IMG/VR virus record: IMGVR_UViG_3300047375_000738
Length of the DNA stretch: 64,000 bases
Origin: a virus
Lineage: Duplodnaviria > Caudoviricetes
Reading direction: 5' to 3' (one strand)
Every line of letters begins with the position of its first letter. The stretch's first letter is position 1. The notes beneath the pieces were generated by a model. That model saw nothing but the letters and a program-made list of their open reading frames with translations. It was not told the DNA's origin and did not search any database. The translations under genes were made by a program, and so were the position numbers. Below are positions 1-64,000 of this stretch, in pieces.

Positions 1-289
1 TGTGTTCGTCAAACTCAATTTTTTTTAAAATTTCTAAAAATTTTATTACAGGATATTTTTTTCTTTGTTGAAATTCAAGAACTCCGCTAATCCAACGCTC
101 GACTGGGTCTCTTAACACAACATGAAAAAATTTTGGTTTTACAAGATGTAATTCATTTCCAACATAAAACCAATTTCGTTCTAGGCCATAGTTAGCTACC
201 AAGCTCGAAGCATTTTTTGGTATGCGTACAATAACATTATCTTTGTCAACTGACACACAAAGACCATAAGGATGTTTATATAAATCCAA
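1..289 (-). CDS. Sulfotransferase-2-like protein, partial (runs off window start; not in ORF track)
   Basis: Manual translation from TTG at 289 is open to base 1: LDLYKHPYGLCVSVDKDNVIVRIPKNASS...VVLRDPVERWISG. IPKNASS resembles the 5'-PSB motif and RDPxxRWISG the 3'-PB motif. Confidence 0.6.
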   Translation of the reverse strand, partial: MDLYKHPYGLCVSVDKDNVIVRIPKNASSLVANYGLERNWFYVGNELHLVKPKFFHVVLRDPVERWISGVLEFQQRKKYPVIKFLEILKKIEFDEH

Positions 290-291
290 TC

Positions 292-2973
292 TTAATCCCA
301 TTCAAATAAAGTGTTAAATGTTGTTTTTTGTTTTGTGCTTTCTAAGTCATAGTTAAGCACACCAATAAGGTTGCCTAGTTTATTATCAATAATAACCTCT
401 TCCATTGCATCTCCATCAAACGGCAGTTCCTTGAACCATTCTGGAATACGCAATTCATCTGTAGGATATGCAACACTTGTATAACCTAGTGGATTTTGCT
501 TTAGTTTGCAAACAATAACTTTCATACCATCTACAATCTCTTGCGAATACTTGTCTCCATTCATACGCTTCAATGTATTCCAGTTAAGACTTGCTCTTAC
601 ATGCCCTGGCATGTTTGCTTTGCCTTGCTTTTCTTCTAAGCGTCTGTAGTGTCCAATCTTGTTTGCACGTTTTGGTGCGCCTTTTTCCCACCCGGGCATT
701 TCTTTAAACTCTTTACGGAATTCACTAATAGCATCAAGTAGTTCTTTTTCAGGCTTTTTATCTAGTACCATATCGAGCAAATCTTTTAAGAAGTCCTGCA
801 TGAAAACTGGAGTATCACTGCGCTTCAAGTCCAAGCCCATTGCTTTTACTTTGCCTCTTTTGCCGTCGCTGTCACTTCTAAAGCCTTCGATGTCATACAC
901 TAGTGCTGCATAACGTTTCTTAGTAATAAACAATCCTGTTTCTGCAACAATCTCTCTTGCTGCTGCAATAACATCGCTACGTGATCTTGGACAGTGAAAT
1001 GCATCTAACATAAACTGCGGAAATGTAGTGTTTGCCTGTTCGCATACTTGATCATACAGTGTAATTACATTGTCTTTATCCCAAGGAATGTTGCCTTTGT
1101 CAATATCATCTTTTAGTACAGGATATGCACTAAAATAACAAGAGTCAGTATCGCCATATATCATTGCTTTACCAACATGGTCATATTCGCCTGTAATAAC
1201 TTTGTTTACTTCGGCACTCATATGCTTAACAATAGTTCTGCCGCTTAGTGTAGTTGATTGTCCAATACGTTTATCAAAGAATCTACAGCCTGGATTAAGA
1301 ATAGCACCATACAAACTGTTCAAGTTAATCTTCTTAACCAACTGTCGCTTGTCCCAGTATTCGATCTCTGCATCATTTTTTGCATCTTTGGCTTTTTTAA
1401 GCATTGCTTGCAGTTCTTTACGTTCGCTATACCAACGTTTTAGCAATCCGGGAATAACACCTTCAATTTCTGTTGTAAAAACAGTACCATTTGAACTAAG
1501 CATCCAAGGTTGATTGCTATCAAAAATAAGTTTCCATATTTCGGCACCACTTAATACATGCTCTGTTCCGTCTTCTAGTTCAAGTGTAAGAGGCACATCT
1601 TTACGCTGTTCCATTACAGCATCATATTCTAATGTAGCAAACTTGCCTTCCCAAGCACCTGCAAAACTTTTCTTTTCAAGTGTAGTTGCGTTGTGCAAAA
1701 ACTCTTCTGTAAGATCTAAACGTATCTGTCCTATAATAGTTTCTGGTGCCATATTCATTGCACGAATAATACTTGGATACAGACTGTTCAAATCCATCGA
1801 ACCGATCCACTCGTGTACGCCTTTTTTTGGAAACGCAACGTATGCACCTGCTGCCGCTGTATTGCCTTCGTGGTTCTTTCTGTTTGGTACTTGTAGCCCA
1901 CGTCTGTGTGCTTCGTTAACAATTGCTTGCTCTGTAACTGCAACTGCTCCTGCTGTTGTTTGTAGTAGCACAGTGTTATCATGCGCAATTTCATTAGCAA
2001 GATCAATAAAACGTAGTTTCTTGTCTAGTTTGTCTAGTAGTGCAACGTCCTGTCTGTTGTATTCAATAAAACGTTCGAAGTCGTTGTTGTATAACTGATC
2101 AAGTGTGCCTTCATATACAGTCTTGTTCTCGCCTACTTCCATTTCACCAATAGCATCTAGTCTATATGTGTGACGTTCTTCATATGTGTACTTGCGATAC
2201 AAGTTAAGATAGTCCATATGTACTCTTCCAATAGTATCATACGTTTCGCTTGTCTTACCAAACTTTTCATATTCTCTACGCTTGGGCTTTTGTCCCCACA
2301 GACAGAATCGACGTGTGTCATCACTGCTTAAAATACGTTTAATTCTATTTACAGTATAAGGAACATCATATCCTTCACTGTTCCATCCACTGTGAATATC
2401 TGCGTCTTCGATAAGATCTAAGAACGTTGATAACATCTGTTGCTCGCCTGCTTCGCTGTTTGGAAATAGTAAGCAACTTTCACCCCAACGTTGTTTACAC
2501 ATTGCTTCTGCTTCTTCCATCGGCAAGCCTTTGGGCGGCATAGCAACTGTTACTAGCATATCTAGCCATTGTAGGTGTACAGTAATAGCAGTAATAGGCA
2601 TAAACGGATCTTCAACTGGAGCAAAGCCACGCTCTGGATCAAAGTCTGTCTCAATATCCCAAAACACTACGTTTAGTTTAGGCGCATCTTGATTAAGATA
2701 GTTTTCACTTAAACACTGGAAGATTGGATTCACATCACTTTCAAACATTGTCTTGCCTTTGTTAATAGCAAGTTCTTTTCGAAAGTCTTTTGTACTCTTG
2801 CACACAACTCTAGTTAGTGGATCGCCATAAATGCTTTTGTATTTGCCTCGCGGGTCTTCGTAATACCAAGTATACTTTGACTGATATTCATGGAAATGTC
2901 TCTTTCCATCTTTGCGCTCAACGACACGAATAATATCACTATCTCTATCAAAAAATGCATCTACGTATGCCAT
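292..2973 (-). CDS. polB: Family B DNA polymerase (T4 gp43-like)
   Basis: Exonuclease motifs WDIETD, WNSEGYD, YNRQD; polymerase motifs DLNSLYPS, KINLNSLYG, YGDTDS; 893 aa. Confidence 0.97.
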   Translation of the reverse strand: MAYVDAFFDRDSDIIRVVERKDGKRHFHEYQSKYTWYYEDPRGKYKSIYGDPLTRVVCKSTKDFRKELAINKGKTMFESDVNPIFQCLSENYLNQDAPKLNVVFWDIETDFDPERGFAPVEDPFMPITAITVHLQWLDMLVTVAMPPKGLPMEEAEAMCKQRWGESCLLFPNSEAGEQQMLSTFLDLIEDADIHSGWNSEGYDVPYTVNRIKRILSSDDTRRFCLWGQKPKRREYEKFGKTSETYDTIGRVHMDYLNLYRKYTYEERHTYRLDAIGEMEVGENKTVYEGTLDQLYNNDFERFIEYNRQDVALLDKLDKKLRFIDLANEIAHDNTVLLQTTAGAVAVTEQAIVNEAHRRGLQVPNRKNHEGNTAAAGAYVAFPKKGVHEWIGSMDLNSLYPSIIRAMNMAPETIIGQIRLDLTEEFLHNATTLEKKSFAGAWEGKFATLEYDAVMEQRKDVPLTLELEDGTEHVLSGAEIWKLIFDSNQPWMLSSNGTVFTTEIEGVIPGLLKRWYSERKELQAMLKKAKDAKNDAEIEYWDKRQLVKKINLNSLYGAILNPGCRFFDKRIGQSTTLSGRTIVKHMSAEVNKVITGEYDHVGKAMIYGDTDSCYFSAYPVLKDDIDKGNIPWDKDNVITLYDQVCEQANTTFPQFMLDAFHCPRSRSDVIAAAREIVAETGLFITKKRYAALVYDIEGFRSDSDGKRGKVKAMGLDLKRSDTPVFMQDFLKDLLDMVLDKKPEKELLDAISEFRKEFKEMPGWEKGAPKRANKIGHYRRLEEKQGKANMPGHVRASLNWNTLKRMNGDKYSQEIVDGMKVIVCKLKQNPLGYTSVAYPTDELRIPEWFKELPFDGDAMEEVIIDNKLGNLIGVLNYDLESTKQKTTFNTLFEWD

Positions 2974-2994
2974 ACGATCTCCTTATTATTCTTT

Positions 2995-3023
2995 ATAGTA
3001 ACATATTTAGGCAATGTTGTCAA
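2995..3023 (-). promoter_or_regulatory. sigma70-type promoter for polB
   Basis: TTGACA-17 nt-TACTAT, followed by AGGAG before the ATG at 2973. Confidence 0.75.
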
Positions 3024-4035
3024 CAAACGATTTAGCATAAAGTATGTCATGTCTAAGTTTTTTTGCTCTAGTTAAAAATTGGTAACTTTCGTTATATAAT
3101 ATACTAGGTAATTCCATATTTTTCATTTTCTTTATATGCACCTTTTGATTATGTTTTGCTGTTTTTTCTAATGTATTGTGTAATGCTGTACTGTTATTTA
3201 GATCTTTTACTTGATTTACAATTGAATCTATACGTTGCTCGATAGTATTGTGTGCGTCAAAACTATAATCAAATACATCATGGTGTAATTTATAGCCTTC
3301 ATCTTCTAAGTGTTTGTGCATGTTTTTACATGTTACAAGTAAAAAAGGCTGTGCTTGAAACAAACAACTGTAAGTTTTTTCACTTAACAATGTAGTATCT
3401 ACAACAGGTATATCGTAGTAACTTTCAGTAACTAAATTAAAAGCACTTTTGTTCCATACATCAAGCGGTGGTGGCGGGTTATCAAAATAGTCGTAAACTA
3501 ATACTGGGTCGTGTTTAGCATAATCAAACCATTTTACAATTTTTCCTTCCCAGTTTCTATGCAGCGGCTTATTTTTTACGCTTTCTAAGTATCTTTTATG
3601 TAAGCTATCGTCATCGTCACCTACTGCTATTTGACTGTAACTTACGTAGCCAGTTTCTAGTAGTTGGTTGTCGTATAATTTATCCAGTAAATAGTCTCGA
3701 TGATATCCAAGCGATTGTTGTTGACAACAAAATAGTCTATCAATACTTTTATTATAGTTTGTAGGCTGTATACCAGTAAGTCGCATGTATCCCGGGAACT
3801 CGTAGTGCATTGGTTCTTTAGTAGTGTACGGATCCATATGAGTACAGTGCCACTTTAGTTTTCCTTGCTTAACAAAACGTGTAAATCTCTTGTCTCGAAC
3901 GTAGTCAATTATCCAGTTTGAGTCGTAACCTTCTTCCATATAGTAAAACAAATGTAGTTCGTCAACTATATCGCATATTTCCGCCAAGTTTGCTTCGGGC
4001 TGTTGATCGTTAGTAAATCCTACAACAACTGCCAT
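3007..4035 (-). CDS. Conserved phage protein, putative glycosyltransferase-like (TESYY...SEKT...QPF family), paralog 1
   Basis: C-terminal FNLVTESYY...LSEKTYSCL..AQPF...GYKL..DVFDYSFD motif, shared with 4035-5030 and 24242-25231. Function is inferred. Confidence 0.55.
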   Translation of the reverse strand: MAVVVGFTNDQQPEANLAEICDIVDELHLFYYMEEGYDSNWIIDYVRDKRFTRFVKQGKLKWHCTHMDPYTTKEPMHYEFPGYMRLTGIQPTNYNKSIDRLFCCQQQSLGYHRDYLLDKLYDNQLLETGYVSYSQIAVGDDDDSLHKRYLESVKNKPLHRNWEGKIVKWFDYAKHDPVLVYDYFDNPPPPLDVWNKSAFNLVTESYYDIPVVDTTLLSEKTYSCLFQAQPFLLVTCKNMHKHLEDEGYKLHHDVFDYSFDAHNTIEQRIDSIVNQVKDLNNSTALHNTLEKTAKHNQKVHIKKMKNMELPSILYNESYQFLTRAKKLRHDILYAKSFVDNIA

Positions 4036-5030
4036 TACATATTGTCCGCATATTTTTTTATTTTTAATATTTTTTCTTTATGTCGTTGTGCTTCTGGGCA
4101 GAACACGTAATCTTCACTAGTTAAAATACTAGGTAATTGTAATCTTTTTACCTTGTCTAAGAATATAGTTTGATTATACTTAGCAGTTTCTATAGTTGAT
4201 TTAAACATGTTTATTTTCAGGTTTTTTATTTGTTTTACTATTGCTTCAGTTCGTGCTTCTATAGTTGGTAATTTATCAAAAGAATAATCAAATACATCTG
4301 TATATAATTTATATCCTTCGTCTTCTATTTTTTTATGTATGTTTTGGCATCCTACAATAATAAAAGGTTGGGCATGTAGTAAACAACTGTATGTTTTTTC
4401 TGTAAGTAAACTAGTATCTTTTGCCTCAATATCATAATAACTTTCTGTAATAATATTAAAACAAGACTTGTACCATGTGCTAATAGGCGGCGGTGGGTTA
4501 TCTTCTATATTCCATATTAAACTGTCATCATGACTATCACTAGGAAACCATTTGTGAATGTTATTGTGCCAGGATTTATTAAATTTAAATTTTTGTGAAT
4601 CTTTTATGTATTTAATTGTTAAATGGTCTTCATTAGGTCCTGAGTCTTCTGCATAACTTACAAGACCTTTTGATAATAGTCTTTGTCTATACAAAAGATT
4701 CATTAACAAATCTCGATGATAACCTAATGACTTTTGTTGACTAAAATACAAGTGTGTAGGTGATTGTCTTTGTTGTACTAATGGTTGGATACTAAGTAGC
4801 ATATCAAATTCAGGCCAAGTTATGTGATAATCCTTTGTGCCGACATATGGATCTGAATGATTGCAATGCCAAAAATATTTACAATTATTATCTGTTATTG
4901 CACCCTGTAAATCTTTAATATTACGACCTTCTTCTGAATAGTATAAAAAGTGCTGTTCTGTAGGAGCATAGATCTGTTTTAAGTCAGACTCAATGACTCC
5001 ATCTTTGTCAGCACCATATACTACTTTCAT
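4035..5030 (-). CDS. Putative glycosyltransferase-like protein, tandem paralog 2
   Basis: Collinear with 3007-4035 (WHCxHxDPY, SLGYHRD, DNPPPP, TESYY, EKTYSCL, AQPF). Confidence 0.55.
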   Translation of the reverse strand: MKVVYGADKDGVIESDLKQIYAPTEQHFLYYSEEGRNIKDLQGAITDNNCKYFWHCNHSDPYVGTKDYHITWPEFDMLLSIQPLVQQRQSPTHLYFSQQKSLGYHRDLLMNLLYRQRLLSKGLVSYAEDSGPNEDHLTIKYIKDSQKFKFNKSWHNNIHKWFPSDSHDDSLIWNIEDNPPPPISTWYKSCFNIITESYYDIEAKDTSLLTEKTYSCLLHAQPFIIVGCQNIHKKIEDEGYKLYTDVFDYSFDKLPTIEARTEAIVKQIKNLKINMFKSTIETAKYNQTIFLDKVKRLQLPSILTSEDYVFCPEAQRHKEKILKIKKYADNM

Positions 5031-5530
5031 CTATCAAAAGCAGTAACTTGCATTGTAAAACGATGTTCAATTCCCATATTGTATGCAGCATGTGGCGCAC
5101 TACCTGTCCAGCTAATCCAGTCGCCATTTTTCCAATCACACAAGCATGTATCTTCTACGTGGAAATAATGACCTAGTTTGCAATCTTCTAAAAATACAAT
5201 ATAACGTGTAATAGTGTTTACATCTGTAATATTATGCATCTTCATAAAGTTTGCATACATATCTTTGTGTAAAGGAAGAATGTTAGCAGGCGGCGTTCTG
5301 TAAATTGCAACCTCAAAGTGATCGTGGTCTGGTAGCTGCTCAACTACACCTTTCCAAAATTCAGGCATAATGTCTTTAGGACCTACATATACATCATTAT
5401 TGATAATAACTTTATAAGGATCGTGTCCATATTTGATATATTCATCGCCTCCATAGCCTCCTGCACTTTCGTATGGTAAACTATAAAATTGTTGTCCTTG
5501 CCAACATGGTTCAATATGTCCTTGTTTCAT
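5027..5530 (-). CDS. 2OG-Fe(II) dioxygenase / cupin-like hydroxylase
   Basis: HxD (LPLHKD), distal His (PHAAYN) and Arg (HRFTMQV); paralog of 59815-60342. Confidence 0.7.
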   Translation of the reverse strand: MKQGHIEPCWQGQQFYSLPYESAGGYGGDEYIKYGHDPYKVIINNDVYVGPKDIMPEFWKGVVEQLPDHDHFEVAIYRTPPANILPLHKDMYANFMKMHNITDVNTITRYIVFLEDCKLGHYFHVEDTCLCDWKNGDWISWTGSAPHAAYNMGIEHRFTMQVTAFDR

Positions 5531-5544
5531 GTATTTTTCCTTTA

Positions 5545-6444
5545 TTAGCTATCAGAGTATTTAGTTGGGGCTCTGACCTTCTTAACATCATTATTGGTTA
5601 TTGTAGTATACTTAGGCTCTATAGGACACAACGAGCATTGTTTGATTGCATCTGATGTTAGCCTTGATACTTTGTGTGATATATTTTTATCGCTATGCTC
5701 TAATGGTTTGTATTTTTTTATTAGTTTTTCAGCACTAGGTTCTATTGCATATTTTTTAACAAGTGCCTGTGCTCCAACTAATGTTCCGCATTTGTAAAGT
5801 TTGCCTTTGTAAATATAATGACAATCGTTAATGTCGCAAGCATTGTGTGCATCTTCATAATTGTTTTTATAAAAATTAATTTGATTGTTGTTATGATCTT
5901 TTGATCCCCATTGATAAAAATCAAACTCTTCAGCTATCATAGCAACTACACGACCGTCTTGTACATAAAATACAGTGTAATCAGTTTTATAATATTTTGG
6001 AACATTTGTTAATTCTGCACTAGTAACTTTTGTTATATTTTTGTTACCAATAACTGATTCAATGTCTCGTTCAGCTTTTGCAAAATGTTCTGGTGTATGT
6101 GCATTTACTTCGACAACAATACCTGCGTTCCACCATTCAACGAGATTATGTTTCCACTTATCTATAAGAAGTCCGTTTGTACATATTTTAAAATCTTTGC
6201 AATACGGAAATATTGAACGTAATCCTATAGCCCAATTGTGTAAATCTGGATTGCTCATAGGCTCGCCGCCGATGATGCTCATATCAATTGGATCTAATAT
6301 TTTACTCCATGCTATAGAATCGTTTTTGTAGTCTTCAAAAAGATCGTGTCCAGAAATGTTATAGTTATTAAAACTCAAACACCCTGGACACGCTAGATTA
6401 CAAGTATGACTAATATAAAATTGTACTACACCCAGTGAAAACAT
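5545..6444 (-). CDS. Radical SAM protein
   Basis: CNLACPGC (CxxxCxxC), GGEP, TNG, and C-terminal cysteines. Confidence 0.85.
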   Translation of the reverse strand: MFSLGVVQFYISHTCNLACPGCLSFNNYNISGHDLFEDYKNDSIAWSKILDPIDMSIIGGEPMSNPDLHNWAIGLRSIFPYCKDFKICTNGLLIDKWKHNLVEWWNAGIVVEVNAHTPEHFAKAERDIESVIGNKNITKVTSAELTNVPKYYKTDYTVFYVQDGRVVAMIAEEFDFYQWGSKDHNNNQINFYKNNYEDAHNACDINDCHYIYKGKLYKCGTLVGAQALVKKYAIEPSAEKLIKKYKPLEHSDKNISHKVSRLTSDAIKQCSLCPIEPKYTTITNNDVKKVRAPTKYSDS

Positions 6445-6447
6445 TTA

Positions 6448-6714
6448 TTATGCGTCACTGTCATACCCAGTTGTTGCAACAATAGTTTCGAGGTCTTCAA
6501 ACTCGTCTTGTACACGACTCCAGTCACGTTTTTGTGCTACTTTGATTGCTTTATTAATAAGAGAAGGTTTTACATTTAGTTCTTCTGCTACTGCTTTTAC
6601 GGTTTCTTTTAGTCCACCTTGTAGATCTTCAATTTCTTGTAGAACAGTTACACCTTCTTTAACTAGACGTTCTAGTTTGGCTTTTTCTTCTTGACCGTAT
6701 ACTCTGTCGCTCAT
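6448..6714 (-). CDS. T4 DsbA/GapR-like dsDNA-binding protein
   Basis: 88 aa helical protein with the pattern LKETVKAVAEELNVKPSLINKAIK; own sigma70 promoter. Confidence 0.6.
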   Translation of the reverse strand: MSDRVYGQEEKAKLERLVKEGVTVLQEIEDLQGGLKETVKAVAEELNVKPSLINKAIKVAQKRDWSRVQDEFEDLETIVATTGYDSDA

Positions 6715-6738
6715 ATATTTCTCCTATGTGTTTCTTAT

Positions 6739-6767
6739 ACTATATACGATTAGTTGCAGTTTGTCAA
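6739..6767 (-). promoter_or_regulatory. sigma70-type promoter
   Basis: TTGACA-17-TATAGT; the TGA within TTGACA is the stop codon of the upstream gene. Confidence 0.8.
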
Positions 6768-7363
6768 CGAATAAATGCACCTATACGTCCGTGTACATCA
6801 GGATAATCTTTATATGAATATCCAGTTGGAGGAGTTATATCTTCGCCTTCCCAGACTGGAATAAAATGATTAATATTGCCGTCAAAGTCCTCGTTGCGTC
6901 TCAAGTGTACTTCGATTAGTTTGCCACCTATAAATTCACAGTTCATCCATGGATGCTGTTTGACTAATTCGTTTAGCAATGTAGGAAACGTAAATTTCTT
7001 ATCATCTCGTTTCCAATCAGTCCATTTGGTAAATGTATCTTCGGGCTTGTGTCCTTGTACACATAGCATTTGATTACCTTCAAAATAATCTACACTATAA
7101 TGATTGCCTTCAAAGAATTCACACCAAAAATGTCCTACTGGAAGATGCATTGTTTCTTTCTCAATCCATACTTTTTGTGCGCCCAGCCCTAAGCCTAGCA
7201 TATTAACACAAGGACGTACAATATAAAAGCCCGGATGCGGAACATCGAGTCCGACCGGGCCACTATTATATTTTAATTTACGAGCAAGTATAAGTTTGTC
7301 CATTACCCAAATGTTATCTGGGTTGATACTAAGCCAAACAAAGTCCTCGGCACTGTCTTCCAT
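6764..7363 (-). CDS. Conserved marine phage protein, possibly ATP-grasp-like
   Basis: IVRPCVNMLGLGLG, FWCEFFEGxHxSVDY and NCEFIGGKLIEVH resemble ATP-grasp segments. Confidence 0.45.
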   Translation of the reverse strand: MEDSAEDFVWLSINPDNIWVMDKLILARKLKYNSGPVGLDVPHPGFYIVRPCVNMLGLGLGAQKVWIEKETMHLPVGHFWCEFFEGNHYSVDYFEGNQMLCVQGHKPEDTFTKWTDWKRDDKKFTFPTLLNELVKQHPWMNCEFIGGKLIEVHLRRNEDFDGNINHFIPVWEGEDITPPTGYSYKDYPDVHGRIGAFIR

Positions 7364-7364
7364 A

Positions 7365-8243
7365 CTACATTTTAACGCAGTTGTCTACAGTTTTGCCGCC
7401 TTTTTTCTTAGTACCCATACGCTTGTAGCCTTTCCAACATACCTTGCCGTCAACGCCTTTTTGCTTTTCTTCGGGTAGTGTAGTATAGCTTGGCTTGCCG
7501 CATTCGTTGCATGTACCTTTGGCTTCTGAAAGTTTTGAACCTAAGTTGTTTTTGTATTTTACAACATCTTTTTCATCCATTGTAAACTTGTGACTTTCGG
7601 TTGCTGCAATTGGTGATTTATCATAGTCTAGTGTGTGATACACACTGCCGATATAGTCTGCTGCTTTGGTAATTTTTGATTGCATCCAACCTTCGATGCC
7701 TTCGGCTTCACTTACACCTTTTAGAATTTCGTGTAGTTTGATTGAATACTTTGCAATTTTGTATAATTCGGCACGTGCCATTTGTACTTCGTGATCACGT
7801 TCTGCCATGTCTGCCATATCGGCAAGACCTTCTTTTACTTTATGCTTTTTGCCATCTACTTCAAATTCGTCCTTGCCTGAGTCTTTGGCTTTTTTAAGTT
7901 CTCCGGAAAACTTGTTGCCTTCTGCTGGTTCAGCTGCACGATTAGTTGAAGCATCTTTGTCTGCTTTTGCTTTACCAATTAACATTTGAATAACGTCTTG
8001 GCTCATACCTGTCATTTTAACAACATCAGACATACTCTTTGGACCAAAACTTGCTCCAAAGGATTCAAGTGATTCGCCTAGTCTTGATAATGCATTTGCC
8101 ATCATCAGTGTGTTGTCATCAGTTCCTGTCATTCTTGAACTCATGTCAATCATTTTTCTGCCTAGTGCGGCAATAGCTTTGTGCTTTGGATTGATGTTGA
8201 AGTTATCGTCTACATCACGTTCTGCAAGTTTTTTATCTGTCAT
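7365..8243 (-). CDS. Putative internal head / virion protein
   Basis: Modular charged protein (DHEVQMARAELYK module, CWKGY...NCVK tail) with several [ILV]xE sites; late-type ATAAATA at 8263-8269. Confidence 0.5.
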   Translation of the reverse strand: MTDKKLAERDVDDNFNINPKHKAIAALGRKMIDMSSRMTGTDDNTLMMANALSRLGESLESFGASFGPKSMSDVVKMTGMSQDVIQMLIGKAKADKDASTNRAAEPAEGNKFSGELKKAKDSGKDEFEVDGKKHKVKEGLADMADMAERDHEVQMARAELYKIAKYSIKLHEILKGVSEAEGIEGWMQSKITKAADYIGSVYHTLDYDKSPIAATESHKFTMDEKDVVKYKNNLGSKLSEAKGTCNECGKPSYTTLPEEKQKGVDGKVCWKGYKRMGTKKKGGKTVDNCVKM

Positions 8244-8265
8244 AGTATTCTCCGGTTACTACTAT

Positions 8266-8838
8266 TTATCTGTTTTTCTTTTTTGTTCTACGTTTTGGTG
8301 CTGCACCTCTACGTAGCATATTTCCTGGGCCGCCACCTGCAAACCCGTTTCCGGTTGCAGCAATTGCACCAGCACTTGTTGTTTCGTACATTGATTCTTC
8401 TTGATATTTGGCTACTAATGCTTCGCCTTTTCTCTCAACAAACTTTTTAAGAGCAACTGCACCTAGTATAAGTGCTACTGCCATTCCAATTTCAAATTTG
8501 TTATCAATAAGCATCTGTGCATATTCTTCACCAATTTGAGATATTACCCAATCCCAGCCTTGGTCGATATAATATGCTGCGGCTGCTCCTGCGCCAATTT
8601 TGCCACCGTGTCTTTTTAGCAGCCATTTAATAATAGGCCATGCTCCTCGTGCCGCTGCAAACTTGATTAGCCATATTGCTGCTGCAATAATTGGTGCTGC
8701 TTCGTCTAGTTGTGCTTCGCCTACTAGTTTACCTTTTAAAGGATGTTTGGTACGACCAGGCTTTGCTTTTGGCATTGGATCTTTGCCTTTGGCTTGATGC
8801 CCAGCTTTACCGCCACCTGTAATTTCGCTTATAATCAT
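8266..8838 (-). CDS. Hypothetical virion-associated protein with hydrophobic middle and basic tail
   Basis: MIISEI leader, ETTSAGAIA module, hydrophobic segments. Confidence 0.5.
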   Translation of the reverse strand: MIISEITGGGKAGHQAKGKDPMPKAKPGRTKHPLKGKLVGEAQLDEAAPIIAAAIWLIKFAAARGAWPIIKWLLKRHGGKIGAGAAAAYYIDQGWDWVISQIGEEYAQMLIDNKFEIGMAVALILGAVALKKFVERKGEALVAKYQEESMYETTSAGAIAATGNGFAGGGPGNMLRRGAAPKRRTKKKNR

Positions 8839-9026
8839 TTGCTTCGCCTAATTGAAATAATTTTAGTCTCAGGACCATATTGTGCCATTAGTTGCTTTTT
8901 AGCTTCAATAGCATTACGTGCTTGTGCTTGCACTTTGATAGCTTGCGAGTAATACTTTTGTCTAATACGTAAATCAGCAATAAACAAATGAAATGCAGGC
9001 GCTTTAAAGGTCTCTCTTAGTCTCAT
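8835..9026 (-). CDS. Small hypothetical protein (start revised to MRLRETF)
   Basis: ATG at 9026 sits a few nt downstream of the late-type CTAAATA at 9032-9038. Confidence 0.5.
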   Translation of the reverse strand: MRLRETFKAPAFHLFIADLRIRQKYYSQAIKVQAQARNAIEAKKQLMAQYGPETKIISIRRSK

Positions 9027-9027
9027 G

Positions 9028-9333
9028 TTAGTATTTAGTCCAATCAAATAACTTTACTTTTTCTTCAGGTTCCTCAAGCGTGTGTCCGCCTTCAATAATA
9101 GCCCATTCAGCCGCAGTATATCGCGGAGTAGTATCTTCGGTCATTCCTAAGTTAAAAAGCACATTAGTTGACTTGCCTTTTACCTTACTACTTAATGTAG
9201 GCGGCTTACCATCTTTGTCTACTTTAAAGCCTAATTTTGCTGCTTCAATACTAGTTTGATTAACACCAACATCAGGAGTAGTGTTAACACCTTTTACAAT
9301 ACGTCCATCTTCAAATAAATCGTCTATTTTCAT
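9028..9333 (-). CDS. Hypothetical protein with MKIDDLFE leader
   Basis: Capsid-targeting-like N-terminus; AAEWAIIEGGHTLE tail. Confidence 0.55.
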   Translation of the reverse strand: MKIDDLFEDGRIVKGVNTTPDVGVNQTSIEAAKLGFKVDKDGKPPTLSSKVKGKSTNVLFNLGMTEDTTPRYTAAEWAIIEGGHTLEEPEEKVKLFDWTKY

Positions 9334-9536
9334 TTGCGGCCTCTAAATCCTTTGCCTTGCATCTTAGGCTGACTAAACCATAGTTTAAACCATTCGTCGG
9401 TGCCTGGTTTGATATTTTGCTCACGTTCTTTCTTACGATTAGCATTTGCAGCATCGCTAAAATCTTCTAGAGTGTATTCAGTGTATCCTTTAAATTCACT
9501 GATCCCTGCTAGTTTCTTTAGATCTTCTATATTCAT
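9330..9536 (-). CDS. Small hypothetical protein (MNIEDLKKLAGI...GTDEWFKLWF)
   Basis: Conserved-looking LKKLAG and PGTDEWFKLWF modules; start revised to 9536. Confidence 0.55.
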   Translation of the reverse strand: MNIEDLKKLAGISEFKGYTEYTLEDFSDAANANRKKEREQNIKPGTDEWFKLWFSQPKMQGKGFRGRK

Positions 9537-9627
9537 TCCAGTATGCATTTCTTTCGTTGGTACTAGCTCTACGTGCTTCGTGTTCTTTATACTTAGCTAT
9601 ATAGTGTTCTAGTTCTTCTTGGGTCAT
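9496..9627 (-). CDS. 43-aa ORF MTQEELEHYIAKYKEHEARRASTNERNAYW...
   Basis: Manual translation; fills the gap between neighbours and is start/stop coupled to 9624-10910. Confidence 0.4.
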   Translation of the reverse strand: MTQEELEHYIAKYKEHEARRASTNERNAYWNEYRRSKETSRDQ

Positions 9628-10910
9628 TTCTTTTTCTTACCGCTTTTCATATTAGCACACCAGTGATACATTTTAGCCTTCTCACCACTTGCGTTCTTAG
9701 CACGTTTGCGTAGTGCTGTTACACTACCATTACAACTTGCACCTGAACGTTTTACACGCCCTGGTCTGCTTTTGCCTTTTTTCTTACCGTCAGCAAAGTT
9801 TTCGCTATATGCTTTATCAGTAGCAGCCTTAGCACTAGCACCTTGTGGGTGTTTTGGATTAATACCTACAGGCTCGCCATTCATTAGTTGTGAAATATCA
9901 GCAGCTTTACCAATTTTATCTAATAGCATGTGTAACTTGTCATTAGGATCATAGTTGCCTGTTTCGTAACCTGGCTTACCACGCACTTCTGTACGTCTGC
10001 CTGTAGCAGTGTCAACAATGTTTAATACCATCATATCGGTGTCACGCTCTAACTGTAGCTTGTAACCTTCGTTAGTTTTCTTTTTAGGCTTTCCATGTTT
10101 GTTATGCTGTGCCCAAGCAATAGCATAAGGTGCACCAGGATCGTCAAACTTGCCTTTTAGTTTTTTAACTTGTTTTTCTCTGCCCGGAGGAGCTTTTTCT
10201 AATGCTTTCTTACTTTTCCAAGCATCTTTGTCACCCTTTGCTGCTGCTTTTCTTCTTGCAGCAATTTTATCTGCAACAGTTGGTTCGTCAAACTTTTCAG
10301 GCTTCTTCTTTATACTTGTACGTTTAGGGGTCTTAGTAGCAAAACCAAACACCTCAGTTACCCCCATACCTTTACGTACTGCGTCATACATTTGTTGGGC
10401 AATCTTTGGATTAGCAACACCTTGTTTAAAACTATCAAAGTCATCTGTAGCTGCTGCTGCTCTCATCTTACTTGCGCTCATACCTTCGGCGCCTTCTGCA
10501 TCTGGATCACGCTCTCCTGCACTTACAACTTGAATATCTTTAAAGTTATACTCTTTGCCATTGTACTTGTTAATAAGTGTAGTAAAATCTTGTATTCTAT
10601 CACTGCCTGCAACATATACAATACTATCATATCCCATAGCTTCAATTTTTTGTAGTGCTTGTATAATCGTTTTTACATCGCTACTGCCTACTTTAACATT
10701 TGGAAAACTTGCTTGTGCAAATTTTAATTTATCTGCAAATGCTAATGGATCTGTTTTTGGTTTTTGACTTTGTGTTACAAAAATATAAGGATCACCAGGA
10801 ATACTTGCTACTTTATCGGCTAATTTTTTATGCCCAATTGTAGGAGGGTTCATTCTTCCAAACGCAAGAACTGCTGTCTTTGATGCTTCAAATAAACTTC
10901 TTATCTTCAT
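9624..10910 (-). CDS. HIGH-superfamily nucleotidyltransferase (cytidyltransferase/NMNAT-like) with modular C-terminal extensions
   Basis: FGRMNPPTIGH, AGSDR, SASKMR; start MKIRSLFE at 10910. Confidence 0.75.
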   Translation of the reverse strand: MKIRSLFEASKTAVLAFGRMNPPTIGHKKLADKVASIPGDPYIFVTQSQKPKTDPLAFADKLKFAQASFPNVKVGSSDVKTIIQALQKIEAMGYDSIVYVAGSDRIQDFTTLINKYNGKEYNFKDIQVVSAGERDPDAEGAEGMSASKMRAAAATDDFDSFKQGVANPKIAQQMYDAVRKGMGVTEVFGFATKTPKRTSIKKKPEKFDEPTVADKIAARRKAAAKGDKDAWKSKKALEKAPPGREKQVKKLKGKFDDPGAPYAIAWAQHNKHGKPKKKTNEGYKLQLERDTDMMVLNIVDTATGRRTEVRGKPGYETGNYDPNDKLHMLLDKIGKAADISQLMNGEPVGINPKHPQGASAKAATDKAYSENFADGKKKGKSRPGRVKRSGASCNGSVTALRKRAKNASGEKAKMYHWCANMKSGKKKK

Positions 10911-11992
10911 GACGGTTGCCACCTTTGTCTTGGTACTAGTTTAGTTTTACTGCCTAGTGCTACATAGCCCTCACCGCCTTTTTCGCCTTTGGTGCTTTGT
11001 TTTACATCTGCAGGAGCATCATCAAGCTGTTGTATAATGTGATCCTTTGCTGTCATTATTTGTTTTACAAGACTAAAAATTGCAGGCAATGCTTTAGGAT
11101 TTTCATCACTCATTGCTTTAATTTTTGCTTGTTTGTTAGCACTTACTTTGCTACCTTGCAACCAACTAAAAAAGTTTTTGTCAAGTTGTTGTAATTGCTG
11201 TGCTCTACTGCTTTGGTTTACATATGTATAGATGATATTTTTCATATCACTTAAACCTTGTACAGGAGCAAGGAAGCTATCAATTGCACTTGCATATTTC
11301 TTTGCAAATATTCTAATAGCATCTACTTCTTTTGTATCTATTTGCGGCTGGTGTGTAACATAAGTTTGTCCTAATACAACTGCATCGCCACTGTTTAGTT
11401 CTTTTACATCGCTAAGAGGTGTACCAGTACTGTCTCCAAAGTTTTCGTAGCGTGTGTGTACTGTTACACCCACTGTACTGTTTGCTACACGCTTGCCTAG
11501 TTCGCTGTTAGGGTCAACAGTATATGTTACTAAGTTTGGTGTAAACTGTAAGCCTTCGTCAGTTTTTGTAACTGGCTTACCTGGATGATAAAGTATATCG
11601 CCGTAGATATAGCCTCTAAAGTTAGGAGGAGTTGCTGCTTCCATGACTTTAAAAATACCAGCCATTTCACTAGCAAAACGCTCACGCCACTCTTCGCCTT
11701 TACCTGTATTGGTAATAAACTTATATAAGTCTTCTGAAGAGTAGCTTTTATTTCGTCCCCAGCCGTTTTTGCCTACTAGTACAAATTTACCACTTGGCTC
11801 TCTGCCGTAATACATTGTAGGATATCCATCCCACTTGATAGCAATGTCACTACTGTCGCTGCCCATTTTACTAAGTATGTCTGTTGCTTTTTGCGCACCA
11901 GCACTGCCGTCGACAAATACTAAGTCTTCTAAGTGTTGGTACTCTCGGCCTACTTTAGCTTCAGTGAGTATTTTAAATTCACGGTAACGCAT
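10907..11992 (-). CDS. ATP-dependent ligase-like covalent nucleotidyltransferase (DUF6267-type)
   Basis: Motif I KWDG, motif III YGDILY, motif IV GEGYV, motif V KLV; N-terminus MRYREFKILTE. Confidence 0.65.
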   Translation of the reverse strand: MRYREFKILTEAKVGREYQHLEDLVFVDGSAGAQKATDILSKMGSDSSDIAIKWDGYPTMYYGREPSGKFVLVGKNGWGRNKSYSSEDLYKFITNTGKGEEWRERFASEMAGIFKVMEAATPPNFRGYIYGDILYHPGKPVTKTDEGLQFTPNLVTYTVDPNSELGKRVANSTVGVTVHTRYENFGDSTGTPLSDVKELNSGDAVVLGQTYVTHQPQIDTKEVDAIRIFAKKYASAIDSFLAPVQGLSDMKNIIYTYVNQSSRAQQLQQLDKNFFSWLQGSKVSANKQAKIKAMSDENPKALPAIFSLVKQIMTAKDHIIQQLDDAPADVKQSTKGEKGGEGYVALGSKTKLVPRQRWQPS

Positions 11993-12357
11993 TAGTATTC
12001 CTTGTTGCGAAAGTTTTCCTTCTCGGCATTTAAAAGCCTAGTAGCACATTCTATCTTCTCAGCATCAGTACCAATTACACGATCGTTACGTTTTGGAATC
12101 TTAAACTTGTTAACATACGATTCAACAGCCTTGTCAATCATTGGAAACATTTGTTTCTTATTAAACTTGCCGCCGTTGTTTATTGCTTTTTGTACATTAA
12201 CTAATGTTGGATACGTTTCGGTTCTATAAAAGTCTGGATCATTCTGCATGAACACAACAACATCGTCAAGTACATCAAATGGTAGCTCACCACCAACTTT
12301 GTTTTCAGGACTGTTGTCCATCATATCGTTTTCTAAGATTTCGTTGCGTTTTACCAT
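11992..12357 (-). CDS. Hypothetical protein
   Basis: Clean 121 aa ORF in an operon; FDVLDDVVVFMQNDPDFYR module. Confidence 0.6.
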   Translation of the reverse strand: MVKRNEILENDMMDNSPENKVGGELPFDVLDDVVVFMQNDPDFYRTETYPTLVNVQKAINNGGKFNKKQMFPMIDKAVESYVNKFKIPKRNDRVIGTDAEKIECATRLLNAEKENFRNKEY

Positions 12358-12360
12358 TGT

Positions 12361-12594
12361 TTAGTCCTCAAAATTCGCACGTTGTAAAAAACTTTGAATT
12401 GCATCACCATCTAAAGATGTTAGTAGCTCATGCATTACTTTTTCAATACCGTGTTTTTTAATTAGGTCGTATACCGGTTGTGTATAATACCCGCCCGCTT
12501 CGTCAACTGCTCGTTGATCTAATAGTGCTGTTAGGCGATCGCCCATTTCTCTAATTTCATCTGCGACTGTTTTTACCATTTTCTGCAACTCCAA
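12361..12594 (-). CDS. Hypothetical protein
   Basis: 77 aa ORF in operon context. Confidence 0.5.
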   Translation of the reverse strand: MELQKMVKTVADEIREMGDRLTALLDQRAVDEAGGYYTQPVYDLIKKHGIEKVMHELLTSLDGDAIQSFLQRANFED

Positions 12595-13124
12595 TATCTT
12601 GCTTTATGTCTTGGTCCAGGATTATCGCAGTTGTGTCTTGCTCTAAACGAACGTCTACGTGCTGGATTGCCTTTTTTAATTTTTACACCTTTTTGTCCAA
12701 AGTTAACTTTAACTACATTGCCTTTTGGATTCTTAACGTATACTTTAAACTTTTTAGTGTCACCTGCCATTGGCTTACCAAGTGCTACTTTGCGTCCTTG
12801 ATATTCGGCTTCATCAAGATAATCTGTGTTAAACCACATGTCGCCGTAGTCTTCATAAAAGTCGTCGTCATCGTCGTATGTAACTTCGTCGATTGCATCT
12901 TCATTCGACATAATTTCAATGTCAAAATCTTTGTGACCATTTTCAAACATAAGATCGGCTAAACGCTGTGCGTATTCGTCTGCTTCTGACTCACTAAGCT
13001 CACGTGGCAGAGGCAATTCAACATAAGTGTTTTCTACTGCTTCATAAATGTTTTGTTCTGTAAAAATACTTTCGTCTAATTTGACTTGAGTCTTTTCCAT
13101 TACTAATCTTACAAAATGTTCCAT
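12573..13124 (-). CDS. Hypothetical virion protein with acidic linker and basic Cys/Trp C-terminal module (DUF6321-like)
   Basis: LDEAEYQGRKV...SFRARHNC...ARYWSCRKW; late promoter at 13152-13158. Confidence 0.55.
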   Translation of the reverse strand: MEHFVRLVMEKTQVKLDESIFTEQNIYEAVENTYVELPLPRELSESEADEYAQRLADLMFENGHKDFDIEIMSNEDAIDEVTYDDDDDFYEDYGDMWFNTDYLDEAEYQGRKVALGKPMAGDTKKFKVYVKNPKGNVVKVNFGQKGVKIKKGNPARRRSFRARHNCDNPGPRHKARYWSCRKW

Positions 13125-13150
13125 GATGTATCCTTATAGGTTTATTAATA

Positions 13151-13849
13151 CTATTTATCAATATCTTCCTTGTACACAATTTTATCGATACGAGTAATAT
13201 TGTCACCGCAAATCAGTTGTACCATGAATAAAACTTTTTCGTCACGTACAAAAATATATTGTCCTTTGATCCAACGCTCTCTATTAAGAAAGTTTTTCAT
13301 TAGTACAGGCCCACAACGTGCTTTGTCAGTGTTGTTTTGTAGCCATGTGCCCATTGAACGCTTTGCTGTTTTCTGTCCAAACGTTAATTTAATTGGAAAG
13401 TTTGTTTTTTTGTCACTAAGTATAATGTTTGCATTAGATTGTAAGTATTTAATACTTGCTGTATCAGGTTCCCAAAATTCTTCAGCAATTTCAAACTTTG
13501 AAATTGTAGTTAGAAGTTTTTTATCATTACTATAGATTATTAGTGTATTATATTCACAACGTACTAAATATTCTTTACTATGTAATAACAATCTGCAAAT
13601 TTTATCAGCATCTGTTATGTCATTAGAATCAAGATGTAACTCACTACGCCACGTAGTCTTCTTTAACGGTAGTCCTAATTTTGCTGAAAGTTTGTAACTA
13701 TCAATTTGGCTACGTGCATAACTTAGTTTGCCGTTGCGTTGCATTTCAGTTCTAAACACACTTGCTAATGGACTACGGACGACTACTTTATATAGAAATC
13801 GTCCGTAGTGTAGTTTTTTGGTTTCAAACTTCTTCAACAACTTGTTCAA
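13151..13849 (-). CDS. Conserved jumbo-phage hypothetical protein
   Basis: 232 aa ORF directly downstream of clpA. Confidence 0.6.
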   Translation of the reverse strand: MNKLLKKFETKKLHYGRFLYKVVVRSPLASVFRTEMQRNGKLSYARSQIDSYKLSAKLGLPLKKTTWRSELHLDSNDITDADKICRLLLHSKEYLVRCEYNTLIIYSNDKKLLTTISKFEIAEEFWEPDTASIKYLQSNANIILSDKKTNFPIKLTFGQKTAKRSMGTWLQNNTDKARCGPVLMKNFLNRERWIKGQYIFVRDEKVLFMVQLICGDNITRIDKIVYKEDIDK

Positions 13850-16073
13850 CTTCTAGTTCAATTTTGTCATCAACAAGTTTAATAACAATGTCGCCGCCGT
13901 TTTTCAAGTCACCAAATAGTAGTGCTCTTGACAACGGACGTTTGATATCTTTATCAATTACACGCTGCAAAGGCCTTGCACCCATTTTAGGATCAAATCC
14001 TTTGTCAACTAAGTAGTCCAACGCTTCGTCTGTAATAGTAAACTTAACATCTTTTTGTTTGACCATGTCTTTGAGTTCTTTCATAAACTTCCCGACAATT
14101 TTCATCATTACAGGCTTGCCTAGTTTAGCAAATGTAATTGTAGCATCAAGTCTATTTCTAAACTCTGGCTTAAAGTAATTTTTTATACTAGTATCTTCGT
14201 ACTCAGTTTCCTCTGAGCCAAACCCGATAGCATTTTTCTCAGCTTCTGCTGCACCCAAGTTAGTTGTAAGAATTAATACAACATTACGTGCATCTGCTTC
14301 TTTGCCATTTGATCCTGTAACTTTGCCATTATCCATTAGCTGCAATAGTACGCTACTAACATCTGGGTGTGCTTTTTCAATTTCGTCTAGTAGCAATACA
14401 CAGTTAGGATTTTCTTGTAGTTTTACAATTAACTGTCCAGCATCGTCATCAAACCCAACATAGCCTGGAGGAGCACCAATAAGTTTAGCAACACTGTGCT
14501 TCTCTTGATACTCACTCATATCAAAACGTACTAGCGGAATGCCCATGTTTGTTGAAAGAGCTTTTGCAGTTTCTGTTTTACCTGTGCCAGTTGGGCCCAT
14601 AAACACAAAAGATCCAATTGGTTTATCATCAGGCTTTAGTCCTGCTTGCGCTACAAGAATCTTATCTACAATACCTTCAATAGCATCGTCTTGTCCAAAC
14701 ACACTACCTTTCATATTCTTTTCAAGATCTTTTAGATTCTCAGCTTCACGTTCTGCTACTTGCTCTTCGGGTAGTTTTACCATTTTAGCAAGTTCAAACT
14801 GAATTTCTTCTTCGGTAACAACCAAGTCTTCTGTTTGATCGTTTACTTTAAAGCGTGAACATGCTACGTCCAGCAAGTCGATTGCTTTATCTGGTAGCTT
14901 CTTATCAGGTTGATATTTTACACTAAGTTTTACTGCTGAAGCCATTGCATCGTCTGTAATCTTTACACCATGGAAGTCTTCGTAATATCCTACAATGCCT
15001 TTTAGAATTTCGAGTGTAGTTTCTTCGCTCGGTTCGTCAATACTTACACGTTGGAATCGACGCATTAATGCTCGATCCTTTTCAAAGAACTTGCGATACT
15101 CTTCCCATGTAGTTGACGCAACAACTTTTAAGTTACCCTTGCCTAATGCAGGTTTTAGTAAGTTAGCTAAATCGTTACTACTATTCTGTCCGCCTGCACC
15201 TGCTCCACTGATCATATGTGCTTCGTCAATAAACATAATAGTCTTGCCTTTCTTTTGTAGTCCGGCTAGTACTAGTTTAAAACGTTCCTCAAAGTCACCA
15301 CGATATTTACTACCAGCAAGCATAGCACCAATATCTAGTGCATATACATTATATTCTTTTAAAAACTCTGGTGTTTCGCCATTAACAATTTTCCAAGCAA
15401 GCCCTTCTGCAATAGCAGTTTTACCAACGCCTGGATCGCCTACCATTAGTACGTTGCTTTTACTACGACGACCTAGTGCTAGTGCAACACTACTTAGTTC
15501 GTCGTGGCGTCCAATTACAGGATCAATTTTGCCTGACTTTACTTGTGCATTTAAATCGTCTGTAAACTGTCGGATAGCTTGGTTAGCAGCACCAGCGTTC
15601 TCTTGTAGCTCTTGTTCTTCTTCTTGTTCGCCTATTGCAATATTAACAAATGCTTGCCACTCGGCTTTTGTAATTTTGGCCTTGTGTGTTGCAAAATACG
15701 CAAAGCTACGTTTTTCGCCTAGTATACTTGTAAATACATCAGAAATTTCAATTTTACTTCTGCCTTGAAATAACACTTGTGCAAATGCTCTATTCAATAC
15801 ACGCTCGACAGTTTGTGTTTTTTTAGGCTTCCATTTTTTACTAACAGTATCAGTATCAATTTTAATTTGTTCAAGAGACTTAATATAATTTTCAAGTTCA
15901 CTTTTGAGTAAGTCAACGTCGGCACCATACTCTTCAAGTGATTCTTGAAAGTTTTCTTCGCATAGCATAGCAAAAGTTAAATGCTCAAGTGTAACATATT
16001 CATGCTTTAACTTTTTTGCATCGCCGACTGCTTTATCAAATACTGCTTGTAATTCTGTACTCGGTTCAACCAT
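13824..16073 (-). CDS. clpA: ATP-dependent Clp protease ATP-binding subunit ClpA
   Basis: Clp N-domain (HEYVTLEHL), two AAA+ modules (GDPGVGKT/FIDEAH and GPTGTGKT/LLDEIEK), GARPL; no M-domain. Confidence 0.93.
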   Translation of the reverse strand: MVEPSTELQAVFDKAVGDAKKLKHEYVTLEHLTFAMLCEENFQESLEEYGADVDLLKSELENYIKSLEQIKIDTDTVSKKWKPKKTQTVERVLNRAFAQVLFQGRSKIEISDVFTSILGEKRSFAYFATHKAKITKAEWQAFVNIAIGEQEEEQELQENAGAANQAIRQFTDDLNAQVKSGKIDPVIGRHDELSSVALALGRRSKSNVLMVGDPGVGKTAIAEGLAWKIVNGETPEFLKEYNVYALDIGAMLAGSKYRGDFEERFKLVLAGLQKKGKTIMFIDEAHMISGAGAGGQNSSNDLANLLKPALGKGNLKVVASTTWEEYRKFFEKDRALMRRFQRVSIDEPSEETTLEILKGIVGYYEDFHGVKITDDAMASAVKLSVKYQPDKKLPDKAIDLLDVACSRFKVNDQTEDLVVTEEEIQFELAKMVKLPEEQVAEREAENLKDLEKNMKGSVFGQDDAIEGIVDKILVAQAGLKPDDKPIGSFVFMGPTGTGKTETAKALSTNMGIPLVRFDMSEYQEKHSVAKLIGAPPGYVGFDDDAGQLIVKLQENPNCVLLLDEIEKAHPDVSSVLLQLMDNGKVTGSNGKEADARNVVLILTTNLGAAEAEKNAIGFGSEETEYEDTSIKNYFKPEFRNRLDATITFAKLGKPVMMKIVGKFMKELKDMVKQKDVKFTITDEALDYLVDKGFDPKMGARPLQRVIDKDIKRPLSRALLFGDLKNGGDIVIKLVDDKIELEVEQVVEEV

Positions 16074-16599
16074 TTCTTATTGCCTTTTTAATATCTTTAA
16101 TACGTTTTGTTTCTGCACGTTTTAGTTTGAATTTACTTACTCGATCAATGTATTGTATACCGTGCAAATGATCATACTCGTGTAAGAAAATTCTAGCATC
16201 GATGTCGTCCAGTTTCATCTCTACATGTATAACATTTTTATAGTCATTTGTCAAGGTATCAAATCCAACAATACAACTAATTGGACGTTTTACTTTTAGT
16301 ATTAGTCCAGGATGACTAAGACACCCTTCGGGTCCTAGTTCAATTTCTTTACTAAGTCCTTTAATTTCAGGATTGATAACTGTAACAATATCTCCGTGCT
16401 GTTTATTTAAAAATGCTTTCATTACAAAAATTTGTCCAGAGAACCCTACTTGGTTTGCACTAAGTCCAACACCGCCATGTTTATTCATAACGTCAATCAT
16501 GTCTAGTGCCTTTGGAGCAGGGTGTCCAAAGTATTCTTGGTCGTAAACATCCACTGCTGTTTCAAGCTGTGGATCAGGTGCGATTACTAAGTTCATCAT
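16066..16599 (-). CDS. def: Peptide deformylase
   Basis: GVGLSANQ, EGCLS and HEYDH motifs. Confidence 0.95.
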   Translation of the reverse strand: MMNLVIAPDPQLETAVDVYDQEYFGHPAPKALDMIDVMNKHGGVGLSANQVGFSGQIFVMKAFLNKQHGDIVTVINPEIKGLSKEIELGPEGCLSHPGLILKVKRPISCIVGFDTLTNDYKNVIHVEMKLDDIDARIFLHEYDHLHGIQYIDRVSKFKLKRAETKRIKDIKKAIRNG

Positions 16600-17398
16600 A
16601 TAACTTTTTTACCTTTTCTTCATCTTCTATAGTATTTAATTTAGGAAGGGTTCCCTTAATATGCAAATACAAATGTCCAGTACGTCCTTGTCTTGGATCT
16701 GGGATACCTTGCCCGCCTACACTTAATGTTGTACTAGGCGCAGTACTCTTAGGTATTGTAACACGTAAAGGACCGCCTGTCAACTTATCAATTATTATTA
16801 CAGTACCTAACATTAGATCAAATACACTTACGTCTATATTAGAATGTAAGTTTATGCCATCACGATCGTATCTTGGATGTGCTTGAACTCGGACTTGTAC
16901 TAATAAATCGCCTCTTGGCAAACGTGGATTAGAGTTATCACCTAAGCCTTGATATCTAATTACTTGTCCGTTTTGGACACCTTGTTGTATCTTTATACTA
17001 GCACTACTTTCTAAACCATTTGGCAGTTTGTATGTGGCTAAAATATCTCTGCCTTCCATAACATCACGTAGTGTAATATTTACTGCAATTTTAACATCGC
17101 TATTTTTTTGTGGGCGTTGCTGTTGTGCAAATCCTCTGCCAAACATTGCTTCAAATATATCATTCACACTTCCAGCGCCAGCATTCATCGACTGTGTATT
17201 CATTCTAACTTGGGGGCTGTCGTATGCCTGCCTCTTAGCAGGATCCTTTAAGGTTTCGTATGCTTCATTTATTTGTGAAAATTTAGCACCGTCGCCACCG
17301 TGGTCAGGATGATGTTTCATAGCCGACTTGCGGTATGCTTTTTTTATTTCATCCTGACTAGCTTGTTTGTTAATACCTAATATACTGTAATAGTCCAT
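16574..17398 (-). CDS. dnaJ: DnaJ/CbpA-type J-domain chaperone (no zinc finger)
   Basis: MDYYSILG, KHHPD, INEAYETL, C-terminal RGDLLV. Confidence 0.9.
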   Translation of the reverse strand: MDYYSILGINKQASQDEIKKAYRKSAMKHHPDHGGDGAKFSQINEAYETLKDPAKRQAYDSPQVRMNTQSMNAGAGSVNDIFEAMFGRGFAQQQRPQKNSDVKIAVNITLRDVMEGRDILATYKLPNGLESSASIKIQQGVQNGQVIRYQGLGDNSNPRLPRGDLLVQVRVQAHPRYDRDGINLHSNIDVSVFDLMLGTVIIIDKLTGGPLRVTIPKSTAPSTTLSVGGQGIPDPRQGRTGHLYLHIKGTLPKLNTIEDEEKVKKLYDELSNRT

Positions 17399-17418
17399 AC
17401 TATTACTTACTATCTGTA

Positions 17419-17802
17419 TTATTTAGATTTGTCAGTTCCGGTATACAGTCCAAACCATGCTGCTCCAGCACCAACTACGATACTGATTAGTCCACTTTGT
17501 TCCATACTTGGATCTGGCAAATTCATATACCAAATAACACATTTGTATAATAGTATAATGTATACAGTTAAGAACAAGCGTGGAAAGATTCTCCAACTAT
17601 CGATTGCTCTTGCTAAGTGTATCAATCTTGCATATGGATTTGGACCCATATCTTTTACACTTGTGTCTACTTCTAAATCTAGTTTAACTTTTCGTGTAGT
17701 ACTATCTTGCGTACTTACTACTACAGCGTCTGGTTTTGCTTCTGGTTCCGGCGCAGGTTGTGCTGCTGGTTTGTCTAAGTCTTCAAGTTTTTTTCTTGGC
17801 AT
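17419..17802 (-). CDS. Two-TM membrane protein, putative holin-like
   Basis: DSWRIFPR followed by two hydrophobic segments; end of the lysis cluster. Confidence 0.45.
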   Translation of the reverse strand: MPRKKLEDLDKPAAQPAPEPEAKPDAVVVSTQDSTTRKVKLDLEVDTSVKDMGPNPYARLIHLARAIDSWRIFPRLFLTVYIILLYKCVIWYMNLPDPSMEQSGLISIVVGAGAAWFGLYTGTDKSK

Positions 17803-18079
17803 TTTTACCCTCCAATTTTTGTAATCTGCCCTCTAGGTCGTCTATCTTTGCTGTAATTTTTGGATACTTTTTACGCCAGGCATCTTCAGGTTGTTCTAAC
17901 CAAGTCCACCCCCAACGTGCTACTAGGAAGTCGATTGCATTATCGACTTTTGCATAGCCCCAAAGTCCAATTCGTGTTGTACTCATGTATGCTACAAATA
18001 TAGCACCTAGTATACTACCGCCGATTGCTGTGTAAATCCACAGCCTATCAGTGGCCATTCTTTCAATCATTTCCCACAT
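17783..18079 (-). CDS. Membrane protein, possible holin/antiholin
   Basis: N-terminal TM segment; late promoter at 18105-18111. Confidence 0.45.
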   Translation of the reverse strand: MWEMIERMATDRLWIYTAIGGSILGAIFVAYMSTTRIGLWGYAKVDNAIDFLVARWGWTWLEQPEDAWRKKYPKITAKIDDLEGRLQKLEGKNAKKKT

Positions 18080-18100
18080 AGTAATCCCTCAATTATTATG

Positions 18101-18634
18101 TTAGTATTTATCCATCATCCACTTTGGCAAACTTCCTGTTGCTTCCTCTTGTGTTGGATATCTTCGTACACCTAATGCTCGTTGAGGATTGTATAAATCG
18201 TATCGAACTTCATTAGATTGATTGCCTCCAAGTATTACCCATTTGCCGTTTTGTTCTTCAACAAAAAATCCTACATGCCCTTTCCATCCGCTATTTCCTC
18301 TTGGAAATATTACAACATCTCCACGTTGTATAAACTCAGGGTCTACCTTTTCGCCCCAATATAGAAAACTACGTGCCATTAGTGGAGGGTATTTGGTTTG
18401 ATTGTTTAAGTTAGGTATATTGTCTAATTCTAGCACAGCATTAACAAACGCCGCACACCATTCTGTACGTACAGGATCAACACCAGTTAACTGATGCAAC
18501 TCTCTCCTGTTTGCACGTTCTCCTAATCCAATATATTCTTGAGCTAAGTCCACACTAGTAATATTCTCACTAGCAAAGGGCGCACATGCTGTAATTAACA
18601 TAATGCTAGATACTCTAATAATGTGTTTGATCAA
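18101..18634 (-). CDS. TIGR02594/NlpC-P60-like peptidoglycan peptidase with lipoprotein signal
   Basis: WCAAFV, GHVGF, LGGNQSN; lipobox ITAC. Confidence 0.8.
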   Translation of the reverse strand: MIKHIIRVSSIMLITACAPFASENITSVDLAQEYIGLGERANRRELHQLTGVDPVRTEWCAAFVNAVLELDNIPNLNNQTKYPPLMARSFLYWGEKVDPEFIQRGDVVIFPRGNSGWKGHVGFFVEEQNGKWVILGGNQSNEVRYDLYNPQRALGVRRYPTQEEATGSLPKWMMDKY

Positions 18635-19030
18635 TTAGTCGATTACCTCAACTATTGCATTATCCATTGCTTCTTCTGCTTGTGCATAATAACCTTCATA
18701 GGCTGCAATGATAGCTTGTTGTTGTTGCACTAATGCACGTATGTCACTAAAGTTTAATCCTAAATTGCCATACCCGTCACCTGTTAATCCATATATAGCA
18801 AACGGTTTTCCACTTGCTGCAAGCCTTGCTATTACAGCATCAACATTATCTTCGTTGATAACAATCCATTCTAACTTGCGCATGTTGAGTTCGTCAACAG
18901 GAGGCAGAGTCAGTGTAGGTTTTTCAACCGGTGCTGTACTTATATCAATTACTTGTGGTTTCGTTGAGCAAGCCGCGAGACTTATAAGTATCGTAAAACC
19001 AAGGACACTCTTTGTTAAAAGCGATGCCAT
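18635..19030 (-). CDS. Outer-membrane spanin (Rz1-like lipoprotein)
   Basis: Lipobox LAAC, Pro-rich N-terminus; overlaps the 3' end of the i-spanin candidate. Confidence 0.7.
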   Translation of the reverse strand: MASLLTKSVLGFTILISLAACSTKPQVIDISTAPVEKPTLTLPPVDELNMRKLEWIVINEDNVDAVIARLAASGKPFAIYGLTGDGYGNLGLNFSDIRALVQQQQAIIAAYEGYYAQAEEAMDNAIVEVID

Positions 19031-19433
19031 TTGCTGCGTTCCTTTCTTTGTCTGTTAGATCTGCCCCCGATAGCAGTTCAAAACATCTACCTGCATTTTC
19101 GGTGCCTCTATTTACTGCACGTTCAATACCTTCGGCATTTGCTATTGCTGCTGCTGTTAAATCAATTTGTTGTAGTTTATCTGCAAGTTGCTGATTTTGC
19201 CTACGTATGCTTATGTACTGTTCGTTTAGTGTAGCAAGTTCGCTAGATGCTTTTGCATAGTCTTGCTCTAGCGAACTTATTGTTTGTTCGTTCAGTTCTA
19301 CTGCGGTGTTAAGTTTAGCATTGTTTGATGTAAGGATAGCCAAGCGTTCTTGGGTGTCATTGTAGTACCAATAACCGATACCTCCTGCACCCAACAACAA
19401 CATAAACATTACTATTGCTAACTTAGCACCCAT
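18945..19433 (-). CDS. Inner-membrane spanin (Rz-like)
   Basis: N-terminal TM segment followed by coiled coil; directly after the endolysin. Confidence 0.7.
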   Translation of the reverse strand: MGAKLAIVMFMLLLGAGGIGYWYYNDTQERLAILTSNNAKLNTAVELNEQTISSLEQDYAKASSELATLNEQYISIRRQNQQLADKLQQIDLTAAAIANAEGIERAVNRGTENAGRCFELLSGADLTDKERNAANGIAFNKECPWFYDTYKSRGLLNETTSN

Positions 19434-19438
19434 CTTAC

Positions 19439-20296
19439 CTATCCTAGTAACTTTCCCAGCGTCTTAGGACCTACAATTCCGTCTGCTGTTAAACCGTTTT
19501 TTGTTTGCCACTTTTTAACGCTACGTGCAGTACCTGGTCCAAAGATGCCATCAGCAGGAGCAATGCCAAGTTTGTCCTGTACTTCTGCTACTAATGGACC
19601 ACGTGATCCTTGTCTAATTGTTTGATTAAGATTTAGATCGTCCTTTTTAGGTTCAACAAAATCACCACCAAGCACATCTAATGCGTGTATGTAATGTTTC
19701 TTACGATCTTCTAATCCAATAGTGCCGCCATTAATACGTTTTGTAGCACCAACAATATCCATGTTATCACAATACTTGTTTAAGCCGTTTGTATCCCAGA
19801 ACCAACATGCACTATCTAATGCACCTTCTTTGGTACGTACATAGTCTACTGCTTCTTCTGGTGACATTTCTACTGCTTCTGCGAATTCAGTATAATTATA
19901 TCTGCCGGTAAGCTGTAGAATACCACCGCCCCGGAATCTCCAACCATCTCCGGAACTACTATCGCCGTTGTCCATTCTGTTTGCGTAAATAACGTTTGCA
20001 ATTTTTTCAGGCTGTCTATGATAATCATTTGCATTCCTTCCTGCACGTTTGAAATACTTAGGAAAAATTGAATCCAGTGCTTTGGCGCTATAGTTTAAGT
20101 TTTCACTTAGTACTCTAAAGCCGCCACTTTCGTGTCCACACTGTGCTAAAAACATAGCAACACGTTCAGGTGTATCAACTTCCCATAACGGAAGAATATC
20201 AAGCATTGCTTCATACCAATCATAATGATCAGGTCTGTGTACTAATTCTTCTGCCATCCACGGCTCGAATTCAAATTTAAAATGTTGTTTACCCAT
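19439..20296 (-). CDS. Endolysin: GH19 domain plus C-terminal peptidoglycan-binding domain
   Basis: AMFLAQCGHES, RGGGILQLTGRYNY, TKRINGG; DGIFGPGT and DGIVGPKT repeats. Confidence 0.92.
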   Translation of the reverse strand: MGKQHFKFEFEPWMAEELVHRPDHYDWYEAMLDILPLWEVDTPERVAMFLAQCGHESGGFRVLSENLNYSAKALDSIFPKYFKRAGRNANDYHRQPEKIANVIYANRMDNGDSSSGDGWRFRGGGILQLTGRYNYTEFAEAVEMSPEEAVDYVRTKEGALDSACWFWDTNGLNKYCDNMDIVGATKRINGGTIGLEDRKKHYIHALDVLGGDFVEPKKDDLNLNQTIRQGSRGPLVAEVQDKLGIAPADGIFGPGTARSVKKWQTKNGLTADGIVGPKTLGKLLG

Positions 20297-20370
20297 TAGG
20301 TATTATCCTTTTTGCTGTTGTGATTCCCCGGACACAAATTCAATTTTATTATTATTGCTTTTGGGAGAGC

Positions 20371-21087
20371 TTATAGTCTTTCTACAACTAGCATTTTATC
20401 TGCTTGTTCTAACGTAATAGTTTTATCACCAAATTTAGATATATTATAATCGCCTAAGTATTTTGTTAGAAATAGTATTTCTGCGTAGTCGTTCATATTT
20501 ATTTTTTCTTCGATACTTTCGAGAATTTCAGTAGTGCTTCCAAAATCTTTTACTTTAAAGCCCAATGGATCAGCATACATTTTTTTAACAATTAAATCAT
20601 TTTCATCTTCCATAAAGATGTCATCAACATAGCTATTGCTAAAGAAGTTTTTAAAGTTGTTTAAGTTTGATTCGTTTACTAGTTCGTCGTAGCTTTCTGC
20701 ATCAGTTGGTACTGTATCCTGCAACGATTCAATTGTAAGTTCGTGCGGTTTAAATCCTTTGTAGTAACGATATTTAAATTCGCCACCAGTTAATCGACTT
20801 ACTCCATCAGCAAGTTCCATAATTTGTTTTGCAATTCCCTCTTCACGTTCCATTTCAACAAACACTCTGTAGTATCCATCGGCTTGTTCGCCTGAAGTAG
20901 CATCGGCATCTAGTACAAAGTTATATCCACTTTCAATAAATTGTACTAGATCATCAGCTGCTGCCTTTTCTAGTACATTAAAGCTCATTACACAGATATC
21001 TTTATCACTGCCCATTTTGCTTTTATAACTATCAATTTCAAACATAGGAACTATAAGATCCTGTAAATCATTTTCTCTTAAACCCAT
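20371..21087 (-). CDS. Conserved jumbo-phage hypothetical protein
   Basis: EIDSYKSKMG...FIESGYNFVLDAD; clean ORF. Confidence 0.65.
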   Translation of the reverse strand: MGLRENDLQDLIVPMFEIDSYKSKMGSDKDICVMSFNVLEKAAADDLVQFIESGYNFVLDADATSGEQADGYYRVFVEMEREEGIAKQIMELADGVSRLTGGEFKYRYYKGFKPHELTIESLQDTVPTDAESYDELVNESNLNNFKNFFSNSYVDDIFMEDENDLIVKKMYADPLGFKVKDFGSTTEILESIEEKINMNDYAEILFLTKYLGDYNISKFGDKTITLEQADKMLVVERL

Positions 21088-21617
21088 TATACTTCGTCCT
21101 CTGCACCTACTTCAGGTGCTGCTTGATCTTCTAGTTCTGCTGATGATGCGCCTGCGTCAGGAGCGTCTTGTGGTTTGTCTTGTATGATATCATCAAACTC
21201 TGCACCATACATATCAGCTAATAATTTCTTTGGCATTTTAACTTCAACAATCCAAATTGGATGTCTGTCAAGTTTACCAAAACGTGTACCTTGACGCACA
21301 TCTTCTGGCTCTAGAATTTTTCTTGGCTTTAATAAACTAGACCTTTGATAACCAATCTTACAGTCGTAATCTAATAAACGTTTACCGCCTTCTGGATCAG
21401 GCATCTTATCTTGTGGCCACATAAACTTTGCAGTTACCCAATGACGATCAATAGCAGGACCTTCGGCTAGTTCACCATCTTCCCAGTTTTTATATACGTA
21501 AATATCTAACTCGTCAAGAACTCTTTCAAGATCTTTTAGTACGTTAAATGCACTGTTGCTTTCGTAGATACTTTCAATATTTTTAATTACATCAAGTTCG
21601 TCTAATATATTGGTCAT
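21087..21617 (-). CDS. Conserved jumbo-phage hypothetical protein
   Basis: LKDLERVLDELDIYVYKNW...KMPDPEGGKRL; late promoter at 21643-21649. Confidence 0.65.
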   Translation of the reverse strand: MTNILDELDVIKNIESIYESNSAFNVLKDLERVLDELDIYVYKNWEDGELAEGPAIDRHWVTAKFMWPQDKMPDPEGGKRLLDYDCKIGYQRSSLLKPRKILEPEDVRQGTRFGKLDRHPIWIVEVKMPKKLLADMYGAEFDDIIQDKPQDAPDAGASSAELEDQAAPEVGAEDEV

Positions 21618-21746
21618 TGTGTCACCTTGTCTTTATTATAGTTATTTATCGCTTGAAGCTTCACAAGTGTGCTAAGAAAGGTAAATACCAGTGCAGGGGG
21701 ATCCTGCAAAGGAAACCCATGCTTTTTCTTAATATAGGAGGCCTTA

Positions 21747-22469
21747 ATGGGAAAAGCGAAAGCAAAACGCCAAGCGCATATATCGACTAACAACGTAGTA
21801 AAACTAAACAACTTCCAACCTCAAAAATCACGACAAGTGAAAATACTCCCTAGAAATAAAAGCCAAGAAACATACATCCTTGAATTACTGGACCGAGAAA
21901 GAGACATAGTCTTCGGAATAGGACCAGCAGGCACAGGTAAAACCCTGTTAGCATGTCAAGCAGGTGTAAAGGCATTTCTAGACGGTAGTGTTGAACGCAT
22001 TATTGTTACTCGTCCTGCTGTAAGTGCAGACGAAGATTTAGGGTTCTTACCCGGAACACTAGAGGAAAAGATGGCTCCATGGACAAGACCAATCTTTGAT
22101 GTGTTTAGAGAATATTTCTACGCTAATGAAATTGAGGGTATGATTAAAGAAGGCGTTATTGAAATATCACCACTAGCATATATGCGTGGTAGAACTTTTA
22201 AAAATAGTTTTATCATTGCAGATGAAATGCAAAATGCAACACAGAATCAAATGAAAATGCTACTAACACGCATTGGTAATGAGAGTCAAATGGTTGTAAC
22301 AGGTGATCTAAACCAAGCAGATAGACTAAAAGACAATGGATTAATTGATTTTATCAATCATCTAGAGTCACGTGAGAGCAAACATATTTCTGCTGTATTT
22401 TTCAAACAAGGAGACATTGAAAGGCATGATGCGGTAAAAGAAGTGCTAGAGATTTACGGCGACGACTGA
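21747..22469 (+). CDS. phoH: PhoH-family ATPase
   Basis: GPAGTGKT, RPAV, LGFLPG, RGRT, DEMQN, TGDxxQ; SD AGGAGG. Confidence 0.95.
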   Translation: MGKAKAKRQAHISTNNVVKLNNFQPQKSRQVKILPRNKSQETYILELLDRERDIVFGIGPAGTGKTLLACQAGVKAFLDGSVERIIVTRPAVSADEDLGFLPGTLEEKMAPWTRPIFDVFREYFYANEIEGMIKEGVIEISPLAYMRGRTFKNSFIIADEMQNATQNQMKMLLTRIGNESQMVVTGDLNQADRLKDNGLIDFINHLESRESKHISAVFFKQGDIERHDAVKEVLEIYGDD

Positions 22470-22750
22470 GCTCTAATACTTTTAAAAGCGAGAGGGTGTT
22501 GATTCTTAGCATCCTCTCTTAACAACATCAACAAGTACTCATTTTCAGTATAGGTGAGTTTCCAACTACTTTGTTTAATAGGCGGACGACCCATAGCGTC
22601 ATAGAATATTTCGCCTTGCCAGTATGTCTTTAACCAAATACGCTTTTTACTCCAACTACTGCGTATTGGCCACCATGCGTAATGTTGATTCCATTCAATG
22701 TCTATTTCAACTGTTGGCGGCATACGTCCTCCCACCATCGAATAGTCCAT
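22454..22750 (-). CDS. Hypothetical protein (YAWWPIR...IWLK family); start uncertain
   Basis: Trp-rich motif common in large phages. Confidence 0.45.
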   Translation of the reverse strand: MDYSMVGGRMPPTVEIDIEWNQHYAWWPIRSSWSKKRIWLKTYWQGEIFYDAMGRPPIKQSSWKLTYTENEYLLMLLREDAKNQHPLAFKSIRAQSSP

Positions 22751-22925
22751 ACCATTGCTTCTTTTTCACAAGTAAAACTAAAGTATCCTTTGCCATCTTC
22801 GTGTCCCCAAGCCCACGGATGCTTACAATGTAATTCTGTCCATTTAAGAACATATTCCATAATAGCATCACGTGGAAGAACAACATCGTGTTCAAAGTGC
22901 TTATTATAATTCGGATAAGCCATTT
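22702..22925 (-). CDS. Small hypothetical protein (MAYPNY...); start revised
   Basis: WTELHCKHPWAW...FSFTCEKEA pattern. Confidence 0.4.
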
Positions 22926-23575
22926 GCCATTGGAAAAATTTCTGCGATGACTTTAGCACACTGGACAGCGATTTCCATGTGTTCTTTTTGTGTTCCATTA
23001 GCACTCCGTAAATCGATGTAATGAATCCAACTACGAATAGTTCCGTTCATATACAGTCGTGTTTTTGTTAAGCCTTCAGGTAATACTTTACGTGCTTGTT
23101 CTTTAGCAATGCCTTTTTCAATAGCATTTTCATAAATTGTTTTTGCAACTTCTGCAACATGCTTTTGTTGCATGTCCCACCAAAGCTGTAAATCTCTATC
23201 GTCGGTTGAAATACTGTTTTGTCTATTTTTAGTATCTTGCAAACGTGCTTCTGAGTATTCAAAGATATCACCTTGCTCTGCAGGATCTGCATAACGCTGT
23301 GAAAACTCTTGGAATGCAAAACTACGATGACGTACAATTTGATGTGCGATGTCTCTTGTAGTTTCAATTTCTAATGTAGCATTAACCATTTCAAGTGGTG
23401 ACCAGTGTGCATGTTTAATCAAATACTTAATCAAGCGTTCACTTGTTTCTGTATTAATCTGTGCGGCAGGGTTTGATACCTTTGCACAAAATGCAATTAG
23501 TTCTTGTAGATCTGTTAGACCCTCTGCTGCAAACTCATCTGTTGCTTTACTATAACTTACTAATCGAACGGCCAT
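22904..23575 (-). CDS. thyX: Flavin-dependent thymidylate synthase ThyX
   Basis: HWSPLE, RHRSFAFQEFSQRY, AQKEH-like TQKEH. Confidence 0.95.
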   Translation of the reverse strand: MAVRLVSYSKATDEFAAEGLTDLQELIAFCAKVSNPAAQINTETSERLIKYLIKHAHWSPLEMVNATLEIETTRDIAHQIVRHRSFAFQEFSQRYADPAEQGDIFEYSEARLQDTKNRQNSISTDDRDLQLWWDMQQKHVAEVAKTIYENAIEKGIAKEQARKVLPEGLTKTRLYMNGTIRSWIHYIDLRSANGTQKEHMEIAVQCAKVIAEIFPMANGLSEL

Positions 23576-23739
23576 TCAGCTAATTCTCCTTTTAAATTCG
23601 ATAATCTTTGGCTTAAAAAATTTATTGTAGTGTGTATATGACCAGTGTCATGTGGCTGCAATAAAGTTTTGTAATACTGTATTTCTTCTTCTAGTACATT
23701 TACACGCACTAGATCATTTACTAATGTTTGTTTGCTCAT
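23560..23739 (-). CDS. 59-aa hypothetical protein (PHDTGHIHT motif; not in ORF track)
   Basis: Manual translation: MSKQTLVNDLVRVNVLEEEIQYYKTLLQPHDTGHIHTTINFL... Confidence 0.5.
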   Translation of the reverse strand: MSKQTLVNDLVRVNVLEEEIQYYKTLLQPHDTGHIHTTINFLSQRLSNLKGELAEWPFD

Positions 23740-23920
23740 CTAAAATCCTGCGCATTGTGTCACTTGCATACGTTTTAAAAAAACGTGGTCCGATACTGTG
23801 TACTATAACAGCTAGTACAACAACTTGTAATCTAAAAGCAATACCGAGAGCATGACGCATATGTTGCCAGCCTGTCATGTTTACTGACTTTAAATGTAAT
23901 TTACATTGTTTGCTTAACAT
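23714..23920 (-). CDS. DUF6356-like small membrane protein
   Basis: H...WQHMRHAL...IVHSIGPRFF; paralog of 57872-58075. Confidence 0.5.
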   Translation of the reverse strand: MLSKQCKLHLKSVNMTGWQHMRHALGIAFRLQVVVLAVIVHSIGPRFFKTYASDTMRRILDEQTNISK

Positions 23921-24261
23921 TAATCTCCCTTTCCTGGTGCTTCACTAAAGTGTTCTATTTTACCTTCAACGCCTTGCCATTCTTCAGCATCAGGAGGAAC
24001 ATCTTCAGGACGCATTTGTGTAATATTAGGCCAAATACTAGCATACTTATCGTTAAACTCTACCCACGATTCCATGCCCGGATCTGTATCTGCTCTGATA
24101 GCATCTGCTGGACATTCAGGTTCGCATACACCGCAATCGATACATTCATCTGGTTTAATAACTAACATGTTCTCACCTTCGTAAAAACAATCTACTGGAC
24201 AAACCTCTACACAGTCCATGTGTTTGCATTTAATACATGCATCATTTACAATATATGTCAT
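23920..24261 (-). CDS. fdxA: 7Fe-type ferredoxin FdxA
   Basis: [22 protein letters not shown]...[12 protein letters not shown]; alphaproteobacterial style. Confidence 0.93.
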
Positions 24262-25231
24262 AGAATACCTTTTCTAAGTTTTTAATATGCAGCCTGTTGT
24301 GTTGTAACACTTCTTCCATTTCAACAAGTACTAGTTGTTTATCATTATACGACATACTTGCTATAAAGTCTAGAGTATTTTTTAATTTTCTTATGCGTTT
24401 TTTATCGTCTGGTTCTTGATCATAACTTTCGTCCCACCAAGCATCAAAAGTTTTAAAACCAAGTTGTTTCATTAGACGCAGTGTAAACGGAGGAGCTGCT
24501 AGAACAAAAGGTCTGTAGTTTGCCATTGAATCTAATGTTTTTTCACTAAAGTTAGCATATTGTTTATTATATAAAGTTTCTGTTACTACTGTACAAAAAC
24601 TATTTTTATATGCTGCTTCTAATAATTCTTGGTCAATCATAGGGTACTCTTGCCAAGCACCATATGTAACTAAACTTTCATCTTTATGATAACGTATTAG
24701 ATGTTTTGCAAGTAACCGTCGATGTATCTTATCAGCGTTGTTTGGGCAAAAGAAAGTTTTCCAAAAATTTCTATCAATATCTGGTAAAACTATCTGCGTA
24801 GATTCGTGCCAAAGATACGTGTCAATGTAGCTCATATAATCAAAGTATTTTTCAAGTCCTTTATTAGGAACAAAGAATTCAAAATCAATACCTAAACTGT
24901 GAGCAAATTCATATTCACTACAATAGTAATTATCAAGTCTACCCAAGTACTTTCGCATAAAGTCGATTTCATCCTTTGGCAAAACATGCACAGGTTCAAA
25001 ACTAAACCAGCTTACCTTGTCTGTACCTAGATGATCTAGTATATGTTTTACATCATGTTCTTCGTCGTCTGGCGGATCATTTATGTTATCAAACTGTACA
25101 ACCAAAGGCATAGTAACTATATCTCTAAGATACATTACAGCATCATGCCTATAGTCGTCAAAAGGTTTCATAGATTGTAGATTTTGATCAAGTACTAAGC
25201 ATTTTTTATTTTGATCAATTAAGTATATCAA
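24242..25231 (-). CDS. Putative glycosyltransferase-like protein, paralog 3
   Basis: VVTETLY...FSEKT...RPFV...[14 protein letters not shown]. Confidence 0.55.
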
Positions 25232-26142
25232 AGTTGCCCAAGCCTGATAAGCGTTGCTGCTAGGTTAATTTCAGGGTCTACAACTAGTGTGTGATCTACT
25301 AAGCCTTGTTTGATAATAAGCACAGCTTTGTCCTGCTGATCTTCACTGCCAAACAATTCAATGTTGTCATATAGCCACCGATAGATCTCTTCCATTTCTT
25401 CAGCACGTACTGTACCGCATAATAGTTTACGTGCATCTGAAATCTTGCCTGCTTTAAACAGTTCTACCATTTCTAGTTTCCAATCAGCCGCACCACTATC
25501 GCCTTCATTGGGCTTTACTAGCACACCGTCTGTTGAATTCATTTGTACTGTGTTGATACACTTACGCAAGTCTGGATATGTGCCTTTAACATATGTGTCA
25601 AGTGTATCCAAGTCTGGAGTTACACCTTCTGTAATAAGAATCTCTGCAACTCTTGCTGTAAACTCTGTTTGGTCAATCTTAGCAATATGGAAGCCTTGGC
25701 ATCTGCTGTGAATAGCAGGAATAATTCTGTTAGGATAGTTACAAGTTAAAATAAATCTTGCTGTTGTATGATACTCCTCCATCACACCACGCAGTGCCGC
25801 TTGGGCGTTTGGGCTCAAATAATCAGCCTCATCAAGTAGCACAACCTTAAAGTCACCAAAAGGAATCATTTGTACAAACGCAACAATTTTGTCACGTACA
25901 TCATCTACGCTGTTTGTACGACTTGCATTAATTTCAAGAATGTCTAGTGGATTAGTATCAAGCTCATTAAAAAGCAACTTAGCAAGAGTAGTTTTGCCAA
26001 TTCCAGCATTGCCACTGAAGAGCAAATGAGGAATAGTTTTATCTTTAATCCATGTATTAACTTGATTACGTTGTGCTTCATCTCTAAATACATATCCTTC
26101 AACTGTTTTAGGCCGATACTTCTCTACCCATAAGTCTTTCAT
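25228..26142 (-). CDS. Clamp loader AAA+ subunit (RFC / T4 gp44-like)
   Basis: WVEKYRP, GNAGIGKT, DEAD, SRC. Confidence 0.93.
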   Translation of the reverse strand: MKDLWVEKYRPKTVEGYVFRDEAQRNQVNTWIKDKTIPHLLFSGNAGIGKTTLAKLLFNELDTNPLDILEINASRTNSVDDVRDKIVAFVQMIPFGDFKVVLLDEADYLSPNAQAALRGVMEEYHTTARFILTCNYPNRIIPAIHSRCQGFHIAKIDQTEFTARVAEILITEGVTPDLDTLDTYVKGTYPDLRKCINTVQMNSTDGVLVKPNEGDSGAADWKLEMVELFKAGKISDARKLLCGTVRAEEMEEIYRWLYDNIELFGSEDQQDKAVLIIKQGLVDHTLVVDPEINLAATLIRLGQL

Positions 26143-26833
26143 TTACTATCCTCTATAATTTGTTCTAGTCTTGCTAACCAAGTAGGCGAAATTTGTAATT
26201 GATCTAGTACTTCATCTAACTCAGCTAAACTATGCTTATTAAATTCAACACTATCTTCTGTAGCAGGAGCCCATGTTGCTTCAACCATGACATGATCTTC
26301 TGGTAATTGTTCTACTATATTAATAGCTTTTTCAAACTTTGTCAACTATTTTTTCCTTCCTTTTCTTCTTTGGCTTTCTTGCGTCTTGTATAAAATCCGC
26401 CTTTGAATTCAATCTCTTCTGTTCTTGCGCCACTTTCCAAATACGTAACTTCGCCTCCGTTATCTAAATATTCTTGTATTAATTTTTTATCTTCGTCGGA
26501 TGTGTTACGTGATACCGGATTCATTTATTTACTTCCATTCCTTTGCGAGCAAATTCTTTTGCTCTTTTGTTAATTTCTCTTTCAGTGAGTTTGCCTTGTG
26601 CGTACAGTTTTAGCTTCCAATCTCGGACTAGCTTCTTACTGTCAGACTTTATCTTCTTCATCATTCCACTTAATTTTTTCAATAGTATATTGGTCAGCTC
26701 CCCAAAGGGCAGGTGATCCAAATTTTCTCATTGTTTTTTCAATAACAACTGTTTCGTCGGCAGCATACTCGTATCCTAAAAATATTTCATTTACAAAAAC
26801 TTGCCATGTACGTTCTCCTGCAAAATTATTCAA
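26139..26833 (-). CDS. Run of four small hypothetical ORFs (26139-26345, 26342-26524, 26521-~26664, 26642-26833)
   Basis: Overlapping start/stop coupling; no recognisable motifs. Confidence 0.4.
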
Positions 26834-27104
26834 TTAGTGTACTCCATTTCTTTAGTTTATCTCGTTTATAATTACTACGAGTAGCCACATCGTGATGTGA
26901 TACAATTCCGTGATCAATCATAAGTTCAATCATGCATTGTACATCGCCAATTTCTTCAAGTAATTTTTCACGCTGCTCATCTGTAATTTCTTCTTTGTAC
27001 TTAAATTTGCGTACAATCTTTGAACAGCGTTGTGTAAGCTCTCCGCATTCTTCAGCAGTGATAATCATTAGTTGTTGAAGTGTGTTAATTGGACTATTTT
27101 GCAA
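26826..27104 (-). CDS. MazG-like NTP pyrophosphohydrolase (small)
   Basis: EECGEL...EEIGDV acidic motif. Confidence 0.75.
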   Translation of the reverse strand: MQNSPINTLQQLMIITAEECGELTQRCSKIVRKFKYKEEITDEQREKLLEEIGDVQCMIELMIDHGIVSHHDVATRSNYKRDKLKKWSTLIE

Positions 27105-27621
27105 TGCCTAATTCCTTGTATACCATTTGTACACCTTTGGCTTGGAAGTAAGAATCTGCTAGTGCGTTGTGCAAATCACTTTGCATTGCTTTACGTGGAT
27201 CTACTTTTGCTAATGCAAATAATGTACGTGAGTCACGTACTTGCCAAAATTGCCATGGAATATTTTTGTTACGTTGACGTAGCATATCTTCGAGTATTGT
27301 TATATCAAATCCATAGCCGTGGCCCCATAGCACATCAACATCGCTGATCCACTTAGGAAGACTATCTAAAAATATATCTGTATGAGTACGCCCTTCTGTG
27401 CCAAATGCTTCTTCTTGAACTTTTGCATCTTGTCTGCTCCACCAAGCAATAGTGTCATCATTTACACTACGATCTTGTGTATCTAAGTCTAATTTATAAT
27501 AAAACTCACTATGAGGCTCAGCTTCACTAAATGGATCAAACTTTACACCTCCTACTGTAAGCACAGTTGCCTGTGGTGTTACGTCTAATGTTTCTAAGTC
27601 GATCATTGCATGGATTGGCAT
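27094..27621 (-). CDS. DEDDh 3'-5' exonuclease (T4 DexA-like)
   Basis: MIDLET, GFD, RDSRT, HNALAD. Confidence 0.85.
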   Translation of the reverse strand: MPIHAMIDLETLDVTPQATVLTVGGVKFDPFSEAEPHSEFYYKLDLDTQDRSVNDDTIAWWSRQDAKVQEEAFGTEGRTHTDIFLDSLPKWISDVDVLWGHGYGFDITILEDMLRQRNKNIPWQFWQVRDSRTLFALAKVDPRKAMQSDLHNALADSYFQAKGVQMVYKELGIAK

Positions 27622-27815
27622 TCAAACTTTTCCTCTACTGCTTTTATGTGTTTGCACTTCTTAAATGCTGGACAATCGCAACTAAAGCCGTTGTCTAACA
27701 TTTCTATATTATATACACCCTTGCTACCTTCAGCATTCCAAACTGTGCCTACTGCCCAGTGTTTCTTGGTATCAATTATATCACTTGGATAAATTCTAGG
27801 ACCATACTTGGACAT
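27603..27815 (-). CDS. SWIM zinc-finger protein
   Basis: CDCPAFKKCKH (CxC...CxH). Confidence 0.7.
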   Translation of the reverse strand: MSKYGPRIYPSDIIDTKKHWAVGTVWNAEGSKGVYNIEMLDNGFSCDCPAFKKCKHIKAVEEKFECQSMQ

Positions 27816-27838
27816 TGAGCACCTCTTTGTTACAGTTT

Positions 27839-27867
27839 AATATAACACAAAGAGTACTAGTTGTCAA
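27839..27867 (-). promoter_or_regulatory. sigma70-type promoter
   Basis: TTGACA-17-TATATT. Confidence 0.75.
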
Positions 27868-28042
27868 CCATTTTTGCACGGAATCTTTCGTAAGCCCGCC
27901 AACCTTCCCAGGCAAACGCTAACATGATTCCTGTTGTAATACCGCCACCCATTAGGGTGACGATAATTAATACTTGAAATACTTTGGCAAATACAGCTAC
28001 AGCTAAAAAGTCATACCATTCAAAGTTTTCAAATATCTCCAT
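27857..28042 (-). CDS. Small membrane protein (start revised to MEIFENF)
   Basis: Two hydrophobic segments. Confidence 0.5.
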   Translation of the reverse strand: MEIFENFEWYDFLAVAVFAKVFQVLIIVTLMGGGITTGIMLAFAWEGWRAYERFRAKMVDN

Positions 28043-28448
28043 CTTTTCGATTCTCTGAGTAATACGGGTCAAACGATCCACCGGGATAACGTTTTTCCAG
28101 TTTTTTAACATTCTCTGCAATAACATCATTAGGATCAATACCCAATGCACTGCAACTGTTCATCCAATACCACATAATGTCACCTAGCTCACGCATAGCA
28201 TGGTACTGTGTATCTTCGTCCATCGGTTTGCCTTGGAATACACACTTCTTAATGATTTCCATAAACTCGCCACCTTCTGCACAAATGCCAACAGCACCTG
28301 TCATAAGTTGCGCCATGTTCACTTTCATTTTGCTTTCAGTTGTTTCAATTTCAACTATGCGATTGTACATTTGCATACTTGATAGTGATTCGTCACTTGT
28401 CACTTCACGGACAAAATCTTTGTAACGGTTTAAGTCAACTTGGCTCAT
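28029..28448 (-). CDS. mazG: MazG-family nucleotide pyrophosphohydrolase
   Basis: EGGEFMEIIKK...ELGDIMWY...ENVKKLEKRY. Confidence 0.85.
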   Translation of the reverse strand: MSQVDLNRYKDFVREVTSDESLSSMQMYNRIVEIETTESKMKVNMAQLMTGAVGICAEGGEFMEIIKKCVFQGKPMDEDTQYHAMRELGDIMWYWMNSCSALGIDPNDVIAENVKKLEKRYPGGSFDPYYSENRKDGDI

Positions 28449-28829
28449 TTATACTTCCTCTGCCATTTGTACGCCTTCGGGCTTTTCATTACTGTAAGCA
28501 AGAATACTTTCTGCTTCTACCATACGCAGAGTTTTTTCTCCAGCGCCTTCATCAATATCAATGCCACGAGTCCAGCGTCCGTGTTCTACTAACACCCAGT
28601 CACCGATCTCATAACTATCATCATTTTCTGGTCCTTTTGCATGAACCTGGCCCCAACGTGGATAGATACCACGTGAATCGCCATCATCACTAGTAAGAAT
28701 AAGTCCTGAAGCTGTCTTTTGTTCTCCAAAATGCATATTGCTTACAATAACTCGATTGCTAATAGGCCTTAGTGTGCCTTTAACTTTTGGCGTGACTTTA
28801 AAGCCACCACCCATTCCTTCTGTGCTCAT
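28449..28829 (-). CDS. groES: GroES-like co-chaperonin
   Basis: LRPISNRVIV...EQKTASGLIL...GQVHAKG...GDWVL...ESILA. Confidence 0.8.
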   Translation of the reverse strand: MSTEGMGGGFKVTPKVKGTLRPISNRVIVSNMHFGEQKTASGLILTSDDGDSRGIYPRWGQVHAKGPENDDSYEIGDWVLVEHGRWTRGIDIDEGAGEKTLRMVEAESILAYSNEKPEGVQMAEEV

Positions 28830-29218
28830 TATTCACCTTTTCTAATAAAATTGCCGTCTTCGTCTTCGATCCAGTCGTCAAGTGGATCTGCTTTAGATTT
28901 AGCCTTGGGTTTTTCTACAGGCTTCTCTATAATTGGTTCTTCATCAAATGCTTCAAATTCTTCTTGTTCAGCTTGCGTCATTTTTGTATCTGAACTTAGA
29001 ACAGTTTCGTCACGCATACCGGGTTGTGCTTGATAGTAGTCCTTTAGCACATCTTCTCTTTTTCTAACAATTTTGCCACCTTTTCCTAGTTCGTCACCAC
29101 GGGCATTTACTTTATGGTTTCCAACTGCTGGTGTTAATTCGTTTCGACTAATCAACAGATCAAGATCAACTTGTTTGCCTCTTGCTGTTCTGTATACTTT
29201 ACGACCTTGATTTGCCAT
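28829..29218 (-). CDS. Conserved jumbo-phage hypothetical protein
   Basis: RTARGKQVD...AVGN..VNARGDELGKGG. Confidence 0.6.
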   Translation of the reverse strand: MANQGRKVYRTARGKQVDLDLLISRNELTPAVGNHKVNARGDELGKGGKIVRKREDVLKDYYQAQPGMRDETVLSSDTKMTQAEQEEFEAFDEEPIIEKPVEKPKAKSKADPLDDWIEDEDGNFIRKGE

Positions 29219-29235
29219 TGTGTCTCCTTATAAAA

Positions 29236-31125
29236 TTACTTATCATTTGCTTGAGCAGTACACCGCCAGTATCGGCTTTTCCTATCCCAATGATAAGCCT
29301 TTTGATACCACACTTGTGGATCAATATATTCTTTGTCGTAGTGATCAATTAAAAGTGTATCACTATTTATACCCAGCATATCATTTGCAACTTCTTTATT
29401 AGTTGTTTTTACATAAGGATATTGCTGTGTTTTGTCTCGTGTCATTGCAAGATTTAAACTTACTACTTCCTCGGCATGTTCGATATTATAATATTCTTTT
29501 AAAAACATTACCAGTTCTTTGCCATATTGTTCTTTGTTATCATGTAGTACACAAGCACTTGCGCCTTTGTATTCCCAATAGATATCGTCTTCTCCGTGTA
29601 CCTTACGGCCCCATAACTTTTGATTATAATATGTATCAATATGATGCTGTTCAGTAGCGTTGTATTCACTATACAACAAAGTATCAGGATTGTCAACTAT
29701 CCATTTGCGTAAATCTTCAAAAAAGTCTACTTCACGTATACCTTGTTTGCTTAGATACTTTGCTAGATAATGTCCAAAACCGTAATAATACATTAAGATG
29801 CTTACCCAGCTAAACATAAAGCCTTGTAATACTGTATTCCAATCTGCTGTGCGTGTACTAACTACTGCGCCAGTGTATTCAAAAATATACTTTTCCATAT
29901 CAGTATCACGTAGATAAAATGTGTCTAGAGGTATTTCCTTAACACCCATTCCATATGTATCTTGGTATTTGCTGTCGCCCATTGTAGCGTTATATGTTAT
30001 AACCAAAGGATGTATCATTAGATAACTATCTTGTCCTAAGTCAATAAGTTTTTGCACATTATTTTTTAGACTATCGTATGTTTCTTCTGGCATAGGCCAA
30101 ATAAGTTCACTGTAAGTAGGAATATCTTCTTCCCTATACTTTTCTAAATATTCCGCAACTTGTTCTTCGTTGATATTAAAGCGTTCGCTTGCAACTAGTG
30201 TTGTATCATTAAAACTTTGCATAGCAAACGTAACACCTTTAAAAATATTTACAGGTGCTTTTTTATTCATTAATGCAATATCAAAATTTCTATCTACATT
30301 GTTCTTTGCCCATGTAGCATCAAACCACATAGGATAGCCATACTTTTCTTTTGCGTCTAAGACAAGTTGTGTAAGTTCTACATCACGTTTTAGCAATCCC
30401 CAATTACTATCACAAACACTTACATACTCAATTTTGTTTTTGCCCATCCATTCAATTTCTTGTTTACAACGTTCCATATCAAACAATGTAAGTTTGTTCC
30501 AATAACTATCACCAATGTCGCAAAATGCACAGTGATAAGGGCATCCACGCAAACTTTCCCAAGTAACTTGCCACATAGTGTCTTTAGGATACTTTGCCAT
30601 AATTGGCTCATAGAATCCTTCTAGTATTGGACTTGGAATATCTGCTATGCTTTTTCTACGCATTGCCATCTTAGGCATGTGTGTACGTGTTTGTGTGTGT
30701 ACAATGTCGTCATACTCACCAATTGGTCTAGCAAGTATCTCTTTCATAGCATTTTCGCCTTCGCCGTGTACTGCTACATCAAAGTATGGATATTTGTCAA
30801 AAAACTCTTTGTCACGCTTGTCAATTTGCGGACCACCTGTTACAATTACACAATTAGGGTACACACGTTTTACTTCAGTTGCTAGTTGTTTATTGTATTC
30901 CCAGTTCCAAATATAGCTGCTCATTACAACCATTTTTGGTTCTACCATTTCTGCAACATATTCACTTGGCACTGGCTTTTCAATTAATGTGTCTACTAGA
31001 TTCCAATTGTCGTTTTTTCCATAGCACCACTGGTATGCTATCGCCAAAGGCAAAAATTTATTAGGCCCGTATGCATCACTTGCTTGTATTAGGTATATAT
31101 TATTCAACGTAAAAATTCTCGCCAA
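29236..31125 (-). CDS. Cobalamin-binding radical SAM protein (class B methyltransferase-like)
   Basis: B12-binding domain (SSYIWN...GGPQ), RGCPYHCAFCD, ELIWPMPEET. Confidence 0.85.
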   Translation of the reverse strand: MARIFTLNNIYLIQASDAYGPNKFLPLAIAYQWCYGKNDNWNLVDTLIEKPVPSEYVAEMVEPKMVVMSSYIWNWEYNKQLATEVKRVYPNCVIVTGGPQIDKRDKEFFDKYPYFDVAVHGEGENAMKEILARPIGEYDDIVHTQTRTHMPKMAMRRKSIADIPSPILEGFYEPIMAKYPKDTMWQVTWESLRGCPYHCAFCDIGDSYWNKLTLFDMERCKQEIEWMGKNKIEYVSVCDSNWGLLKRDVELTQLVLDAKEKYGYPMWFDATWAKNNVDRNFDIALMNKKAPVNIFKGVTFAMQSFNDTTLVASERFNINEEQVAEYLEKYREEDIPTYSELIWPMPEETYDSLKNNVQKLIDLGQDSYLMIHPLVITYNATMGDSKYQDTYGMGVKEIPLDTFYLRDTDMEKYIFEYTGAVVSTRTADWNTVLQGFMFSWVSILMYYYGFGHYLAKYLSKQGIREVDFFEDLRKWIVDNPDTLLYSEYNATEQHHIDTYYNQKLWGRKVHGEDDIYWEYKGASACVLHDNKEQYGKELVMFLKEYYNIEHAEEVVSLNLAMTRDKTQQYPYVKTTNKEVANDMLGINSDTLLIDHYDKEYIDPQVWYQKAYHWDRKSRYWRCTAQANDK

Positions 31126-31625
31126 TCTAATTCATATTTAATACTATTAATTTTATGTACGCCTATTAGGTATAGCACATAACTTGCTACACTCGATCCT
31201 CTACCTACACCCCATACAATGTCGTTCTCACGCATAAAGTCTACAAGATAGACCATATAGCGTAATAATGGTAACATACCTCTTTTGTTAAACTCTGCAT
31301 ATTCTTCAAAATAACGTGTAAGTTCTTCTTGTGTTGTGCATTTATTTTGCAAGTATGCTGCAATGTCCATGTTCTTGTATTGCTCAGGCATAAACCATTC
31401 ACTTTGACATACACCGTCAAAAGTCTTTTCGTCTACATCTAATGGAATATACTTTTGTAGTTTGTCTAGACCTTGTTCTTCCATTGCAGCATTAAATTTA
31501 TCAACATCATCATTAGAGTCACACAGAACTACGTGGCACTTGTCTACATTGCCACTGTAAATCATATCTACTAAGTCTTTATTAGAGAATCGTGGGATAC
31601 CGAGTTCGTCTGTTTTCATAAGCAT
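31104..31625 (-). CDS. Stand-alone fragment homologous to DNA polymerase III alpha
   Basis: WGVGRGSSVASYVLYLIGVHKINSIKY matches the DnaE GRGS motif; ends before the catalytic PDIDxD. Confidence 0.7.
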   Translation of the reverse strand: MLMKTDELGIPRFSNKDLVDMIYSGNVDKCHVVLCDSNDDVDKFNAAMEEQGLDKLQKYIPLDVDEKTFDGVCQSEWFMPEQYKNMDIAAYLQNKCTTQEELTRYFEEYAEFNKRGMLPLLRYMVYLVDFMRENDIVWGVGRGSSVASYVLYLIGVHKINSIKYELDWREFLR

Positions 31626-31634
31626 ACATGTATT

Positions 31635-31862
31635 TTAACTTACATTTATTAATTTGTCAAGATCTGTTTTAGGTTCTTCTGCACTTTTTTGCTGACCTAA
31701 TCTTCTTTCTTCAAGCTCGAGCTTGTACGTATCCATTAATAAAATCATTTGCTGACGAACGTCTTCGTTGTCGGTCATAAAATACATTCCGTTAAGTTTG
31801 TATAGTTTCTTTTCAAGTTCTTGTACAGATAAAGTTTTAACTTCGGCTTGCGGATGCATCAA
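31635..31862 (-). CDS. Hypothetical protein
   Basis: 75 aa coiled ORF coupled to the upstream gene. Confidence 0.5.
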   Translation of the reverse strand: MMHPQAEVKTLSVQELEKKLYKLNGMYFMTDNEDVRQQMILLMDTYKLELEERRLGQQKSAEEPKTDLDKLINVS

Positions 31863-32446
31863 TCAAACGATCCTATGTAATTAAAGAACAAGTTATTTCC
31901 TGTATCGTATGTAAACACATCAACAATAATTTTTTGTCCGATTGAACCAGTATGTGTTAGGATATTGTTTCCGCCAACCCATGCAGCATTATTGTCATTT
32001 AATCCAGTGCCGTTACCAGGAGATAGTGTAATGTTAGTTGATACTCCGCTGCTTACACTCATAATAACTCGTAATTTTGCATACCTATTTGTAGGCCATC
32101 CAACAAACGATACTGTCATGATATTACCTGCTGGTGCAGTAGCATTAAATTGATGTACATGTGCATCTCTATAGTCTACTTCGTGATCGGCTGTTAGTGT
32201 TTGACTACTGTTGTTAAACTTTTCAGTGACTTGTAACAGTTCAGCATCTTGGATTTCGTTGCCAACATGATTATTATCTGCATCAATTCTAGCACGATTT
32301 GCTTGTAGTGCTGTAATCTCTGATCCAGCAGTTGTTATGTTTGTTTTTATACTATTAAAGTTGTCGCGAAATCCTTGGCTATCGTTGTCGATACCTGCCA
32401 CTGGATAATCTGCGTCAATTGTACTTGTGTCTATGCTGCTTGCCAT
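31859..32446 (-). CDS. Virion structural protein (baseplate/tail)
   Basis: DNDSQGFRDNF N-terminal motif; late promoter at 32466-32472. Confidence 0.6.
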   Translation of the reverse strand: MASSIDTSTIDADYPVAGIDNDSQGFRDNFNSIKTNITTAGSEITALQANRARIDADNNHVGNEIQDAELLQVTEKFNNSSQTLTADHEVDYRDAHVHQFNATAPAGNIMTVSFVGWPTNRYAKLRVIMSVSSGVSTNITLSPGNGTGLNDNNAAWVGGNNILTHTGSIGQKIIVDVFTYDTGNNLFFNYIGSFD

Positions 32447-32477
32447 GTTATTTCCTCTGCTATACTATTTATTCTCG

Positions 32478-35400
32478 TTAGCTGTTAAATTGATAATTAC
32501 CGAATACAATATATTGATCTTCGGATGATTCTGTAGTTGCATTAACAATGTATCGATCAATATCGTAATCTAGTTTGTTAAATGCAAAACCTACTGTGTT
32601 ATTTTTTATAAAGTTATTTACATTTGCAAGCATCTGTGTGCCTTCGCCTGGTTTTGTGTACACCAAAGGCACTGCAAATGTATATCCTAATTCACGTAAA
32701 CTTCCATCCTGTGCAGTTTGCATCCAAATTGGTAAAAAATCTTTACTAGTTTCACCTACTGCATTAAGATTAGATCTCATTTTTTCAATGTTACTAATAT
32801 AAGTCCTAGCGTCCGAACCTTCACTAACTGCTACAGCATCACTATCAATTTTTATGGTAGTCCAGTCAGGACGTAGTCGCCAAGTTTCTTCTAATCCGTC
32901 AACTGTTGTTGTACTTGCTACTGGAATAAGATTAACAGCACCGTTGCGTTTGATTATACTAATATTACCAACTGCATTTATTTTTACTGTTGCGCCACCA
33001 CGTTTGATTACAGTTAATTCTCCTGTTTTTAAATCTAGCTTAAATGTAGTATTGTCTTTTCGAATAACACTCAAACCTACACCACCGGCACCACCACTAA
33101 AACTATCGTCAATTGGTTCATACGATACACTGTCAACTGTAATTGCTTTTCCACTATTTGGTGATATAAAGTTATCTCTTGTTTCGCCCTTTGATGGCAA
33201 TGCAGGATCGACCATTTCGATGTATACAACTTCGTACAAAACAGTATCAGTACCAGGTTTCTTTGCTACTGCTTTTTTGATGTCTCCAAAGTAATACTGT
33301 TTTCTTTTAACACCTTTTACACTTGCACTTACATAATCGCCAATACTCTTTTGTTCAATACCAGCAAAAATTAAACTACGTAGTTCTTTTTGTACGCCAA
33401 AATTTGGATCGCTCGGTCTATATAAACTTTGTGGTGTAAACACAGTAGTATTATTTAATAATTGATTAATTGTGCGCCTTTGGACTTTTGGTAAAAATGG
33501 CTTCATATACAAATTGCTATATTCATTGGTATCAAGCGTATCAATATTAATTGTAAATTCTTGAGAGATGTTTGTATTTGCAAATCTATCTCTTGCTAAC
33601 ACTGTAAACTTAAATGTTCGATCAAATGTTTGAGTATTGCCGTCAAATGTAGTATTTTGTGTATCAAACTTTGTAAGTCCGGGATTATCTACTGTACCAA
33701 TACTTGGAAATCTTCCTGAAATTTCGCCAGTTGTAGCAAGTGTCATTCCGTATGGTAATGTACCGCCTATTAATGCATAACTTAATACAGCTGATGCATA
33801 TGTGCTGGTTGCACTTACACTAAACAAACTATCTCTATTTGGTTTGATACTTCCAATTAGTGCAGGAGTATTCCAACTTAGTACACTATCAATTTCTCCA
33901 AGAATTTGAATTGTAAATGTTTTAATTTTTTCTTGTATGTTGCTTTCGTCTTTGGTAAAACTTTTTTCAAAGTTTCCTCCTCGTACAGCACCAAAGCTAA
34001 TATTTCGACCAACATTGTATGTTCTTTGTAGAACTTTATCAATCTTTACTCTTTGGTATTCTGCATTTTTTGTAATATTAATTGGCGCACTATCAGCTGT
34101 ATGAAATAGTTCTCTAATGTATGTAGCATTACTAGAATTAGCTGTTAATGGCACCTGCATTTCTACTTGGTATACTCCAGCTGCTCCTGTTGTAACTACA
34201 ATGTATGCTGGCAAGTCTCCTTGTTTTAATAAGTTTTCTAACCCGTCAATAAGACTAACCCCAGCACTATCATCAAAAGAATTTGTAACCAATTCGAGCG
34301 AGTTGGTTGGATCAACACTAACAGTATATTTTACATAATCGTTTATACTATTGATGGTATATGTTTCAGTATCGCTATAAATTATATCCTGTCCATTGTA
34401 GAATAGCAAATCTGCTGTGCCTAGCTTGTTAATATAGAAATAATCATTAGCACCAGAAGGTTCAGCTACAACCAAAGGATTATATTTGTAAAATGGATCA
34501 AGCCCTCTGTTTAGTGTTACAGTGTCAAATTCAGCATTATCGTCATTTACACCTTCAATTCTATAATTACGTCCTTCAATTTCAACATCTTCTCCTACCA
34601 GTTCTACTAGGTCGTCTATCCCATCTGTTAAGTCTGTGCTTAGTTTTGCAATTTTAATTGTTTGTGTGCCAGCTAACATATCTTCATAGAACGTACCGAA
34701 CACAGTAACAATACCAGTGTCTTCATTATAGCGTAGCGCACTAACTGTAAAATTATATTCTTTTGTAACTGCTGGCTGATAAGGAATAATACCTGCTACT
34801 TCTCCAGTTGCAGGATCTAAATCAAGTCCAGGAGGCAGTTCACTTACGCTTTCAGCTTTTACTACTGTAAATTCGTCAGTTGTAATTGGATCTGCTACAA
34901 ATTGTTCATTGAGACTATCTGGTCCACGTTTGCTTACAGGAAAATATGGAAGTATGCCACTAAGTTCATAGTAACCTTCGGTTATTTCACCTGTTGCAGT
35001 TAGTTTATACTGTCCTGGGTTACGCTGCTTCTTTTGATATACTAAAGCACCACTAACATCAGGTTGTACTACTGTTTCTAAAAACAGAGTTGTATAGTTG
35101 TTTGCTCTACGTTTTCCTAAATCGCTTGGTGTTACCCATATTGGAATTCTTTCAAAGGTAATATCGGCAGTAAACACACCAGTACTAACTTCCATAAGTG
35201 TATTGTCTGCTTTTGTAAAATCATCACCTACAACATATATTGTAAATTGTCGTGAGTTTATTGCAGTGCCGTCTGTTACAGTTACAACAAAAGTGTAACG
35301 TCTGTTAAGTTTGCGTGGCGGCTGCACTAAGTCAACATTTGTTAAATCTACATCGCCGTAGTAGTAACTTTCAATTCTGTCATCTGCAGATGCGCCCCAG

Positions 35401-35981
35401 TCAAACACATTAGTACCGTATCTACCTGCATCGTAACCTAGTCTAATTTCATTAATATCTAATGCACGTAATGGATCAACTACACCCGAAATACGTCCAG
35501 CACTATTCATTGATAATCCTGGAGGTAGTGTATTCTGTCCTGCAGTACTGCCGTCACCTAATATGTATTCAAGTGTTTCGCCAGCAGCTACATCTAAGTC
35601 AATTGCTTCAAGTTGAAAATCAATTGGTGAACTGTCTAATATAAAATAAACACCATTAGGACCAACAGGTAAGTTGCCTTCGGCTGTTACCCAAACTGGC
35701 TCGTCGTATCCATCTACTGTAAGTTTTAGTGTACGGTCAGCAATTTTAGTATCACCTGTGGCACGTATACAGAATGCACTTGTTTTGATACTTTTTACAT
35801 TATACGGAGTTCCGACTATTTGATTGTTTTCTATTCTTAATCCGTCGGGTAATGCACCACTAATAACTTTTGTAGTTATACCAGTTGTATCCACAAGAGG
35901 TAAGTCAATAGCAATAGTTTGTCTTTCTTGTAGTGTACCTAGGCTACTGCCGTTGATTACGCTCCATTGTGGCTCAGCCAT
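32478..35981 (-). CDS. Large baseplate wedge-like protein with putative Ig repeats
   Basis: Repeated LPxGLxL...GxIxGxP modules; 1167 aa. Confidence 0.7.
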   Translation of the reverse strand: MAEPQWSVINGSSLGTLQERQTIAIDLPLVDTTGITTKVISGALPDGLRIENNQIVGTPYNVKSIKTSAFCIRATGDTKIADRTLKLTVDGYDEPVWVTAEGNLPVGPNGVYFILDSSPIDFQLEAIDLDVAAGETLEYILGDGSTAGQNTLPPGLSMNSAGRISGVVDPLRALDINEIRLGYDAGRYGTNVFDWGASADDRIESYYYGDVDLTNVDLVQPPRKLNRRYTFVVTVTDGTAINSRQFTIYVVGDDFTKADNTLMEVSTGVFTADITFERIPIWVTPSDLGKRRANNYTTLFLETVVQPDVSGALVYQKKQRNPGQYKLTATGEITEGYYELSGILPYFPVSKRGPDSLNEQFVADPITTDEFTVVKAESVSELPPGLDLDPATGEVAGIIPYQPAVTKEYNFTVSALRYNEDTGIVTVFGTFYEDMLAGTQTIKIAKLSTDLTDGIDDLVELVGEDVEIEGRNYRIEGVNDDNAEFDTVTLNRGLDPFYKYNPLVVAEPSGANDYFYINKLGTADLLFYNGQDIIYSDTETYTINSINDYVKYTVSVDPTNSLELVTNSFDDSAGVSLIDGLENLLKQGDLPAYIVVTTGAAGVYQVEMQVPLTANSSNATYIRELFHTADSAPINITKNAEYQRVKIDKVLQRTYNVGRNISFGAVRGGNFEKSFTKDESNIQEKIKTFTIQILGEIDSVLSWNTPALIGSIKPNRDSLFSVSATSTYASAVLSYALIGGTLPYGMTLATTGEISGRFPSIGTVDNPGLTKFDTQNTTFDGNTQTFDRTFKFTVLARDRFANTNISQEFTINIDTLDTNEYSNLYMKPFLPKVQRRTINQLLNNTTVFTPQSLYRPSDPNFGVQKELRSLIFAGIEQKSIGDYVSASVKGVKRKQYYFGDIKKAVAKKPGTDTVLYEVVYIEMVDPALPSKGETRDNFISPNSGKAITVDSVSYEPIDDSFSGGAGGVGLSVIRKDNTTFKLDLKTGELTVIKRGGATVKINAVGNISIIKRNGAVNLIPVASTTTVDGLEETWRLRPDWTTIKIDSDAVAVSEGSDARTYISNIEKMRSNLNAVGETSKDFLPIWMQTAQDGSLRELGYTFAVPLVYTKPGEGTQMLANVNNFIKNNTVGFAFNKLDYDIDRYIVNATTESSEDQYIVFGNYQFNS

Positions 35982-35990
35982 ATGACCCCC

Positions 35991-36737
35991 TTAAATACTT
36001 CCGCCGTCAATACCACCTGACGCTGGAGTTGTGATAGTTCCTAAATCTACAATTTGATTTCCTAAAAACCATTGTAGTTGCCCTTCGTATGTAGCAGTAA
36101 TTGAACCAATGTCCCAAGTTAAAAATCTGCCTAAATTTTCTTCGTATGCTACTGAATTAGTACTAGTAGTTCTAATATTAGTTGGTGCAAGTGTACTAAT
36201 TGATCCGGTGCCACTTACAGTAAGTGTTGCTGTCAATGCACTAGTCGAACTTAGATTGTTTACACCTGTGATATTTTGACTATTAGCATCTAAACTTGCA
36301 CCAAGTGTTGGACTAGTATCCTGCTCAAGTGCAGCATCAATAATAATTTGAGGGTTTGGACTAGCATTAGCATCTGCTCTAGTTTCAACTCCGTCGCCGC
36401 CATAGATTGCCCAGCTACTTCCGTTTCCTAATAGTATACTGCCTACATCACTAATCACAGCACTTTGCTGTACAGGGTCACTACCGTCAATAACAATAGT
36501 ATTGTCTAGTTCTGTTAGATTAATGTTACTACCGCCGATTAGATTTCTAAATCTTAAACTGTTGGCTACTTTGTCTTTGTAAACACTACTTCCTGAAGCG
36601 CCAAGACTTAATCCATCGGTTGCCTGCACTGCTTCAAGGTCTGCAAAATTGTTGTTTACCTTAATAAATGCTTCTCGGAGATCGTCGCCTGTTCCGTCGT
36701 TTGCTGCATTACCTATGTTAATTGTTTGTACTGCCAT
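35991..36737 (-). CDS. Baseplate/tail protein with T4 gp9/gp10-like N-terminus
   Basis: TINIGNAANDGTGDDLREAFIKVNNNF. Confidence 0.7.
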   Translation of the reverse strand: MAVQTINIGNAANDGTGDDLREAFIKVNNNFADLEAVQATDGLSLGASGSSVYKDKVANSLRFRNLIGGSNINLTELDNTIVIDGSDPVQQSAVISDVGSILLGNGSSWAIYGGDGVETRADANASPNPQIIIDAALEQDTSPTLGASLDANSQNITGVNNLSSTSALTATLTVSGTGSISTLAPTNIRTTSTNSVAYEENLGRFLTWDIGSITATYEGQLQWFLGNQIVDLGTITTPASGGIDGGSI

Positions 36738-36750
36738 CTAAATCTCCTCT

Positions 36751-38388
36751 TTAATTTGTTGCAACTTCTAGCCAAGAATTATTTAAAAATACCATTAGTG
36801 CTTGGCTGCCATCGCCGATTGGATCCCAGGCTTGCCCGTCGGCTATTGCCATCATTCCTATAAAGGTATCATCTGCATTCGGCGTTCCGCCGATAGGTGG
36901 AATAAATGTAGCCCACCCGCCGGTAACAAGACCGTTGCCTGCTGCGTTAACAAAATCTCTACCACTAAGATATATTTGGTGATATCCGTGTGTACTATTG
37001 TACATATATGTACCTTCTGACGGGCTACTTGGTCTTTGTGCATCTGTGCCGCCGCCACTTTGGGCAAGTTCTACATAATTTGCACGAACACGTATTCCAG
37101 CTCCTGCTTCAAATGTGATTGTTCCTGATGCGTTGTTGTTGTCAATTTGTAAATTAGCTGTGTCTGCTATAATTCCACCTAAGCTAACATTTCCGCTAAT
37201 GTAAGCTGAAGCAAATTCGTTACTGGCATCGCCTAAGCCAATATTTGCAGCAGGACTTAATGTTGCACTTACACCAATAGTATTTCCTGAATCTAATACT
37301 AAGTTGCCGGTGCCGCCAATAGTCATGGTGTTACCACCTGCGGTATCAATACTAAATGCATTAGAGTGGTTAAAAGAAAGACCGCCGGTGTTAAGTTGCA
37401 TATCAGTAGCAATAATTTGTCCACTACTCGTTATTGCACCTGTTCCAATTGATAGTGCTGTGGTAGAACCTAGTTGGAGAACATCGTCGAGTGTTTGAGT
37501 TTCAGAAGTTAAAAATCCTAGTAAGTTAGTTGCACCATTATATGGTGTATATCCAATTGCTGTTACAACTTCACTAGCATCAATATAACCATTTGGGTTA
37601 GTAGTGCCGTTGTATGGTGTATATCCTAAGGCAGTTGTTACATCTGCTTCGGCGATACCTGTGATATATCCAGCTGGGTTAGTGTTATTGTATGGTGTGT
37701 AACCTAAAGCATCTGTAATACCTATTGCAGTATTGATAAATCCATCTGGGTTAGTAGCATTGTAAGGAGTAAACCCTAGTGCGCCAGTAATTTGAGTGCC
37801 AGTTAACCCATCTAAAATACTTGCAGTTGTAATAGTAGTTAAATTTTCTTCGGTAGCATTTACAACTACTAATTGATCTGCTCTTCCATCAAATGTAAAG
37901 CCATCACTTAAACTTTCAAATGTACCGCCTGCTAACAAGCCACCGTTGTCTGTAAGATCAGCAAGGTCTGTCGGGATCAATCCATCAGTGTCGCCAAGTT
38001 GATTAAGGTCAATTGGAATAAATGGTTTGTTAATTAAGTCATTATAGTCACCAGTAAATCCGCCACCTAATAATCCATCTGTATCAGCTAACTGATTAAC
38101 GTCTACCGGAATAGTTGGAGCATCTAATAGATTATTAAAACTAACTTGTTCTAGTAATGGTAATCCTCCAACAGTATAAGTAAGTGCTTCAATTGTTCCG
38201 CTAACAGTTGCATTAGTTGCTAACACAAGCGGCGCTGTTAGTGTACCGCCTGCTGTAATGCCACCTGTTGTGCTTAGTGAGGATAACCCAGTTAAGTTAT
38301 TGCCAGTAAGATCTAAATCATCACCGACTGGCAGTTCTCTCAACTGGTTGTTTGTTTCATCTAATATTAGTGGAAATCTACTTGCCAT
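36751..38388 (-). CDS. Tail fibre-like protein with internal repeats
   Basis: Gly/Thr/Asn-rich; four LG[FY]TPYNxxNxxG repeats. Confidence 0.65.
   Translation of the reverse strand: MASRFPLILDETNNQLRELPVGDDLDLTGNNLTGLSSLSTTGGITAGGTLTAPLVLATNATVSGTIEALTYTVGGLPLLEQVSFNNLLDAPTIPVDVNQLADTDGLLGGGFTGDYNDLINKPFIPIDLNQLGDTDGLIPTDLADLTDNGGLLAGGTFESLSDGFTFDGRADQLVVVNATEENLTTITTASILDGLTGTQITGALGFTPYNATNPDGFINTAIGITDALGYTPYNNTNPAGYITGIAEADVTTALGYTPYNGTTNPNGYIDASEVVTAIGYTPYNGATNLLGFLTSETQTLDDVLQLGSTTALSIGTGAITSSGQIIATDMQLNTGGLSFNHSNAFSIDTAGGNTMTIGGTGNLVLDSGNTIGVSATLSPAANIGLGDASNEFASAYISGNVSLGGIIADTANLQIDNNNASGTITFEAGAGIRVRANYVELAQSGGGTDAQRPSSPSEGTYMYNSTHGYHQIYLSGRDFVNAAGNGLVTGGWATFIPPIGGTPNADDTFIGMMAIADGQAWDPIGDGSQALMVFLNNSWLEVATN
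37511..37782 (-). repeat. Four coding repeats A[LI]G[FY]TPYN-x(2-3)-N[PL]xG[FY][IL]
   Basis: Visible in the translation of 36751-38388. Confidence 0.75.
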
Positions 38389-38434
38389 TCTCGTATCCTT
38401 GTATTGTTATGTATATTTATCGTAGTTGGTATCG

Positions 38435-38959
38435 TCATGTCCAATAGTACCAAGCAGTGCCGTCCCAAACAAATTCCGCAGACTGGGCAATACCAACTTC
38501 ACGTTGTGATGCTGCTTGTACTCCGCCTGCTTCAAAAATATTTCCGCTGATCTTTGTTGCACCGGCGAGCCCGCCATTCCAAGCGTCAACAAATCTTATT
38601 ATTTGACCAACATATGCACCACTTCCTATATCTGCATATATATTTACTGACGGAGTGCCTTTGATTATATATGTTGAATTAGTAGTGTTATCTAGTATTG
38701 TAGGATTTACGCTATCTGTACTAAATCCTGTATCAGCCGGAACTAATACTACACCTGCAGGTCTATGACCATCAGTAATTCCATAACCTGCTATTGTAGT
38801 TGGTTTTCCTGTAAGAGAACTAAACGCACCGTCAAAATTGGAAGTATCTGCTGTATACAGTTCATCAAAGTTATCATTGATTTTATCAAATGCTGTGCGT
38901 AACGGATCACCATCACCTTTGTTTACTGATGATCCAATGTTTATTGTTTGCTTAGCCAT
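38435..38959 (-). CDS. Tail/baseplate protein with gp9/gp10-like N-terminus
   Basis: MAKQTINIGSSVNKGDGDPLRTAFDKINDNF. Confidence 0.7.
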   Translation of the reverse strand: MAKQTINIGSSVNKGDGDPLRTAFDKINDNFDELYTADTSNFDGAFSSLTGKPTTIAGYGITDGHRPAGVVLVPADTGFSTDSVNPTILDNTTNSTYIIKGTPSVNIYADIGSGAYVGQIIRFVDAWNGGLAGATKISGNIFEAGGVQAASQREVGIAQSAEFVWDGTAWYYWT

Positions 38960-41900
38960 TATACTCTCCCTACCACAACTTCAACAATGCCGTAGCCGTC
39001 GTCACCTTTAGTACCAACTGCTTTACCAAGTACTTGACCAACACCCGGAGTGTTATTAACAATAGCATATCCTTCTTTTGCTGCTGTTACTAACATATCG
39101 CCTTTTTCTACTTTTCCTAATACCTTACACGGAACTCTACCCTGTAGTGCTACACCAACTACTGTGTCGCCTTCTAGTGCGCTGTTCATCAAGTGAGCTG
39201 GATTGGTTGTTACAACACCAGCAATTCTATGATCAGATTTTGTATTAGTTGTAGTAACTTCAGCTTCTCCTCCAAATACTAGTACAGTTCCTGGTTCGTA
39301 TGCTACATCACCTACATAGTTTTCTGCTAAGTCAGCATATAGTGCTTCGGTAGCAGTACCATTAAATGTTTGTGCATATATTGTGTTGAATCTATCTGTA
39401 CTTGTACCAATAGTACTGCCGTTGTCAGTACCACTGCCGTTGCCAGCACCTCTATATCCGCCTGGAGCAGTTACAGTTTTTGATGCTGCTAGTGTTAAGT
39501 CACCACCGCCTGCAATATCGCCACCAATTGTTAGTTTGTTTGTACTTGGATTATATGCTACACCAGCGTCAGTTTTTATTGTTTCGTTTGCTGCTGAGGC
39601 ATTTGCACTATCTACAAATGTAAGATAATGTGTTGCGTTAGTAGTATTGTTTATTGTTTTGACTTGATCAGCACTATCAGCGTTACCAGTTAGTTCACCT
39701 GTGCTAACATCTAATATCAGGCTAGTACCGTCGTAAATATCGCCATCAACATTAGCTGCAATTTTATTTGGCAGACTAACTGTGAAAGTTGGTGAACCTG
39801 CTATCGGTGAAGAATCGGCAAAATTTACACTTACTTCATTTGCAGTACCTTGGATAGTAACTGAGTTGCCTAATGCAGTGGCTACAGTTGACGATCCATC
39901 TCCAAACGTAATTGAACTGTTACTTAGTTTTGCGTTTGTAATACTACCAGCTAGTTGTGCATTACTTACACCAAGTGCTTTAATGCTTACATATCCACTT
40001 GCTGAGCCAAAGTCTGCATTGTTAAAACTTGCTATACCTTTTACGGCTGTCCCGGAGGTTGCTGCTGCTGTAGCATCGCTTAAAGAAAGTTTACTCTGTG
40101 CAATAGCTGCACTTGCATTTACGTCTGCGTTTACAATAGCACCTGCGGTAATCTGACCTTCTAGAAAGCCACTAGTTCCATTTAGTGTTAGACTAATATC
40201 GGTGTTGGCAGCATCTGTATCAAACGGTGCATCAATCCAGTTGTTTGCTGAATCGTCATATACTAAGAAAGCAGCATCAACTGGGCTTGTAATATCAGTA
40301 TCTTCAAGTTCAGCTAGTGTATCGTATGCTTCGTCTCCTGCGTCTACATATGCCTTTGTTGCTGCGTCACTTCCACTAGTTGGTGCAGCAAGGTCGTTAA
40401 TTTGCTGACCGCCCATACGCAGATCACCTGCCATTGGTACTGCACCTGATAGTGCTAAAAAGCCACCAGTTGTTTGTGGAATAATTTCAGCACCAGATAT
40501 CACTGTACCGTTGCGGTCCATGCCTAGTCGTCTATCAATATATCCTTCAACTGCTGTTTCAACTGGTACAGCATCTGCTGTAGCATTTGTAAATGTACTG
40601 TCTGCACTAAATTCGTTTACACGTACACCACGTTTAAAGCCAATACCGTCAATGTTTGTTAGAACAAGTGCAGCATTAAATGTAATTCTACCTGTGCCCT
40701 GATCAACTGTAAAGAATCTACCTACACGGAAGAAACCGTCTTGGTCTGTACTTGCAAAGAAACAACGTCCTCTACTACGTTCTTGTACCTGTGCTTTACT
40801 TGCAAATCCTTCACTGTCTAAACTTTCTTCATCAGTAACTGGCGCAATCTTTGGACCACCAAAGATTCTATCAGGATAGTTACTACTATTGTATCCACCT
40901 GTACCAATATCCAAGAAGTCATGCGATGTAGCTCTACATGTACTGATATTAACTGTGATATTACCTGTTTCAGCTGATTGCAAGCCTGCTTGTAGTGTAA
41001 TATTATTACCTGCTGCACTACTTGCTCTAGCTGCTAGTCCTGCTCCGGCATATGTATCACTAATGTTGTACTTGTCTGTAAAGCTAATAATACCAAACTG
41101 TGTACTTGTTGCGCTATCTGTTACAACTTGATAGTTAGTAATAATATGTGTTTTACCTTGCCATGCAAATATCATGTCAACATCACTTGAGTTCAATCGA
41201 GCTTGATCATTTGCACTTAAAACTGTACTTACTGCAATGTGAGTATCACCTTGTGTATCGCCTAGTGTTGTACCACCGCTTAAACTATAAGTAGCTGGTG
41301 CCTGTGCAGCAAATGTATTGTTTACAACTAGATCAACATAATCAAAGTTATCATCAATTGTAATTCTAGTCTGTGCTCCTACTACTGGTATACCACCAGT
41401 AATAGTATTTTCAAATGCTAGTGTTCTGTAGGTTACAGTTTCTTGTTCGTTAAATATAAGTGCTGTACTTGGTCTTGTTACAACATCACTACTAACACCA
41501 TTTACAAATACGTTTTGTTGACTTGTTAGTACAGCGTTTGTAGCATGTGCAACATTAAACTGTAGACCAGTTGTTTCTGTAGCAACACCACCGCCTGTTC
41601 CACTAGTAAATTCAAGTCTCCATACTTTACTACCAATTAGACCGATAGAACCAATATCGTCAGTAATAGCACCGTTAGTATAATCTACTGGAATAGTTAT
41701 GCCAGTCTCACTTACGTTGATAACTTCGTATGGCTGGAATGTACCTTCGCTGTCGTCATGATGAATTTCAAGTTGCGATGCATTTAGAGGATAGTTTGTA
41801 GTATCGTAAATAAACGCACGTTGTACACCTTTTACAGCACCAAAGTCTCTATTGGTAATGCTTACAGGAGCACCATAGCTTTGATAAACTGTACCGTTAC

Positions 41901-44900
41901 CTCCGCCGTCTACGCCTGTTGCAACAAATGCTGTTCCTGGGTTGTTATTAGCTGCACCAACAGTGGTAAAGTCTGATGTTCCTTGTGTACCAATTACGTA
42001 GCGTGTTGCAGCTAGAAGCCCGCCGTCGTTTGTAACACTATTTGTTGTTAGTTCGTCAGTGTCGTTAAATGCATAATCATATCTTGTAGTTGCTGTAACA
42101 TGTCTATTTACACTTAGTATACTATTTGTATCATTATCGTCGTTAAAAATTACGGTTGCAAGAGCAGTATTACCTGTGGTTGTGTCGTATTGACGTATTA
42201 TCTGGCCACGTGCAATACCAGAACTATTGCCTGTTATTTCAACTTCTTGATCAACTGAGAATATTTTAACAGGTTGTACTAAGTCTTGTGCAAGTGAAAT
42301 AGTTTTTGCAACTTCATCTGGATCACTGCCTTCTGCAACCAGTCCGTAGTTACCATAACTGTTGTTACCTGTAAGCGAACGTATCTGGGCACCATTTAAT
42401 GATAGGTAGCCTGTGTGCGCATAGTATGTAAACACACTAACAAGTTCTGAAAGTCCGTTGTTTGTAACAACTACACCATAACCTAAATCGTTGACTTGTG
42501 TAAAGTCGTTTGCTAACATACTTTTGTTACCAGCACCTTGTAAAACAATATCAATTGGTCCACCTGCTGAGTCAATGTCGTCGTCTAAACCTGCGCCGCC
42601 ATTAGCTGCACTATCTAGTACAAGCGTTGCAGTAGCTTTTCCACTGCCGTTATCTGCAACATAATCAACAATAGCATTAACTTGATAACGTCTACCAAAC
42701 TCAAAGAAACTACAAGGAAGATTAGGTTTACGTTGTCCTAAAATACTTGTGTTTGGCGCTTCGATTTGAATACGGAAAGGATCGCTGTTACCGCCTTGAA
42801 TAACTGTAGCTGGCATATTGTAGCAATAACCGTCAATAAATATACCGCCTGCAAAAGTTTTAGCATTAATACTTCTACTAAATGAAGATCCTGTTTGTAC
42901 ATATGGCGAACGTGTAAAGATAGCACCTTCTGGATCTAGCACCATCATAAAGCCACCTTGTCGCTGTGCTGTAATATTTCTAATAATAGTGTTATCGTTA
43001 CACAGGAACATGTCCATTTCGTTGTTGTCTTTAGCAGCATTATAACCTGCATCAAACGCAAAAGATATAAAACTTACTAGAGCAGTTGCATTTGTATTTG
43101 CATTTGTTTCAGCTGTTAAGTTAGCATTTACAACTTGTCCTGTAACACCGCCAGCGCCTGCGTATGCTGTCTGTGCTAGTACACTTGTAATAATTGTTGC
43201 AATATTGTTAAATGCTGCTTCAGTCTTTGCTGCTGTAGCAACAACTGTATTTGCTAATGCAGTTTTTTGACTTATGCCACACTGTACTCTACCACCTGTG
43301 CGTAAATCAGCTTCAATACTGTCTACTATTTCGCCTACATCTCTTTCGGCATCTGCTTGTACGTATGAAGGCGGAGTGTTTGCAGCAATAAAACTAATAG
43401 TTCTATCAATAATAAATTGTCTGTTTAGACTTATTAAGTCTGCTGCTTCGTTAAACTTACCTGGGTTAGTTGCGCCAAAATTACTTATGTTTATGTCTGC
43501 TGCTGGATTTGTTAAGTAGTGTCTGCCATAGTATCCGTCAGTGTCACCTGTAAGATCGTTTACATATGCTTCACCACCGGTTGCAGTAGTATTACCATCG
43601 ATTGTAGCATCTCTATAAAAGAATGTATTGGCTGCTGAACTTAAACTCATACCTGGTGCTGGACGTACAAGACAACGTCTAAATTCGTCACCTTTGATAC
43701 TTACGTTAGCAGGTAATCTAATTGGCAACTGTTCTTCGTATGTGCCTGATTCAATACGTATACTAATCTGTTGTTTCTTAACAAATGCACCGTATTCAAT
43801 TTCTTCTTGTTCGATAAAATCAAACGGTAGTAGTAGTTTAACCTCGATAGTATCATATACCGGTGTACCAACTGTATCGACACCTCTACTATATTCTTGT
43901 ACAATACCAACAGCACCACTTTTCTTACCTCTAATAATTTTACCAGGAAAGATATCAATATTTGGCTCGTCTTCAGTTGGGTCGCCAGCTTGTGTTAAAA
44001 ATTTGTTATTACCACTACTAACATATACTTTATAATTGTTACTAGCTTCTACTAGTGTTGGATCAGCACTACTAGTATCGATAGTATCTAAAACATCGTC
44101 AAATCTAGCACTTGCTGCTAGATACCATTGATCAGACCCAAATCCGCTGCCAAGTGCAGTTGCAATAAATCCTAGTGCAGTAGTTTTAGCAAAACTAATT
44201 GCTGCAACAGTTTCGGTATACTGCCCGCCACCTGTTTGAGATATTGCAACTTCGCCACTAGCATTACTAAAGTAACGTAGCCCTGCATATCTACTTAGAT
44301 AGTTGTGTTTGACACTTACTGTACTTGCAAGAATATCCTTTTCGATACTGTCCAGTATCAGTCCTAAATCTCTTCTACATACTGCTTCGCTGTAAACAAA
44401 TGTAGGATATGTTGTTGCAATAAATGCAATAGTTTGATCAATAATTGCTTGTCTATTAGTATCAATTGCTGATGCTGTTGTAGTAGCTGCAACTGCTGGG
44501 GCTGTATACCCATTACTTGAATAGTTTGTAATTGTACCATTATTTAGACCAGTACCATCTGTGTATGTTAGTGTTTGTACATAAGGACCAATATCAATAT
44601 CTGCTGCTTCTTGTAATCTTTCAGCTCGTAAACATGCGCCGGCAATTGTTCTATAAGCATACTTCTCGCTACGTCCAGCCAATCCTGCGGGTGTTTCTGT
44701 TTGTAAATCATCACCGTTGATGTTTACATAAATATTTTCACTTTTACTGTACTGCTGTGCATCAACATAATATTTTGTTGCTGCCTGTAAATCATCTGCA
44801 CCAGCCGGAGTTCCTGCTCCTGCAAATGGCTGTGGATGATCGTGCAATGTCAACGCACCTGTCATGGTGTCGCCTTCACGTCTAGTTATGCTTTTACGTG

Positions 44901-45813
44901 GTAGTATAGCATCGCCAGTCCAGAACCCATCAAGGCCTCCATCACTGTCATCGTATGTTGGATCTTTTAAAGTTTGTGTACCTGTGCCGCCACTTGCAAT
45001 AATTTGATTAGTGTTATCTAATGCATCTTGTGCAGTTGGGTGTAGAGTTACTTGATTTGCAGTATTGCGTCTAACATAATATGTTCCGGCACTTGTTAAG
45101 CCTGTAGCATCTGTAGTAGTTGAATCATACAACCAAGCACTACCTGTTACAGCCTCTGTAAAGCCATGCGATACAATGTTAGCAGCACCGGCACTGAAAC
45201 TTGCAATAGTTTTTGTATAATCACTAGCATCAGTTGGCTCGTCTGCTACACGAGGGCCCATACCAGGTGTATTTTTCTCAAGGTACTTTCTATTAGCTAA
45301 TCCAATACTTGGAATAATATTTTCGTCAGCAACATCTGGTTCATGAACTGTATTCCAATTTGTAAGTAGAGTACCTCTTTCGAGATCTGACATAATTTTA
45401 GGATTAGTAGTGGCACTATACGCAAACGCTGCACCTGCTTTTAAAGGATTTGAAATAGTAGGCTTTGGATCTGTTTCAAGGTTTACGTTAATAACTTTAA
45501 TTTTTAATTGATTGCCTTCAACACTAAAAGCAACAGTGTTGGCTTCATCATTTGGATCAGCATTTCCAGCATCACTTACTAGTTCAAAAAAGTCAACACC
45601 TGTGCCTGCTTGATTTACTAAGAGTACTTTTCCTTCGTTGCCTACAGTACTATTTGGAGTATCGTTAAGTGTGGTAAACGAAATTTGCCCACCTAAACCA
45701 AAAATAGCATATAGTTCGTTGAAGTTTTCGTTTACCTTCTTAAAACTTTCACGGATACTATCACCAGTACCGTCATTGCCCTCTACGCCAATATCAACTT
45801 GTTGTTTTGCCAT
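38959..45813 (-). CDS. Giant tail fibre/spike protein (2284 aa) with beta-helix-like region and C-terminal chaperone/autocleavage-like domain
   Basis: gp9/gp10-like N-terminus, AATKYYVD motifs, PIRLPANVSIKGDEFRR, C-terminal YADLAENY...VALQGRVPCKV. Confidence 0.75.
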   Translation of the reverse strand: MAKQQVDIGVEGNDGTGDSIRESFKKVNENFNELYAIFGLGGQISFTTLNDTPNSTVGNEGKVLLVNQAGTGVDFFELVSDAGNADPNDEANTVAFSVEGNQLKIKVINVNLETDPKPTISNPLKAGAAFAYSATTNPKIMSDLERGTLLTNWNTVHEPDVADENIIPSIGLANRKYLEKNTPGMGPRVADEPTDASDYTKTIASFSAGAANIVSHGFTEAVTGSAWLYDSTTTDATGLTSAGTYYVRRNTANQVTLHPTAQDALDNTNQIIASGGTGTQTLKDPTYDDSDGGLDGFWTGDAILPRKSITRREGDTMTGALTLHDHPQPFAGAGTPAGADDLQAATKYYVDAQQYSKSENIYVNINGDDLQTETPAGLAGRSEKYAYRTIAGACLRAERLQEAADIDIGPYVQTLTYTDGTGLNNGTITNYSSNGYTAPAVAATTTASAIDTNRQAIIDQTIAFIATTYPTFVYSEAVCRRDLGLILDSIEKDILASTVSVKHNYLSRYAGLRYFSNASGEVAISQTGGGQYTETVAAISFAKTTALGFIATALGSGFGSDQWYLAASARFDDVLDTIDTSSADPTLVEASNNYKVYVSSGNNKFLTQAGDPTEDEPNIDIFPGKIIRGKKSGAVGIVQEYSRGVDTVGTPVYDTIEVKLLLPFDFIEQEEIEYGAFVKKQQISIRIESGTYEEQLPIRLPANVSIKGDEFRRCLVRPAPGMSLSSAANTFFYRDATIDGNTTATGGEAYVNDLTGDTDGYYGRHYLTNPAADINISNFGATNPGKFNEAADLISLNRQFIIDRTISFIAANTPPSYVQADAERDVGEIVDSIEADLRTGGRVQCGISQKTALANTVVATAAKTEAAFNNIATIITSVLAQTAYAGAGGVTGQVVNANLTAETNANTNATALVSFISFAFDAGYNAAKDNNEMDMFLCNDNTIIRNITAQRQGGFMMVLDPEGAIFTRSPYVQTGSSFSRSINAKTFAGGIFIDGYCYNMPATVIQGGNSDPFRIQIEAPNTSILGQRKPNLPCSFFEFGRRYQVNAIVDYVADNGSGKATATLVLDSAANGGAGLDDDIDSAGGPIDIVLQGAGNKSMLANDFTQVNDLGYGVVVTNNGLSELVSVFTYYAHTGYLSLNGAQIRSLTGNNSYGNYGLVAEGSDPDEVAKTISLAQDLVQPVKIFSVDQEVEITGNSSGIARGQIIRQYDTTTGNTALATVIFNDDNDTNSILSVNRHVTATTRYDYAFNDTDELTTNSVTNDGGLLAATRYVIGTQGTSDFTTVGAANNNPGTAFVATGVDGGGNGTVYQSYGAPVSITNRDFGAVKGVQRAFIYDTTNYPLNASQLEIHHDDSEGTFQPYEVINVSETGITIPVDYTNGAITDDIGSIGLIGSKVWRLEFTSGTGGGVATETTGLQFNVAHATNAVLTSQQNVFVNGVSSDVVTRPSTALIFNEQETVTYRTLAFENTITGGIPVVGAQTRITIDDNFDYVDLVVNNTFAAQAPATYSLSGGTTLGDTQGDTHIAVSTVLSANDQARLNSSDVDMIFAWQGKTHIITNYQVVTDSATSTQFGIISFTDKYNISDTYAGAGLAARASSAAGNNITLQAGLQSAETGNITVNISTCRATSHDFLDIGTGGYNSSNYPDRIFGGPKIAPVTDEESLDSEGFASKAQVQERSRGRCFFASTDQDGFFRVGRFFTVDQGTGRITFNAALVLTNIDGIGFKRGVRVNEFSADSTFTNATADAVPVETAVEGYIDRRLGMDRNGTVISGAEIIPQTTGGFLALSGAVPMAGDLRMGGQQINDLAAPTSGSDAATKAYVDAGDEAYDTLAELEDTDITSPVDAAFLVYDDSANNWIDAPFDTDAANTDISLTLNGTSGFLEGQITAGAIVNADVNASAAIAQSKLSLSDATAAATSGTAVKGIASFNNADFGSASGYVSIKALGVSNAQLAGSITNAKLSNSSITFGDGSSTVATALGNSVTIQGTANEVSVNFADSSPIAGSPTFTVSLPNKIAANVDGDIYDGTSLILDVSTGELTGNADSADQVKTINNTTNATHYLTFVDSANASAANETIKTDAGVAYNPSTNKLTIGGDIAGGGDLTLAASKTVTAPGGYRGAGNGSGTDNGSTIGTSTDRFNTIYAQTFNGTATEALYADLAENYVGDVAYEPGTVLVFGGEAEVTTTNTKSDHRIAGVVTTNPAHLMNSALEGDTVVGVALQGRVPCKVLGKVEKGDMLVTAAKEGYAIVNNTPGVGQVLGKAVGTKGDDGYGIVEVVVGRV

Positions 45814-45825
45814 CTACCTTATCCT

Positions 45826-46188
45826 TTAAAATTGTGGTACTAAATTGTCCATGTCGAAGTTAACGCTTACGCCGCAACCACATGAACTTTGTGCATTTGG
45901 ATTATTAATTTCAAAGTTAGCACCAACTAAACTTTTTACATAATCTACTTCTGTTCCTATTAGAAACATTAAACTGTGCGCTCCTACTACAAACGCACAT
46001 CCGTTTGTTGTTTTTACTACTTCGTCGTCTTTTGCTAGATCTGTTGGACTAGCAACAGTTCCCCATTCGTATTCAAATCCAGCACAGCCACCACCTTTGA
46101 TGTTAAGAGTAATGCCATAGCATTCGTTCTCTTCGCTTAAAAGGTCAATTTGTTTCTCTGCTGCTGGTGTTAAAGTAAGTATGCTCAT
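45826..46188 (-). CDS. A-type Fe-S carrier (HesB/IscA/SufA family)
   Basis: GGGCAGFEY, NPN, CGCGxS; late promoter at 46204-46210. Confidence 0.9.
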   Translation of the reverse strand: MSILTLTPAAEKQIDLLSEENECYGITLNIKGGGCAGFEYEWGTVASPTDLAKDDEVVKTTNGCAFVVGAHSLMFLIGTEVDYVKSLVGANFEINNPNAQSSCGCGVSVNFDMDNLVPQF

Positions 46189-46203
46189 AGTGTTCCTTTC
46201 TAA

Positions 46204-46239
46204 TATTTATCGTTGTATTTTATAATCTTAATGTAAATA
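46204..46239. promoter_or_regulatory. Divergent pair of late-type promoters
   Basis: ATAAATA on - (46204-46210) and TAAATA on + (46234-46239) between divergent genes. Confidence 0.6.
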
Positions 46240-46244
46240 TAGTT

Positions 46245-46532
46245 ATGTTTATAAAAGAATATTTGATTGATACCTGGCATATGCGCCGTAGCAAACTTGG
46301 CAATCAACATACGTACAACCGCAAAAAAACTATGGTTGTACTAAGGTGTGATTGCTGTGATAATGAATTTACAAGAGAGCGTGGACAAATGGATCCTAAA
46401 AGACTCAATAATAACTACTTTCATGTTTGTGAAAATTGTGATGCTAAAGTGTTTGCACAACAAAGAGGTGTAGCAGCTAAAAAAGTTTGGCAACTAAAAG
46501 CAAGTAGCGACATTCCTATTAACAAACTTTAG
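46245..46532 (+). CDS. Small zinc-binding protein
   Basis: CDCC...CENC. Confidence 0.6.
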   Translation: MFIKEYLIDTWHMRRSKLGNQHTYNRKKTMVVLRCDCCDNEFTRERGQMDPKRLNNNYFHVCENCDAKVFAQQRGVAAKKVWQLKASSDIPINKL

Positions 46533-47093
46533 TGTGTTAAAAAATTTATAGTCTGCATCGTAAAGTGTAGATAATTTAGATTCAATAACTTTTTGGTTTT
46601 TGTCAATAAATCCTCTTACTATTTTTTTGTATTTTTTTCTAAGTTTTTCTTGATGTGTAACAAGTATTTCGTCAAAACAGTTATAATCTTTGTTTATATC
46701 TTCAAGTACACTGTTACAAAACCAATAAGGTTTTAGGTCTAAATTAGAATAGTTATAAACTGTTGATTGCAGGCTAGTATGGTAATCCCAAGGCACTGGT
46801 TCTCGATTTAACCATTGTTGTAGATTCAATTGTACACCATGTTCAGACGTTGACAGGTAAGATACACTTTCAGGATAAGCAAAATATTCGACTGTTCCAC
46901 TTATCCATCTATCATAAGGATCTCTAAAAATTACAATTGCTGTAGTATCTTTTGGTAAATCTATAGTATCATAATATACAAAATCTTTAGTAACGCCTTG
47001 TTTAATACTTTCGCTACAATTTTTTGCAATAGTCAATAAAGCTAAATTTTTAGCTTCATTGTAAAATATCAACCATTTCTCCAAATAGTCCAT
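46494..47093 (-). CDS. Sulfotransferase-2-like protein
   Basis: IAKNCSES and FRDPYDRWISG. Confidence 0.6.
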   Translation of the reverse strand: MDYLEKWLIFYNEAKNLALLTIAKNCSESIKQGVTKDFVYYDTIDLPKDTTAIVIFRDPYDRWISGTVEYFAYPESVSYLSTSEHGVQLNLQQWLNREPVPWDYHTSLQSTVYNYSNLDLKPYWFCNSVLEDINKDYNCFDEILVTHQEKLRKKYKKIVRGFIDKNQKVIESKLSTLYDADYKFFNTLKFVNRNVATCF

Positions 47094-47233
47094 GCACCGT
47101 ATGCAATTGCACCGTATGCAATTAATTTTGTTAGTGGCGAAAAGATAATAATAGCTGCTCCTGCTGCTATCATTAGTGCGCCATCAATTGTTGATCGCTC
47201 TGCTAAACGCTGTTCTATCCATTTTTTGATCAT
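47069..47233 (-). CDS. 54-aa membrane protein (ERSTIDG...IAYGAIAYGAWTIW; not in ORF track)
   Basis: Manual translation; AAGGA SD upstream. Confidence 0.55.
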   Translation of the reverse strand: MIKKWIEQRLAERSTIDGALMIAAGAAIIIFSPLTKLIAYGAIAYGAWTIWRNG

Positions 47234-47480
47234 TTGTTAATTTCCTTAGTTTTTTGTCTTGTTCGTTAACTAGTGCTTCTAGTCTACGAAGTTTTTCTTC
47301 TAAGCCTTGTACATATGCTTTTGTTGGTACTTGTCTTTCTTGCCCGTCTTCTCCAAGAACACTATAATGGTCGGCGCCGTGTCCTTTTAAACCGCCTAGC
47401 ACTCTGTTAGGATTTTTTTCAACGGCTGCTGTAGCTTGTTTTCTAGCATACATGCTTGTAATATAATTAGTTTTTCTCAT
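47184..47480 (-). CDS. Hypothetical coiled-coil protein
   Basis: KNPNRVLGGLK...AYVQGLEEK. Confidence 0.5.
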   Translation of the reverse strand: MRKTNYITSMYARKQATAAVEKNPNRVLGGLKGHGADHYSVLGEDGQERQVPTKAYVQGLEEKLRRLEALVNEQDKKLRKLTNDQKMDRTAFSRAINN

Positions 47481-48103
47481 ATTGTATTTATTAACTCCTG
47501 TACTAAGTCTGTTTGGTCTTCAACTTGCTCATACTTACGTCTTTGCTTAAAATATACATCAGTTGTTTTATTTAAATGTAGTACTTTAAGTTTGGGATGT
47601 ATTTTTTCAAGTGCCATTGCAAATTTAAAAATTTTATTAATATCAACATATTCAACATGTTTCGAATTATTTAGAACGTATTTGTGTATCCATTTTGAAT
47701 TCATAGCACAGTGGCCTAGCCATTGTGTATTCCAATCTTGAAGCATTACAGTACGATCTTCGATATGCGCTGTTTCTTTGCAACGTTGATAAAATCTTTT
47801 AACCTCTAATAAATGTTGTTCAAAATTTGCCGGAGGTTTTGGAAATTTATCATCTGCATACAATGTTACCTTCATATGATAACCGCTTAAATACCAATCG
47901 TGAAACGGACGAGTTAATAGGTATATTTTTTTATACTTTGTTAGATCAAGATGTTCAAACACTGCAACGGTTTTAACTTTACATTCATAATTTTTTTCAT
48001 ACTCACTAAGCAACTCCTTGTATGCTGATTCAATACTAGTGCTACCATTTTTACAAGGTGCAAGTACTGCTACCTTTGTTTTCATGTTCTTTAAAATAAT
48101 CAC
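47477..48103 (-). CDS. Sulfotransferase-2-like protein
   Basis: PCKNGSTS and TRPFHDWYLSG. Confidence 0.55.
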   Translation of the reverse strand: MIILKNMKTKVAVLAPCKNGSTSIESAYKELLSEYEKNYECKVKTVAVFEHLDLTKYKKIYLLTRPFHDWYLSGYHMKVTLYADDKFPKPPANFEQHLLEVKRFYQRCKETAHIEDRTVMLQDWNTQWLGHCAMNSKWIHKYVLNNSKHVEYVDINKIFKFAMALEKIHPKLKVLHLNKTTDVYFKQRRKYEQVEDQTDLVQELINTI

Positions 48104-48690
48104 AGTGTATATCCAAACTTTTTAGCATAGTCTTCCGAAATCTCATTTAATAGAGATTGTATATTACTATTTATAATTGGGTATGGAATACGAGGACTGG
48201 TGACATTTTTTATAGGAACTGTGTTAAAAACATTTAATGTTTTAAAAAAGTCATCTATGTTTTCAAGTTTAACTGGTATTGCATTTTTGTCACAGTATTT
48301 GTCCGGCATAACACTACAATGCTCGCTCCAAAATAAATTAAACACTGTGATGTTTTGTGTACGTTCAGCAAGTACATCAGTAAGGTGCGCTTCGTAATCT
48401 CTATGATACTTGAAGTGTCGAGGATTACCACCAAAGGATTGCAAAAATCTAAATCCACTCATTAGCCAACTATGTGGATGTCGCACAACTACATAATGAG
48501 TGTAGTCGTCAAAGTTAATCTTTAGTTTGTCGCAGGCTGCTAGAGTCTTTTGTAATCCTGTATAAGGTAGATTGTCAATTGACTTTTTTGTATACACATC
48601 TTGCCATCCTTTAAGTAAGTGTGCAAATGTATACGTTCCGCACTTGCTTGGCACACTTATTAATATTTTGGCATCATGATTTACAAACAT
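48100..48690 (-). CDS. Sulfotransferase-2-like protein
   Basis: PSKCGTYT and VRHPHSWLMSG. Confidence 0.6.
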   Translation of the reverse strand: MFVNHDAKILISVPSKCGTYTFAHLLKGWQDVYTKKSIDNLPYTGLQKTLAACDKLKINFDDYTHYVVVRHPHSWLMSGFRFLQSFGGNPRHFKYHRDYEAHLTDVLAERTQNITVFNLFWSEHCSVMPDKYCDKNAIPVKLENIDDFFKTLNVFNTVPIKNVTSPRIPYPIINSNIQSLLNEISEDYAKKFGYTL

Positions 48691-48696
48691 TTAAAC

Positions 48697-49800
48697 TCAT
48701 GCAACAAGTTTACCAGTGAAAGCATCATTGTTCATAAAATGCCGCTGTAACAATTGACCACTAGCAAGATTCTTACATTTTGCTTCTACCATAATATCAG
48801 CCCATTCCCAATGAGACAATGCCCAGTCGTTGACTGCATCGTTCCACAAGTAATCACTGTGTGCTCTTAGTTTTGCTTTTTTGAAGCCTTGTTCTTCAAG
48901 CGCCGCAAAGTCTGGTCTTTGTGTTGTTGAGTAACTGGAAAGAAGATCTTCTCTACTAACACTATAATGCATAGCAGGACGCACACCACGCCAGCTATCA
49001 ATAATGCGTTTGATTCTATCATCATCGGGTTCAATATATTCTCCTCTAGTATTACACCAGTGATGGTGTATGTCAAGAACAAGTGCAACATCATCTGCAA
49101 GTTCTAGGCTTGCTTCGAGACCCCATTTGTTTTCGTCGTTCTCAATAGTAATAGTGTTTCGTGCTTCTGGAGACAGTCTTGGAAGGACTGCTTTGATACC
49201 GGCTGGACCTTGTCTACCGGAGATGTGGACGTTACACTTGAAGTCTTGCCAGTCTTGACCGTAGCCCATCCAGCGTAATAAGTTGACATGGTATTCAAAT
49301 TCTTCTATGCTCCGTTCTACAATTTCGGGGTTGTCGCTCGCAAGTACAGTAAATTGGCCTGGGTGCATCGATAGTCGGACATCGAGGGCTCTTGCCGCTT
49401 CACCGACTTTTGCGTATTCTCTTTCACAGAATGCAATAACGTCAGGGCGCTGCCAATAATAAGACCAATCACGCTGGGTATAACAAGGAAGCTGATTACT
49501 ACCCAGTCGTACCATACGTAACTCTTTAGGAAGACTTCCAACATATTCGACTAACCTCTTTGCTGCCGCTGCGTTGTGTGCCATAATATCCCACAACCGT
49601 TCTTCAGCAACATCCTTTGTTTGTCTATTTAGCCATTGTACTGTTGTACACTTTTCTGTCAGTGGACGTTGTAGTTCTTCTAAGACTTTTTTCTTTTGTG
49701 ATTGGTCTGGATGCATGTATTTGCAAGCAAAACCAATACGCTTTGTATCTTGCTGACTTGCAAGATAATCGCCGCATGTTGTAAATTTAAGATCGTTCAT
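48697..49800 (-). CDS. uvsE: UV damage endonuclease UvsE
   Basis: IGFACKY, SMHPGQF, IENDE, DIHHH, AHSDY, MVEAKxK. Confidence 0.92.
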   Translation of the reverse strand: MNDLKFTTCGDYLASQQDTKRIGFACKYMHPDQSQKKKVLEELQRPLTEKCTTVQWLNRQTKDVAEERLWDIMAHNAAAAKRLVEYVGSLPKELRMVRLGSNQLPCYTQRDWSYYWQRPDVIAFCEREYAKVGEAARALDVRLSMHPGQFTVLASDNPEIVERSIEEFEYHVNLLRWMGYGQDWQDFKCNVHISGRQGPAGIKAVLPRLSPEARNTITIENDENKWGLEASLELADDVALVLDIHHHWCNTRGEYIEPDDDRIKRIIDSWRGVRPAMHYSVSREDLLSSYSTTQRPDFAALEEQGFKKAKLRAHSDYLWNDAVNDWALSHWEWADIMVEAKCKNLASGQLLQRHFMNNDAFTGKLVA

Positions 49801-49922
49801 ATTACCATTTCCTGTACGAGCCGTCTAGCTCGTGTGTGCCTGAGTTTGACCATGCCCACGCTACACAGTTGTACCATGCATAGTGTGGGTGTTGCCTGAG
49901 TTGTTTGTACCATTGTGTAAAC

Positions 49923-49951
49923 AATATAACACGTTTCTTAAAGTTTGTCAA
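49923..49951 (-). promoter_or_regulatory. sigma70-type promoter upstream of uvsE
   Basis: TTGACA-17-TATATT; includes the TGA stop of the upstream gene. Confidence 0.7.
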
Positions 49952-50760
49952 CGCCAATTTTCTATTACCCAAGGATCATTACAATCACTTGGGTTTGGCC
50001 TTCCGTGAAATACTGCAATGCTTTGATCCTTCATTATTGTTGGATACCCAATTGTTTTAAAGTTCCTGACACCGTTTTTTAGTTCTAGATCTCGTCTATC
50101 ACGCATTTCCCACTTATAACTGCGTACCCATTCTTCAGGCCAATATTCCCAAGGTCTGCAATTACGATACATCCAATCCTGGTCTCCTGGCATACGATGT
50201 ACTATACTGTCTTTTTGTGATATAAACTGTGCATACTGCGACTGTCTTGAACCGATGTGCATACGAAAAACACTACTGTTAATCCTATCCCAACGAGCTC
50301 GCATACTACGATTAAAATCTCTAATAACTACAAAGTCTTTTTTAGGCTCATAATCAAAGAATTTATCAAGGTTGTCGCATATAACCACATCAAGATCTAA
50401 AAACAATAGTGTGCCTCTAAACGGCAATTCATTACTAAAGAACCAAGGTTTGTACCACCAGCCTTGTACTCGTGGTATATCTGGCAATGGATGCGTAGTT
50501 ATGTCTTTATCAATACCGTTAGTGTTTTCAGTAAAACAATGGAATTTTATATTTTGCTGAGTATGTCTTTTGCACATATTGTTAAGTTTGTTAACATACT
50601 CAGAACTATACTTATTACCCCACTTGAGACAAACAATATGCTTGTCATTGCTTGGCGGTAGCTCTTGTTTTACAGGTTCAACCGCAGGCGCCTTTTCTAA
50701 CCTTTTACGTGCTTTGCGTTGGTCTTTTGTCTCACCGGGTATATAGGTTTTAACCTTCAT
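49948..50760 (-). CDS. GT-A fold glycosyltransferase (GT8-like)
   Basis: CLKWGNKY, WWYK, FLDLDVV (DxD), NSSV, GDQD, VFHGRPNP; start revised. Confidence 0.75.
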   Translation of the reverse strand: MKVKTYIPGETKDQRKARKRLEKAPAVEPVKQELPPSNDKHIVCLKWGNKYSSEYVNKLNNMCKRHTQQNIKFHCFTENTNGIDKDITTHPLPDIPRVQGWWYKPWFFSNELPFRGTLLFLDLDVVICDNLDKFFDYEPKKDFVVIRDFNRSMRARWDRINSSVFRMHIGSRQSQYAQFISQKDSIVHRMPGDQDWMYRNCRPWEYWPEEWVRSYKWEMRDRRDLELKNGVRNFKTIGYPTIMKDQSIAVFHGRPNPSDCNDPWVIENWR

Positions 50761-51196
50761 AGATTGCGCTGTTTGCTCCGTGTTCTGCACACTCGCAACT
50801 TACAACCCAACAACGTCCGTTGCTCATTTCGCTTACAAGTTCTTGTGCTTTGTTAAAAGCATGTTCAGCAAACTTTTCTACACCAACACCATCCAAGATG
50901 TTTAGCTCTGCAAGTCCTGCATCTTCTAGCGCACGAAAGTTATCCAATGCCCAGTCTTTGCTGTCTAGTACAACTTTGTGATCAAAGTTATCTTCAAGCC
51001 ATTTCTTTAGTGGTTTCAATCCGCCAAAGTCTACTACCCAGTTACGTTCATCTAATTCGTTGCAACTAAATGTAAATTTAAATTGTAAACTGTATCCATG
51101 TAAGAAACGGCAGTGTGAATGATCTGCGTGTGGTTGTCTAAAGCAGGCGCTTAAACCAATGTTATGTCCATATGTTTTTGTGCTGTAATAAGCCAT
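50750..51196 (-). CDS. queD: 6-carboxytetrahydropterin synthase QueD
   Basis: CRFLHGYS, WVVDFGGLK, EKFAE, EHGANSA. Confidence 0.88.
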   Translation of the reverse strand: MAYYSTKTYGHNIGLSACFRQPHADHSHCRFLHGYSLQFKFTFSCNELDERNWVVDFGGLKPLKKWLEDNFDHKVVLDSKDWALDNFRALEDAGLAELNILDGVGVEKFAEHAFNKAQELVSEMSNGRCWVVSCECAEHGANSAIYEG

Positions 51197-51252
51197 GTAT
51201 TCTCCTTGTAAGGCGGCAGAGTTAGAAGGGTTGACGCTAAGTCCTTAATAGC

Positions 51253-51281
51253 AGTATACTATAGTTTATTTATTGTGTCAA
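51253..51281 (-). promoter_or_regulatory. sigma70-type promoter for queD
   Basis: TTGACA-17-TATACT. Confidence 0.8.
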
Positions 51282-51284
51282 GTA

Positions 51285-51749
51285 TTAACGTGGGTCTACT
51301 TTTAAATAGATGTTATCAAATTCTTGCTTTTTGTGTGTTTTGAATATCAAGTGTACACATTCGAACTCACCTGTCATACTAACACGATACTCGCCGCCTT
51401 CTTTCATATCATCCGGTACGGCCATATGCCAGCCGTTTTCTACACGGTCGCCTGGTGCTGTTGCTTGTATGTAGCGTTTTGTAAAGGTGTTTAGTTTGTG
51501 CGAGTGTGAGCCGTCTGTTGCGTGTGCTACACCATATACGGCTGTGCTGTTGCACTGGAACTTCTTTGACCCTACCATATAGAACTCTATATCTTTGTCT
51601 TTAGTTATTGGATTATTCGTAATGCCGATTTCTGTATCTGTAAATACAAATGCATTGTCAAAACTGACGTACAACACACCAACTACTATAAGTGTTGCCA
51701 AGCTAAATCCGCTCATAATATTTAGAAGTACTATTCTAACTGGGGCCAT
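51285..51749 (-). CDS. Membrane-anchored hypothetical protein
   Basis: N-terminal TM segment plus soluble domain with two Cys. Confidence 0.55.
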   Translation of the reverse strand: MAPVRIVLLNIMSGFSLATLIVVGVLYVSFDNAFVFTDTEIGITNNPITKDKDIEFYMVGSKKFQCNSTAVYGVAHATDGSHSHKLNTFTKRYIQATAPGDRVENGWHMAVPDDMKEGGEYRVSMTGEFECVHLIFKTHKKQEFDNIYLKVDPR

Positions 51750-52044
51750 TTCGTTCCTCTTCCAATGATTTCCTTATATCCTTGAGATCTTGCTTTACCT
51801 CTATAAGATTGGTAGTTGCTGAAGACATTGTCCTGATAATGTATTTAACAGTTATAATGGTCCAAAACCACCATGTGACGGCAGTAAAGGCAAATAAGAT
51901 CATACCAATATTAAACAAGGTATCAAACGATGTAATACCTATTGTGAGAGATATACCCCCCGTAACAAGAAAAATCGTTGGGGCTACTTTTGCGTAGATA
52001 TCCCAACGATGTACTTGTCTTTCAATTTGTGAATTTTTGTCCAA
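51736..52044 (-). CDS. Two-TM membrane protein
   Basis: TTG start; late promoter ATAAATA at 52100-52106. Confidence 0.55.
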   Translation of the reverse strand: MDKNSQIERQVHRWDIYAKVAPTIFLVTGGISLTIGITSFDTLFNIGMILFAFTAVTWWFWTIITVKYIIRTMSSATTNLIEVKQDLKDIRKSLEEERNGPS

Positions 52045-52131
52045 ACAACTTTTCCTTCGGCCTTTTGATAACGGAGGCTCGTGGCGAACTCCTATACTAT
52101 ATTTATTGTTGGCTAAAGATCTATTAAGTAC

Positions 52132-52500
52132 TCAGTCAATTTCTTTCCAAAATTCACCAAGTCTTATTTTGTAGTCATTTTTATCAATAATTTCTACATT
52201 TGTTACACGATCGTAACGAAAACTACGAAATCCTTTTGCTTCAACTGCCCACACTGCACATACCTTGTCTGATATTTCACGCACTTTCTTTTGTGTGATT
52301 GCATCATCTTTTTTAGCAGGAGGAAGAAACTGTGGAATAAGTGTACAAGGCATTACACGCTCGTCACCATTTAATTTCTTAAATGTAACTATTGCCACTT
52401 CCTTTTGGAGGAGTTCCATTAACTCCTCCCTTGTAGGAATACCTTTGAGTGCTGCTACTGTATCAGCGACTTTCAACGACTTTGTCTGCGAGTCCTGCAT
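52132..52500 (-). CDS. WYL_2/Sm-like domain protein
   Basis: [17 protein letters not shown]...[15 protein letters not shown]. Confidence 0.7.
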
Positions 52501-53080
52501 CGACTGCCTCCTCTGCTGATAAGAACGTATCAAACTTCATAGTATCAAACAATTCTTCAAACGTTTTTCCTGCACTATTATGTTTTACATATAACTCAGT
52601 TAGACGTCTATTAAGTCTCTTACCTTCGTCAAATGAACGAATAGCATCTTCCATTTGTAGTTCTTGTACGTGTACACTGCCGCTTGTGCCTCTGGTGCCA
52701 CTTGACACTCTATGAATCATTGTACGGCTTTCAGGTAGTACATAGCGTTTTCCAGCTTCACCTGCTTGTGCTAGGAAACTGCCCATGCTTGCTGCTTGAC
52801 CCATTACCATTGTGTGTACAGGTGCTTTAACAAACTGCATAGTATCATAGATAGCAAGTCCTGCTGTAACACTACCGCCTGGGCTGTTTACATACAACTT
52901 AATAGGCTTTTCAGAGTTTACACTTTCTAAGTATAGCATTTGTGCTACAATTAGATTAGCCATGTTGTCTTCAACAACACCTTGCATCATAATGATACGG
53001 TCTTTCATTAGACGACTGTAGATATCATAACTACGTTCGCCTTTGGATTCTGATTCTACTACAATTGGTACTAGGGGCAT
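52463..53080 (-). CDS. clpP: ATP-dependent Clp protease proteolytic subunit ClpP
   Basis: YDIYSRL, NSPGG, AASMGS (catalytic Ser), [13 protein letters not shown]. Confidence 0.95.
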
Positions 53081-53091
53081 GTTTTATCCTT

Positions 53092-54291
53092 TTAATAAAC
53101 TTTTAGTATTATGGTGTCTGCATTAAGTCTACCGTTTAACTTAATGTCTGTGGTTTTGATTTCATCCATGAATTTACGTAATTTGACCTTGGATGCTTTT
53201 TTGAACTCTTTGAGTGTTTCATCAGGTTTACGAAGTGTTTTTTGGATACTAGATTTTTCGTTATAGTGTAATAGTGTTGTGCCTTTAACACGTATAGTTG
53301 CATGTTCATCTGCAACGTACTTTCCTAATTTGCGTGTCTTAATATTGTACACCCAAACTTCTTTAGAGTCAATTAGTTCAAGCGGATTGACACTTACAAT
53401 TTGCAGTTTATCATCACGCTCAAGATACTTGAGTTTAGCAACCATCTTTTCTTTGCTAGGAGGTGCTTTCTTGCGTGGCTTGCGTGTAGCTTTAGCAGCG
53501 TCTATAACAAGGTCACAAGCGCCGTGTAGCGTCTCTAATGCTTCTAAGTATGCTTTAGCATCCTTTTTAGTAAGGTGGCTGTAGCCTTCTCTAAGCTGTG
53601 CTAACATGTCGCTTTTTAGAGGATCTTTTTCTCTGTTGATTTCGCCCGGTGTAGGAAGTTTTTGTATTAGTTGTGCTTCTTTGTATTCGTTATCGTAATA
53701 CTTTTTAATCTTACGTGCATGAGCTTGTGTGACTTTCATTTTAGCAAAATGTTTAGTAAAGTCAAAGCCTTTAGGATCAAACTTTTTCTTGTCGGTAATA
53801 AAGCCGTCTAGCCATTCTTCGATTGCATCGCAGGCATCTTGTGCTTGTTCTGCAATACGTTCTTGTATACTAGGGACGTAAACATTTTTCTTTGTTTTGT
53901 CAACTGCTTTCTTTTCTTCTACTAGAGCTTCGCCTTCTTCGGCAAGTGCAAGAATCCATTTATTTAATCCAGTCACATGCCCTTCTGGTACAAGTTCGCT
54001 AAAATCATTTTCTATAAGATATGCCGCACAAGCCCAATGACTCTTCCCACCAACTTTCCAATCTGGTAACTTATTGATGGCGGAGACAATTTTTTTATCA
54101 TATTTGTTTTTGATATATAGTTTACAGCGTGTAAGCCATTCTTTTGATTCAACTTCATAATGTGTATAATAGTGTGCTTTAATCCAAGTCAATTTTTTAG
54201 TAGGCATCAGCGGAAGCATATTTGCTCCTCGACGTACTGCTCTTACTGTTTTCTTTTTAGGTTTTGCCGCTGCTTTGTTAGCTCGTGCCAT
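53092..54291 (-). CDS. Conserved large-phage hypothetical protein
   Basis: 399 aa; C-terminal WVYNIKTRKL...QKTLRKP...GRLNADTIILKV; sigma70 promoter. Confidence 0.65.
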   Translation of the reverse strand: MARANKAAAKPKKKTVRAVRRGANMLPLMPTKKLTWIKAHYYTHYEVESKEWLTRCKLYIKNKYDKKIVSAINKLPDWKVGGKSHWACAAYLIENDFSELVPEGHVTGLNKWILALAEEGEALVEEKKAVDKTKKNVYVPSIQERIAEQAQDACDAIEEWLDGFITDKKKFDPKGFDFTKHFAKMKVTQAHARKIKKYYDNEYKEAQLIQKLPTPGEINREKDPLKSDMLAQLREGYSHLTKKDAKAYLEALETLHGACDLVIDAAKATRKPRKKAPPSKEKMVAKLKYLERDDKLQIVSVNPLELIDSKEVWVYNIKTRKLGKYVADEHATIRVKGTTLLHYNEKSSIQKTLRKPDETLKEFKKASKVKLRKFMDEIKTTDIKLNGRLNADTIILKVY

Positions 54292-54314
54292 TTGCCACTC
54301 CTTAGTTTTGTTTA

Positions 54315-54343
54315 ACTATATAGCCAAGAATACAGATTGTCAA
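54315..54343 (-). promoter_or_regulatory. sigma70-type promoter
   Basis: TTGACA-17-TATAGT; includes the upstream TGA stop. Confidence 0.8.
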
Positions 54344-54726
54344 CCGAAATCAAATAAATCTTGCGGATCTCCAAACGCTCCCATAGTATTTTCCAGTGAA
54401 GGTTTAGGCTTTGATGCCTTCTTTTTACGAACACTGCCTGATTTTGTATAAAACTTTTTACGTACTGCGTCTAAGCCGCCTTCGACTCGACTTGGATATT
54501 CTCCTAAAAAACTACCTGCTGCTAGATCATCTTTGTTAATATGATCTTTATGAAAGTGTTCTATTTCATCCCAACGCTCTAGCATAACCTTACTCATGTT
54601 ATCAAAGAACGCATCTGAAAATATACTATCGTCTTGCTTATAGTAAGCAAATGATGCCATAAGATACCATGGCACCATCATGTTTATATTATCATCAAAG
54701 ATTTCTTGTGCTTGTGAATCTAGCAT
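54340..54726 (-). CDS. Stand-alone domain resembling the NAD-ligase N-terminal (Ia) domain
   Basis: AYYKQDDSIFSDAFFD matches YY...DxxxSDxxYD of LigA domain Ia. Confidence 0.55.
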   Translation of the reverse strand: MLDSQAQEIFDDNINMMVPWYLMASFAYYKQDDSIFSDAFFDNMSKVMLERWDEIEHFHKDHINKDDLAAGSFLGEYPSRVEGGLDAVRKKFYTKSGSVRKKKASKPKPSLENTMGAFGDPQDLFDFG

Positions 54727-55141
54727 TTTACACCAATGGACATTAGCATATTACGAGCCATTGTTACACCAGTTTTTTCAACTTCTTCTTCGCAAAGTTC
54801 GTCAACTAGCAACTGATGCAGTGTTAATGCCATTTCAAGCTCTTCTTCGTTTAGCTGTTGGAACCAAGACACTAGCTGTTCGTTTGTATCACACTGCCAC
54901 ATTGTGTCTAACATTCTGCACTGTTCTTCAGTGAGCCCGTCGATCCTCATAGATTAAAAGGTTCTTTGTAACCTTCCTCAACAAGACTTGCAAAATATTC
55001 TTGGGCACGATCTAAGTCGTGATAATCGTGCTGCTTTTCAAACTCAAACGCATCAAAGTGATTAAACACTGCCCGGTTATCGTTGACTTTAACCAACACA
55101 CTGTTAGCATTTTTTTGTAATACACATTCTTTAAGTTTCAT
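54720..55141 (-). CDS. Two small hypothetical ORFs (54720-54950, 54947-55141)
   Basis: Start/stop coupled. Confidence 0.45.
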
Positions 55142-56327
55142 CGTTACCTACCAGTTTTGCTATCTTAGGGTTGACATCTACAAGTGCAGTATTGCCCTTA
55201 CTGTCAAGTTTACTTATAACATATCTACGCAGATTGTCAACCTCTTTTCGTGAATTTATTCGCCAATTTTTGTTTTTTATTTCTTCAACATGCTGTGTGT
55301 CTATAAACTTACTAACTTGCTGATCAATTGAGTTGTTGGTTAAAAACTGTTTTATGTAGTCTTTTTGTGCATAGCTTAACAAACTAATATTGTAATAGAT
55401 AGGATCGTGGCAAAAATTAACATTTACGCTTTCATGCGGAATACCTACCTTAGTACACCATTCAAGCATGTCAGTACCGCTTAGACAGTTTAACAAGCTC
55501 ACAGTGTATGTTATACGTATGTCAATGTCCTGCTGTAATGCGTGTACAATGTTATCTTCAACACGTTGCCATTTAGCAGGCGGACGTTGGTATTCGTAGT
55601 TAGCGCCTATATCGTCAATACTATAATGCAATTGTATGCGTTTAAACTGTGCAAACTGTTCTAGCAATTTATCTGTTAGTTTAAAGGTACCATTGGTATG
55701 ATATTTAATCCAAATATCTTTTGCTTTGTCTTGTGCAATTAAATGCTCTAGTAATTGGTTGTGTTCTTCGATTAAAAATGGTTCACCGCCGCTCAAATAT
55801 AGTACTTCTGCATTATTGCTTATGTTTAGAATACTATTCCAATTATCCTGCTGTTGTACCCAATTTTTTCCGTAGCTAGGATTTATAACCTGGCCAAATA
55901 ATTCTAATTCAGTAGCTTCCCACTTTTTTGTAAATTCACTATTGCATATCTTACATTTTAAGTTACAATGATTACCTAGTTTAACATCAAAAAGTACAGG
56001 GTTTGGAGCATCAGTTGAATCCATAAGGTGTAAATGTTTGCCGTGTATTTCAAGTTCACGCTGTCTGCGACTTAGTAAGCCTTGGTCTTCTTGGCTAAAG
56101 CATTTGTTGCATCCTGCTGGCCGTTCGCCGTTGATGTATTGCTGTCTTAGTGCTTTGTATTCTGCATTGTTCCAAACAGTTTCTAGTGTTGTATCTTTGT
56201 TGTTTAAATCTAGTTTGTTGCCCTGTTCGTCTGTAAACTCATACAAGTATTCGGCACAGGGTCTTACATAGCCTGTTGCACATACTTCAATTTGTGTCCA
56301 CGGTACAATGCACTTAGGTAATGTCAT
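55131..56327 (-). CDS. Radical SAM protein with N-terminal Twitch/SPASM-like domain
   Basis: CIVPW...RPC...CNKC, then NHCNLKCKIC, GGEP, TNGT; start revised to MTLPK. Confidence 0.85.
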   Translation of the reverse strand: MTLPKCIVPWTQIEVCATGYVRPCAEYLYEFTDEQGNKLDLNNKDTTLETVWNNAEYKALRQQYINGERPAGCNKCFSQEDQGLLSRRQRELEIHGKHLHLMDSTDAPNPVLFDVKLGNHCNLKCKICNSEFTKKWEATELELFGQVINPSYGKNWVQQQDNWNSILNISNNAEVLYLSGGEPFLIEEHNQLLEHLIAQDKAKDIWIKYHTNGTFKLTDKLLEQFAQFKRIQLHYSIDDIGANYEYQRPPAKWQRVEDNIVHALQQDIDIRITYTVSLLNCLSGTDMLEWCTKVGIPHESVNVNFCHDPIYYNISLLSYAQKDYIKQFLTNNSIDQQVSKFIDTQHVEEIKNKNWRINSRKEVDNLRRYVISKLDSKGNTALVDVNPKIAKLVGNDET

Positions 56328-57048
56328 ACTTGTCCCGTAAGAAAGGCATAATAACTTTTTCAGAAAAGAGTTTGTGCTGATAATTTCCAGGATGAGGATC
56401 TCTTGGATGGGGGAAACGGTCGTTACAATTTTCAACACACCATCCGTGTTCACTACTCACAGGTAAAAAATATTCAAAATCTATCATGTCTTTGAGATAG
56501 TCGTGCTGGTAATTTGCACGATCATCAGGCCTGTCTTTTAATACTTCATCTGTATAAGTGGTCATGAAATATTTAATATTATAATTTTGTAAAAACCACT
56601 GTGTTCTCAATATGTTTTCATAAGCATATATACTATCGCTTGGATGATTTTGATATCTCTTATACCAATTCTGTGAAAACAAACTATTAAATCCTACACC
56701 AATTAACACCCACCAACTTTGTTGTTGGGCATGTACTTGAGGCCATAAATGAGGACTGGTATCGCTATCAAACGGTTCGCATATTCCTAATCCTTCAGGC
56801 TTATCAATTAAAAATGCTCTACGTTCTTTGCCACTCCACATTATACCAACCAACATGTCTTCAGGGTTAACCCCTGCTTTTAAACATTCGTTTACTTGCC
56901 AAATAACTTTTCGACTAATTAAGTCGTTGCCCGAACTACCCACACCGGTTTGGTAATGAGTGTCATATTGTAGTCTATCTTGTAAATGCACAGGCCAGCA
57001 CATACTGTCAGCACTGAAGCTGCATCCTCCAGTAATTAATACTTTCAT
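56314..57048 (-). CDS. SGNH/GDSL-like protein
   Basis: GGCSFS...W...GVGSSGNDLI...MWSG. Confidence 0.55.
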   Translation of the reverse strand: MKVLITGGCSFSADSMCWPVHLQDRLQYDTHYQTGVGSSGNDLISRKVIWQVNECLKAGVNPEDMLVGIMWSGKERRAFLIDKPEGLGICEPFDSDTSPHLWPQVHAQQQSWWVLIGVGFNSLFSQNWYKRYQNHPSDSIYAYENILRTQWFLQNYNIKYFMTTYTDEVLKDRPDDRANYQHDYLKDMIDFEYFLPVSSEHGWCVENCNDRFPHPRDPHPGNYQHKLFSEKVIMPFLRDKYDIT

Positions 57049-57200
57049 TTGTTATCAATTCTTCCTTTGGTTCCACAATGTGGGCAATGCCAAGTTGTTC
57101 TGTCTGCACAATACTTGTCTTCCATTGTTGCAAACGTAAACCATCCTTTACATTTTATACATGTTAGATGCCAAATAATTTCTTTATGAGCTTTAAACAT
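57045..57200 (-). CDS. 51-aa zinc-ribbon protein (not in ORF track)
   Basis: MFKAHKEIIWHLTCIKCKGW...CPHCG; TATAAATA at 57206-57213. Confidence 0.6.
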   Translation of the reverse strand: MFKAHKEIIWHLTCIKCKGWFTFATMEDKYCADRTTWHCPHCGTKGRIDNK

Positions 57201-57214
57201 AAACATATTTATAT

Positions 57215-57292
57215 TGGTCGGGGATGCAAGATTCGAACTTGCGATCTTCTGCTCCCAAAGCAGACGGATTAACCAGACTTTCCTAATCCCCG
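57215..57292 (-). tRNA. trnP: tRNA-Pro(UGG)
   Basis: Cloverleaf CGGGGAT/ATCCCCG, loop TT-TGG-GA, TTCGAAT, A73, encoded CCA. Confidence 0.92.
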
Positions 57293-57294
57293 TT

Positions 57295-57371
57295 TGGTGC
57301 GCCCGGTAGGACTCGAACCTACGATCTACCCGTTATGAGCGGGGAGCTTTAACCAACTAAGCTACAGGCGC
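57295..57371 (-). tRNA. tRNA with CAU anticodon, most likely Ile2 (lysidine, reads AUA)
   Basis: Loop CT-CAT-AA. G1-C72, so not initiator. Has the TilS-type determinants C4-G69, C5-G68 and C29-G41. Encoded CCA. Elongator Met is not formally excluded. Confidence 0.85.
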
Positions 57372-57375
57372 AATT

Positions 57376-57449
57376 TGGCATCGGTGCAGGGAGTCGAACC
57401 CCGGCTTTCAGTTTTGGAGACTGACGTGCTACCGTAACACTTCACCGAC
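57376..57449 (-). tRNA. trnW: tRNA-Trp(CCA)
   Basis: GTCGGTG/CACCGAT, loop CT-CCA-AA, G73, encoded CCA. Confidence 0.9.
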
Positions 57450-57486
57450 AAAAAAAGCCCCTAATAAAATTAATTACTAGGGGCTT
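57450..57486 (-). terminator. Intrinsic terminator (attenuator) immediately 5' of tRNA-Trp
   Basis: AAGCCCCTAG-loop-TTAGGGGCTT; a run of 7 T follows GGGGC and ends one base before tRNA-Trp G1. Confidence 0.85.
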
Positions 57487-57514
57487 GTTGAAATAACTTT
57501 TTAAAAAGTCACAT

Positions 57515-57577
57515 TCAAGACGTACCCCGGTTATTCGGTGGCCAATATATTATACATATTGATATAGTCTTGAGCAT
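57515..57577 (-). CDS. Putative attenuator leader peptide MLKTISICIIYWPPNNRGTS (20 aa)
   Basis: AAGGA SD, then ATG CTC AAG ACT ATA TCA ATA TGT ATA ATA TAT TGG CCA CCG AAT AAC CGG GGT ACG TCT TGA. Confidence 0.75.
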   Translation of the reverse strand: MLKTISICIIYWPPNNRGTS

Positions 57578-57604
57578 GTTAAAATTCCTTATTTCTTACG
57601 TTCT

Positions 57605-57612
57605 TATTTATA
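57605..57612 (-). promoter_or_regulatory. T4 late-type promoter TATAAATA feeding the leader and tRNA operon
   Basis: Perfect TATAAATA, 27 nt upstream of the leader ATG. Confidence 0.75.
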
Positions 57613-57619
57613 TAAAATG

Positions 57620-57821
57620 ATAGGTTGGACTCTGTGAATACCAACAACCCCTTTGTAGAGCCACGCTCAAAAACAGGGAGCTTCATATTAAACGGTTACG
57701 TCTAAAAATACAACTTCGTATCTCTACGCTCTTGCATTGCCACTACAGCTATGAACCAAGTTACAACCTCTACGGATTGCCATTCCTTGCACTATCTAAC
57801 TTAGGATATCTCCTAACTTAT
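57620..57821 (-). ncRNA. Candidate structured non-coding RNA, class unknown
   Basis: Starts at the predicted TSS of a sigma70 promoter; no credible ORF; several hairpins. Confidence 0.4.
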
Positions 57822-57827
57822 GTACTT

Positions 57828-57856
57828 AATATAACAGCCTTTACTACCATTGTCAA
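57828..57856 (-). promoter_or_regulatory. sigma70-type promoter
   Basis: TTGACA-17-TATATT. Confidence 0.8.
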
Positions 57857-57871
57857 CCACTTTTTTGCATT

Positions 57872-58075
57872 TTATTTAAAATTCTTTTCAGTTCCGTCAG
57901 TTATTTTCTTTGCTAATCTGTATGGGAGGAACCCAAACATAAAAGGAAAAAATGCATGAATAATTCCTGTGATAAAAACTAATAGTGCTATACATGCAAA
58001 ATATACGGCATAGAAAAGATGCTCAAAATATGTTGTGCTTGCTTTCTGTAAATGCTTAAAATCAAATATTTTCAT
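57872..58075 (-). CDS. DUF6356-like small membrane protein
   Basis: HL...TYFEHL...IHAFFPFMF; SD AAAGGA. Confidence 0.6.
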   Translation of the reverse strand: MKIFDFKHLQKASTTYFEHLFYAVYFACIALLVFITGIIHAFFPFMFGFLPYRLAKKITDGTEKNFK

Positions 58076-58090
58076 ATGATTCCTTTGTTA

Positions 58091-58165
58091 TGGTAGTCCC
58101 TACGGGAGTCGAACCCGTCTTTCAAGGTTGAAAACCTGGCGTCCTAACCGATAGACGAAGGGACC
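58091..58165 (-). tRNA. trnE: tRNA-Glu(UUC)
   Basis: GGTCCCT/AGGGACT, loop TT-TTC-AA, encoded CCA. Confidence 0.9.
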
Positions 58166-58170
58166 AAGTT

Positions 58171-58245
58171 TGGCTGGAACGGTAGGACTCGAACCTACAA
58201 TCACTTGTACCAAAAACAAGGGCATTACCATTATGCTACGTTCCA
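58171..58245 (-). tRNA. trnQ: tRNA-Gln(UUG)
   Basis: TGGAACG/CGTTCCA, loop TT-TTG-GT, G73, encoded CCA. Confidence 0.9.
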
Positions 58246-58256
58246 TTGCCATTAAA

Positions 58257-58340
58257 TGGTGCGGATGGAGAGACTCGAACTCTCACGCCGTGAAGCACAG
58301 GTACCTAAAACCTGCGTGTCTACCATTCCACCACATCCGC
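58257..58340 (-). tRNA. trnL: tRNA-Leu(UAG)
   Basis: GCGGATG/CATCCGC, long variable arm, loop TT-TAG-GT, encoded CCA. Confidence 0.9.
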
Positions 58341-58342
58341 TA

Positions 58343-58418
58343 TGGTGCCTGTTGAGAGACTTGAACTCCCGACATGATGCTTACAAAGCACCTGCTCTAC
58401 CAGCTGAGCTAAACAGGC
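58343..58418 (-). tRNA. trnT: tRNA-Thr(UGU)
   Basis: GCCTGTT/AACAGGC, loop TT-TGT-AA, encoded CCA. Confidence 0.92.
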
Positions 58419-58859
58419 TTTATTTATTTCGACCTTTAAATGTGTCTGTCTGTGAATGACAGTTAGGACACAACAGTCGGAGATTACTTGGCACATTGTT
58501 CTTATTGTTGCCATCTATATGATCGCACTCTAATACAATGTCTTTGCCGTTATGCTTGCTAATACCACAGCACTCGCAAGTGTAACCTCTTTCACGGGCT
58601 AAGTACCCGCTTTTGTCTTTAATCCAACCTGGAATGTTATTACCCCAAGTATAGTCTTCGTTAAGCCATCTGGTAATTCTGGCTTCTCTTGTGGCAGCAC
58701 CTTGGCAAGCATTGTTACAATACTTGTTAGTGTTTTGCCTAACCCATACATTCTCTTTGCCGCAGTGTAAACAGTTATAAGTTTTCATTGGTGTAATACC
58801 TCCAATGTATTTATCACTGCTCTACCTTTTCTGCACCAGCTGAGCTAAACAGGCTTTAT
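58399..58859. repeat. 25-bp direct repeat (58399-58423 and 58835-58859) duplicating the tRNA-Thr 5' end around the HNH gene
   Basis: ATAAAGCCTGTTTAGCTCAGCTGGT (- strand) occurs twice; a further 10-mer match lies at 58392-58401 and 58817-58826. Confidence 0.9.
58420..58788 (-). mobile_element. HNH (homing-type) endonuclease gene inserted at tRNA-Thr
   Basis: CECCG...LECDHIDGNNKNN..SNLRLLCPNCH; own ATAAATA promoter (58808-58814) and GGAGG SD; flanked by a 25-bp direct repeat. Confidence 0.85.
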
Positions 58860-58930
58860 CTTTTTACTCTACAAATTGGACAAAAATCATTATGATCCAA
58901 TTCAAATTTACATTCAGGACATTTATTCAT
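58856..58930 (-). CDS. 24-aa mini zinc-ribbon ORF MNKCPECKFELDHNDFCPICRVKR
   Basis: CxxC-x10-CxxC; manual translation. Confidence 0.5.
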   Translation of the reverse strand: MNKCPECKFELDHNDFCPICRVKR

Positions 58931-58951
58931 AAAAATACTTATCCTGTATCT

Positions 58952-59042
58952 TGGCGGGCAGCCAGGGATTCGAACCCTGGGAACGCTATTAACGTTCGTC
59001 CGCTTAGTAGGCGGGTGCTTTAAACCACTCAGCCAACTGCCC
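58952..59042 (-). tRNA. trnS: tRNA-Ser with ACU anticodon
   Basis: GGGCAGT/GCTGCCC, long variable arm, G73, loop CT-ACT-AA, encoded CCA. Confidence 0.85.
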
Positions 59043-59047
59043 GTATT

Positions 59048-59266
59048 CTATTCAGTAGGAAACTCTACTACCGTATCGTCATCATTACTAACTATTGTTA
59101 GCATGGGTCTACTGTTGTTGTTATTTGCTGCTTCGTCTTCTTCTAACAGCTCTTCTAGTATGTCTGCAACTTGTTCATCTTCGAAGTGCAAATACTTTTC
59201 AATAATATCTAAACGGCTATCAATCTTATACAGCAATTCTAATATTTCATCAGCTTTAAAACTCAT
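59048..59266 (-). CDS. Small acidic hypothetical protein
   Basis: 72 aa ORF coupled to the upstream gene. Confidence 0.5.
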   Translation of the reverse strand: MSFKADEILELLYKIDSRLDIIEKYLHFEDEQVADILEELLEEDEAANNNNSRPMLTIVSNDDDTVVEFPTE

Positions 59267-59757
59267 TTTGCTGAAATACTTACATTTACAGGAATACGAT
59301 CGCCTACATTATACGAATTATATGTATAGCTTTTGCCAACTACACCATTCCATTCATAACGAATGCGATAGTTTTTAATTTGACGTTCAGTAGTATAACG
59401 ATTTTCTTGGTAACATTGCTTTTCACGTTTGTAGCCAACAATGCCACGTTTTCCTTGATTATTATCAGCAGCAATAATACCGCCTAGCACTGCACCTGCG
59501 GCAGCACCATTGTCTTTACCAGTAACACCTTTACCTAACAGTCCACCAATAATCATACCACCTAGCACATCAGCGCCGCTTGCGCCTCCGCCGGTGTTGC
59601 CATAGATAGGAACTTCAACATCGTTACAAATTGTAACAGGTTGATTGGTTGTTACTTCTTGATAGTTAGCTGTGACGTTAGTAATAGTAGCATAATTTTC
59701 AGCAGACGCTTGTGTAGCAAATGTTGCAATTGCGGCTGTAGCAAGTAAGTATTTCAT
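59263..59757 (-). CDS. Secreted glycine-zipper (2TM) protein
   Basis: Signal peptide MKYLLATAAIATFATQASA; GMIIGGLLG...GAAAGAVLGG. Confidence 0.75.
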   Translation of the reverse strand: MKYLLATAAIATFATQASAENYATITNVTANYQEVTTNQPVTICNDVEVPIYGNTGGGASGADVLGGMIIGGLLGKGVTGKDNGAAAGAVLGGIIAADNNQGKRGIVGYKREKQCYQENRYTTERQIKNYRIRYEWNGVVGKSYTYNSYNVGDRIPVNVSISAK

Positions 59758-59784
59758 AATAACCTCTGTTTTGTTTATACAAAC

Positions 59785-59813
59785 AACATAGCACATTTAT
59801 GTGCTGTTGTCAA
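59785..59813 (-). promoter_or_regulatory. sigma70-type promoter with palindromic spacer
   Basis: TTGACA-17-TATGTT; AGCACAT-TT-ATGTGCT inverted repeat at 59790-59805. Confidence 0.7.
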
Positions 59814-59814
59814 C

Positions 59815-60342
59815 CTAAAAATGCATTTCGTCTTGTTTTATTTTTGGAGTACCAGTAAGCTGTATAGCATATCTATTCTGCATACTAAAATTATATACAG
59901 CATGTGGATCTCCGTTGTCCCAACTGATCCAATCTCCTGCTTTCCATTCTCCAAGTGTAACATCACATGCTTGCGATACTTGTCCAGGTACACTATCTTC
60001 TAGCATAATAACATGTCTAGTAATAGTTTGGTCTGTTAATCCGTGAAAGGTTTTATACTTGCCATACAGGTCTCCGTGTACAGGCAAGTATTGCCCAGGC
60101 GTGAACAAGTTTATTGCTACACTTACATTTTCTAAATCAAACTGCGGTACAATATAATCAAACACAACATTAGGAAAAGGATTGGGTTGAAAGTAATTCC
60201 ACAGTGTCATATACATTTTACTGTGTCCGGTACTAGCAAATTTGTTTAGTAACGCATCGTCTTTATGCGTATCAAATTTGTAGTCTAATGCCTTAAACTC
60301 TTCGATGTCCCACGAAGGATTTATGTGTCCGCTGTTAAACAT
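59815..60342 (-). CDS. 2OG-Fe(II) dioxygenase / cupin-like hydroxylase
   Basis: LPVHGD, PHAVYN, NRYAIQLT; paralog of 5027-5530. Confidence 0.7.
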   Translation of the reverse strand: MFNSGHINPSWDIEEFKALDYKFDTHKDDALLNKFASTGHSKMYMTLWNYFQPNPFPNVVFDYIVPQFDLENVSVAINLFTPGQYLPVHGDLYGKYKTFHGLTDQTITRHVIMLEDSVPGQVSQACDVTLGEWKAGDWISWDNGDPHAVYNFSMQNRYAIQLTGTPKIKQDEMHF

Positions 60343-61238
60343 TTTGATGCAACTTTATATTCAATACAAAATTTTCAACCAGTAGTTTTACAATAGTACT
60401 CATCATAATTGGTTCTTTGAAATTTTCTTCAACACCACCGAATTGCTCAATTACACTACTAGCCATAAGCTCGTATGCCGTTTGTTCATCAATGTTCATA
60501 GCTTGCCAATCAATAGGATCTGTGATCTCTACTTCTCGTGCTAAGTCAGCCAATTGTTTTACTGCTTCAGTCATTGTAATTTTTTCTGTCATATTATTAC
60601 TTACCTATTGGTTCTTGGTTTATAAATTTTTCTGGCATTGCTTGAACAAAACAATTAAGATCTATACGATGTTCGAATAAAAATGTATGTTCATAAACAT
60701 CAGTGTATTCAACTATATCCCATTGATGTTTCATCAACTGTACTTTGCACCAGTCTTTACCTTGTCTCTGGAGATCGCTGTGTAACCGCACTCTATAGTG
60801 ATGATGCTTTTGCCATCGTTTTTTGTATTCAAAAATTTCTATAGGTGTCAATGTATAGTTCCATAGCTAGTTTCATCATTTGCATCAACGTCCCAGAAGT
60901 GTTTGATAACATCTGTAATTGCGTTTGGCACTTCGTCTTCTTCAGAACCCGAAGGTATCCATATGCCCTTTAATCTACCGTCTTTGCTCATAATAAGAGC
61001 ATAGTCGTCCTCTTCTAAAGTGTCTTCAAGTCCTAAAAAATCGTGATTGTGTTCATTGTCCATGCTCATTCCATTTCATAATTTCTGTCTCGCCATCTGA
61101 TCTTTTGCGATAGCGTAGAAACCCATTGTCCATTAGCGATTGAATAGTAGCGTCGATAACAACTTCTTGTTTATCTTTGCCTAGTATATATCCTGCAAAT
61201 GATCCAATAAGATACGTTCCGATAATCCAATATATCAT
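60335..61238 (-). CDS. Four small hypothetical ORFs (60335-60592, 60597-60851, 60848-61069, 61053-61238)
   Basis: Coupled small ORFs; the last has an N-terminal TM segment. Confidence 0.5.
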
Positions 61239-61245
61239 AATGTAT

Positions 61246-61938
61246 TTACTTTCTTAGCTTTACATAGTTTAAACGAGTCATGGGCAAATTAGTATTACGC
61301 TCGAGGTCATATCCTTTTACTTTGGCTGCAATTTCAAAAGTTTTACCAACAGTATACATTTCATTTTTAGTAAAGCAAACAAGATCTTTACCAATAGCGC
61401 CAAAATGCAAATAAGCAGTGCCGCCATTAAAACTATCTGCAAGTGGAATAAGTTTAAGAATTTCTACTTCACCTGTAACACGTTCACCAACTGTACTAAT
61501 ATTCTTACTATCAGCAAATTCAGCTTTGTAACGTAGTTTTAATTCTTTTTCAGCTAGTTCACGATCAATAAATGCAGGCAAATAAGCAATAAGTCCTACA
61601 CGACTAATGTTTGTTTGTTCAGCACTATATGCTGAAAACAGATCTGATTCAAACTGTGGCAAGTCACCTAGTGCCAGCATACTGTATCGACGCATATGCT
61701 TTTCACCTTGCTTGGCAGCTTCACGATCTTCGTCGGTGATTACAATTGGCGTAAAGTCTTCAGGTTTCCAATCAGAATTTGCTGTAAATGTAATAAGCTC
61801 TTTATTACTCCATGTGGTTGGCTTCTCTTCACTGTAACGGCGTGTGTTCTTTTCATATCCGTTGTTTGTGCGGTAAGCTGCATATGCTAATGCAATAATA
61901 TCCTCAGTAGGATGCATGTTAGTGTTCTGTACTTCCAT
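61246..61938 (-). CDS. Hypothetical protein with possible C-terminal OB fold
   Basis: VGERVTGEVEIL...AKVKGY...TRLNYVK; sigma70 promoter. Confidence 0.55.
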   Translation of the reverse strand: MEVQNTNMHPTEDIIALAYAAYRTNNGYEKNTRRYSEEKPTTWSNKELITFTANSDWKPEDFTPIVITDEDREAAKQGEKHMRRYSMLALGDLPQFESDLFSAYSAEQTNISRVGLIAYLPAFIDRELAEKELKLRYKAEFADSKNISTVGERVTGEVEILKLIPLADSFNGGTAYLHFGAIGKDLVCFTKNEMYTVGKTFEIAAKVKGYDLERNTNLPMTRLNYVKLRK

Positions 61939-61970
61939 GGTGCGCCTCGTTTTGTTTGTGCCTATACACT

Positions 61971-61999
61971 AATATAGCATACAGACACACTGTTGTCAA
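61971..61999 (-). promoter_or_regulatory. sigma70-type promoter
   Basis: TTGACA-17-TATATT; includes the upstream TGA stop. Confidence 0.8.
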
Positions 62000-62553
62000 G
62001 CTGATTCATACACAACTTTGTTCTCTTTAGTTTCAAACAAATAATTCCAAACACTAGGCACCATTGTTTGCTTATTACGATCGTTTGGATCTTGGGTATT
62101 TCCTACAGGAATTATGCCAAACTTTGCCTTACAATCTCGAAACAATTTCTTTTCACATTCAATTGTAGCACTGTTAAAAGAATCTACTATGATATTACTA
62201 GTATCCCACAATTCTAAAATAACATTATCTTTGTGTACTTGTATATCAGTAAACTTATCTTCAAAAAGTTTGACAACCACTTGCATATCAGAACCAAAGT
62301 CGCCTGTTAGGGCATTGTGACCAAAGCCATATAAGTTGCCACATTTGCGATACACCCTGTCGCCTATATGCGCTCCTTCGCTCATTCCAATATTCATAAT
62401 GTATTTTACATTCTTATCCTTCACATGGAATGCATAGCAATATTTGCCTAGGTTATTTGCTTTCATTATACGTAGTACCTCCGCAGGCGTCGATACTTCA
62501 TCTAAGAATACCCTATAGTGCGGTTTGTTAAGACTTATCATTTGTTTCTCCAA
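61996..62553 (-). CDS. Possible GIY-YIG-like protein
   Basis: YCYAF...MNIGMS...DRVYRK...ECEKKL...PVGN. Confidence 0.4.
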   Translation of the reverse strand: MEKQMISLNKPHYRVFLDEVSTPAEVLRIMKANNLGKYCYAFHVKDKNVKYIMNIGMSEGAHIGDRVYRKCGNLYGFGHNALTGDFGSDMQVVVKLFEDKFTDIQVHKDNVILELWDTSNIIVDSFNSATIECEKKLFRDCKAKFGIIPVGNTQDPNDRNKQTMVPSVWNYLFETKENKVVYESA

Positions 62554-62854
62554 TTAATCCATCGTAGGTGTTTTCTATTTCCCACTCAAGCCACTGTATG
62601 ACTTGTTCAGTAGATACAGTCTCCCGTATCCACTCATATTTTCCTGTAGTTGTTTGGAACAAGTGATCCCAAAACTCGCCTTTGATACGATCTTCCAAGT
62701 CTTCGATATGGTTGCTAGGACCTGCATAAAGTTTTAACCAATTAACTTCAAAGCCGTTGTGTCCTTCGTACTTGCGTTTACGAGTGTCGGGGTTGCTTGT
62801 GATGCCATAGCATGTACGGCCTAAGTGATTAGTCCATATGTACAGGTAACGCAT
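62528..62854 (-). CDS. GIY-YIG-like nuclease (start revised to MRYLYIW)
   Basis: YLYIW...CYGITSNPDTRKRKY...EDLE. Confidence 0.55.
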   Translation of the reverse strand: MRYLYIWTNHLGRTCYGITSNPDTRKRKYEGHNGFEVNWLKLYAGPSNHIEDLEDRIKGEFWDHLFQTTTGKYEWIRETVSTEQVIQWLEWEIENTYDGLIGETNDKS

Positions 62855-62855
62855 C

Positions 62856-63953
62856 TTAAATACCGTTGTATTTGTTGATGTGCTGGTCTGGCAAGATTGG
62901 AAAGTCCAAGTTGTTTGCATCACAGTAAGCATAGAAGTCTAAGATCAAAATGCTCAACAAACAGTTGTCGCTCCAGCCGCCTGGCAAGTCATGCGAACGA
63001 TTAAACTTCTCCAAACGATTCTTTGCTTGCTTATGAAACTTGCTTGGCGATGCGTATGTAGTCTTGAAGAACTGCATCAGTGCATCCTGCCACTCACGTG
63101 TAACAGTTGTTTTGTTTTTACGTGCAAGTTTAGCATAGCGTCCTAGAGCTAGGATAAAGCCGCCGTCAACACCTTTTTCATTTGCAAAGTATTGATTGTG
63201 CAAGTTCAATGCAAAGTCTAAGTCGTTAATTGCAACATCAAAGTTATCGCTTTCCATTTCAGCAATTTTATTAAGTCCTGAAATGTATGTTACCATGCCA
63301 GGCTTAGCGCCTTGGCCACGTGCTTCAACTGCTGGGCGTGTATACATGTTTGCGCCTTCTACTACGCTCTGAATACGCTCGGCATGTAAATCTTCTGTAA
63401 GTGTACTACCATAGTTACGTACACCACTTACACGACTCTTGTGCATGTAATAAGGCTCAACTGCTTTACGTCCTTTGTAATTGATCAAACGGAACAAGAA
63501 GTTACCAAATGCTTCGCCTTTAGTATTGTTGCCTGGTACTACTGCAAGTGCATCTACAACTTTACATGCAACTGTAAAGTCTTTTTCAATCATACCAGCT
63601 TTCCACAACAAGTACAATGCGACTGCTGTATGTTGACCCTCTGGAATACTATACCGTCCATTGGGCAATTTAATACTGTTTACAACCTGTACTGCTCGCG
63701 GATCAAACGATTCAATAATATGTGCTACGTGATCCCAATCGACATCACGTTGATTGTCTACGTTAATATCCAACAGTTCAAATGCTACAAACTCAACACC
63801 ACCAAAGTCTTTGGTTGTATAGGTACCATTACAACGAGCTCGCAAGCTGTTGATTGCATCTGTAATAAGTTTTTGTGTTGGGGGTGTTTTAGTTGGGCTA
63901 GTACGTGTTTCAAGATCTTCGTATAAATCTTTATCCTGATTACGTTCCATCAA
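62856..63953 (-). CDS. ParB/DGQHR-like (DUF6551-type) protein
   Basis: NQRDVDWDHV..I...FDP...IPEGQHT. Confidence 0.6.
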   Translation of the reverse strand: MMERNQDKDLYEDLETRTSPTKTPPTQKLITDAINSLRARCNGTYTTKDFGGVEFVAFELLDINVDNQRDVDWDHVAHIIESFDPRAVQVVNSIKLPNGRYSIPEGQHTAVALYLLWKAGMIEKDFTVACKVVDALAVVPGNNTKGEAFGNFLFRLINYKGRKAVEPYYMHKSRVSGVRNYGSTLTEDLHAERIQSVVEGANMYTRPAVEARGQGAKPGMVTYISGLNKIAEMESDNFDVAINDLDFALNLHNQYFANEKGVDGGFILALGRYAKLARKNKTTVTREWQDALMQFFKTTYASPSKFHKQAKNRLEKFNRSHDLPGGWSDNCLLSILILDFYAYCDANNLDFPILPDQHINKYNGI

Positions 63954-64000
63954 GTTTTGAATTTTAGCAACACTAAAAGGGTTACGCTTAGGCAGGTTTG

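Follow-up and report, generated by a model that had tools for sequence, protein, structure and literature searches.

A putative leader-peptide attenuator preceding a tRNA operon in an uncultured marine jumbo phage

Described attenuators and the layout of the phage locus

The leader-peptide attenuators described to date all control amino-acid biosynthesis or synthetase genes. In enterobacterial trpL (RF00513), a short translated leader with two Trp codons precedes overlapping antiterminator and terminator hairpins, a ribosome terminating at the stop codon masks region 2, and the intrinsic terminator lies directly 5′ of the regulated genes. The thrL (Thr, Ile) and ilvL (Leu, Val, Ile) leaders each combine control codons for more than one amino acid, in keeping with the amino acids that the operon provides. 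The pheST attenuator (pheM leader) is a case of leader-peptide attenuation acting on a gene of the translation apparatus, namely an aminoacyl-tRNA synthetase, in response to one amino acid. T-box riboswitches also read the charging status of tRNA and operate an antiterminator/terminator switch; however, they bind uncharged tRNA directly, without a ribosome, and precede synthetase or amino-acid genes.

The locus described here lies on the − strand of a 64,000-nt window (the whole stretch of DNA that was analysed) from an uncultured marine jumbo phage. It resembles trpL in its short leader with a Trp codon, which we infer to be translated, in its overlapping hairpins, in the position of its stop codon over region 2 and in the placement of its terminator. 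It differs in that the genes behind the terminator encode tRNA-Trp, a tRNA with anticodon CAU and tRNA-Pro, that is, the sensed molecules themselves rather than biosynthetic enzymes, and in that the leader holds one Trp codon rather than two, with several different codons probably being sensed. The use of one leader for several amino acids recalls thrL and ilvL; unlike in those biosynthetic operons, the codon set of the phage leader is rewritten as tRNA genes come and go behind the terminator. With pheST, the locus shares a target in the translation apparatus, in this case tRNA genes instead of a synthetase. The RF00513 covariance model returned no match at E up to 1 in positions 57400–57900, and there was no T-box covariance match at the locus. 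Full-text literature searches returned no published description of leader-peptide attenuation controlling tRNA genes, and as far as these searches reach, the locus would be the first case.

All features given below are on the − strand. An earlier reading of the window, made from the letters alone (the sequence-only reading), had assigned the leader to a TATAAATA promoter. The octamer is indeed present (57605..57612) and is a candidate T4-type late promoter for the leader, but the promoter role draws no statistical support, with 4 copies in the window versus 8.2 expected; all 4 are on the coding strand. The Shine-Dalgarno (SD) sequence AAGGA (57586..57590) lies 8 nt 5′ of the ATG (57577) of the leader ORF MLKTISICIIYWPPNNRGTS (57515..57577, 20 codons plus TGA), in which ATA forms codons 5, 7, 9 and 10, TGG codon 12 and CCA CCG codons 13–14. 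The putative control codons ATA ATA TAT TGG CCA CCG (57536..57553) occupy positions −3 to +2 relative to TGG. Region 2 (C GGGGUACGUCUUGAAU, 57513..57529), which includes the stop codon, is predicted to pair as the 5′ arm of an antiterminator hairpin (57480..57528, predicted fold −16.8 kcal/mol). The predicted intrinsic terminator (57450..57486) consists of a hairpin of 13 pairs (57486–57455) and a run of seven U (57456–57450) that abuts G1 of tRNA-Trp(CCA) (57376..57449, 58 bits); the tRNA with anticodon CAU (57295..57371, 68.7 bits) and tRNA-Pro(UGG) (57215..57292, 65.5 bits) follow. The SD, the 20-codon ORF, its codon positions, the terminator and the three tRNAs were thus all found where the sequence-only reading had placed them.

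Because the U-tract touches G1 of tRNA-Trp, there is no room for a separate promoter, and the tRNAs of the window need read-through of the terminator. A possible internal promoter for the tRNAs, TTGACG-17-TATTTT in the antiterminator region of relatives, was rejected, as its transcript would still hold the whole terminator and the copy in the window reads TATTTC instead of TATTTT.

The CAU tRNA is probably of the AUA-reading Ile2 type. It is not an initiator, because it has G1:C72, and it carries C4:G69, C5:G68, U12:A23, C29:G41 and A73, which we take to be determinants of E. coli tRNA-Ile2. CAU tRNAs also accompany ATA-ATA leaders just as UAU tRNAs do. The sole match in a BLAST search of this tRNA against E. 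coli was a tRNA-Val (72 % identity).

The manA motif (Weinberg et al. 2010, PMC2864571) has been described in marine metagenomes, in T4-like cyanophages and in gamma-proteobacteria, and its place there is in 5′ UTRs of genes. Immediately 5′ of the leader, we observed an RNA matching this Rfam family (RF01745; 57614..57816, 45.7 bits, E about 1e-10). The match covers the full model with a score below the gathering score of 55.2, while the orthologues in L012 and L009 score 58.0 bits (above gathering) and 37 bits, respectively. A position in front of a leader peptide and tRNA operon is a context not listed in PMC2864571. In assembled metatranscriptome contigs, the word depth over the manA-like RNA was 415–2480 versus 17–30 in its flanks. 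Further upstream is a sigma-70-type promoter, TTGACA-17-TATATT with an extended TG (57828..57856, 11/12 consensus matches), which is the best promoter site in 56500–59500 and probably starts a transcript carrying both the manA-like RNA and the leader.

Spread and conservation of the module

This compact module (about 130 nt) is conserved in about 90 distinct marine phage contigs, all of its loci belonging to one phage lineage. Its parts are, in order, a promoter, the AAGGA SD, an ORF of 15–22 codons in which a single TGG is invariant, the terminator and tRNA-Trp, followed by further tRNAs that differ between copies. The arrangement of SD, ORF, terminator and tRNA-Trp was present in 49/49 full-length distinct modules from viral contigs and in 87/88 full-length metagenome copies, and the ORF, whose conservation the sequence-only reading had made a test of its idea, was intact in these relatives despite indels. 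Although the metagenome copies were retrieved with a module pattern that contains no tRNA, tRNA-Trp lies 3′ of every untruncated copy with downstream DNA read, bar one of 68 distinct metagenome copies, for which ARAGORN calls no tRNA-Trp within 700 nt. The module pattern had 0 matches in 185,579 bacterial and archaeal genomes. Searches for a close cultured phage relative returned tRNA matches only (blastn with the locus) or no match (a flanking protein), and the consensus-like module had no match in INPHARED; the loci reached through the neighbouring 244-aa gene were too distant and were devoid of the module.

Only one full-length copy (L246) fails to keep the SD and the in-frame start and stop codons, while the other two frames contain stops in 30/46 and 35/46 leaders. 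A purine-rich SD, (A/G)AGG(A/T), reading AAGGA in nearly all cases, lies 5′ of the start codon in the distinct leaders, with 4 exceptions (L063, L114, L124 and L136) that have weaker purine runs in its place. At the peptide level, the N-terminal residues M-x-K-T are conserved and the Trp is invariant, with Pro or Cys next in almost all leaders. Conservation is also extensive at the nucleotide level, and the conserved N- and C-terminal codons overlap region 2 and both arms of a helix, P1. In L022 and L029, the ORF ends just 5′ of the GGGG of region 2 and GGGGTATGTCTTGAC is nevertheless kept, indicating that this stretch is constrained as RNA and not as peptide.

Leader codons and the downstream tRNA genes

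The sequence-only reading proposed that the leader codons should vary with the tRNA set behind the terminator, and by computation they do. In a discovery set of 41 leaders, 146 codons were matched to downstream tRNAs versus 96.1 ± 6.0 on permutation. For the codons at −7 to +2 around TGG, the match to downstream tRNAs had z 8.0 in this set and z 4.9 in an independent replication set of 42 new leader variants. When same-strand tRNAs within 3 kb upstream were used as a control, the leader codons showed no match (z −1.75), which led us to reject a genome-wide codon-usage effect as the cause; Gly(tcc), for example, is upstream in 14 loci, and 0 of those leaders have a Gly codon before TGG. The enrichment of matched codons is confined to positions −7 to +2 around TGG.

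The clearest association is that of the ATA-ATA doublet, for which a CAU or UAU tRNA lies downstream in 14/14 leader variants, window included. The doublet went with a cat or tat tRNA in 8/8 versus 0/33 leaders at discovery, a ninth case being found later, and in 5/5 versus 3/37 at replication (p 7e-5); three relatives lack the doublet despite a cat or tat tRNA. In the replication set, a Cys codon beside TGG likewise went with tRNA-Cys (p 0.008). These per-tRNA tests were designed after the discovery data had been seen. Associations of Gly, Tyr and Gln codons with their tRNAs were not replicated in the 42 new variants, and the Gly codon concerned, GGT, is not the strict-wobble cognate of anticodon UCC. 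On a tree in which the trait codons were masked, four independent changes all went in the same direction, and seven traits summed on the trait-masked tree gave about 16 same versus 0.3 opposite changes.

The one-to-one correspondence between control codons and tRNAs claimed for the window therefore stands for TGG and tRNA-Trp, which is invariant, and for ATA and tRNA-CAU/UAU; it does not stand for Pro, whose codons fail to track tRNA-Pro (p 0.19 and 1.0). CCN follows TGG in nearly every leader, whether tRNA-Pro is present or absent. Among the ATA codons, the claim fits the doublet (codons 9–10), whereas the enrichment is weaker in the part of the leader that contains codons 5 and 7.

The behaviour of the Pro codons bears on another possibility, namely that the leader product is an arrest peptide (…Y/C-W-P-P…) that sets read-through in response to a signal other than tRNA, such as free tryptophan, as TnaC does, or EF-P activity. 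W-P-P is a known stalling context, and both the invariant Trp with its following Pro or Cys and the indifference of the Pro codons to tRNA-Pro would agree with such a peptide. We regard this explanation as improbable, however. The CCN codons are also explained by their second role as the 5′ arm of a hairpin, P3, in which they pair with the GGGG of region 2; in the window, a ribosome halted with the second Pro codon in its A site is already too far along for the antiterminator to form, which would favour termination, not induction; and ATA, Cys and Ser codons track tRNA content, which points to the decoding of specific codons.

Alternative folds and the proposed mechanism

The sequence-only reading had called the locus an attenuator from its leader and terminator, and folding supports this by revealing an alternative antiterminator whose formation depends on the position of the ribosome. 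The GGGGU of region 2, whose GGGG lies at 57528–57525, has two possible partners: GCC.CCG at the Trp-Pro codons, giving hairpin P3, and GCCCC in the 5′ arm of the terminator. In the window, the predicted antiterminator consists of the pairs GGGGU/GCCCC, GU/AC and UGAA/UUCA, with an inner hairpin of GUGACUUU with AAAGUUAU (z −2.6 versus shuffles); it is the second weakest of the family, only that of L022 being weaker (−15.0 kcal/mol). When the RNA from TGG+12 to the terminator loop was folded, representing a ribosome with TGG in the A site, the antiterminator formed in 46/46 leaders, with a family mean of −20.9 kcal/mol versus −10.4 for shuffles (z −3.9), whereas a ribosome on the stop codon leaves a structure of a mere −1.05 kcal/mol. 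The antiterminator is the minimum-energy fold for an A-site stall at every codon up to TGG, and past it in 70 % of leaders at +1, 39 % at +2, 9 % at +3 and 0 % from +4 to the stop; in the window, it forms for stalls through codon +1.

Covariation was assessed on alignments. For the terminator, 93 % of cells were paired and the covariation score exceeded all 500 shuffles. For the antiterminator, 90.3 % of cells were paired, and compensatory double changes were not above shuffles in the alignment-based test. Covariation here is weak because the element is highly conserved, and in the divergent L027 clade the pairing is preserved, but in a shifted register that escapes the alignment. RNAalifold on the MAFFT alignment returned only the terminator and a 3-bp hairpin, with no formal covariation for P1–P3.

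In its minimum-energy fold, the full-length RNA is compact, with hairpins P1 (45/46 leaders), P2 and P3 (43/46) followed by the terminator. Such a fold would suit a stand-alone small RNA gene, transcribed from its own promoter to its own terminator, with an incidental ORF and with tRNAs expressed through constitutive leakage of the terminator; much of the conservation is indeed at the nucleotide level, and terminated attenuator transcripts can act as small RNAs, rnTrpL (PMC7968998) being an example. We consider a stand-alone small RNA similarly improbable. It does not account for the SD and in-frame start and stop kept across indels in all full-length copies but one, leaves the tracking of downstream but not upstream tRNAs unexplained, and gives no reason why the codon enrichment ends exactly where a ribosome would start to cover region 2. 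The transcript may still have a trans-acting role beside attenuation. P1–P3 might also be thought to block the antiterminator and so to enforce termination of an untranslated leader, a role lacking thermodynamic support, because in 40/46 leaders the antiterminator remains the fold of lowest energy when neither a ribosome nor the terminator 3′ arm is present. Finally, an ordinary small protein gene with a terminator before the tRNA cluster by chance, as the good SD, conserved ORF and N-terminal M-x-K-T might suggest, is very improbable, given that the conserved terminal codons coincide with the P1 arms and region 2, that L022 and L029 lose the C-terminus yet keep the nucleotides, and that the interior residues vary in step with tRNA content.

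We therefore favour, with a probability of roughly 0.8, a ribosome-mediated (trp-type) transcription attenuator gating the phage tRNA operon. In this model, RNA polymerase would transcribe the leader while a ribosome, loaded at AAGGA/ATG, translates close behind. A ribosome reaching the TGA would cover region 2 (GGGGUACGUCUUGA), the terminator (57486–57455) would form and the transcript would end at the U-tract, one base short of tRNA-Trp. Were the ribosome instead to wait for charged tRNA at ATA ATA, TGG or the first CCA, region 2 would be left free to pair with the terminator 5′ arm (GCCCC), allowing the polymerase to read into tRNA-Trp, tRNA-CAU and tRNA-Pro, and RNase P would cut directly 3′ of the U-tract. 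The direction of regulation, as we infer it, would be negative feedback, with phage tRNAs being made when their charged forms are scarce. The suggestions of the sequence-only reading that such a switch might respond to host anticodon-nuclease defence, or the W-P-P stretch to EF-P, are speculative.

By extension, it appears likely that the modules form a widespread phage attenuator family that autoregulates tRNA genes through stalling on cognate codons, the leader being rewritten at each gain or loss of a tRNA behind the terminator, and that in the clade of this phage the attenuator acts in series with the manA riboswitch candidate as a second input. The orphan manA motif would also acquire a new genomic context.

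The usual view of phage tRNA genes is that they are constitutive aids to codon usage or that they counter host tRNA-cleaving defences, and their regulation is almost unexplored. If a codon-matched attenuator does operate here, these phages would gauge for each codon how fast it is decoded and replenish just those tRNAs that are limiting. Their leader sequences would then be a natural read-out of the codons that each phage treats as limiting, and they give indirect evidence that phage tRNAs with a CAU anticodon read AUA. At about 130 nt, the module could also find use as a portable tRNA-availability sensor.

The leader locus and its surroundings in the window

On the − strand, the locus opens with TATAAATA (57612–57605), an AAGGA Shine–Dalgarno (SD) sequence (57590–57586) and the leader ORF MLKTISICIIYWPPNNRGTS, which starts at the ATG at 57577 and runs to 57515; its codons 5, 7, 9 and 10 are ATA, codon 12 is TGG and codons 13–14 are CCA CCG. 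A terminator hairpin of 13 bp (57486–57455) follows, and its run of seven T, ending at 57450, adjoins G1 of tRNA-Trp (57449), with tRNA(cat) and then tRNA-Pro(tgg) lying 3′ of tRNA-Trp on the same strand. The SD, ORF, control codons, terminator and tRNAs described by the sequence-only reading were exact in every coordinate. A sigma-70 promoter, TTGACA-17-TATATT (57856–57828, −), is a better promoter match than TATAAATA, of which the window has four copies, all on the coding strand. A second copy (57206–57213, −) lies directly 3′ of tRNA-Pro and ends on the ATG that opens a 53-aa ORF (57206–57045, −), an arrangement that suggests a leaderless late transcript; the Cys pairs of this ORF suggest a putative zinc ribbon.

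Between the sigma-70 promoter and the leader, positions 57816–57614 (−) align end to end with the Rfam model of manA, an orphan riboswitch candidate (E ~1e-10; 45.7 bits, short of the 55.2 gathering score). Copies directly upstream of the tRNA leader are also present in two related phage contigs (L012:4134–4344 and L009:1610–1815), that of L012 passing the gathering score at 58.0 bits. The manA-like RNA precedes the leader only in this clade (window, L009 and L012), where it replaces the sigma-70 promoter located before the SD in other copies. Contig word depth in one marine metatranscriptome was 415–2480 across 57597–57801, compared with 17.5 across the leader and 29.7 on the upstream side (roughly 15–140x the flanks), suggesting an abundant, separately accumulating manA-like RNA, with the proviso that contigs are no proof of RNA ends or of an RNA origin. 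The same proviso applies to one contig (57375–57647) that bridges the terminator.

The DNA polymerase of the window is 43–49% identical to those of jumbo phages Atu_ph07, Phosso and Vibrio phage 2.275.O, and the stretch is present in many seawater metagenome runs. The upstream tRNA cluster includes a class II tRNA-Ser with anticodon ACT (A34; 58952–59042, −), conserved across related phage contigs (L019, L020 and many relatives), and an HNH endonuclease gene (58420–58788, −) between tRNA-Ser(act) and tRNA-Thr. The window also encodes a 749-aa protein matching PHROGs 'ATP-dependent protease' (phrog_4871; 13824–16073, −) and a 440-aa radical SAM protein (55131–56453, −); radical SAM homologues occur 0.5–3 kb downstream of the leader module in L009–L018.

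A conserved leader module in related phages

Relatives were sought with the exact terminator/tRNA-Trp junction, with the tRNA-Trp 5′ end and with a leader-internal pattern, GGGGTATGTCTTRACGYGAC, free of any tRNA sequence. A profile search over all retrieved sequences recovered 57 distinct copies of the module from IMG/VR contigs, and one metagenome scan added a further 68. The module pattern had no match in 185,579 bacterial and archaeal genomes, and no copy was found in cultured phages at blastn sensitivity.

All full-length copies share the order promoter, purine-rich SD (AAGGA in nearly all), ORF, region 2, AU-rich inner hairpin, GC-rich terminator with a U-tract and tRNA-Trp, the last either direct or after an insert of 20–95 nt and followed by a variable tRNA set. 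The ORF starts with ATG or GTG, has 15–22 open codons and carries one TGG at a fixed place in every full-length copy; some leaders have a second TGG overlapping region 2, the conserved GGGGTATGTCTT(G/A)AC. Conservation of the leader ORF in orthologous loci, which had been proposed as a check, was borne out, with the frame intact in 49/49 viral-contig and 87/88 metagenome full-length copies, while stops interrupt the other two frames in 30/46 and 35/46 leaders. Two ORFs (L022 and L029) end at a TAG just 5′ of GGGG and the nucleotides beyond are still conserved, so the C-terminal/region-2 part is constrained as RNA, not peptide.

A conserved insert of 75–95 nt, missing from the window, separates the U-tract from tRNA-Trp in L071:3368–3460, L012:4495–4589, L009:1968–2061 and ~15 further loci. 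It folds into a three-way junction with ACUACACUA/UAGUGUAGU as the closing helix (~−25 kcal/mol), with no Rfam match in the loci scanned. L059, L037 and L056 carry a second mini-ORF in the interval from the leader terminator to tRNA-Trp; it has a separate SD and encodes a W-x-W motif (e.g. MTDSEYWRWMKSQVE).

Alternative folds of the leader RNA

The full-length leader folds into three hairpins and then the terminator: P1, which joins the start-codon region to the stop-codon segment GUCUUGA (45/46 leaders); P2, the inner hairpin ending in the Trp codon; and P3, pairing GCC.CC of the post-Trp codons with GGGGU (43/46). We modelled a stalled ribosome with its A site on TGG, RNA free from TGG+12 and the terminator 3′ arm not yet made. 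In this state, all 46 distinct leaders were predicted to form a long antiterminator in which GCCCC, the core of the terminator 5′ arm, is tied up, with a mean of −20.9 kcal/mol vs −10.4 for dinucleotide shuffles (z −3.9), equal to the terminator mean, also −20.9 kcal/mol; the window antiterminator reached −16.8 kcal/mol (z −2.6). A ribosome placed on the stop codon left structure worth only −1.05 kcal/mol.

When the stall position was scanned, the antiterminator had the lowest energy with any codon up to TGG in the A site, and its frequency then fell to 70% at +1, 39% at +2 and 9% at +3, with none from +4. TGG, which lies 12–19 nt before region 2, is therefore the last codon at which stalling is compatible with the antiterminator across all leaders; in the window, CCG in the A site already blocks it.

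Terminator pairing showed covariation (93% of alignment cells paired, score above all 500 shuffles). For the antiterminator, 90.3% of cells paired vs 29–62% with the partner slid, and double changes were not above shuffles; unlike for the terminator, the alignment thus shows only conserved pairing potential. Folded with no ribosome, 40/46 leaders still favoured the antiterminator, and a classical anti-antiterminator role of P1–P3 is therefore not supported thermodynamically.

Leader codons, downstream tRNAs and the proposed mechanism

In a discovery set of 41 distinct leaders, all followed by 600 nt or more of sequence, 146 codons were readable by the downstream tRNAs (Trp excluded) vs 96.1 ± 6.0 on permutation. 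An ATA-ATA doublet, always at codons −3 and −2 before TGG, accompanied a cat or tat tRNA in 8/8 leaders, whereas leaders lacking the doublet had such a tRNA in 0/33; L136 is a ninth doublet leader with a cat/tat tRNA. A Cys codon beside TGG was associated with tRNA-Cys, Ser TCA/TCG just after TGG with tRNA-Ser(tga) and a Gly codon before TGG with tRNA-Gly(tcc); Pro codons and tRNA-Pro showed no association. Matched codons were enriched only at −7 to +2 (12 vs 3.2 expected at −3; 15 vs 4.6 at −2), the enrichment being gone at +3 and beyond, where the modelled stall no longer permits the antiterminator.

A module tree built with trait codons masked placed four changes of ATA-ATA and four of the Ile-type tRNA at the same four points, and across seven traits ~16 independent pairs ran in the same direction vs 0.3 in the opposite. 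Sister pairs show the co-change directly: ATT ACT TGT TGG CCA TCA (L059) stands before tRNAs Trp, Pro, Ser and Cys; ATA ATA TGT TGG CCA TCA (L140) before Trp, Pro, Cys, Ser and Ile(tat); and L102, with ATA ATA GGT TGG, has gained Gly, cat and tat and lost Cys.

A genome-wide codon-usage explanation was considered, and the upstream control argues against it. At 32 loci where 1.5 kb or more of upstream sequence was available, downstream tRNAs gave 100 matches vs 57.9 ± 5.3 (z 8.0), and same-strand tRNAs within 3 kb upstream gave 24 vs 32.0 ± 4.6 (z −1.75); tRNA-Gly(tcc) is upstream in 14 loci, with a Gly codon before TGG in 0/14 leaders. The per-tRNA tests, framed after viewing the discovery data, were rerun unchanged on 42 leader variants exclusive to the later metagenome scan. 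Replication held for the match as a whole (85 vs 61.3 ± 4.9, z 4.9), for ATA-ATA with cat/tat (5/5 vs 3/37, p 7e-5, the three exceptions having one to three single ATA codons each) and for Cys (p 0.008); Ser was marginal (p 0.06), and the Gly, Tyr, Gln and Pro tests gave no replication in these variants. The predicted co-variation of leader codons with downstream tRNA identity thus holds. The one-to-one match claimed for the window stands for TGG with tRNA-Trp, invariant in the family, and for ATA ATA (57553–57548) with tRNA(cat), the best-supported variable pairing, but a pairing of CCA CCG with tRNA-Pro is not supported; CCN follows TGG nearly everywhere and forms the P3 5′ arm.

The ATA ATA pairing implies that the CAU tRNA would read AUA. 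It is not an initiator, because it has G1:C72, and it carries base pairs that we take to be E. coli tRNA-Ile2 determinants; BLAST did not settle its identity. The UAU-anticodon tRNAs (L061, L119, L102, L136, L140 and L086) are 92–94 nt long, with a long variable arm, unusual for an Ile tRNA, containing a conserved CCAGATTAG.

The best explanation, to which we assign a probability of roughly 0.8, is trp-type attenuation with negative feedback on charged-tRNA supply. A W-P-P arrest peptide sensing Trp or EF-P may coexist with such an attenuator, but as the explanation it is unlikely, leaving the ATA and Cys tracking unaccounted for. That the locus is a stand-alone sRNA is very unlikely, since the conserved SD and ORF and the downstream-specific codon tracking would go unexplained; a second, trans-acting role of the terminated leader is possible by analogy with rnTrpL (PMC7968998). 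An ordinary small protein gene is the least credible reading, with hardly any weight. No Rfam family covers the leader, and a full-text literature search found no report of tRNA genes under leader-peptide attenuation. Attenuation of this kind is a known mechanism; what is new is its target, tRNA genes, and the evolutionary rewriting of its sensor.

Follow-up and report, generated by a model that had tools for sequence, protein, structure and literature searches.

A probable leader-peptide transcription attenuator in front of phage tRNA genes

The tRNA locus and its leader RNA

The window analysed here is a stretch of 64,000 nucleotides from a marine phage, in which a family B DNA polymerase, a ClpB-like ATPase, UvdE and radical-SAM proteins are encoded. 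All coordinates refer to this window, and the element under study, by which we mean the leader, its terminator and the tRNA genes, lies together with its neighbours on the minus strand (-) and is read 5' to 3' on that strand. It begins with a Shine-Dalgarno (SD) motif (AAGGA, 57586-57590) located 8 nt 5' of an ATG, followed by an open reading frame of 20 codons plus a UGA stop (MLKTISICIIYWPPNNRGTS, 57515-57577), a long AU-rich hairpin, an intrinsic terminator with a U7 tract and three tRNA genes. These are a tRNA-Trp with anticodon CCA (57376-57449), which begins 1 nt past the U-tract, a tRNA with anticodon CAU (57295-57371) that ARAGORN calls as Met, and a predicted tRNA-Pro gene with anticodon UGG (57215-57292). 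The locus is found in at least 14 seawater DNA runs from at least 13 studies, and six metatranscriptomes contain part of it. The tRNA region of the window also harbours an HNH endonuclease gene (58420-58788 (-); PHROG, E down to 3e-22) directly 5' of a tRNA-Thr gene, and a tRNA-Ser gene (58952-59042 (-)) carries the anticodon ACU with A34, an uncommon feature in bacteria and phages.

The first-pass annotation of this region had proposed three mutually exclusive hairpins, 1:2, 2:3 and 3:4, spaced like those of a classical attenuator. When the minus strand was checked all three proved to be real and to lie where they had been placed, and ViennaRNA reproduces each of them. Hairpin 1:2, the anti-antiterminator (57524-57542), pairs GCC-A-CCG (57542-57536) with CGGGGU (57529-57524), and its segment 1 begins at the last G of the UGG codon. 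If segment 1 is masked the RNA folds into the antiterminator 2:3 (57480-57528, -16.8 kcal/mol), in which GGGGU (57528-57524) pairs with GCCCC (57484-57480), GU with AC, UGAA (57517-57514) with UUCA (57492-57489), and GUGACUUU with AAAGUUAU in an inner hairpin (57512-57505 with 57500-57493). The terminator 3:4 (57450-57486, -19.5 kcal/mol), the only strong one in 5.5 kb, has a 13-bp stem with arms AAGCCCCUAGUAAU (57486-57474) and AUUAUUAGGGGCUU (57467-57455), the loop UAAUUU and seven Us (57456-57450), and abuts the tRNA-Trp gene. The antiterminator of the window, with segment 1 blocked, is not far weaker than the terminator with which it competes.

Two further helices surround hairpin 1:2. P0 is an extra conserved helix, seen both in folding and in the family alignment, in which the start codon and codons 2-4 pair with the stop region; its 5' arm UCAAGAC (57567-57573, codons 2-4) is matched by GUCUUGA (57515-57521), which includes the UGA stop. 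As the 3' arm of P0 also supplies the 5' side of the antiterminator's middle part, P0 and 1:2 together hold that whole strand. The second, the likewise conserved AU hairpin Pa (CAAUAUGU-AUA-AUAUAUUG, 57543-57561), has a 3' strand that ends in the UG of UGG. P0, Pa and 1:2 together make up the closed conformer, which is modelled as the terminating one.

The minimum free energy fold of 57445-57600 (-) contains both hairpin 1:2 and the terminator, and this 156-nt region is considerably more stable than its shuffles (-46 against -26.5 +/- 3.6 kcal/mol; z = -5.5). In the naked RNA of the window 1:2 wins over 2:3 (-24.0 vs -21.4 kcal/mol). A stalled ribosome was modelled with UGG in its A site by removing the RNA as far as 13 nt beyond the U of UGG and also cutting it 5' of segment 4 before folding; folds preceding segment 4 were used because equilibrium folding of the full-length RNA, in which the terminator is always kept if the footprint only is masked, is uninformative for a process that is kinetic. 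The resulting antiterminator is more stable than chance (-16.8 against -8.9 +/- 2.1 kcal/mol for shuffles). The free C-run is also captured in about half of the trials (50-62%) when the upstream part is shuffled with its dinucleotides preserved, which favours a simpler reading, namely that the stem is the plain terminator of an upstream manA-like RNA and a small ORF, the tRNAs arising from constitutive leak-through and the other pairings playing no part in regulation. What goes beyond chance for 2:3 is its stability, plus its conservation in relatives, and not the capture of the C-run as such; an antiterminator about 10 kcal/mol beyond shuffles and 92% paired over 77 variants speaks against a plain terminator, which, taking in the evidence on promoters and codons given below, we consider improbable.

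A family of leaders in phage genomes

Relatives of the element were retrieved from IMG/VR with an exact 23-mer plus the tRNA-Trp core and subsequently with a degenerate pattern covering segment 2 and the terminator end. The family comprises at least 121 IMG/VR loci and at least 77 unique variants; the pattern fixed the G-run, and one clade (the L017 clade: L017, L138-L144) was found through other anchors. The family is phage-only. The element is absent from the bacterial and archaeal genome contigs searched, where the sole match, in an Oscillospiraceae MAG (L145), has neither hairpin nor tRNA and was discarded as a chance match. BLAST of 57150-57900 against 50,697 cultured phage genomes returned tRNA-level matches alone, the leader occurring in no cultured relative, and the element was not found in the relatives recruited via a neighbouring 244-aa protein (L001-L008). 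Rfam searches at E up to 10 yielded no match to Trp_leader (RF00513) or to the T-box (RF00230); the only hits were at chance level and far under their gathering scores (L10_leader 25 bits, trpB motif 22.6 bits), and at the gathering threshold tRNAs alone were matched in 12 relatives.

Among the matches listed, tRNA-Trp is the first gene downstream in 119 of 121 loci. The gap between the U-tract and tRNA-Trp is usually 1-4 nt (at most 3 nt, counted from the sixth T of that tract, in 48 of 75 variants), which leaves no space for a tRNA-Trp promoter, so that read-through is needed to reach the gene. About a fifth of the relatives (L015, L020, L021, L024, L025, L028 and about 10 more loci) have a conserved insert of 72-96 nt between the U-tract and tRNA-Trp; it contains a long-range stem, ACTACACTA...TAGTGTAGT, and has no Rfam match at the gathering threshold.

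Covariation was measured on an unfitted MAFFT alignment of the 77 variants. The closed conformer is 87.9% paired over 15 pairs, with 128 cells changed on both sides, slid controls being 38-50% paired, and none of 500 shuffles reaches its score; hairpin 1:2 by itself is paired in 81.8% of family cells. The P0 pair at the first base of the start codon is A-U in 59 variants, G-C in 18 and unpaired in none, and UCAAGA/UCUUGA changes to UUAAGA/UCUUAA, the stop (TGA or TAA) covarying with codon 2. Pa displays compensatory changes at three pairs, and the terminator covaries as well, with C-G in 37 and U-A in 34 variants at one pair, for example.

The antiterminator is paired in 91.9% of family cells (39-59% for slid controls), but its covariation is not significant in the 77-variant alignment, whose G-run was fixed by the search pattern (121 of 500 shuffles reach the score). 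The G-run and C-run are nearly invariant, partly through that pattern, and the signal is weak for this reason. Covariation, which the first-pass annotation had named as a means of checking the hairpins, is thus borne out for the closed conformer and the terminator and is thin for 2:3 itself, a point in favour of the plain terminator. The covariation of 2:3 rests on the L017 clade, where segment 2 reads GAGGGC, segment 3 GCCCUC, segment 1 GCUCU or GCUCC and segment 4 GGGGGC (GAGGGC in L138 and L142); all four segments have changed in concert, in a manner compensatory for 2:3.

A ribosome placed at UGG in the model leaves all four Gs paired with the 5' arm of the terminator in 74 of the 77 variants. 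This open state averages -19.2 kcal/mol and is as stable as the terminator (-19.0), whereas shuffles average -9.5 (z = -3.9). The classical logic of 1:2, 2:3 and 3:4 put forward at the outset is upheld in the window and in 74-75 of the 77 unique relatives. In the naked RNA of 69 of 77 relatives, 2:3 is favoured over 1:2 (mean -24.9 vs -20.4 kcal/mol). The closed state must consequently be kinetic rather than thermodynamic, and termination without stalling would rely on the order of folding and on a ribosome at the stop codon.

Evidence for translation of the leader comes from the same variants. All 77 possess an SD (AAGGA itself in nearly all), a start codon (ATG in 59, GTG in 18), an ORF of 15-24 codons and an in-frame TGG. 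The distance between the start codon and the G-run, both of them landmarks defined by the alignment, is 40, 43, 46, 49, 52 or 55 nt in 71 of 77 variants and thus moves in steps of three; in the six exceptions the stops have moved. Frame 0 is open in 77 of 77 variants, compared to 26 and 21 for the other two frames. Relative to the G-run, the stop codon is placed at +11 in 71 variants and stays within -2 to +24 throughout the 77, which means that a terminating ribosome would always cover the 5' strand of the antiterminator. Two variants, L022 and L092, have their stop ahead of the G-run and still keep the GGGGUAUGUCUUGA block, so this block is constrained as RNA.

That the most conserved block is RNA-constrained even outside the ORF (L022), that P0 and the terminator covary strongly and that UGG complements the tRNA-Trp anticodon would also suit a structured non-coding RNA, be it a small RNA, an RNase P/E processing or stability module or a T-box-like binder with UGG as its specifier, the ORF being incidental. 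We regard this as very improbable: indels follow a periodicity of three nucleotides, SD and start are kept, the frame is open in 77 of 77 variants against about 30% in the others, 10 variants retain UGG although the base that pairs with its G in Pa has been lost, and neither a T-box nor any other Rfam family is matched beyond chance at E up to 10. Hardly credible is the converse proposition that the 20-residue product is a functional micropeptide with a role of its own and that the RNA structures merely tune its translation. Its termini are conserved (M-x-K-T-N-T at the N-terminus, G-G-M-S at the C-terminus), but the C-terminal conservation resides at the nucleotide level, as the ORF ends before this block in L022 and L092 and continues through it in L107, L114 and L129; the central residues of the peptide differ widely in both sequence and number, and the strict linkage to tRNA-Trp would be left unexplained.

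A promoter with a match of at least 10/12 lies 22-35 nt 5' of the leader start in 67 of 74 relatives. Since tRNA-Trp comes first and close to the U-tract, and since the leader has its promoter in these 67, the predicted transcription unit in relatives consists of promoter, leader, terminator and tRNAs. The window is atypical in that its nearest promoter is a weak sigma70-like candidate (TTGGTA-16-TATCAT, 9/12; 57617-57644 (-)) 39 nt 5' of the leader start, while a strong sigma70 promoter (11/12; 57856-57828 (-)) is situated 250 nt upstream, 5' of a manA-like RNA. This RNA of about 200 nt (57614-57816 (-)) matches the full Rfam manA model (RF01745) with 45.7 bits (gathering 55.2; E = 1.7e-10), and its depth in metatranscriptome contigs, about 2,900 vs 17-30 in the flanks, marks it as stable and abundant; RNAs of the manA class have been described in marine metagenomes and in T4-like cyanophages (PMC2864571). 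The manA-like RNA also contains a 35-codon ORF (57579-57686 (-)) whose stop is separated by 1 nt from the ATG of the leader (TAA-C-ATG); this ORF is unlikely to be a gene.

The abundance of the manA-like RNA in one metatranscriptome exceeds that of the leader about 100-fold, which favours a plain terminator behind it. However, 67 of 74 relatives have a leader promoter of their own with no manA-like RNA in front, the position of the stop, the reading frame and TGG are all conserved, and the codons of the leader follow the tRNA cargo, something not expected of a passive terminator. A metatranscriptome contig of 274 nt (57375-57647) runs from the 3' part of the manA-like RNA through leader and terminator to the end of tRNA-Trp; it is a weak hint of read-through into tRNA-Trp, as DNA carry-over in the RNA library could also give it.

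We rejected a possible promoter within the TTGACG/TTGACA block of the antiterminator, since its -10 is poor, the block reads TTAACG in variants with a GTG start, and the transcript would still carry the entire terminator. The T4 late-promoter box TATAAATA is present within 110 nt 5' of the leader start in 30 of 74 unique relatives, and the window has a copy at about 57602-57595. The box falls within the spacer of the sigma70-like promoter in L012 and L017 and is replaced there by the near-match ATAAATA in L010 and L022 (22-60 nt upstream of the leader start in these four), an arrangement that suggests overlapping early and late promoters in relatives.

Leader codons and tRNA cargo

The codons proposed to be sensed in the window are codons 9-12 of the leader, ATA ATA TAT TGG (57542-57553, with TGG at 57544-57542), and altogether its four ATA codons and TGG match the CAU and Trp tRNAs downstream. 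In order to compare codons and cargo across the family, we took the 72 unique leaders with complete downstream clusters and considered the four codons before TGG. Leader ATA (codons -4 to -1) goes together with a downstream tRNA(CAU/UAU) in 19 leaders (both, codon only, tRNA only, neither: 19/2/0/51; p = 1.8e-15) and a leader Gly codon (GGN) with tRNA-Gly(UCC) in 4 (4/0/0/68), and tRNA-Cys never occurs without a leader Cys codon (TGY; 38/23/0/11). Associations of TCN with tRNA-Ser(UGA) and of CAR with tRNA-Gln are weaker. For Ile-ATA, Cys, Gly, Ser and Gln, five of the seven tRNA types, no codon set is a stronger positive partner than the cognate one.

Edge-disjoint pairs of leaders that differ in a tRNA were drawn on a best tree that was built without the codon columns and is weakly supported. 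On this tree the codon changes in the same way as the tRNA in 29 pairs and in the opposite way in none (13 and none for ATA alone); an independent-pairs test confined to supported branches leaves three pairs, too few for significance. Within the clade whose leader peptides have the unusual ending WPSRKWGMS (L088, L137, L037, L087), codons for Cys, Gly and ATA match the cargo in 12 of 12 comparisons.

Proline codons behave differently. They follow TGG in nearly all variants, with or without a tRNA-Pro gene, and leader Pro codons show no association with tRNA-Pro in the 72 leaders. Segment 1 lies on Trp and Pro codons, as first placed; the demand for C-rich bases in this segment accounts for the Pro codons better than a sensing of tRNA-Pro does. 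The ubiquity of Pro codons irrespective of tRNA-Pro would also favour an attenuator of the same architecture in which the stall is caused by the nascent peptide, either through an EF-P-dependent pause at W-P-P or C-P-P or through TnaC-like sensing of free tryptophan, and the Pro-codon leaders mgtL and mgtP as well as TnaC are precedents for stalls of this kind. Yet the residues at +1 to +3 after W are variable (PP, PL, PS, CP, CL, CS, YP), the spacing from W to the stop ranges from 3 to 12 codons, the C-rich bases are required for the pairing of 1:2 with the G-run, and the ATA, Gly, Cys and Ser codons vary with the cargo in a way that favours the sensing of tRNA, making a nascent-peptide stall quite improbable.

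The identity of the CAU tRNA bears on the match with ATA. Across the family it accompanies ATA-rich leaders, as does tRNA-Ile(UAU). The window copy has an elongator-type G1-C72 pair together with C4-G69 and C5-G68, pairs that fit the TilS determinants of tRNA-Ile2. Judging from these features it is probably a lysidine-type tRNA-Ile2 that reads AUA, despite the ARAGORN call. TilS is encoded by some pelagimyophages, phages from which curli genes have been reported as well (PMC7029224). The tRNA-Ile(UAU) genes of L037, L041, L062, L113, L121 and L137 measure 92-94 nt according to ARAGORN, which is unusually long for class I; an intron or an extra arm is possible.

Proposed mechanism and relation to known attenuators

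The element combines a short SD-led ORF, regulatory codons cognate to the cargo (Trp, ATA), an intrinsic terminator between the leader and the tRNA genes, an antiterminator that shares strands with it, a hairpin 1:2 that a ribosome could cover and a stop codon placed such that the antiterminator is blocked. Our preferred interpretation, to which we assign a probability of roughly 0.7, is that of a ribosome-mediated leader-peptide transcription attenuator that serves as a sensor of tRNA supply and controls read-through into the phage tRNA-Trp, tRNA(CAU) and tRNA-Pro genes; every step of the mechanism outlined below is derived from sequence, folding and comparison.

Transcription would arrive from upstream, and a ribosome would initiate on the 20-codon ORF. 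Where decoding is fast, the ribosome at UGA would sit on the G-run and on the long hairpin 2:3 at its 5' strand, leaving segment 3 to pair with segment 4, and RNA polymerase would halt 1 nt short of tRNA-Trp. Without a ribosome, P0, Pa and 1:2 are expected to fold first and to hold the 5' strand of the antiterminator, and again the terminator would form. Where the cognate charged tRNA is scarce, the ribosome would stall at UGG or at the closely preceding ATA codons, covering segment 1 and keeping P0 open, so that the G-run could pair with GCCCC once the latter has been made; this pairing would block the terminator and the tRNA genes would be transcribed. Their products would relieve the stall and thereby provide a negative feedback on tRNA supply. 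Attenuators are known to respond to tRNA level, as in the hisR mutants of Salmonella.

The closest parallel is the trp attenuator of Escherichia coli (trpL; RF00513), which likewise has a short SD-led ORF with Trp codons, a segment 1 at or after the Trp codon, and mutually exclusive hairpins 1:2, 2:3 and 3:4 followed by an intrinsic terminator and U-tract; the energies of 2:3 and 3:4 in trpL lie in a similar range. In contrast to trpL, the phage element would control tRNA genes rather than biosynthetic enzymes, and the product of the regulated genes would itself be the sensed molecule. Its leader contains a single Trp codon where trpL has two; in classical attenuators the regulatory codons stand in tandem, and this difference counts against our interpretation. 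Its stop codon comes after segment 2, within the 5' strand of the antiterminator, the P0 helix is additional, and there is no similarity to trpL in sequence or to its covariance model at E up to 10.

The use of several codon types as inputs of one leader is reminiscent of thrL (Thr and Ile) and of ilvL in front of ilvGMEDA (Ile, Leu and Val), in that ATA, TGY, GGN, TCN and CAR near TGG follow the downstream genes as multivalent inputs would. Unlike in thrL and ilvL, the inputs match the tRNA genes of the operon and not amino-acid pathways, and the codon set shifts between close relatives as tRNA genes come or go. The T-box riboswitches of Firmicutes also sense a specific tRNA and switch between terminator and antiterminator, but they bind uncharged tRNA directly, in a manner independent of translation, and target aminoacyl-tRNA synthetase and amino-acid genes, whereas the phage element has no T-box match and the evidence favours a translated ORF. 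With regard to its genomic setting, the cluster resembles those of T4-type phages, in which tRNA genes are likewise grouped in a T4-like genome; the window encodes a family B DNA polymerase.

Leader-peptide attenuation is textbook knowledge for amino-acid operons. Our literature search did not find it described for tRNA genes, nor leader-peptide control for the tRNA clusters of T4 or other phages. The mechanism is therefore of a known kind, and its target, its feedback logic and the evolving codon set would be new as far as this search shows. A bolder reading, which we think doubtful, takes the element for a programmable sensor of decoding capacity whose input codons are rewritten with the gain and loss of tRNAs, and hence for a counter-defence or host-range device and not for housekeeping feedback. 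Replacement tRNAs would then be switched on when the host tRNAs for those codons run low, owing to host shut-off, to a host with a different tRNA pool or to anticodon-nuclease defence systems.

The element is common, being carried by at least 121 IMG/VR contigs, and it might be used as a small, naturally occurring biosensor that reports whether a specific tRNA is available. If the attenuator interpretation is correct, it would account for the expression of promoterless tRNA genes that lie 1 nt behind a strong terminator, lend support to the CAU tRNA as a decoder of AUA and provide comparative evidence that sensed codons co-evolve with the tRNA cargo; phages, in that case, would tune their tRNA supply to measured translational demand.
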